Source: Deferribacterales bacterium (GTDB taxonomy: Bacteria > Chrysiogenota > Deferribacteres > Deferribacterales > Geovibrionaceae). Taken from it: a DNA stretch of 19,240 nucleotides. The notes below the pieces were generated by a model, which saw nothing but the letters and a program-made list of their open reading frames with translations, ran no database searches and was not told the origin of the DNA. The stretch covers positions 1 through 19,240 of the forward strand of contig JBFWJG010000044.1 in NCBI GenBank assembly GCA_050253335.1, read 5' to 3'. The translations under genes were made by a program, and so were the position numbers. This document shows positions 1 through 19,240 of this stretch, one piece after another. The stretch's first letter is position 1. Each line of letters opens with the position of its first letter.

Positions 1-357
1 GTGTTTGAGGAGAGAGTGGCATTTAATGTTCTTCTCGGCAGTGATGAACCCTCAAACATAATGAGCGGCTACAAAAAAAGGCTTGAGGAAACCACAGGGA
101 TGAACCTTAACTTCAGAATTATCCCTGTCTCCACTGTTTTTCTTGCGGATTTCTTCCTCGGGGACGATGTTGTTTTTTCGGAGGAGGGCGGAATGTTTTA
201 CGAATTCACCGCGTCCACCCTTGAAGAAGCAATGGAGAATGACGGCATAGGGGTTATAAAGCATCCGTCCGGCGGCATGATAAGCTTCACGGGCGATTAT
301 ATAAAAGTTCTGACAGGGCAGGTAACTGCGCATCTGAAGGAACTGACAGGAGAATAG
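1..357 (+). CDS. Hypothetical protein, probably 5'-truncated by the window edge
   Basis: Frame open from base 1 to TAG at 355-357. Stop lies 1 nt before the iscS-like ATG, whose SD (ACAGGAG) is inside this ORF, so it is probably operonic. No family recognised. Confidence 0.7.
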   Translation: MFEERVAFNVLLGSDEPSNIMSGYKKRLEETTGMNLNFRIIPVSTVFLADFFLGDDVVFSEEGGMFYEFTASTLEEAMENDGIGVIKHPSGGMISFTGDYIKVLTGQVTAHLKELTGE

Positions 358-358
358 A

Positions 359-1540
359 ATGGCTTTTTTAGACAATGTTGCGGGAACAAAGCCCGACAGC
401 AGAGTGGTTGATAAAATGCTTCCGTTCCTTACGGAGCATTACGGCAACCCCAGTGCGCATTTCTACCCCCTCGGCAGAGAGTCTTTCGAGGCTGTGCAGG
501 AAGCGAGAAAGCAGGTTGCGGTGCTTATAGGGGCGGAGGAAGAGGAAATAATCTTCACCTCATGCGGCACAGAATCCAACAACCTCGCGGTGAAAGGCGC
601 GCTCAAGCGTCAGGACGGAAAAAAGCACGTTATCATAAGCGAAATAGAGCACTTCTCAGTGCAGAACCCGCTTATATCCTTCATGAACGACGGTTATGAA
701 ATAACCAGACTGAGAGTTGCGGAAAACGGTCTCATAAACCTTGAAGACCTCAAAAAAGCGATCCGCCCCGATACGGCTCTTGTCTCTGTCATGCTGGGCA
801 ATCCGGAGATCGGCACTGTTCAGTTCAATGAGGAAATAGGCAGGATTTGTAAGGAAAAGGGCGTTGTATATCATATAGACGCCGTTGCAGGTGCAGGACA
901 TATTGAGATAGATGTAAACAAGCTTAATTGCGATCTCCTCTCTCTTGCGGCGCAGAATTTTTACGGTCCCAGAGGGGCGGCTGCCCTTTACATAAGAAAA
1001 GGAACAAAAGTCGCCTCGCTCATGCAGGGCGGGCATCAGGAGTTCGGCTACAGAAGCGGCTCTGAAAATGTTGCAGCCATTGTGGGCATGGGTGAAGCGG
1101 CGCGCATAGCCAGAGAGGAAATGCACATATACTCCGCTGAAATGAAAAGGCTCGGAGACAGGCTCTGGAAAGGGCTTGCGAATATGTTTGACTTTTTGCA
1201 TTTTACGGGGCATCCTGAACGCCGGCTTCCGGGGCATGTCAGCTTCTGGATTGAGTTTATCGAGGGTGAGTCGCTGCTTATGTGGCTTGCTCTTAAAGGA
1301 ATATACGCGGCGAGCGGCTCCGCCTGCTCGTCAAACATCCTTGCCGAAGACGAGGAAGACCTTCAGGCCTCTCCCGTTCTCACGGCGGTGGGAGTACCTA
1401 ACGATATTTGCGCCGGATCAATTACTTTCTCTCTTTCCCGTTATACAACTGACGAGGAAGTGGACAAAGTGCTTGAGGAACTGCCCGGTATCGTTAAAAG
1501 ACTTTGTGAAATGTCTCCCGCTTACAACAGAGGAAACTAG
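359..1540 (+). CDS. iscS: IscS/NifS-family (class V PLP fold) cysteine desulfurase homologue lacking the PLP-binding lysine
   Basis: Motifs YGNPS, FTSCGTESNN, EH, GGHQE..RSGSENV and SGSACSS; directly upstream of iscU. The canonical S(A/G)HK reads AAQN. Confidence 0.93.
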   Translation: MAFLDNVAGTKPDSRVVDKMLPFLTEHYGNPSAHFYPLGRESFEAVQEARKQVAVLIGAEEEEIIFTSCGTESNNLAVKGALKRQDGKKHVIISEIEHFSVQNPLISFMNDGYEITRLRVAENGLINLEDLKKAIRPDTALVSVMLGNPEIGTVQFNEEIGRICKEKGVVYHIDAVAGAGHIEIDVNKLNCDLLSLAAQNFYGPRGAAALYIRKGTKVASLMQGGHQEFGYRSGSENVAAIVGMGEAARIAREEMHIYSAEMKRLGDRLWKGLANMFDFLHFTGHPERRLPGHVSFWIEFIEGESLLMWLALKGIYAASGSACSSNILAEDEEDLQASPVLTAVGVPNDICAGSITFSLSRYTTDEEVDKVLEELPGIVKRLCEMSPAYNRGN

Positions 1541-1549
1541 GAGGTTACA

Positions 1550-1996
1550 ATGGCAAAAGGACCATACAGCGAAAAAGTGATGGATCACTTTATGAATCCC
1601 CGCAACATGGGTGAAATAGAGGGCGCAAACGCTGTCGGAGAAGTGGGAAACCCCGCCTGCGGCGACGTTATGAAAATTTTCCTCGACATAGATGACGCAG
1701 GAATAGTTAAAGACGTGAAATTCAAGACATTCGGCTGCGGAGCGGCTATCGCCTCCAGCTCAATGGCTACTGAACTTATAAAAGGCAAAAAAGTTGAGGA
1801 GATACTCGCACTGACAAATCAGGCGATTGTGGATGCACTCGGCGGTCTTCCCCCCGCGAAGATTCACTGCTCTGTAATGGCTGAGGAAGCCATAGAGGAA
1901 GCACTGAAAGACTTCTACATCAGAAAAGGCGAAGACCCCGCAAAAGTACAGAAAATGAAAGAAGAAATAAAAAGCGCTGCGGCCGGAGGAAACTAA
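1550..1996 (+). CDS. iscU: IscU/NifU-N Fe-S scaffold protein
   Basis: YSEKVMDHF, GNPACGD, FGCGAAIASSS, KIHCS: three Cys plus Asp and His conserved. SD GGAGG upstream. Confidence 0.96.
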   Translation: MAKGPYSEKVMDHFMNPRNMGEIEGANAVGEVGNPACGDVMKIFLDIDDAGIVKDVKFKTFGCGAAIASSSMATELIKGKKVEEILALTNQAIVDALGGLPPAKIHCSVMAEEAIEEALKDFYIRKGEDPAKVQKMKEEIKSAAAGGN

Positions 1997-2223
1997 TGAG
2001 CTTAAAAGAAAGAGTTGAAGCAGTCCTTGAGCAGGTAAGACCCGCTCTTCAGGCGGACGGAGGCGATATTGAGCTTCTGGGAGTTACAGAGGACGGCATA
2101 GTTAAGGTACAGCTTACAGGAGCATGCGGAAGCTGCCCCTTCAGCACCATGACGCTGAAACACGCAGTTGAAGGCAGACTGAAAGACCAGATACCCGAAG
2201 TTAAAGAAGTACAGTCATTCTGA
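1996..2223 (+). CDS. Stand-alone Nfu (NifU C-terminal) Fe-S carrier
   Basis: VRPALQADGGDIEL and GACGSC (CxxC). Start overlaps the iscU stop (TAATG). Confidence 0.93.
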   Translation: MSLKERVEAVLEQVRPALQADGGDIELLGVTEDGIVKVQLTGACGSCPFSTMTLKHAVEGRLKDQIPEVKEVQSF

Positions 2224-2234
2224 AAACATATCGG

Positions 2235-2263
2235 AAGGTGCGGAGTATTTTCTCCGCACCTTT
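2235..2263 (+). terminator. Hairpin / probable intrinsic terminator of the isc operon
   Basis: AAGGTGCGGAG-tatttt-CTCCGCACCTT, an 11-bp stem just after the nfu stop. The U-tract is short. Confidence 0.7.
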
Positions 2264-2376
2264 CAAGTATCTCCCCTCCCTGGTTTCTTCCGCTTGGCCG
2301 CTCTTAAAATAATGCTTTTTTCCCTGTCATAATTGTTTTATAATCTTATCTTTAATAACCGGTCGGGATAGTGGTG

Positions 2377-4287
2377 ATGAACAAAAAAAACAAGAGCCCA
2401 GAAACCCTTTTTCACTCATTTCTTCAGTCAGTAGACAGGCATAAAAACAACACGGCATTCATATACAGATCAGCGGAACAGGAACACACTGTAACCTATG
2501 AAAAGCTTTTCGAAGATGTGCTTATCCTTTCCCGCGCTTTTTCGGAAAAGAAAATTGTTAAGGATACCCGTGTCCTTCTTCTTTCAGACAACAGATATGC
2601 ATGGATAGTGACAGATCTCGCCCTTGCCTCCCTCGGAGCCATAAGCGTTCCCCGCGGAAGCGAATGTCCCGAACAGGAACTGGCGTTCATCATGGAGCAT
2701 TCCGGCTGTGAGTTCATTATCTTTGAAACGGAAAAGCTTTATGATGACCACAAAGCCTTTGTGAACACACTGGAAGGGGTGAAAGGCATATTCATAATGG
2801 AAGGCGGACACAGACACAAAATTTTTTCCCGCGTTTACACCTATAACGACCTTCTCACAGACAGAACCATATCAGACGAGGACATTGCCCGCTTCAGAGC
2901 GAGAAAACACAAGCTTTTCAAAGAGGATGTCTTCACCCTTATCTATACATCCGGAACAACGGGCGTGCCCAAGGGGGTTATGCTCACCCATGACAATATA
3001 ATGCTTAACCTTGAAGTGATTCCTGTGCTCATAGCTCTGAGGCCGGATGATATGTGGCTTTCCATTCTTCCCACATGGCACATATTTGAGCGCGCGGCGG
3101 AATACGCCGCACTTATGAGCGGCTGCTGCACTGTTTATTCATCCATAAAAACCTTCTCTGCCGATCTCGAACAGTACAGGCCGACAATTGTGGCAACCGT
3201 GCCCCGTCTCTGGGAATCCATGTACACCAAGGTGAACGCCGCTGTTGAAAAGCAGGGTAAAGCGAAGCACAGGATATTCACAACCCTTGTGGCGGTATCT
3301 TCCGCCTACAGAAGAAACAAGCGCCGCCTGAAAGGGCATCTGCCTGTTTTTGAAAAAGAACCGGTAATGAAGAAAATTATCAATGATATAAAAGCCTTTG
3401 CAGCGTGCTGTGCTCTTTTCCCGCTGAACATGCTGGCGGTAAAAAAACTGAAAGCGGTTCAGGCAAAGTTCGGCGGAAGAATGCGGCTTGCCATAAGCGG
3501 CGGCGGCAGTCTGCCCCAGTATCTGGATGAGTGGATAGACGCACTGGGGATAAGGATTATCAACGCATACGGAATGACGGAATGTGCTCCGGCCATAGCC
3601 GGCAGGGCACTCAACTGCGAAGTTTTCGGAACTCTGGGACCTGCTGTCGGCAACACAAAGCTGAGGATAGCCGATGAAGAGAACAACCCTCTTCCCGCGG
3701 GTGTTGAAGGCGAGATTCAGGTGAAGGGCAGGCAGGTTATGCCCGGCTATTATGACAACGACATTGAAAACGAAAAGACATTCACCCCTGACGGATACCT
3801 TAAAACCGGCGATTTGGGTAAACTCACGCTTACCGGAGAGCTTGTCATAACCGGCAGAATAAAAGAGATCATAGTCCTTGCCAACGGCGAGAACATAGAC
3901 CCCAGTCGTATCGAATCAACCATAACCAAGCTCCCCTTTGTTAAGGACGCTGTGCTTGTCGGGCAGGACAGAAAAGGGCTCGGCGCACTTATTGTTCCCG
4001 ATCTTGAAAAGCTTAAAGAAACTTTCCTGCCCAAGATTGAGAACATGGTGCATGATGTCGAGGATATGCTGAAGGACGGCCGTGTTATAGAGCAGGCGAA
4101 AAAGGAAATCAACAAACTGCTCAATGCCAAGAAGGGTTTCAAGCCACATGAAAAAGTGCACAATATCCATTTCATGGAAAATGATTTTGAGCCGGGGAAA
4201 GATCTCACCAATACACTGAAAAAGAAGAGACATGCCATAGAAAAGAGGTATCATAGCATTATACAGAAACTTTTCGGAAAAGATTAA
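2377..4287 (+). CDS. Long-chain fatty acid--CoA ligase (AMP-binding, FadD15-like)
   Basis: Intact YTSGTTGVPKG P-loop, YGMTE, TGDLG, GRIKE and C-terminal LTNTLK lysine. Start is ATG 2377 or GTG 2371/2374. Confidence 0.9.
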   Translation: MNKKNKSPETLFHSFLQSVDRHKNNTAFIYRSAEQEHTVTYEKLFEDVLILSRAFSEKKIVKDTRVLLLSDNRYAWIVTDLALASLGAISVPRGSECPEQELAFIMEHSGCEFIIFETEKLYDDHKAFVNTLEGVKGIFIMEGGHRHKIFSRVYTYNDLLTDRTISDEDIARFRARKHKLFKEDVFTLIYTSGTTGVPKGVMLTHDNIMLNLEVIPVLIALRPDDMWLSILPTWHIFERAAEYAALMSGCCTVYSSIKTFSADLEQYRPTIVATVPRLWESMYTKVNAAVEKQGKAKHRIFTTLVAVSSAYRRNKRRLKGHLPVFEKEPVMKKIINDIKAFAACCALFPLNMLAVKKLKAVQAKFGGRMRLAISGGGSLPQYLDEWIDALGIRIINAYGMTECAPAIAGRALNCEVFGTLGPAVGNTKLRIADEENNPLPAGVEGEIQVKGRQVMPGYYDNDIENEKTFTPDGYLKTGDLGKLTLTGELVITGRIKEIIVLANGENIDPSRIESTITKLPFVKDAVLVGQDRKGLGALIVPDLEKLKETFLPKIENMVHDVEDMLKDGRVIEQAKKEINKLLNAKKGFKPHEKVHNIHFMENDFEPGKDLTNTLKKKRHAIEKRYHSIIQKLFGKD

Positions 4288-4307
4288 AACCCGGGAGGAA
4301 TTTATTT

Positions 4308-4766
4308 ATGGAATATAAAAAAATACTGGTTATGACAGACTTTTCGAAGGATTCGAAAATTGCAGTGGAAACTGCGGCAAGCCTTGCCCATAAGTTCGGG
4401 GCGGAGCTCAGCGTCCTTCATGTGGCGCACGATGAGGCTCATTTTGACCTTTATGTTTTTGAAAAAGAACTGGACGCAATCAATAAAAAAATACTCGAAG
4501 AGGCCGAAGCATCCTTCTGCCGCCTTGAAGAGGAGATTCCTCTGCTGAAGGATGTCACATGGGAATCGCTCATAAGAAGAGGGGCTCCATATGAGGAAGG
4601 GCTTCTTGAGATAGAAAACGGAAAATATGATCTGCTTGTTCTCGGCTCTCACGGAAAGAGAGGGGTTAAACGCTTCCTTTACGGAACAACCGCGGAGAAG
4701 ATGATCCGCAACTGCCCCGTGAGCGTGCATGTTACAAGACACGAATGCATCGGGCTTAAAAAGTAG
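4308..4766 (+). CDS. Universal stress protein (UspA family)
   Basis: N-terminal KKILVMTDFS; G-2x-G-9x-GT ATP motif (GSHGKRGVKRFLYGT); SD GGAGG. Confidence 0.93.
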   Translation: MEYKKILVMTDFSKDSKIAVETAASLAHKFGAELSVLHVAHDEAHFDLYVFEKELDAINKKILEEAEASFCRLEEEIPLLKDVTWESLIRRGAPYEEGLLEIENGKYDLLVLGSHGKRGVKRFLYGTTAEKMIRNCPVSVHVTRHECIGLKK

Positions 4767-4779
4767 ATAAGAGCGGGGT

Positions 4780-6105
4780 CTAAGCCCCGCTTCTCATGTT
4801 CATGGCCGGATATGCTCCGGCCTTTTTATATTTCCTGAACCATGCGCCCATGGCATCTATTGCTTCAACGGTGTTTCTGCATCTTTCACTTAAAAAATAC
4901 TCTCCGAGAACTGCATCCCTGCCTAGCTGTGCTGATTTTTCTATGGCTGCTCCGCCGTCAAAATCAACATAGGACAGGCGCAGGGTGAGTTCATCCGCAG
5001 GACGTCCGAAACAGCTTCCGGCGAGTGCCGCTACGCCTGTTTCCTCAAGGAGTTTTTCGCACATATCCGTTGAACTGATTATTCCCCGTGCCGAAAGCCT
5101 GTCTTTCAGCGGTGAAAAATCCGGAAAGAGATAAAACCCGCCGTCAGGGCGTGCGAGCTTTGCCCCTGAGTTTATAAGAGTGTCTGTGCAGTAAGTTCCC
5201 AGAGCCTTGAGAACCTTTCTTGAATGAAACAGGTAGTCTTCTATCTCGCTGTCCTTTGTGAAAGCCTTCACGGCGGCATACTGCACGGGGGCGCTTACGG
5301 AGGTGAAGGTTTCGCTTGCCACAACTGCCATCGCATCGGCAATTTTTCTCAGCCCTGCGGGAACAGCGAATGTTCCTAGCCTCCACCCGCCTGCGCCGCA
5401 CCATTTACTCAGCCCGCCCGAAACTATTGTTCCCTCGGGGTAAAACTTTGCAATCGATACATGGCTGCCGTCATGGTTTACCTCGCCGTATATCTCATCG
5501 GAGAGTATGATCACGCCGTATCTGCGGGCTGTGTCGGCGAGAGCCTCAAGCTCTTTTCCACTGTATGAGTATCCTGTTGGATTATTGGGATAGTTAAGAA
5601 GCAGAAGCCTTGAGCGGTTCGGATCCTGAGCGCATTCAGCCTCGAGTGTGTCAGGGGTGAGAAGCCATTTATTGTCCCGCTCCGTATTCAGCCAGCAGAC
5701 TTTTCTGCCGGTAAGCGCAGCCTGCGGGGCGTAGGAAACCCAGCTTGGGGAGGGGAGAAGAAGGTCAGCCTCATACACAAGCTGAAGGATAAACATCAGC
5801 TCCTTTGAACCGGGACCTATGATTACGTCATCTCCTGTGAAACTGAGCGACTGCGTTCTGCCGTAATATGCGGCGACAGCATCCCGCAGTTCTTTAAGCC
5901 CGCGAACGGGCAGGTAATCCTTCTGGTGTGCGTTATCTTTAAGCGCCTGCACAACCGGAGGAGCAACAGGGAAGGGCGACTGCCCCAGACCAAGCTTATA
6001 GACTTTTTTGCCCGCTTTTATCATGGCGTTGCTGCGTTCGTTTATTCCCAATGTCGCTGAAACTGGCATGTTTTTAACAGTATTGTTTAGGGAGAGTTCT
6101 TTCAT
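4780..6105 (-). CDS. Class I/II PLP-dependent aminotransferase (aspartate aminotransferase-like)
   Basis: NYPNNPTG, SDEIY, GLSKW.GAGGWRLG (PLP Lys present), GGFYLF, LRLS; SD AGGTG. Confidence 0.9.
   Translation of the reverse strand: MKELSLNNTVKNMPVSATLGINERSNAMIKAGKKVYKLGLGQSPFPVAPPVVQALKDNAHQKDYLPVRGLKELRDAVAAYYGRTQSLSFTGDDVIIGPGSKELMFILQLVYEADLLLPSPSWVSYAPQAALTGRKVCWLNTERDNKWLLTPDTLEAECAQDPNRSRLLLLNYPNNPTGYSYSGKELEALADTARRYGVIILSDEIYGEVNHDGSHVSIAKFYPEGTIVSGGLSKWCGAGGWRLGTFAVPAGLRKIADAMAVVASETFTSVSAPVQYAAVKAFTKDSEIEDYLFHSRKVLKALGTYCTDTLINSGAKLARPDGGFYLFPDFSPLKDRLSARGIISSTDMCEKLLEETGVAALAGSCFGRPADELTLRLSYVDFDGGAAIEKSAQLGRDAVLGEYFLSERCRNTVEAIDAMGAWFRKYKKAGAYPAMNMRSGA
4804..4827 (+). terminator. 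Intrinsic terminator for the ligase-usp unit
   Basis: GGCCGGA-tatgc-TCCGGCC-TTTTT, lying antisense within the last codons of the convergent aminotransferase. Confidence 0.6.
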
Positions 6106-6114
6106 GTTTCACCT

Positions 6115-6146
6115 GAAAAAAGCAAGGCGGGGTATCCGCCCCGCCT
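6115..6146 (-). terminator. Terminator-like hairpin after the TRAP permease
   Basis: Minus strand reads AGGCGGGG-cggata-CCCCGCCT-tgcTTTTTT. Confidence 0.6.
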
Positions 6147-6156
6147 GTGTTGTTTT

Positions 6157-8196
6157 TTATGCAGTCTGTCTTCTTGCTCTGAATTTCTGTTCCAGAGCCA
6201 AGAGCCCCATAACCCCGAGGCCTATGAGATAAACCAGATATCTGCTGCTTTCGGGTATATTCAGATATTCGTTTATGGAACCCGGGTGGAAAAGAACAAG
6301 GCACGCAAAAAGGAAGAAAGGTATTTCATACCATTTGTTCTTTGTTATATACCATCCCTGAATGGCGCTGGCAAACGCAAATGCGCCTATGCAGGCCATC
6401 ACGAAAATGAGAATCCCCTGTGTCCAACTGAAAACGTTATGCAGTATCAGGTCTGTGTTAAACACAAAAAAGAATGGGATTATGGCGGTGCGCATGTCAT
6501 ATGCGAACCCCTGAAGCCCTGTGGGTATAGGGTCGGAATCGGCAATTGCGGCAGCGGCATAGGACGCGAGCCCGACAGGGGGGGTGTCGTCCGCCAGTAT
6601 GCCGAAGTAAAAACAGAACAAATGCGCCGCCATGAGCGGAACAAAAAAGCCGTAAAGTCCGCCGACCTCAACAATTATAGGCGCGGTAAGTGATGCCATG
6701 ACTATGTATGTCGCGGTGGTGGGAAGCCCCATTCCCAAGAGAAGGCTGGCTACCGCAGTTATGAAAAGAAGCAGGAATATGCTGCCGCCTGAGAGCTGTT
6801 CCACGATCATGGTGATCATTCCGCCTATGCCCATGTTGACAACGCCGACTATGATCCCTGCGGACGCTGTGGCAAGCGCCACGGCAACCATGTTTCTGCT
6901 TCCTGCTATAAACCCCTGACACATTGTGAAGGCCGCTTCGAAAAGACCTTTGCCCAGCCCTGCGGTCTTATCCTTCAGCCCGTTTCTTATTCCCCGCACG
7001 AATATTATTGCGATAAGAACCAGAATAGCGTTGAAAGCCGCTTTTTCGGGAGAGTGGCGGAGAACCACAAGCTCGTAAACAAGCATAACTATGGGGAGCA
7101 GATAGTGAAGACCGCCCTTCAGGGTTTCGAAGAAGCGGGGTGTTTCCTCTCTCGGGAGCCCTTTCATTCCGAGTTTGCTCGCCTCAAGGTGAACCACATA
7201 GAAAAGCGCAGTGTATGAAACAAAAGCAGGGATCGCCGCCGCTTTTACAACCTCAAGGTAAGGAACGTTTACATACTCGGCGATGATGAACGCCGCGGCG
7301 CCCATGATAGGGGGCATGATCTGTCCGTCCGTGCTGGCGGCCACTTCAACCGCAGCCGCCTTTTTGGCGGGATAGCCCACTTTTTTCATCAGCGGAATGG
7401 TGAAGGTTCCTGTTGTTACAACATTAGCGATGCTTGAGCCTGAAACAAGTCCGGTCAGGCCGCTGGCGACTATTGCCGCCTTTGCGGGGCCGCCCTTGAA
7501 CCTGCCGAGAAGGGAGAGGGCAAGGTCGATGAAGAACTTGCCTGCACCCGCCTTGTCAAGCATGGCGCCGAGAAGAACGAACAGATAAACTATCGAAGCG
7601 GAAACACCGAGGGGTATTCCGTAAATTCCTTCCGTGGAGAGTGATATCTGGTTAAGGTATTTATTAAGCGAAACGCCCTTGAACGCCAGTACATCGGGCA
7701 TATAGGGTCCGAGGAAGGCATAGGCTGTGAATGCAAGAGCTATTATTGAGAGCGCGGGGCCTATGGATCTTCTTGTCGCTTCCAGAAGAAGCACAAGTAT
7801 GGCAAGACCCGCTATGATATCTATTGTGATGGGAGCACCCTGACGGGTAGCAAGACCTTCCCATGCAAGCATTATATAAAGCGCGGAAACAGCTCCGACT
7901 GCCGCCAGAACATAGTCCACGATACTTATTCTGTCCATGGAAACAATTTTTTTGAACCATCCCGAAGGTTTTTTTATTATGGGGATGTTCAGGAAAAGAA
8001 GAACGATCGCAAATGCGAGGTGTATAGCTCTGGTTTTGGTGCTGTCAAGAATAAGCCAGCTCGCAAGCGAAAGCTGGAAAAGCGCCCATGCGACAGCAAT
8101 GACGCCGATAAGAATTCGCTCAAATTTACGCAGGTGTCTTATCTCACCCGTTTCCTCACGCAGAATCTCTTCTGCCGATTTCACTTTTCTGCTCAT
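6157..8196 (-). CDS. TRAP transporter fused permease (4TM/12TM, DctQM type)
   Basis: Many TM segments; GGPAKAA, SGSSIANV, ASTDGQIMPPIMGAAAF, LGMGLPTT, DDTPPV; follows a TAXI SBP. Confidence 0.95.
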   Translation of the reverse strand: MSRKVKSAEEILREETGEIRHLRKFERILIGVIAVAWALFQLSLASWLILDSTKTRAIHLAFAIVLLFLNIPIIKKPSGWFKKIVSMDRISIVDYVLAAVGAVSALYIMLAWEGLATRQGAPITIDIIAGLAILVLLLEATRRSIGPALSIIALAFTAYAFLGPYMPDVLAFKGVSLNKYLNQISLSTEGIYGIPLGVSASIVYLFVLLGAMLDKAGAGKFFIDLALSLLGRFKGGPAKAAIVASGLTGLVSGSSIANVVTTGTFTIPLMKKVGYPAKKAAAVEVAASTDGQIMPPIMGAAAFIIAEYVNVPYLEVVKAAAIPAFVSYTALFYVVHLEASKLGMKGLPREETPRFFETLKGGLHYLLPIVMLVYELVVLRHSPEKAAFNAILVLIAIIFVRGIRNGLKDKTAGLGKGLFEAAFTMCQGFIAGSRNMVAVALATASAGIIVGVVNMGIGGMITMIVEQLSGGSIFLLLFITAVASLLLGMGLPTTATYIVMASLTAPIIVEVGGLYGFFVPLMAAHLFCFYFGILADDTPPVGLASYAAAAIADSDPIPTGLQGFAYDMRTAIIPFFFVFNTDLILHNVFSWTQGILIFVMACIGAFAFASAIQGWYITKNKWYEIPFFLFACLVLFHPGSINEYLNIPESSRYLVYLIGLGVMGLLALEQKFRARRQTA

Positions 8197-8213
8197 AGAA
8201 ACCCCTTGAATAA

Positions 8214-8249
8214 AAAGATAATCCGCTCAGCGATGAGCGGATTATCTTT
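8214..8249 (-). terminator. 16-bp perfect stem-loop between SBP and permease genes (partial terminator or mRNA stabiliser)
   Basis: AAAGATAATCCGCTCA-gcga-TGAGCGGATTATCTTT. The minus-strand stem ends in a T run. Confidence 0.7.
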
Positions 8250-8263
8250 AAGAATATTAATGC

Positions 8264-9259
8264 TTACTGGATAAGAGACTTGTCTATGAACTTATCAAGT
8301 CCTGCCTCTTTGTAGTATTTAAGAGCGCCGGGGTGTAGCGGTGCGGAAAGACCCTGAAGCAGATCTTGTTTTTCAAGGTTTGCGAAAGCAGGGTGGATTT
8401 TTTTGAATTCCTCAAAGTTGTCAAAAACTTCTTTTGTTATGGCGTAAACAACTTTAGCGTCAACATCTGCGGAGGTTACAAGAGTGGCTTTCACGCCGAC
8501 GCTTTCAACATCAGTTTTGTTAACAGCCGTGGGGTAATCTTTGATGGCGATTTTAGCTTTCGCGTAGTAGGGGTATTTGGCGATAAGCTTATCAACCGGA
8601 GCGCCTGTTATGGGGACTATGGCAACTTTGATTCTGCCTGATGTGGCTTCCTTTATGTTTCCGTTGGGGTGTCCCACTGTGTAGAAGAAAGCGTCAAGCC
8701 TTTCATCCTGAAGAAGGCCGGGGGCTTCGACAGCTTTGATGTATTCAGCTTTGAGTTCGCTTTCATTAAGGCCGAAAGCCTCGAAGAGGTCTTTGGAGTT
8801 CTGAAGCTGGCCTGAGCCGGGGTTGCCGACATTGACTCTTTTGCCTTTAAGGGTCATGATGTCTTTGATGCCGCTTGCTTCAGTGGCTATGAGGGTGATT
8901 GTCTCGGGGTGAACGGAGAAGACCGCTCTCAGTTTTTTCTGAGGGCCTTTATCTTTCCACTCGTCCTGTCCGTAGTAAGCTTTATATTGAATGTCTGACT
9001 GTGCTATGCCGAATTCAAGATCTCCGGCGAGAACTGCGTTAACGTTGTAAACAGAGCCTCCGGTTGATTCAACAGTGGCTTTGATACCGTATTCCTTTGA
9101 CTTTGTGTTCACCATGCGGCTGATTGCTCCGCCTGTGGGATAGTAAACCCCTGTAACGCCGCCTGTACCGATTGTAACGAAAGTGGTTTTGGCGAAAGAA
9201 ACGGGAACTGCTGCTGCGACCATAAACAGAGCCGCAATAAGAACTGTAAGTTTCCTCAT
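8264..9259 (-). CDS. TAXI-family TRAP solute-binding protein
   Basis: Signal peptide ending VSFA|K; GTGGVTGVYYP, STGGSVYN, GNPGSG, PLHPGA; SD AAGGAGG. Confidence 0.95.
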   Translation of the reverse strand: MRKLTVLIAALFMVAAAVPVSFAKTTFVTIGTGGVTGVYYPTGGAISRMVNTKSKEYGIKATVESTGGSVYNVNAVLAGDLEFGIAQSDIQYKAYYGQDEWKDKGPQKKLRAVFSVHPETITLIATEASGIKDIMTLKGKRVNVGNPGSGQLQNSKDLFEAFGLNESELKAEYIKAVEAPGLLQDERLDAFFYTVGHPNGNIKEATSGRIKVAIVPITGAPVDKLIAKYPYYAKAKIAIKDYPTAVNKTDVESVGVKATLVTSADVDAKVVYAITKEVFDNFEEFKKIHPAFANLEKQDLLQGLSAPLHPGALKYYKEAGLDKFIDKSLIQ

Positions 9260-9426
9260 GCTTTTCCTCCTTTATTTCTCCCCGAGCCGCACAACAGAGT
9301 TTAGCTTCGCTGTAATCCGGTTCAGGGAATTACGTACTTTGTCAGGTGTTGAAAAAAGGTAAGACCACAGCCGGAAGGCTCGGCCGTACTGAGCAGAGAC
9401 GCCTGATAATGCGTTTCCATATAATA

Positions 9427-9456
9427 AGGATAGCTGATAGCACCTTTATGTGTCAA
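9427..9456 (-). promoter_or_regulatory. Sigma70-type promoter of the TAXI operon
   Basis: TTGACA (9456-9451), 18-nt spacer, TATCCT (9432-9427). Confidence 0.55.
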
Positions 9457-9689
9457 CATTTTCCTTAAAATTGAAATAATAAAATATCCTTTAGCTATCA
9501 ATAGTTATGCTTATTTTTTGCCCACTTGGATATATTTCTGGTTAAATCTTAATCAGGTTTGTCCACCGGACTGGAAGTGCCCTGTTCAGGATAATTGAAA
9601 ATATGGGTTTATTTATCAACGGACTGCTTGAACAGAGGCATTTTTAAGTGTAGTATTGAAAGATATTATTTTTTTCCGGTGTGTGGATA

Positions 9690-10055
9690 ATGAGCCTGTT
9701 TGATGAAGAAAAGCGCAGCAGTGAGCGCACCCCTCTGCGTACTGAATTTTTTATACGCAGAAGCGTGGAAGGAGAACTTTTTGAGCCTTTCAAAGTTTTT
9801 GACATAACCGAAAACGGTATGCGTGTCAGAGACAACGGCAGGCTCAGAGGGGCGGATGTTCTTGAGATAGGAACATACGACAAGGTTAAAAAACTCGGGG
9901 TAAAAGACGCGGGCGAGAACCCTACGTACAACGATACGCTTTTCGTGGGCATCATGAAAGGGCGTGCCGTCTGGAATGACGACCACTTTACAGGGATAGA
10001 AATATTCGAAATATCAAAGGAATGCGCAGAAAAGATCAGTATGCTTTCTGATTAG
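9690..10055 (+). CDS. PilZ-domain protein (putative c-di-GMP receptor)
   Basis: RxxxR (RSSER) followed by a DxSxxG-like motif (DITENG) and a C-terminal GRAVW..TGIE strand pattern. ATG 9690 is preferred over GTG 9681. Confidence 0.7.
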   Translation: MSLFDEEKRSSERTPLRTEFFIRRSVEGELFEPFKVFDITENGMRVRDNGRLRGADVLEIGTYDKVKKLGVKDAGENPTYNDTLFVGIMKGRAVWNDDHFTGIEIFEISKECAEKISMLSD

Positions 10056-10083
10056 TTTATCATAAATTTTCATCCGGTGAATA

Positions 10084-11139
10084 ATGGACAATTTTTTTAA
10101 TCTGCCCGGAACCGTTGAGTGGAAGAACGGCGAACTCTATTTTCTTGACCAGACACTGCTTCCTCTGGAGGCCGTATCCGAAAAGCAGGAAACTGCTGAA
10201 CAGGTGTGGGATTCCATAAAAAAACTTAAAGTGCGGGGAGCTCCAGCGATCGGCATTGCGGGTGCTTACGGTCTGGCTGTGGGCATGAGGGATAAAACCG
10301 GACTTTCTCCGGCGAATTTCCTCAGTGAACTGGAACGCTGCGCTGAGTATCTTAACTCATCCCGCCCCACTGCTGTCAACCTCAGCTGGGCGCTGAAGCG
10401 CGTTGTCGCCAGTGCTGTCATGAGCGGTCTTGATTCTTCGGAAGGGCTTTACGGGGTCATCACGGCCGAGGCGGAAAAAATACACGCGGAAGACCGCGCC
10501 ATATGCAGCGCCATAGGGAAGCACGGTTCCGCTCTCATTAAGGAAGGTGCGGGCGTTCTCACGCACTGCAACGCAGGCGCTCTTGCCACATCGGGAATAG
10601 GCACGGCAACGGCTCCCATGTACACAGCCCATGCCGAAGGGCGGAGATTCAGGGTGTTTTCCGATGAAACAAGGCCGCTTCTTCAGGGCGCAAGGCTGAC
10701 TTCATGGGAACTAAGGAAAGCGGGAATTGATGTCACTCTGATATGCGATAATATGGCGGCGTCTGTCATGGCAGAGGGCAGGATTGACCTTGTTATAGTC
10801 GGAACCGACAGGGTCGCCGCCAACGGCGATGTTGCCAATAAAATAGGCACCCTCGGGGTTGCTGTCGCGGCGAAACACTTCGGAATACCTTTTTATGTGG
10901 CATGTCCTTCATCCACTCTGGATTTTGACACCCCTGACGGAAAGCACATAGTCATAGAAGAGCGTGAGGCGGAGGAGGTGACATCCTTCGGCGCGAGGCG
11001 CACGGCACCGGAAGGCATAAAGGTCTGCAATCCTGCCTTCGATGTTACTCCTAATTCGCTTGTGACGGGGATTATTACAGAGAAAGGGATTGTCTGCCCT
11101 CCTTACACTGAGGGGCTGAGAAGTCTGTTTCTGAAATAG
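10084..11139 (+). CDS. mtnA: S-methyl-5-thioribose-1-phosphate isomerase
   Basis: LDQTLLP, VRGAPAIG, SRPTAVNL, THCNAGALAT, ETRPLLQGARLT, NGDVANKIGT, NPAFDVTP. Confidence 0.95.
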   Translation: MDNFFNLPGTVEWKNGELYFLDQTLLPLEAVSEKQETAEQVWDSIKKLKVRGAPAIGIAGAYGLAVGMRDKTGLSPANFLSELERCAEYLNSSRPTAVNLSWALKRVVASAVMSGLDSSEGLYGVITAEAEKIHAEDRAICSAIGKHGSALIKEGAGVLTHCNAGALATSGIGTATAPMYTAHAEGRRFRVFSDETRPLLQGARLTSWELRKAGIDVTLICDNMAASVMAEGRIDLVIVGTDRVAANGDVANKIGTLGVAVAAKHFGIPFYVACPSSTLDFDTPDGKHIVIEEREAEEVTSFGARRTAPEGIKVCNPAFDVTPNSLVTGIITEKGIVCPPYTEGLRSLFLK

Positions 11140-11156
11140 GCTCCGGAAGGAGTGCC

Positions 11157-11198
11157 GGTTTCCGGGACTGCGCGTGCAATCCCGAAACCTCATTTTTT
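11157..11198 (+). terminator. Imperfect hairpin plus T-tract between convergent mtnA and CBS genes
   Basis: GGTTT(C)CGGGA...TCCCGAAACC followed by tcaTTTTTT. Confidence 0.5.
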
Positions 11199-11200
11199 GT

Positions 11201-11608
11201 CTAGCGTGAGAGAGCCTTCAGAACGTCGCCGAGGGAAACAAGGCCTACGACCTCTTCATTTTCGACAACGGGAAGGCGGTGAACATATTTCTCAAGCATT
11301 ATTCTTGCCGCCTCTTTAACATCTGAATCGGGGCTGATTGTGAACCTGGGTTCGGACATCACCATGCGGACGGAGTTGTCCGTCAGCTCTTTAATGTCAA
11401 TGAGCGGAATGGCGTCTGCGTCATTGAGAATGTCCGGAAGCGCCATCATCACATCCGATTCGCTGAAAACTCCGATAAGTTTTCCGCTGCTGTTTACCAC
11501 GGGCAGACCGGAAATTTTATTTGTTCTGAGCCTGAGAATAACCTCTTTTATAGTTTCATCGGGTCTCGCGGTGATGACCTTGGTCGTCATAATTTCTCTG
11601 ATCTTCAA
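11201..11608 (-). CDS. Stand-alone CBS-pair (Bateman domain) protein
   Basis: Two CBS repeats (ISGLPVV..GVFSESD; VHRLPVV..GLVSLGD). Likely start is TTG at 11608 (MKIREIMT), 6 nt after SD AAGGAG and just after the Acs-like stop. Confidence 0.9.
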   Translation of the reverse strand: MKIREIMTTKVITARPDETIKEVILRLRTNKISGLPVVNSSGKLIGVFSESDVMMALPDILNDADAIPLIDIKELTDNSVRMVMSEPRFTISPDSDVKEAARIMLEKYVHRLPVVENEEVVGLVSLGDVLKALSR

Positions 11609-11621
11609 GTTAAGCTCCTTG

Positions 11622-13499
11622 CTACATCTGCATTGCAATATCTTTAAGCAGATCGCGGAGAATTACTCCGTCGGGAGATTTCGGCAGTGTCCTTGTGAAT
11701 CTTATTTCACTGGGCAGAGCGATTTCTCCTATTTCTTCAATAATCCGCTCTCTCAATTCCCTGACGGTGGTGTCGTGATAGCTTTCATCTATCTCTTTTT
11801 TCAGAACGCTGAACGCAATAAGGGCATCCCCGCGCTTTTCGTCGGGAATGCTTACCACTGCACAGTCTTCAACGTTGTCGTGTGTTTTTATAGCTTCTTC
11901 AATTTCAATCAAACTGAGCCTTTTGCCGCCCAGATGGAGAACATCGTCCATCCTGCCTTTAAGGATAAGATAGCCTTCGGAGTTGATTTCGGCCGAGTCC
12001 CCTGTTTTGAAGAATACATTATTATTATAAGATTTCCAGTAAATTTTTTTATAAGTGTCATAGGAATTGTTTATGGTTCTGCAGAGTGAAGGCATGGGCT
12101 TGTCCAGAACCAGCGCTCCTTGAGTCCCCGGTTCGGGGAGAATCTCGCCGCTGGCGTTGTTTATTATCTTCACGGAAACGCCGGGGAGAGGTTTGGAAAC
12201 GGTGCCCGGTCTGCATTCTTCATAGCCCGGCACAGCGGACGCGATGGCGCCTCCGGTCTCTGTAATGGAGTATATGTCGAAAAGAGCGGCGTTATAATTG
12301 CCCAGCGCCTTTGCCGTCCACTCTCTGATATCGTCTGTCATCTTTTCGCCCCCTGTGGCTATCAACTCAAGGGTGTCCAGCTTCATGTACTTCTTCTTTT
12401 TTTGCGCTGCGTTCATAAGGGATTTCAATATCGACGGTCTTGTATACAGTTTATTGACGCAGAATTTATCGCATATGTCGTAAAACCTGTGGGCGTTGTC
12501 CATGTCTATGGTGTCTTCAAACACAAGCACGGTCTCCCCCGCCATGAGCGGGCCGTACACAAGGTACGAGTGTCCGGTTATCCACGCTATGTCCGCTGTG
12601 CACCAGAATGTGTCCGTGTCGCGGGCGTCAAACATCAGCAGATAGGAAAAGTAAGCCCACAGAAGATAGCCGGCGGTGTGGAAAACAAGCGCTTTGGGAT
12701 CCTTCATGTTTGTTGAGGTATAAAGCATGAACATGGGATCTTCGGCGCGGGCATATTCCTGCCCTATATTTTTTGCCATGGAGTAGTGCTCATCGCTTAT
12801 GAGATCATGAAACCAAATGTCGCGCAAAGGCTTCATATGAACCCGCTTTGACACTCGCTCCACCACTATGCAGTACTGCGGCTGGTGGTCGGATATTATC
12901 AGAGCATTGTCCAGCTTGTTTTTCAGGTTCTGATTGGCTGTTACGGTTCCGTCCGCAGTGATGATTATTTTCGGGCGGCAGTCGTTAATTCTGTCCGCCA
13001 GAGAGTCGGTTGAGTAGCTTGTGTGGTAAACAATGTGCACCGCGCCCAGCTTCACGCAGGCAAGCATGGCAATGATCAGTTCGGGGATGTTGGGCAGATG
13101 GAGAAGAACCTTGTCCCCTTTTTTGAGTCCCAGTTTTTTAAGGGCGGAGGAGCATTTTATCACTTCAGAGTATAAGGACTGATATGTGTAAACCATCTGG
13201 GAGTGGTCGGCGCCTTTCCATATGATCGCCGCCTTGTTCTTCTTCGTTGTTGTCAGGTGCTTGCCCAGAACATTTTCCAGAGGGCAGAGCGTTCCGTTCT
13301 CGTAATATCTCGGAGTGAGCTTCTCACCCCAGTAAAGCGATGTATATTCCTTTTCCCAAACGAGATATTTTTTAGCCAGATAATCATGAAGCTGTTCATA
13401 GTCCCCGCTTAGGGAGCGTATTTTGTCCAGCTCCGCTTTGCTGAGGCTGTGCCTCTGGAAATTTCTGCAGTTTTCGGCCAGTCTTGAATAAATGGACAT
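11622..13499 (-). CDS. Acetyl-CoA synthetase-like protein with degenerate catalytic motifs (candidate pseudoenzyme)
   Basis: Acs signatures FWCTADIAWITGHSYLVYGPL, TETGG, TGD, GRMDDV. P-loop reads YTSTNMKDPKA and A10 reads LPKSPDGVILR. Start ATG 13499 follows GAGGTGGAG. Confidence 0.88.
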   Translation of the reverse strand: MSIYSRLAENCRNFQRHSLSKAELDKIRSLSGDYEQLHDYLAKKYLVWEKEYTSLYWGEKLTPRYYENGTLCPLENVLGKHLTTTKKNKAAIIWKGADHSQMVYTYQSLYSEVIKCSSALKKLGLKKGDKVLLHLPNIPELIIAMLACVKLGAVHIVYHTSYSTDSLADRINDCRPKIIITADGTVTANQNLKNKLDNALIISDHQPQYCIVVERVSKRVHMKPLRDIWFHDLISDEHYSMAKNIGQEYARAEDPMFMLYTSTNMKDPKALVFHTAGYLLWAYFSYLLMFDARDTDTFWCTADIAWITGHSYLVYGPLMAGETVLVFEDTIDMDNAHRFYDICDKFCVNKLYTRPSILKSLMNAAQKKKKYMKLDTLELIATGGEKMTDDIREWTAKALGNYNAALFDIYSITETGGAIASAVPGYEECRPGTVSKPLPGVSVKIINNASGEILPEPGTQGALVLDKPMPSLCRTINNSYDTYKKIYWKSYNNNVFFKTGDSAEINSEGYLILKGRMDDVLHLGGKRLSLIEIEEAIKTHDNVEDCAVVSIPDEKRGDALIAFSVLKKEIDESYHDTTVRELRERIIEEIGEIALPSEIRFTRTLPKSPDGVILRDLLKDIAMQM

Positions 13500-13648
13500 G
13501 CTCCACCTCGGTGATCTTGAAAAATAACACGTTTGTTTAAAAATGTACAATGGCAAAATATATATTTATTATGCTAATAGGCGCTTTCTGAATAAAAAGC
13601 TCATATATATGTTTTAAGATATTCTCTGATAATTCCTGTGTTCTGTTT

Positions 13649-15568
13649 TCAGCGTCCGATTATTTTTGAGAAATATCTCTTGGTGGAATCCTGAAGCTTG
13701 CTGGTCACCTTGAATGCTTCCTTCAGAAGATCCGCTTCCTGATCGCTGAGAGTGTCTGGATCAAGGTAATGGCTCGGCTCCATGTTCTGTTCAATGAGGT
13801 TTATCTCATTTTGAAGACGCAGGTAAGTAAATGACTCAAAAGCCGCTTTAAGGTTCTCTATGGTTGATTTGTTGAACAGTTTTCTTTCCAGAAGAACATC
13901 AAGCCTGTCCAGCGTGGTTACGGCGTGCACTCCCTGCTCAAGGGTGAACATTCGGGCGCAGTCCACTATGAATATGCTGCCGTTCTCCTTGAGGGAGAGC
14001 TTCCCTTTGTGTTCCTTTTCGCCGGATGTGATGAACCTGCCCAGAAGGTTAAGCGGAACCTTGTGCCTGAAGTCCAGTTCCATCATCTGAAAAAGGAAGA
14101 GGGGATTTGCCTTTATTTCCTGAAAAACGGTTTCCCTCAGACTGTCGCAGAGCGATTCCTCGCCGACGATGGGCATGAAGTCAAAGAATATGGATGAGTA
14201 GCGCACTCTCTGGGGCTCGGGCACACGAACCCATCTGCTTACTCTCTCCTTCCATTCGGAAAGCCGTCCCCGCCATTCAGGATTGTTTACCATGACCTTT
14301 CCGTTGCAGAGGTGATAGCCTATGTCGGCCAGAGCGGACACAAGCCTTTCCGCAAACGGGTCAAAAAATGCTTCTACATCCTCGTGGAGCTCGTCCGGAT
14401 AGTCCTCGAATATGAAGCCGTTGTCCTGATCGGGTCCCAGAAGCATCTCTTTGCGCCCTCCGCTTCCCATTATGATGAAGGTGTATTTCACAGGCGGAAG
14501 CCTGTTCCCCTCTTTCTGCATCGATGCCAGAACCACCTCGAAACAGCGGCGTATTATGCTGTGGTGTATATAAGAGAGAATTTCCATTGTTTCCACATGG
14601 GAGCGGTTTTCAGCCAGAAGGATCTTGGCGACTTTCACAATCTCGCCCCTTATGTGGGTGAGCTCCTCTATTGTTTCCGCTTCCTTCGCGCTGCCCACAA
14701 GTAGCATTGATTTCTGGCTGCGGAACTTCATAAGATCCTGAATGGAAACTATGCCGACTATGTTGTTTCCTTCAAGGATCGGCAGGTGTCTTATGCTGTG
14801 GCGGAGCATGAAGGTCGCCGCTTCATACATATATGTGTCCGGACGCATGAAGATGGGATCAGGGGTCATTACATCCTTTGCGGTGAAGTGTTTAAGGCAG
14901 TTGTCAGTGTCAGTGGCGAGAACCTTGCGCACCATATCCCTTTCGGTGACTATGCCCGCCATATTGCCGTCATCCCCGCGGACGACAAGGGCGGCTATGT
15001 CCTGCTCGGTCATTTTCAGGGCGATTTCGCGCACAGGGGTTGTGAGCCTGCATGTTTCCACAGGTCTGGACATTATCTCTATAAGACGCTTCTGGAAGGG
15101 GTATGCCTCCATCTGCGCCACAGGGTCAAGGGACTTGTGCTCTGTCATTTCGTGGTAGAGCTTTCTTATCTGGGAGTAGATCGCCTTGTTGAAATAGTTG
15201 GATATAATGGGGTGCTGCTGTGCCATGTTGAGGAGCGGCTCTTTAGGGATAAGCAGACAATGGGTTTCCTCCATTGTTTTCGCTCCGGCGGCGTAGTTCT
15301 CGCTTGTGAATATTGGCGACCAGCCGAAGAATCCGCCCGGCTTGCGGTAATCCACAACCATTTCCACGCCTTCGCCTGTTTCCGCGGTAATCTCAACCAG
15401 TCCGCTTTGAATGAAGTATAAGTATCCGTTGGGTTCGGAGCGCTGGGTAAAGAGTACGACCCCGCCGGGATAAACAGCGCTTTTGGAGAGTGATTCCAGA
15501 TCGTCTGCCGCTTTCTGCGGAATATGATTAAAAGGTTCGCATTCATGCAGTCTTTTAAGCTCGCTCAT
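13649..15568 (-). CDS. cNMP-binding-fold / CBS-pair / DUF294 nucleotidyltransferase-like / DUF294_C protein
   Basis: N-terminal CAP-like barrel (LYFIQSGLVEI..GGFFG), two CBS repeats (GIVTERD; IRHLPI), GSGGRKE..DQDN motif, CNGKVMVNNPEW and IFFDF. Confidence 0.92.
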   Translation of the reverse strand: MSELKRLHECEPFNHIPQKAADDLESLSKSAVYPGGVVLFTQRSEPNGYLYFIQSGLVEITAETGEGVEMVVDYRKPGGFFGWSPIFTSENYAAGAKTMEETHCLLIPKEPLLNMAQQHPIISNYFNKAIYSQIRKLYHEMTEHKSLDPVAQMEAYPFQKRLIEIMSRPVETCRLTTPVREIALKMTEQDIAALVVRGDDGNMAGIVTERDMVRKVLATDTDNCLKHFTAKDVMTPDPIFMRPDTYMYEAATFMLRHSIRHLPILEGNNIVGIVSIQDLMKFRSQKSMLLVGSAKEAETIEELTHIRGEIVKVAKILLAENRSHVETMEILSYIHHSIIRRCFEVVLASMQKEGNRLPPVKYTFIIMGSGGRKEMLLGPDQDNGFIFEDYPDELHEDVEAFFDPFAERLVSALADIGYHLCNGKVMVNNPEWRGRLSEWKERVSRWVRVPEPQRVRYSSIFFDFMPIVGEESLCDSLRETVFQEIKANPLFLFQMMELDFRHKVPLNLLGRFITSGEKEHKGKLSLKENGSIFIVDCARMFTLEQGVHAVTTLDRLDVLLERKLFNKSTIENLKAAFESFTYLRLQNEINLIEQNMEPSHYLDPDTLSDQEADLLKEAFKVTSKLQDSTKRYFSKIIGR

Positions 15569-15601
15569 ATTGTTTACCCCGTTAAATAAATGCTCTGTGT
15601 C

Positions 15602-15610
15602 ATTATAACA
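15602..15610 (-). promoter_or_regulatory. Extended -10 promoter for the DUF294 gene
   Basis: Perfect TGnTATAAT (TGTTATAAT) about 33 nt upstream of the ATG; no -35 consensus. Confidence 0.55.
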
Positions 15611-15636
15611 AAAAAGTCTCCGTCAGGAGACTTTTT
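15610..15636 (-). terminator. Intrinsic (bidirectional-looking) terminator after the small membrane protein gene
   Basis: AAAAAGTCTCC-gtca-GGAGACTTTTT, with A/T tracts on both sides. Confidence 0.75.
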
Positions 15637-15675
15637 CGAGAAAACAAAAATATAAAAACTGCCGTTGAAAAAAAA

Positions 15676-16050
15676 TTATTCTGCTGCGGCTGCCTTCTTT
15701 TTTCTTCCGAAAACAAAAGGGTGCGCCTGCTGGCGGAGTACGAAATCCGCGAATATCTTGCCCCAGATTGTTATGCCCGCCATTGCGGACCATTTATCGT
15801 AAGGGTAGCCCAGAGCTATCACGCCGAAAGCCGTCCAGAGAGTGAAAAGTCCTGCCGTAAGATGTATTATTCCTGCGAAAGGAGCCCATTTTCTGGGATT
15901 TGCGGGTGCCACGCCTCTTTTGAGGGCTACTTCGGAGTAGTCATTCTTGATAAAAATACGCCATGCGCGGCGGAGCCAGAAAAAGGTCAATGGGAAAAGC
16001 GCAAGAAACAGAACCCATGTAAGCGCCAGACTAACGTAAGAATAATGCAT
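15676..16050 (-). CDS. Small hypothetical membrane protein (about 3 TM)
   Basis: Three hydrophobic segments and a basic C-tail; SD AAGGAG; co-oriented directly after the symporter. Confidence 0.8.
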   Translation of the reverse strand: MHYSYVSLALTWVLFLALFPLTFFWLRRAWRIFIKNDYSEVALKRGVAPANPRKWAPFAGIIHLTAGLFTLWTAFGVIALGYPYDKWSAMAGITIWGKIFADFVLRQQAHPFVFGRKKKAAAAE

Positions 16051-16098
16051 TTAAAACTCCTTATAATACTTCGGCAACCTGTACCTTCTTCTTAAAGC

Positions 16099-16124
16099 GC
16101 TCCGCCGGATTAATCCGGCGGAGC
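16099..16124. repeat. Perfect 26-bp GC-rich palindrome downstream of the symporter
   Basis: GCTCCGCCGGATT|AATCCGGCGGAGC. Confidence 0.8.
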
Positions 16125-16161
16125 ATTTGCTAATCAATTTCGGTCAAAGGAAAGAGGTCTA

Positions 16162-17967
16162 TTAGTGTCCGCCAGTGGCTTCGCCGGCGCCCTTGGGGAT
16201 ACGTACGTTTTCAACCATCTCTGCTATGTGCTCGGGAACAGGTGTGGTCATGTTTTTCACAGCGAAAGCCACTGCGAAGTTGATAACCGCGCCTATTGCG
16301 CCGAAGGCGTTGGGAGATATTCCGAAGAAGAAGTCCTTGCCGCCGAACAGAGCGTAGTATTCAGTTCCTTTGATGTAGAATATTCCTGTGTGAGCGAAAA
16401 CATAGAACATAGTGGCGAAGAGACCTGCAAGCATGCCCGCTATGGCGCCCTGTTTGTTCATTGTTTTGCTGAATATTCCCATCATAAGTGCAGGGAAGAT
16501 AGAGGAGGCCGCAAGACCGAACGCTATCGCCACCGTACCTGCCGCGAAGTCGGGCGGGTTCATGCCGAGGTAGCCTGCGCCTACGATTGCAGCAGCCATG
16601 GCTATACGTCCTGCCATAAGTTCGCCTTTCTCACTGAGATCCTTCATGAACATGTTTTTCAGAAGGTCATGTGAAACCGCGGATGATATCGCAAGAAGGA
16701 GACCTGCCGCAGTTGAAAGAGCCGCCGCAAGACCGCCTGCCGCCACAAGTGCTATAACCCAGTTAGGAAGCCTTGCGATTTCGGGGTTTGCGAGAACCAT
16801 AATATCCACGTTAACTCCGAGCTCATTGCCCTGCCAGCCTGCTGCTTCGGCTTTGGAGAGGAACTCGGCGTCTTTTGATTTGTCGTTGTAGTACTGGATG
16901 CGGCCGTCAGCGTTTTTGTCTTCAAATTTAAGAAGGCCTGTGACTTCCCAGCGCTTGAACCAGTCGGGACGGTTGTCATAGGCAATGCTTGATTCTTCGG
17001 CAAAAACATCTCCGCCGGACTGAACAGCAGTGTTGATTGTGGCGTGAAGGTTAAGGCGAGCCATAGCTGCAATTGCGGGAGCAGTTGTGTAGAGGATCGC
17101 GATGAAAACCAGCGCCCAGCCTGCTGAGGAACGGGCATCTTTAACTTTGGGAACCGTGAAGAAGCGGATGATAACGTGCGGTAGACCCGCAGTACCTATC
17201 ATCAGCGACACAGTGTAAACAAACATGTTCAGCCTGTCGCCGGGCAGTGCCGTGGTGTACTTCCCGAAGCCGAGGTCATTGACTATCTGATCCAGTTTTT
17301 CAAGCATGTGCATGTCTGAGCCGCTGAAAGTTGAGCCGAGACCAAGCTGGGGAATCGGGTTGCCGGTAAGCTGGAATGATATGAAAATTGCGGGGACAGT
17401 GTACGCAAGGATCAGAACACAGTACTGAGCAACCTGAGTATAGGTAATGCCTTTCATGCCTCCGAAAACCGCGTAAACGAAAACTATCGCCATACCGATT
17501 ATAACGCCCATGTTGTTTGACACGCCGAGGAAACGGGAAAATGCCACGCCGACGCCGGTCATCTGACCGATGATGTACGTGGTTGAAGCTACCAGAAGAC
17601 AAATTACCGCCACAATTGTAGCTGTGTCGGAATAGAAACGTGCTTTGAAGAAATCAGGTACTGTGAATTTTCCGAATTTTCTCAGATAAGGTGCCAGAAG
17701 CATGGCGAGGAGAACGTAGCCCCCAGTCCAGCCCATAAGGAACAGTGCACCGCCGTAACCCATATAGCCGATCATACCGGCCATTGAGATGAAGGAAGCC
17801 GCAGACATCCAGTCCGCTCCGGTTGCCATACCGTTCATGATGGGGTGAACACCGCCGCCCGCTACATAAAACTCTTTTGTGCTGCCCGCACGCGCCCAGA
17901 AGGCGATACCTATGTACAGAGCAAATGTTAAACCAACTACCAGATAAGTCGTTGCCTGTAAACTCAT
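16162..17967 (-). CDS. actP: Sodium:solute symporter, ActP-like cation/acetate symporter (VC_2705-type)
   Basis: GMATGADWMSAASF, APYLRKFGKFTVPDF, GGMKGITYTQV, GTAGLPH..RFFT, AAALSTAAGLL; preceded by a DUF4212 gene. Substrate is inferred. Confidence 0.85.
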   Translation of the reverse strand: MSLQATTYLVVGLTFALYIGIAFWARAGSTKEFYVAGGGVHPIMNGMATGADWMSAASFISMAGMIGYMGYGGALFLMGWTGGYVLLAMLLAPYLRKFGKFTVPDFFKARFYSDTATIVAVICLLVASTTYIIGQMTGVGVAFSRFLGVSNNMGVIIGMAIVFVYAVFGGMKGITYTQVAQYCVLILAYTVPAIFISFQLTGNPIPQLGLGSTFSGSDMHMLEKLDQIVNDLGFGKYTTALPGDRLNMFVYTVSLMIGTAGLPHVIIRFFTVPKVKDARSSAGWALVFIAILYTTAPAIAAMARLNLHATINTAVQSGGDVFAEESSIAYDNRPDWFKRWEVTGLLKFEDKNADGRIQYYNDKSKDAEFLSKAEAAGWQGNELGVNVDIMVLANPEIARLPNWVIALVAAGGLAAALSTAAGLLLAISSAVSHDLLKNMFMKDLSEKGELMAGRIAMAAAIVGAGYLGMNPPDFAAGTVAIAFGLAASSIFPALMMGIFSKTMNKQGAIAGMLAGLFATMFYVFAHTGIFYIKGTEYYALFGGKDFFFGISPNAFGAIGAVINFAVAFAVKNMTTPVPEHIAEMVENVRIPKGAGEATGGH

Positions 17968-17977
17968 TATCCCCTCC

Positions 17978-18232
17978 TTACTTCTCTGCTACATCAAATT
18001 CTTCGTCGATTTTACCCATCAGCTTCACATAAATGAAGATGAGAGCGACAAAGATATAGATGGAGCCCTGCTGAGCAAACCAGAAACCGAGAGGGTAACC
18101 GCCCACTTTGATTTTATCCAGCGCGCTTGCGAACATAATTCCTGCTCCGTAAGAGCATAAAAACCATACTATCAGGACGTTGCGAATAAGTCCTAATACC
18201 TTTTTCCAGTAAAGCTCATGTGACTTTTCCAT
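17978..18232 (-). CDS. DUF4212-type small membrane subunit of the SSS transporter
   Basis: Two TM segments with GYPLGFWFAQQGSI; immediately upstream of the symporter; SD GAGGTG. Confidence 0.9.
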   Translation of the reverse strand: MEKSHELYWKKVLGLIRNVLIVWFLCSYGAGIMFASALDKIKVGGYPLGFWFAQQGSIYIFVALIFIYVKLMGKIDEEFDVAEK

Positions 18233-18366
18233 AAAAACAACACCTCACTAGGTTATTTCTTTTACTGCTTTTGGTCTTCGGTTTTTTTTCGCCTGCTGCC
18301 TCCTTATTCTCTGTGAAATTCAGAGTTAATATATAAGCTTATAATTAACCTTATTTTCATGTTCAG

Positions 18367-18395
18367 ATAATAGTAAACCGTTTTAAAATTGTCAA
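18367..18395 (-). promoter_or_regulatory. Near-consensus sigma70 promoter of the DUF4212-actP operon
   Basis: TTGACA (18395-18390), 17-nt spacer, TATTAT (18372-18367). Confidence 0.7.
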
Positions 18396-18995
18396 CACTA
18401 AAAAATCCAGTATTATATGTGGTTTGTGTGCAGTATACAATCTTACCACTTCTAAGTTGCGGTAAAAACAAAGTATTGAACCATTTGCGTCAGTTAGATC
18501 TTTCCGGAAAAAAAGTTTATAAGAGGCGAAAATAAATGTTAATACGGCCTGAAGGATATTTATTTTCCATAGACTTGAAATTTTAGATAATACATCATTC
18601 ATAAGGGATTTACCTTTATTTTAAATACATCATTACACTTGTTAACTGTGCTAAAAATGTATTTAACATTAAAACCTGCATATATATAAAATCCATCTGT
18701 CGCAGGAGTTTGGTTTTGTTTTCCTACAGTATCAAACTTTAATATCTTATATAAATAAAACTATGTTCTTGAATTCTCCGAAAGCTTGTCCGGAGGGTTT
18801 TTCAGTGTTCGAAAAGCTGATCAGATCAAAGGGCTTGCGCCGGAGGGAATAATGATGAAGGCATACGCTGGCTGTGTGAATGGATTATTTAAATTATTTT
18901 ACCACTGAAATGTCGATCAGAAGTAAAAAAATAAACAAATTCTTATTCGGATTTGGGAGAGGGCAGGGGCGGGCGAGCTGAAAGCTATGGCAGAT

Positions 18996-19031
18996 AAAAG
19001 AAAAGCCCCCCGCGCTTTCAACACGGAGGGC
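18996..19031 (-). terminator. Intrinsic terminator of the last (partial) gene
   Basis: Minus strand reads GCCCTCCGTG-ttgaaag-CGCGGGGGGC (10 pairs, 2 G-U) followed by TTTTCTTTT. Confidence 0.8.
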
Positions 19032-19039
19032 TCGTTTTT

Positions 19040-19240
19040 TTATTTATCTTTTTTGGTAAGCAGAAGTCTTATTGAGCCTTTGATAGGCTGAAAAAAGAAG
19101 TCGGGCGTTTCTGCGGATGTCTGCCCCTGTTTAACAAAGGTATCCTCTTCCGCAGGCATGAATTCGTAAGCTATTATAAGCTCCTTTTCATCCTTTGAGG
19201 GTACATAGAACTCAAAAGCCTTGTGACTGAGCATCTTTAT
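19040..19240 (-). CDS. C-terminal end of a hypothetical protein, 5'-truncated by the window
   Basis: Frame open to the window edge; stop at 19040 is followed directly by a terminator. Confidence 0.65.
   Translation of the reverse strand: MKMLSHKAFEFYVPSKDEKELIIAYEFMPAEEDTFVKQGQTSAETPDFFFQPIKGSIRLLLTKKDK

Follow-up and report, generated by a model that had tools for sequence, protein, structure and literature searches.

A lysine-less IscS homologue, predicted not to act as a cysteine desulfurase, is paired with the only IscU found in a Deferribacterales genome

Closest described systems and the present locus

In active type I cysteine desulfurases a lysine forms the internal aldimine with pyridoxal phosphate (PLP), and the loop cysteine of E. 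coli IscS is Cys328 (PMC8918507). The principle of an IscS that lacks this lysine and stands beside IscU is already known. IscS of A. fulgidus has been reported to be inactive and PMP-bound, and to provide a Cys ligand to the [2Fe-2S] cluster of IscU, with sulfide as the hypothesised donor (PMC8918507, PMC7585200). IscS1 of M. acetivorans (MA0808) also lacks the catalytic lysine and is paired with IscU1, with an active IscS elsewhere in the genome (PMC7585200). In the literature searched, from which subscription papers and supplements (notably that of Garcia 2022) lay outside the scope, no lysine-less IscS from Deferribacterota or with an acidic loop was described.

We analysed a 19,240-nucleotide stretch of a Deferribacterales genome (the window), in which positions 359..1540 encode a lysine-less IscS, labelled here iscS* (gene) and IscS* (protein). 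Compared with A. fulgidus IscS2 (PDB 4EB5, 4EB7 and 4HVK; D199K variant 4R5F), IscS* has lost the same Lys, His, Gln and Arg, keeps the stacking His, the Asp and the loop Cys, has the same fold (TM 0.92) and has an IscU partner. The sequence-only reading had called the protein Archaeoglobus-type and had named similar segments in the archaeal IscS. This likeness is real, as 4eb5 reads HMSV, HIDATA, SSNDIYGPKG, RSGSEN, TGSAC and GTLLL; the name holds in part, in that the four catalytic losses are shared, but at the lysine site IscS* has Asn and A. fulgidus Asp, and IscS* differs further in a Pro at the second Asn of NNEIG and in a seven-residue acidic insertion and Cys351, both of which are absent from 4eb5. 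With about 41% identity, IscS* is no closer to A. fulgidus IscS than to human NFS1. We retain 'Archaeoglobus-type' for a functional likeness, since by analogy IscS* may function like A. fulgidus IscS. The genomes differ as well: that of A. fulgidus has SmsCB in addition (PMC12192291), and searches of the present one found no SufB/D.

M. acetivorans IscS1, likened here by its published description, belongs to one of three iscSU sets with patchy proteome detection (PMC7585200), whereas iscS* accompanies the sole scaffold. The MIS system (MisS-MisU) shares the two-gene core of an IscS-like and an IscU-like protein, and no HscB, CyaY or A-type carrier was found in the present genome, but MIS was defined with a working cysteine desulfurase (PMC13066941); IscS* is predicted to be dead, and Nfu follows iscU. 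On gene content, iscS*-iscU would fit MIS apart from the predicted-dead enzyme. With E. coli IscS and clostridial-type NifS, IscS* shares the type I fold, the GSAC loop, the IscU-facing helix and the C-terminal SP motif, but it lacks their active-site Lys, His, Gln, Asn and Arg and falls below the curated cut-offs.

The features of the locus are as follows.

1..357, + strand: 3' end of a conserved upstream gene, which runs off the contig edge on its 5' side and measures about 270 aa in relatives; no Pfam family.
359..1540, + strand: lysine-less IscS, predicted pseudo-desulfurase of 393 aa with type I fold; full-length ORF, class V PLP family.
650..652, + strand: His98, the cofactor-stacking His, retained (120/120 top homologues).
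803..805, + strand: Pro149, replacing the second Asn of NNEIG (P in 107 and S in 13 of 120 top homologues; Asn in 39/39 intact paralogues).
878..889, + strand: DAVA, with Asp174 retained and Ala177 (887-889) for Gln (homologue alignment, codon check).
953..958, + strand: Gln199 (953-955) and Asn200 (956-958) for His-Lys; the Schiff-base lysine is gone (120/120 top homologues, 39/39 orthologues).
1325..1327, + strand: Cys323, the mobile-loop cysteine, invariant in 121/121 proteins; pLDDT <50 for residues 323-330.
1334..1354, + strand: seven-residue insertion giving the acidic loop CSSNILAEDEEDL, a subfamily signature by loop-length comparison.
1403..1411, + strand: Asp349 (E. coli Glu347 position; 120/120) and a second invariant cysteine, Cys351 (120/121, and 119/119 sisters).
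1424..1426, + strand: Thr356, replacing the carboxylate-binding Arg (T 87, G 28, M 3, A 1, gap 1 of 120).
1550..1996, + strand: IscU/NifU-N scaffold with intact CGD, GCG, LPPAK and HCS motifs; TIGR03419 over cut-off; no other PF01592 gene was found in the genome.
1996..2223, + strand: stand-alone Nfu (CxxC) cluster carrier, assigned from sequence.
2233..2264, + strand: 13-bp hairpin after nfu, a likely terminator (-24.7 kcal/mol, z -7.2; 0/200 shuffles fold as well).

Protein and gene neighbourhood

The translation of 359..1540 reads DAVA, AAQNFYGPRG, SGSAC and SITFS, and alignment to the solved desulfurase 9wep and to human NFS1 motifs places the substitutions at the DAxQ, HK and IRF positions. 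The codons confirm what had been read from the letters: the PLP lysine, the preceding His, the DAxQ Gln and the substrate Arg are missing (Asn200, Gln199, Ala177 and Thr356), and the stacking His (His98) and the SGSAC cysteine (Cys323) are kept in an ORF of full length. We take the E. coli IscS counterparts of the lost residues to be K206, Q183 and R354, and the second Asn of NNEIG, at the Pro149 site, is presumably a substrate/PLP contact. Comparison with the intact paralogues of the same genome revealed further departures, namely Ala197 (Ser in the paralogue), Ala352 (His in the paralogue) and Phe99, and the N-terminal DxxATT motif is remodelled to DNVAGT. Retained residues include Thr71 and Ser235 besides His98, Asp174 and Cys323. 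No compensating lysine, a possible objection named in the sequence-only reading, was found among the active-site motifs by alignment; the near-invariant K11 and K79 fall where intact desulfurases often have Lys too.

The class V PLP fold and the mobile GSAC cysteine loop are present, and IscS* scores under every NCBIfam NifS/IscS cut-off, including TIGR03402 (clostridial-type NifS; 440.5 vs 530.75) and TIGR02006 (E. coli IscS; 350.5 vs 643.2). The AlphaFold2 model (pLDDT 92.6, with low confidence, <50, at residues 323-330) is about equally close to human NFS1, E. coli IscS and A. fulgidus IscS (TM 0.92-0.94; 4eb7 and 1p3w both TM 0.92). With the Schiff-base lysine and the substrate arginine lost, IscS* is predicted, by analogy with A. 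fulgidus IscS, to have no cysteine desulfurase activity. The best PDB matches (9wep, 9wew, 9wer, 9wfe and others) form a variant series of one lysine-bearing desulfurase, and one of these variants carries changes at exactly the Gln and Arg sites whose residues IscS* naturally lacks.

The gene order is a birA-, coaX- and rodZ-like run, an orphan gene resembling semialdehyde dehydrogenase (Asd), iscS*, iscU, nfu and the hairpin; the names of the first three genes come from inspection of sequence clusters, with no family scan. The likeness of the gene at 1..357 to a divergent Asd fold is based on language-model features (score 0.94; a further copy lies at L058:5212-6027), and this gene is possibly a second degenerate enzyme. 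It abuts iscS* in most Deferribacterales loci, at about 270 aa, and was not seen among the subfamily loci outside Deferribacterales. A consensus terminator scan did not pick up the hairpin at 2233..2264, and the promoter scan gave no useful information, with 5 matches against 2.2 expected. The genes are spanned by RNA-library contigs from a single compost study, but contigs cannot show transcription. Elsewhere in the window, an acetyl-CoA synthetase-like ORF (11622-13556, - strand) adjoins a CBS/nucleotidyltransferase gene and an ActP-like permease. Its ATP-binding loop reads YTSTNMKDPKA, and the usual loop of acetyl-CoA synthetases is YTSG(S/T)TGxPKG; judged from this motif, the ORF may be another dead enzyme.

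Conservation, subfamily and distribution

The substitutions are common to the relatives. Gln199 and Asn200 were found in 120/120 top database homologues, which are of Deferribacterales type, all with Cys323 and none (0/120) with Arg at position 356, and in 39/39 orthologues from 41 related genomes. Across the phylum, 60 of 68 genomes have an orthologue at ≥55% identity; the residues were read in 43 of these 60, and two have TN instead of QN. Of the eight genomes without iscS*, three are incomplete and gave no match, two belong to genus g12, and three belong to the most distant family, where IscU adjoins an ordinary-scoring IscS (intact in the one that was read). Named hosts are Geovibrio thiophilus (93%), Deferribacter, Calditerrivibrio (including Calditerrivibrio nitroreducens), Seleniivibrio, Denitrovibrio and the mouse-gut Mucispirillum. 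The dN/dS of iscS* against three genomes of the same genus was 0.059, 0.062 and 0.065, and that of the intact paralogue 0.055, 0.038 and 0.064 (Nei-Gojobori; a fourth genome pair was saturated); over 741 genome pairs, mean pairwise identity was 0.68 for iscS* vs 0.67 for the intact paralogue.

The sequence-only reading had asked whether the substitutions are shared by orthologues or whether close relatives have HK; they have QN. A sequencing error or a decaying pseudogene has practically no chance of explaining the gene, because QN stands in 120/120 homologues, the dN/dS of about 0.06 is similar to that of the intact paralogue, and an orthologue is present in 60/68 genomes. The shared substitutions and the purifying selection support the earlier non-desulfurase reading, with loss of activity itself predicted from sequence. 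The database label 'cysteine desulfurase' on the named IscS* members is a probable misannotation.

Two traits set these proteins apart. From Cys323 to Ser338 the loop has 16 residues in 121/121 Deferribacterales-type proteins (3-6 acids) and in 119/119 sister proteins (3-5 acids), but nine in 125/128 Lys-bearing representatives and in 119/119 Archaeoglobus-like proteins; the latter also have ND or NE at the lysine site. Cys351 is present in 120/121 Deferribacterales-type proteins and 119/119 sisters, and Ala occupies this position in 119/119 Archaeoglobus-like proteins. The acidic insertion and Cys351 thus define, at the sequence level, a subfamily. Sister lineages hold HN, QT, HH, TN, ND and others at the His-Lys site.

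A GTDB scan with two subfamily patterns yielded 202 confirmed stretches, including Deferribacterota, Zixibacteria and Deferrimicrobiaceae. Most of the best 80 of these 202 belong to Zixibacteria, Ignavibacteria-labelled MAGs, Deferrimicrobiaceae and other Deltaproteobacteria. The insertion is present in all 80; 76 are without the Lys, and in the other four the pattern did not decide the residue. A same-strand iscU lies no more than 5 kb away in 70 of the 80. In at least five subfamily loci whose flanks are complete (L121, L122, L134, L140 and L147), no iscU is nearby. The broad lysine-less alignment gave no conserved pattern in the locus search, and the distribution given here is that of the narrower subfamily alignment, with the wider lysine-less clade outside that scan. 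Among the 150 best 50%-cluster representatives, 22 are without the Lys, so that bacterial lysine-less IscS is not rare in sequence collections. In Deferrimicrobiaceae-type loci, ORFs of about 65 aa that are ferritin-like (E...EXXH) flank iscS*-iscU (L152:4780-7310, L160:4769-6853 and L120:4711-6811); cysS, nfu and a gene for a small ferredoxin are close by.

In a quick tree with the trait columns dropped, IscS* fell in a 22-row, mostly lysine-less clade (support 97), and the 11 rows of the Archaeoglobus-like clade (96) grouped separately. A single clade with the Archaeoglobus-like proteins was nevertheless not rejected by the AU test (p = 0.369; 45 of 75 rows, trait columns dropped, proxy sequences); in the trees, P0126 and its relatives (E 1.9e-128 to 4eb5) represented the A. 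fulgidus sequence. Three free trees with separate clades suggest an origin of IscS* that may be independent of the A. fulgidus protein.

Sulfur supply, rival readings and significance

Among the 41 related genomes, IscU lies directly 3' of iscS* in 38 of 39 carriers, the remaining one ending at a contig edge. A single full-length PF01592 gene is present in 40/41, and no second full-length IscU was found in the iscS* carriers of this set. SufB/D, not found in the present genome, occurs in 2/41 relatives (L045, L046; G020, G027); each has one copy, possibly SmsB, and also keeps the dead IscS-IscU pair. Searches of the 99.9%-complete genome gave no family match for CyaY, TusA, HscB or an A-type carrier (PF07743, PF01491 and PF01521 among the profiles). 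The genome has nifHDKENX over the cut-offs, in a complete cluster with draG upstream (L231:6459-14518; G000:C33), and no further NifS or NifU for it was found anywhere in the genome; nifH exceeds its family cut-off in 24/41 related genomes. Both g12 genomes, of 78 and 88% completeness, lack iscS* and have an intact HK NifS with a different IscU adjacent, and this NifS groups apart from the other paralogues. In genus g12 (L056, L057; G026, G039), an intact NifS-IscU pair of another lineage seems to have replaced the dead one, as expected if the iscS*-iscU pair is one functional unit.

The sequence-only reading had left open whether the genome has a canonical IscS or SufS, and had proposed cluster assembly from sulfide or another donor with IscS as scaffold partner or sulfur relay. 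Two intact IscS genes were found, in the contexts cysE-rrf2-iscS and rrf2/iscS-mnmA. The former operon (L002:1495-3713; G000:C5) contains no iscU and is conserved across the order. Its Rrf2, upstream of the main paralogue, has a C-x5-C-x5-C motif, which we take to be an IscR-like pattern, and this hints at Fe-S-linked control. The second intact IscS (L003:398-3202; G000:C13) lies by a second mnmA with a divergent rrf2 and has no C-terminal SP motif; an extra mnmA copy occurs in 9/41 genomes. The notion that no other desulfurase exists, which would force sulfide as the donor, is ruled out by these two genes. The main intact paralogue has HK/Q/R/C in 39/39 carriers among the relatives, and two small genomes of 1.3 Mb, considered to have dead IscS alone, each proved to have an intact one too. 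G096, a genome 73% complete, was the one exception, with no close IscS paralogue found.

Outside the order, genomes were searched for 50 of the 80 subfamily loci, and all 50 carriers have a second IscS-like match that scores higher against the intact query. The 30 such paralogues fetched all have HK/Q/R/C, and they lie by mnmA in 27/30 and by iscU in 0/30 (within 1.5 kb); SufB/D is present in 24/50 of these carriers. Free sulfide is thus no forced donor, because an intact IscS is present in nearly every carrier examined, and no reasonably complete genome examined forces sulfide use.

Glu347 of E. coli IscS contacts IscU (PMC2854127, which also names Glu309-Ala316 and Arg379-Lys391). The IscU-facing EGESLL, D349 and MSP are conserved in IscS*, and most residues of this face, including the EGE/EAE and MSPL IscU-binding motifs, are retained in the main paralogue too (mean conservation 0.86 vs 0.89 for IscS*). 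The Glu347 position is Asp in 120/120 of the IscS* family and Val or Ile in 39/39 intact paralogues; it is Asp or Glu in 114/119 sister proteins and 76/127 ordinary representatives.

We tentatively favour, at a little short of an even chance, a reading in which the dead IscS docks the sole IscU and lends Cys323 as a temporary ligand during sulfide-fed assembly. IscS* would be the dedicated docking partner of the only IscU through its conserved C-terminal face, and Cys323 would ligate the cluster temporarily while IscU builds it; loss of activity, IscU binding and Cys ligation are all carried over from A. fulgidus IscS by analogy. By the same analogy, PLP or PMP could be held non-covalently via His98, Asp174, Thr71 and Ser235. 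Sulfide or sulfane sulfur as the donor is a guess, as are a part for the acidic loop and Cys351 in holding Fe or a nascent cluster and a main role of the intact paralogues in MnmA/tRNA and cofactor thiolation. This docking reading is preferred because the four losses are those of A. fulgidus IscS, reported to be an inactive Cys ligand; because of the iscS*-iscU-nfu order, the single IscU, the lack of any SufB/D found and the retained IscU-facing residues; and because the intact outside paralogues adjoin mnmA and not iscU. Sulfide can feed IscU without IscS in anaerobic E. coli (PMC13015791), and several relatives reduce sulfur to sulfide, C. nitroreducens being reported unable to do so (PMC11896075). 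That this species carries iscS* weakens the sulfide-fed part. The docking reading is weakened further by the intact IscS in 39/39 relatives and 50/50 outside carriers, by the IscU face that the paralogue keeps, by the full-flank loci without iscU, by SufB/D in nearly half of the outside carriers and by the hint of Fe-S-linked control of the main paralogue; the Glu347 argument, too, concerns one residue, acidic in just 76/127 ordinary representatives.

The chief competing explanation, which we regard as somewhat unlikely, keeps cysteine as the source: the IscS of the cysE-rrf2-iscS operon would pass persulfide to Cys323/Cys351 of IscS*, free or in a mixed dimer with the intact IscS, and from there to IscU. 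Such a relay would make sense of finding, in nearly all carriers examined, an intact IscS that has no iscU of its own, and of its IscR-like upstream regulator; the orphan paralogues of Deferribacterales and those of the sampled outside carriers cluster in the tree (support 82), the acidic loop, being long and flexible, could reach a partner, and organisms that do not reduce sulfur carry iscS*. However, an intact IscS is required for tRNA thiolation anyway, so that its co-occurrence is expected under any model, and 27 of the 30 outside paralogues lie by mnmA. Moreover, iscS* and intact iscS were never adjacent in the 100 loci examined (a double match in L124 is a split gene), and we know of no precedent for IscS-to-IscS transfer, which also counts against a relay. 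The kept EGE/EAE and MSPL motifs of the intact paralogue, and its position after an IscR-like gene, could instead mean that this paralogue itself docks IscU and supplies sulfur, with IscS* stabilising IscU or its cluster or competing for it. We consider this quite improbable: the paralogue has Val or Ile at the Glu347 position; iscU-nfu is coupled to the dead gene and not to the paralogue; and a pure holdase would not obviously need an invariant Cys323 loop.

A lysine-independent PLP/PMP reaction on a substrate other than free L-cysteine, with Gln-Asn as a rebuilt site, is less probable still. Across 121 proteins, Q199, N200, H98, D174, T71 and H34-F35-Y36 show little or no variation, a constancy beyond what pure loss would give, and what PMP and PLP do in A. 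fulgidus IscS has been called an open question (PMC8918507). The site is variable in the sister lineages, though, and residue 356 is T, G, M or A, which looks like loss followed by structural constraint.

The purpose of the inactive A. fulgidus IscS and the sulfur source of its IscU were listed as open in a 2022 review (PMC8918507), and the physiology of that organism cannot settle the sulfur-source question, because it also has SmsCB. A dead IscS beside the only scaffold found, in cultured genera, makes the question directly testable by complementation and reconstitution. To the known principle, the present analysis adds near order-wide fixation, a sole scaffold with no SUF or SMS found, nitrogenase, the acidic loop with its second Cys, and cultured hosts. 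A bolder reading, which we hold to be unlikely, is that a sulfide-fed system with a two-cysteine acidic arm, of separate origin from that of Archaeoglobus, is the sole Fe-S route in nearly the whole of Deferribacterales, including the nitrogen fixers of the order. The Cys323/Cys351 loop would then catch iron and sulfide and load IscU without cysteine, PLP chemistry, frataxin or ferredoxin, and many 'cysteine desulfurase' genes in the MIS operons of anaerobes would be non-enzymes.

Follow-up and report, generated by a model that had tools for sequence, protein, structure and literature searches.

We describe an Acs-derived pseudoenzyme, P0001, of 625 aa, which is encoded on the minus strand at positions 11622 to 13499 of the window (the whole 19,240-nucleotide stretch of Deferribacterales DNA analysed here). 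We tentatively propose, with a probability of about 0.45, that it has no catalytic function but binds an adenylate and acts as a regulatory subunit of an exonuclease-type protein of a dedicated DEDDh clade, the two being part of a module for tuning acetate uptake. Across the family, catalytic residues have been lost from an intact Acs fold under purifying selection. The genomes concerned mostly have no canonical acs and carry alternative acetate-activation genes, and the family co-occurs with the DEDDh gene and with DUF294 and symporter genes. The three marks of a selected pseudoenzyme, namely an intact frame, purifying selection and the joint loss of catalytic residues, were all found.

Loss of catalytic residues from an intact frame

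The gene is a single uninterrupted ORF, and the SD-like sequence GAGGTGGAG (13501..13509, minus strand) lies directly upstream of its ATG, as a sequence-only reading of this DNA had claimed. P0001 is ~37% identical to S. enterica Acs (2p2b; phmmer E 4e-109), matches PF00501 (AMP-binding, 213 bits) and PF13193 (AMP-binding_C, 68 bits), and scores 546 bits on TIGR02188 (AcsA), below the curated family cut-off of 724.95. The predicted model (pLDDT 87.9) has the two-domain Acs fold, with a Foldseek TM of 0.80 to 1PG3. By its domains, its fold and its A5, A7 and A8 residues, P0001 is a member of the ANL (class I adenylate-forming) superfamily.

Residues are numbered below as in S. enterica Acs, with P0001 equivalents taken from the phmmer alignment, and their conservation was counted in 51 pseudoenzyme family members and 66 canonical Acs homologues. 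The canonical P-loop, TSGSTGKPKG, reads TSTNMKDPKA in P0001 (YTSTNMKDPKA, Y260-A270; 12690..12722, minus strand, as are all features here), so that G266, G269 and G273 are all lost; position 266 is T or S in 51/51 members and Gly in none. Lys609 of the A10 motif is replaced by Val612 (11664..11666); Lys is found there in five members, all without the P-loop glycines, and is gone from the other 46. The A5 motif reads DIYSITETGG (12249..12278) in place of DTWWQTETGG. At the former CoA site, YHTSYS replaces (V/I)FGGFS (13011..13028), with F163/G164/G165 becoming H159/T160/S161 and R191 becoming T187; H159 is present in 47/51 members. The sequence-only reading had listed the P-loop, A10, A5 and YHTSYS lesions together with a missing Arg, and alignment with the Salmonella enzyme bore out every one of them, at the correct positions. 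The acyl-CoA ligase at 2371-4287 that it had used as an internal control has the P-loop YTSGTTGVPKG and a C-terminal TNTLKKKR motif, and belongs to the long-chain FadD type rather than to Acs.

Beyond that list, A357 is replaced by R354, V386 by G383, R584 by I587 and P589 by E592, and the tail past the A10 position has 13-16 residues in the family vs 35-51 in the 66 canonical proteins. A357 is presumably the position that gives an open CoA tunnel. G266, S267, V386, W414, F163, G164, R191, A357 and R584 are kept by 0/51 members, and G165 by 2/51. These lesions are not chance differences, since G266, G269, K609, F163, R191, A357, V386 and W414 are 100% conserved in the 66 canonical homologues, a set chosen on K609 and the P-loop motifs, whose own full conservation follows from that selection; R584 is conserved in only 42% of the set. 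CoA-contact roles are given to R191, R584 and F163 in passages of PMC10455477 and PMC6122825. From the known roles of the lost residues, P0001 would have no ligase activity.

The residues that P0001 still shares with canonical Acs, besides fold, identity and domain layout, include T416, E417, D500, R515 and R526; it is unlike canonical Acs in the P-loop glycines, K609, W414, V386, F163, G165, R191, A357, R584 and the C-terminal tail. The A7/A8 region (11919..11999) retains D501 (D500), R516 (R515), D518 (D517) and R527 (R526). Within the family, E417 (E414 in P0001), D500, R515 and D517 are kept in 51/51 members, T416 and G387 in 50/51, D or N at position 411 in 46/51, K272 in 45/51, and R526 in 37/51, being displaced in 14 Desulfuromusa-type members. 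The AMP pocket as a whole does not appear clearly better kept than background (6/15 listed positions canonical in 90% of members or more vs 63/183 canonical-invariant columns overall), and the retained AMP-side residues may be structural.

Family spread and selection

Family members were found in 32/68 Deferribacterota genomes (30/41 in the Deferribacterales), in 15/151 sampled Desulfuromonadales (Desulfuromonadia), and in 6/6 genomes of a third lineage, belonging to another phylum. They form one clade with support 100 in two midpoint-rooted trees, one made by FastTree on 81 rows and the other by IQ-TREE (LG+G4) on 37 rows. A 1273-aa protein, P0139, also scored high on the family profile; in it, a PrpE-like enzyme is joined to an Acs that is degenerate in another way, and the protein was left outside the trees and not counted.

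Full-length open frames were found for 30/32 Deferribacterota copies, the exceptions being split (G005) or cut by a contig end (G202). Among 38 pairs (of 1275 possible among 51 sequences), dN/dS was 0.019-0.100 with a median of 0.052; these pairs, which are not independent, were ~75% identical or better across the final 300 residues, with 0.05<dS<1.5. By these sequence measures, the family is not decaying and is under strong purifying selection. The sequence-only reading had taken P0001 for a selected non-catalytic protein that pipelines would mislabel. Orthologues with the same lesions, all pairs at or below 0.10, and the names "acetate--CoA ligase" or "acetyl-CoA synthetase" in UniRef and GenBank agree with this, the lack of catalysis being the probable consequence of the lesions.

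This evidence also bears on whether P0001 might be an acyl-CoA ligase that is slow and has non-canonical motifs, or might come from a pseudogene in decay. No other acs-like gene is present in its genome, K272 is widely kept and one relative has a split frame; these points are set against the joint loss of P-loop, K609 and CoA contacts, the availability of AckA and a CoA-transferase, and the full-length frames and low dN/dS, which together make both options very improbable.

A dedicated DEDDh protein is the tightest associate

The tightest associate of the pseudoenzyme is a DEDDh exonuclease-type protein encoded outside the window, at G000:C30:25231-25917 (minus strand) of the same genome and unlinked to the pseudoenzyme gene. 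It belongs to a clade (A3) of ~230-aa proteins (228-234) with an N-terminal extension and with D49, E51, D134, H189 and D194 invariant; many of its closest longer relatives have PAS sensor domains. The presence or absence of this clade tracks that of the pseudoenzyme in 67/68 Deferribacterota and 151/151 Desulfuromonadia genomes. It occurs in 33 of the former, that is, in the 32 carriers plus G037, with the gene unlinked there; in the same 15 of the latter at E<=1e-83 (next best 1e-32); and in 5/5 third-lineage genomes searched. At 27/27 non-Deferribacterota loci with upstream DNA, the DEDDh gene lies directly upstream of the pseudoenzyme gene, the two being -13 to +7 nt apart in 22/23 measured loci, and it remains attached where the DUF294 gene has moved away.

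The Deferribacterota that have neither gene make up five whole families. As the losses are phylogenetically structured and the genes are adjacent outside the Deferribacterota, these patterns represent few independent co-occurrence events. Fisher tests overstate the co-occurrence owing to shared ancestry, and a mirror-tree correlation of the two proteins (r 0.95, without a control) was set aside as explained by the same cause. No fusion of the pseudoenzyme with this DEDDh clade was found among longer proteins (best 168 bits vs 329-373 for listed orthologues); an apparent fused frame in G123 crosses unknown bases and was not counted. Also counting against the proposed role are G037, where the DEDDh and CBS genes persist and the pseudoenzyme is missing, and the 17/30 Deferribacterales carriers that have no DUF294 gene close by.

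A predicted P0001-DEDDh complex scored 0.50 vs 0.00 for the best control, which lends weak support; in this range a pass is wrong more often than right if the pair was not likely beforehand. The mark was reached by 116/157 solved complexes and 2/215 mismatches, with only 18 solved complexes and both mismatches at or below 0.60. Contact agreement between runs was at least 89%, and partner pLDDT at least 82.

We favor, at the strength given at the outset, a role in which P0001 would still bind AMP or an adenylated ligand, its C-terminal domain swinging as in active ANL enzymes, and would form a complex with the DEDDh protein, acting as its gate. The DUF294 protein might add a nucleotide to a target, for instance the symporter, and the DEDDh protein might take it off. 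Going further, the three proteins may form a writer-reader-eraser circuit, in which DUF294 writes a nucleotide mark, the dead Acs reads the mark or AMP/acyl-AMP in its widened adenylate pocket, and the DEDDh protein bound to it removes the mark, so that acetate uptake follows the energy state; we regard this extension as speculative and, as it stands, unlikely.

Gene neighborhood and other candidate partners

Two parts of the module lie in the window, a cNMP-CBS-DUF294 gene and an SSS symporter with its small subunit, and the DEDDh gene lies elsewhere in the genome. The first encodes a cNMP-CBS-CBS-DUF294-DUF294_C nucleotidyltransferase (domain match; 13649..15568) with the motif GSGGRKEMLLGPDQD intact. 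It is followed upstream by a 124-aa hydrophobic protein that matches no family and is conserved in the cluster (15676..16050), a large subunit of the VC_2705-family sodium/solute symporter, related to ActP (16162..17967; TIGR03648, 805.8 bits, over cut-off), and a DUF4212 symporter small subunit (domain match; 17978..18232). A promoter-like site, TTGACA-17-TATTAT, stands ahead of the cluster (18367..18395; an 11/12 match to consensus only).

One alternative is that P0001 is non-catalytic and that its direct partner is the DUF294 protein or the symporter, which it would serve as sensor or scaffold or as a substrate for modification; the DEDDh link would then be indirect, via the shared module. 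This is the strongest of the alternatives, and we consider it unlikely. Among the 41 Deferribacterales, DUF294 matches (best E<=1e-64) are confined to the 30 that carry the pseudoenzyme and occur in all of these, so that the two agree in 41/41 genomes; G037 lacks both, with DEDDh and CBS genes kept, and has at the usual position upstream of the CBS gene an acetate-channel gene of the GPR1/FUN34/YaaH type and a short frame with a helix-turn-helix, which by eye looks like a transposase; either of two DUF294 paralogues, ~28% identical, can adjoin the pseudoenzyme gene (G004, G008); and what used to be the CoA and A10 sites is now lined with the new conserved residues Y158, H159 and D610. However, DUF294 matches occur in 99/151 Desulfuromonadia genomes against 15 with the pseudoenzyme, and a DUF294 gene is nearby in just 13/30 Deferribacterales and 10/15 Desulfuromonadia carriers, with none nearby in the other 17 Deferribacterales. 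The suggestion of the sequence-only reading, that P0001 is a partner of the neighboring nucleotidyltransferase, is thus borne out by co-occurrence in the Deferribacterales and weakened by this proximity record and by how common DUF294 is without the pseudoenzyme in Desulfuromonadia.

A neofunctionalised enzyme with other chemistry, for example, hydrolysis of acyl-AMP or a dinucleotide, or transfer of the acyl group, in a pocket made wider, to an acceptor other than CoA, is quite unlikely. Strong purifying selection and the new near-invariant polar residues H159, D610 and E592 would suit it, as would an acyl pocket opened by V386>G and W414>S/G/T/F/Y (Gly at 414 is described as a mark of longer-chain enzymes in parts of PMC10455477 and PMC6122825) and the statement, in a portion of PMC11255334, that K549-acetylated AcsA is still capable of the thioester half-reaction. 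Nevertheless, the sites for the two half-reactions have gone together, the residues that replace them are not the same in the three lineages, unlike those of a conserved new active site, and no recurrent carrier protein or biosynthetic gene was seen among the neighbors examined.

Immediately downstream of P0001 is a stand-alone CBS-pair protein of 135 aa (domain match; 11201..11608), the TTG start of which comes 13 nt beyond the stop of the pseudoenzyme, AAGGAG lying in between. P0001 could be a non-catalytic regulator working with this protein on the CoA-transferase or AckA, which we consider distinctly improbable. The CBS orthologue is present in 30/30 Deferribacterales carriers, directly downstream in 27, and there is a precedent in the inactive alanine dehydrogenase-like protein ADLP of Thermus thermophilus, an NAD+ sensor reported to inhibit a CoA transferase (bioRxiv 10.1101/2025.10.31.685773, in part). 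There too, as that account has it, a dead metabolic enzyme is retained to sense a nucleotide, as an accessory subunit for the metabolism of short-chain acids, as P0001 might be; the fold and ligand are unrelated and the target is known, whereas the CoA-transferase here does not co-occur tightly. Against this option, no CBS orthologue was found in 5/5 non-Deferribacterota carriers tested (best E 2e-17 vs <=2e-40 for orthologues), G027 and G037 have the CBS gene without the pseudoenzyme, and TIGR03458 matches are absent from five carriers (G018, G031, G038, G043, G044) and present in 9/11 non-carriers. The Bacillus AcsA-AcuABC system is similar in pairing an Acs with regulatory partners, including the CBS-domain protein AcuB. 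There AcsA is active and is controlled via K549 acetylation, according to sections of PMC11255334; here, the equivalent Lys is missing, and the CBS protein has no ACT domain.

Canonical acs and other routes of acetate activation

No canonical acs was found in P0001's own genome, which is 99.9% complete. The next acs-like match there, C24:19821-21659, is a ligase of the medium-chain type in which the W414 position holds Gly, and no second acs-type match was found in any of the 32 Deferribacterota or 15 Desulfuromonadia carriers. The third lineage is the only one with both the pseudoenzyme and a canonical acs, which is over cut-off in G043 and G044 and divergent, within the same cluster, in L049; the A10 Lys is kept there in 3/4 sampled pseudoenzyme members. 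P0001's genome has ackA, with a candidate pta-like frame beside it, and a TIGR03458-like CoA-transferase, likely of the succinyl-CoA:acetate type. Acetate activation is not mentioned in PMC11896075. That P0001 is a decoy or regulator of true Acs, as the sequence-only reading had suggested, or a sink for its acetyltransferase, is hardly credible, having on its side the third lineage and failing for P0001's own genome because no canonical acs is there, for the other carriers without a second acs-type match, and with the acetylation lysine itself lost in 46/51 members.

In evolutionary terms, these anaerobes may have come to activate acetate by CoA-transferase and by AckA-Pta, which cost less, and this shift would have freed Acs from catalysis while a regulatory role was kept.

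Relation to known systems and implications

The same cNMP-CBS-DUF294 and DEDDh architectures occur, beside ActP-type symporters, as PP_0354/PP_0353 (Pflu5625; PA3233/PA3232) in the CrbS/R (MxtR/ErdR) acetate regulon, where deletion of pp_0353 or of actP-I each impairs growth on pyruvate (in part of PMC9927547). In that system Acs is active and essential, whereas here the Acs-type gene, to judge from its sequence, is dead and is tied to a distinct DEDDh clade. The chemistry of the DUF294 and DEDDh partners is described as an open question even in Pseudomonas in a portion of bioRxiv 10.64898/2026.09.07.749794. The pseudoenzyme could offer a handle on the chemistry and target of this pair, as a three-protein in vitro system without confounding Acs activity. 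If the writer-reader-eraser circuit were true, the dead copy would bring to light a moonlighting sensor role shared by the active Acs of the widespread acs-actP-DUF294-DEDDh clusters.

These results define a free-standing ANL-superfamily pseudoenzyme family that is kept across three lineages, and the dedicated DEDDh clade tracking it is new here. No published description of the family was found in full-text literature, a search whose coverage leaves out most subscription journals. Metabolic reconstructions would be corrected accordingly for members named as active ligases, and acetate-oxidising anaerobes with the pseudoenzyme would rely on CoA-transferase and AckA-Pta instead. In passages of a D. 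autotrophicus genome paper, two genes for acetyl-CoA synthetase are credited with activating acetate (PMC6896113); the family member in that genome is likely one of them, because it is the best Acs-like match there. Compost metatranscriptome contigs (four runs of one study), which are blind to level and strand, thinly cover parts of the P0001 gene.

Sequence and predicted structure of the pseudoenzyme

The pseudoenzyme gene (11622-13499, minus strand) is a stop-free frame of 625 amino acids with AMP-binding and AMP-binding_C domains. Its top-scoring models are those of Acs, all below cut-off (546 versus 724.95 bits for TIGR02188), and it fails all AcsA sequence tests. Structure prediction confidently gives an Acs fold (pLDDT 87.9; TM 0.80 to 1PG3), which places the protein in the ANL superfamily. 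The sequence-only reading had described an Acs that has lost its ATP loop and catalytic lysine; alignment to S. enterica Acs, whose numbering is used here, bore out all of its substitutions and coordinates, and added A357 to R, V386 to G, R584 to I and P589 to E. The C-terminal tail is gone. We take G387, D411, T416, D500 and R515 to be nucleotide contacts and A357 to have a tunnel role. The roles of other residues are taken from three sources: PMC10455477 (R191, R526, R584, W414), PMC6122825 (P-loop, F163) and PMC11255334 (K609/K549).

G266, S267, V386, W414, F163, G164, R191 and A357 are each kept in none of 51 family members, and judged by sequence the pseudoenzyme very probably has no ligase activity. 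At the same time, E417, D500, R515 and D517 are retained in 51/51 members and T416 and G387 in 50/51, suggesting that nucleotide binding may be retained; we go no further because 63 of the 183 canonical-invariant columns are retained in any case, as against just 6 of the 15 listed AMP-pocket positions.

Association with a DEDDh protein

The tightest associate of the pseudoenzyme is a short DEDDh protein (228-234 aa, catalytic residues intact). Its gene lies immediately upstream in all 27 non-Deferribacterota loci with upstream DNA (one more locus begins at the gene), the two genes being separated by -13 to +7 nt at 22 of the 23 loci measured and by 85 nt at the remaining one; four partial or short loci were left out. 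The DEDDh clade occurs in the same 15/151 Desulfuromonadia as the pseudoenzyme (E<=1e-83, versus >=1e-32 elsewhere) and, unlinked to it, in the 32 Deferribacterota carriers plus one further genome, G037, although kinship among genomes inflates all DEDDh, DUF294 and CBS co-occurrence tallies. Where relatives have the pseudoenzyme, G037 has a short helix-turn-helix frame together with a GPR1/FUN34/YaaH acetate-channel gene (L122, G037:C228:356-2416), and DUF294 and TIGR03458 matches were not found in this assembly (94% complete, 260 contigs); possibly, active uptake was swapped for a channel.

Complex prediction lent weak support to binding: the pair, each chain given a 51-row alignment, scored 0.50 versus 0.00 for the best of three controls, at a mark passed by 116/157 solved complexes and 2/215 mismatches, of which just 18 solved complexes and both mismatches score <=0.60. 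Runs agreed in at least 89% of contacts, with partner pLDDT at least 82. The pair had been picked in advance from co-occurrence, which raises its prior. No pseudoenzyme-DEDDh fusion was found; the nearest longer relatives of the DEDDh protein include many PAS-fused DEDDh proteins. In Desulfuromusa-type loci (L046:5066-7225 and 12 others), the short DEDDh and pseudoenzyme genes are immediately preceded by the gene for a longer DEDDh protein (719 aa) that weakly matches PAS.

We infer, with a probability of about 0.7, a non-catalytic role in a symporter/DUF294/DEDDh module. More tentatively, at somewhat under even odds, the pseudoenzyme would be a subunit that senses adenylate, binds the DEDDh protein and gates it. 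By analogy with GlnD/GlnE, DUF294 would in this model write a nucleotide mark and DEDDh erase it. In Pseudomonas, the homologous DUF294/DEDDh pair PP_0354/PP_0353 is part of the acetate regulon, and delta-pp_0353 and delta-actP-I share a pyruvate defect (PMC9927547; PMC5715377; bioRxiv 10.64898/2026.09.07.749794). If this reading holds, the protein would work like the Thermus ADLP pseudoenzyme (bioRxiv 10.1101/2025.10.31.685773), although fold and target differ.

Gene neighbourhood

In the window, a same-strand run comprises DUF4212, a VC_2705-type symporter, a 124-aa membrane-type protein, the cNMP-CBS-DUF294 nucleotidyltransferase and, toward its end, the pseudoenzyme followed by a CBS pair. 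The 124-aa protein (15676-16050, minus strand) has no family, is conserved, and lies between symporter and DUF294 in 7 loci. The direct partner might instead be DUF294 or the symporter, which is unlikely. The nucleotidyltransferase had been proposed as partner, and DUF294 (best E<=1e-64) is indeed found in all 30 carriers, and in no others, of the 41 Deferribacterales, but it is nearby in just 13 of these 30; it also has matches in 99/151 Desulfuromonadia, and so does not depend on the pseudoenzyme. New catalysis by the pseudoenzyme is less likely still. Also improbable is a CBS-linked regulator of CoA-transferase or AckA: a CBS orthologue is immediately downstream in 27/30 Deferribacterales carriers, but it also occurs in 2 non-carriers and in none of 5 carriers searched from the other lineages.

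Several variants of this neighbourhood were seen. The third lineage (L049:1554-3416, L055:5368-7260, L067, L069) has two proteins in place of the single DUF294 one, a stand-alone cNMP-binding protein of 105-117 aa and a CBS-DUF294 protein of 470-473 aa; ahead of them is a hydrophobic frame of 78-91 aa that belongs to no family. In Desulfuromonas-type loci, the gene after the pseudoenzyme encodes a 480-488-aa protein that matches neither Pfam nor NCBIfam (L061:5482-6948), and it faces a GGACT gene and DUF294. Elsewhere in the window, a 124-aa protein upstream of mtnA (9681-10055, plus strand) has no family match and is conserved in close relatives.

Distribution and selection

Named matches put the source organism in Deferribacterales. 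Orthologues were found in 32/68 Deferribacterota genomes (whole phylum sample; 30 full-length open frames, one split, one ended by a contig edge), in 15/151 Desulfuromonadia (sampled from the class of Desulfuromusa kysingii) and in 6/6 genomes of a further phylum, the third lineage; among 1.84 billion representatives, profile searching found three family clusters, one per lineage. The family forms one side of a support-100 branch in both midpoint-rooted trees (FastTree, 81 rows; IQ-TREE, 37 rows). Residual ligase activity or decay is very improbable: K609 is present in 5/51 members, the P-loop is broken in all five, and dN/dS is 0.019-0.100 (median 0.052; 38 non-independent pairs of members). 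With dN/dS below 1 and lesions common to members, the family is under selection, as had been proposed, and is no decaying gene.

The family is real, conserved and misannotated; members carry the names acetate--CoA ligase or acetyl-CoA synthetase in source records, the mislabelling anticipated from sequence. It is apparently undescribed so far, a full-text literature search, with most subscription journals outside its reach, having found no description. One paper credits D. autotrophicus with two acetyl-CoA synthetase genes (PMC6896113). A separate protein, P0139 (1273 aa), joins an intact-looking PrpE/Acs-type enzyme with another Acs-type unit, whose P-loop is degenerate (YTAEASGNPKG) but whose A10 Lys is retained; this looks like independent degeneration in tandem.

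Acetate activation

That the pseudoenzyme is a decoy or regulator of true Acs, as had also been suggested, is the least probable reading: pseudoenzyme and canonical acs occur together in the third lineage only, canonical acs being absent from the 99.94% complete own genome, with no second acs-type match in the 32 Deferribacterota carriers (other acs-type genes were seen in just one genome, G020, which is not a carrier) and canonical-motif Acs in 4 Desulfuromonadia, none of them carriers (at most 8 candidates per genome were scored, so divergent copies could be missed). The own genome has ackA and, adjoining it, a frame judged pta-like by its position and length, and it also has a CoA-transferase resembling TIGR03458 (595 bits, below the 658.7 cut-off); across Deferribacterales, AckA has matches in 39/41 and TIGR03458 in 36/41. 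According to PMC9768450, anaerobes that oxidise acetate through the TCA cycle, probably including Limisalsivibrio, save ATP by using the CoA-transferase.

The own genome also encodes a second, 31% identical DUF294 paralogue (G000:C11, ~17500-21900), oriented divergently to the genes for a short membrane protein and another SSS symporter. Four loci of a single Deferribacterales family have a DUF294 paralogue beside ackA (G016:C1:802301-806213, G030:C2:95784-99480, G023:C13:13151-17246, G036:C10:6702-10000), and in three of the four a shorter DEDDh gene is also nearby.
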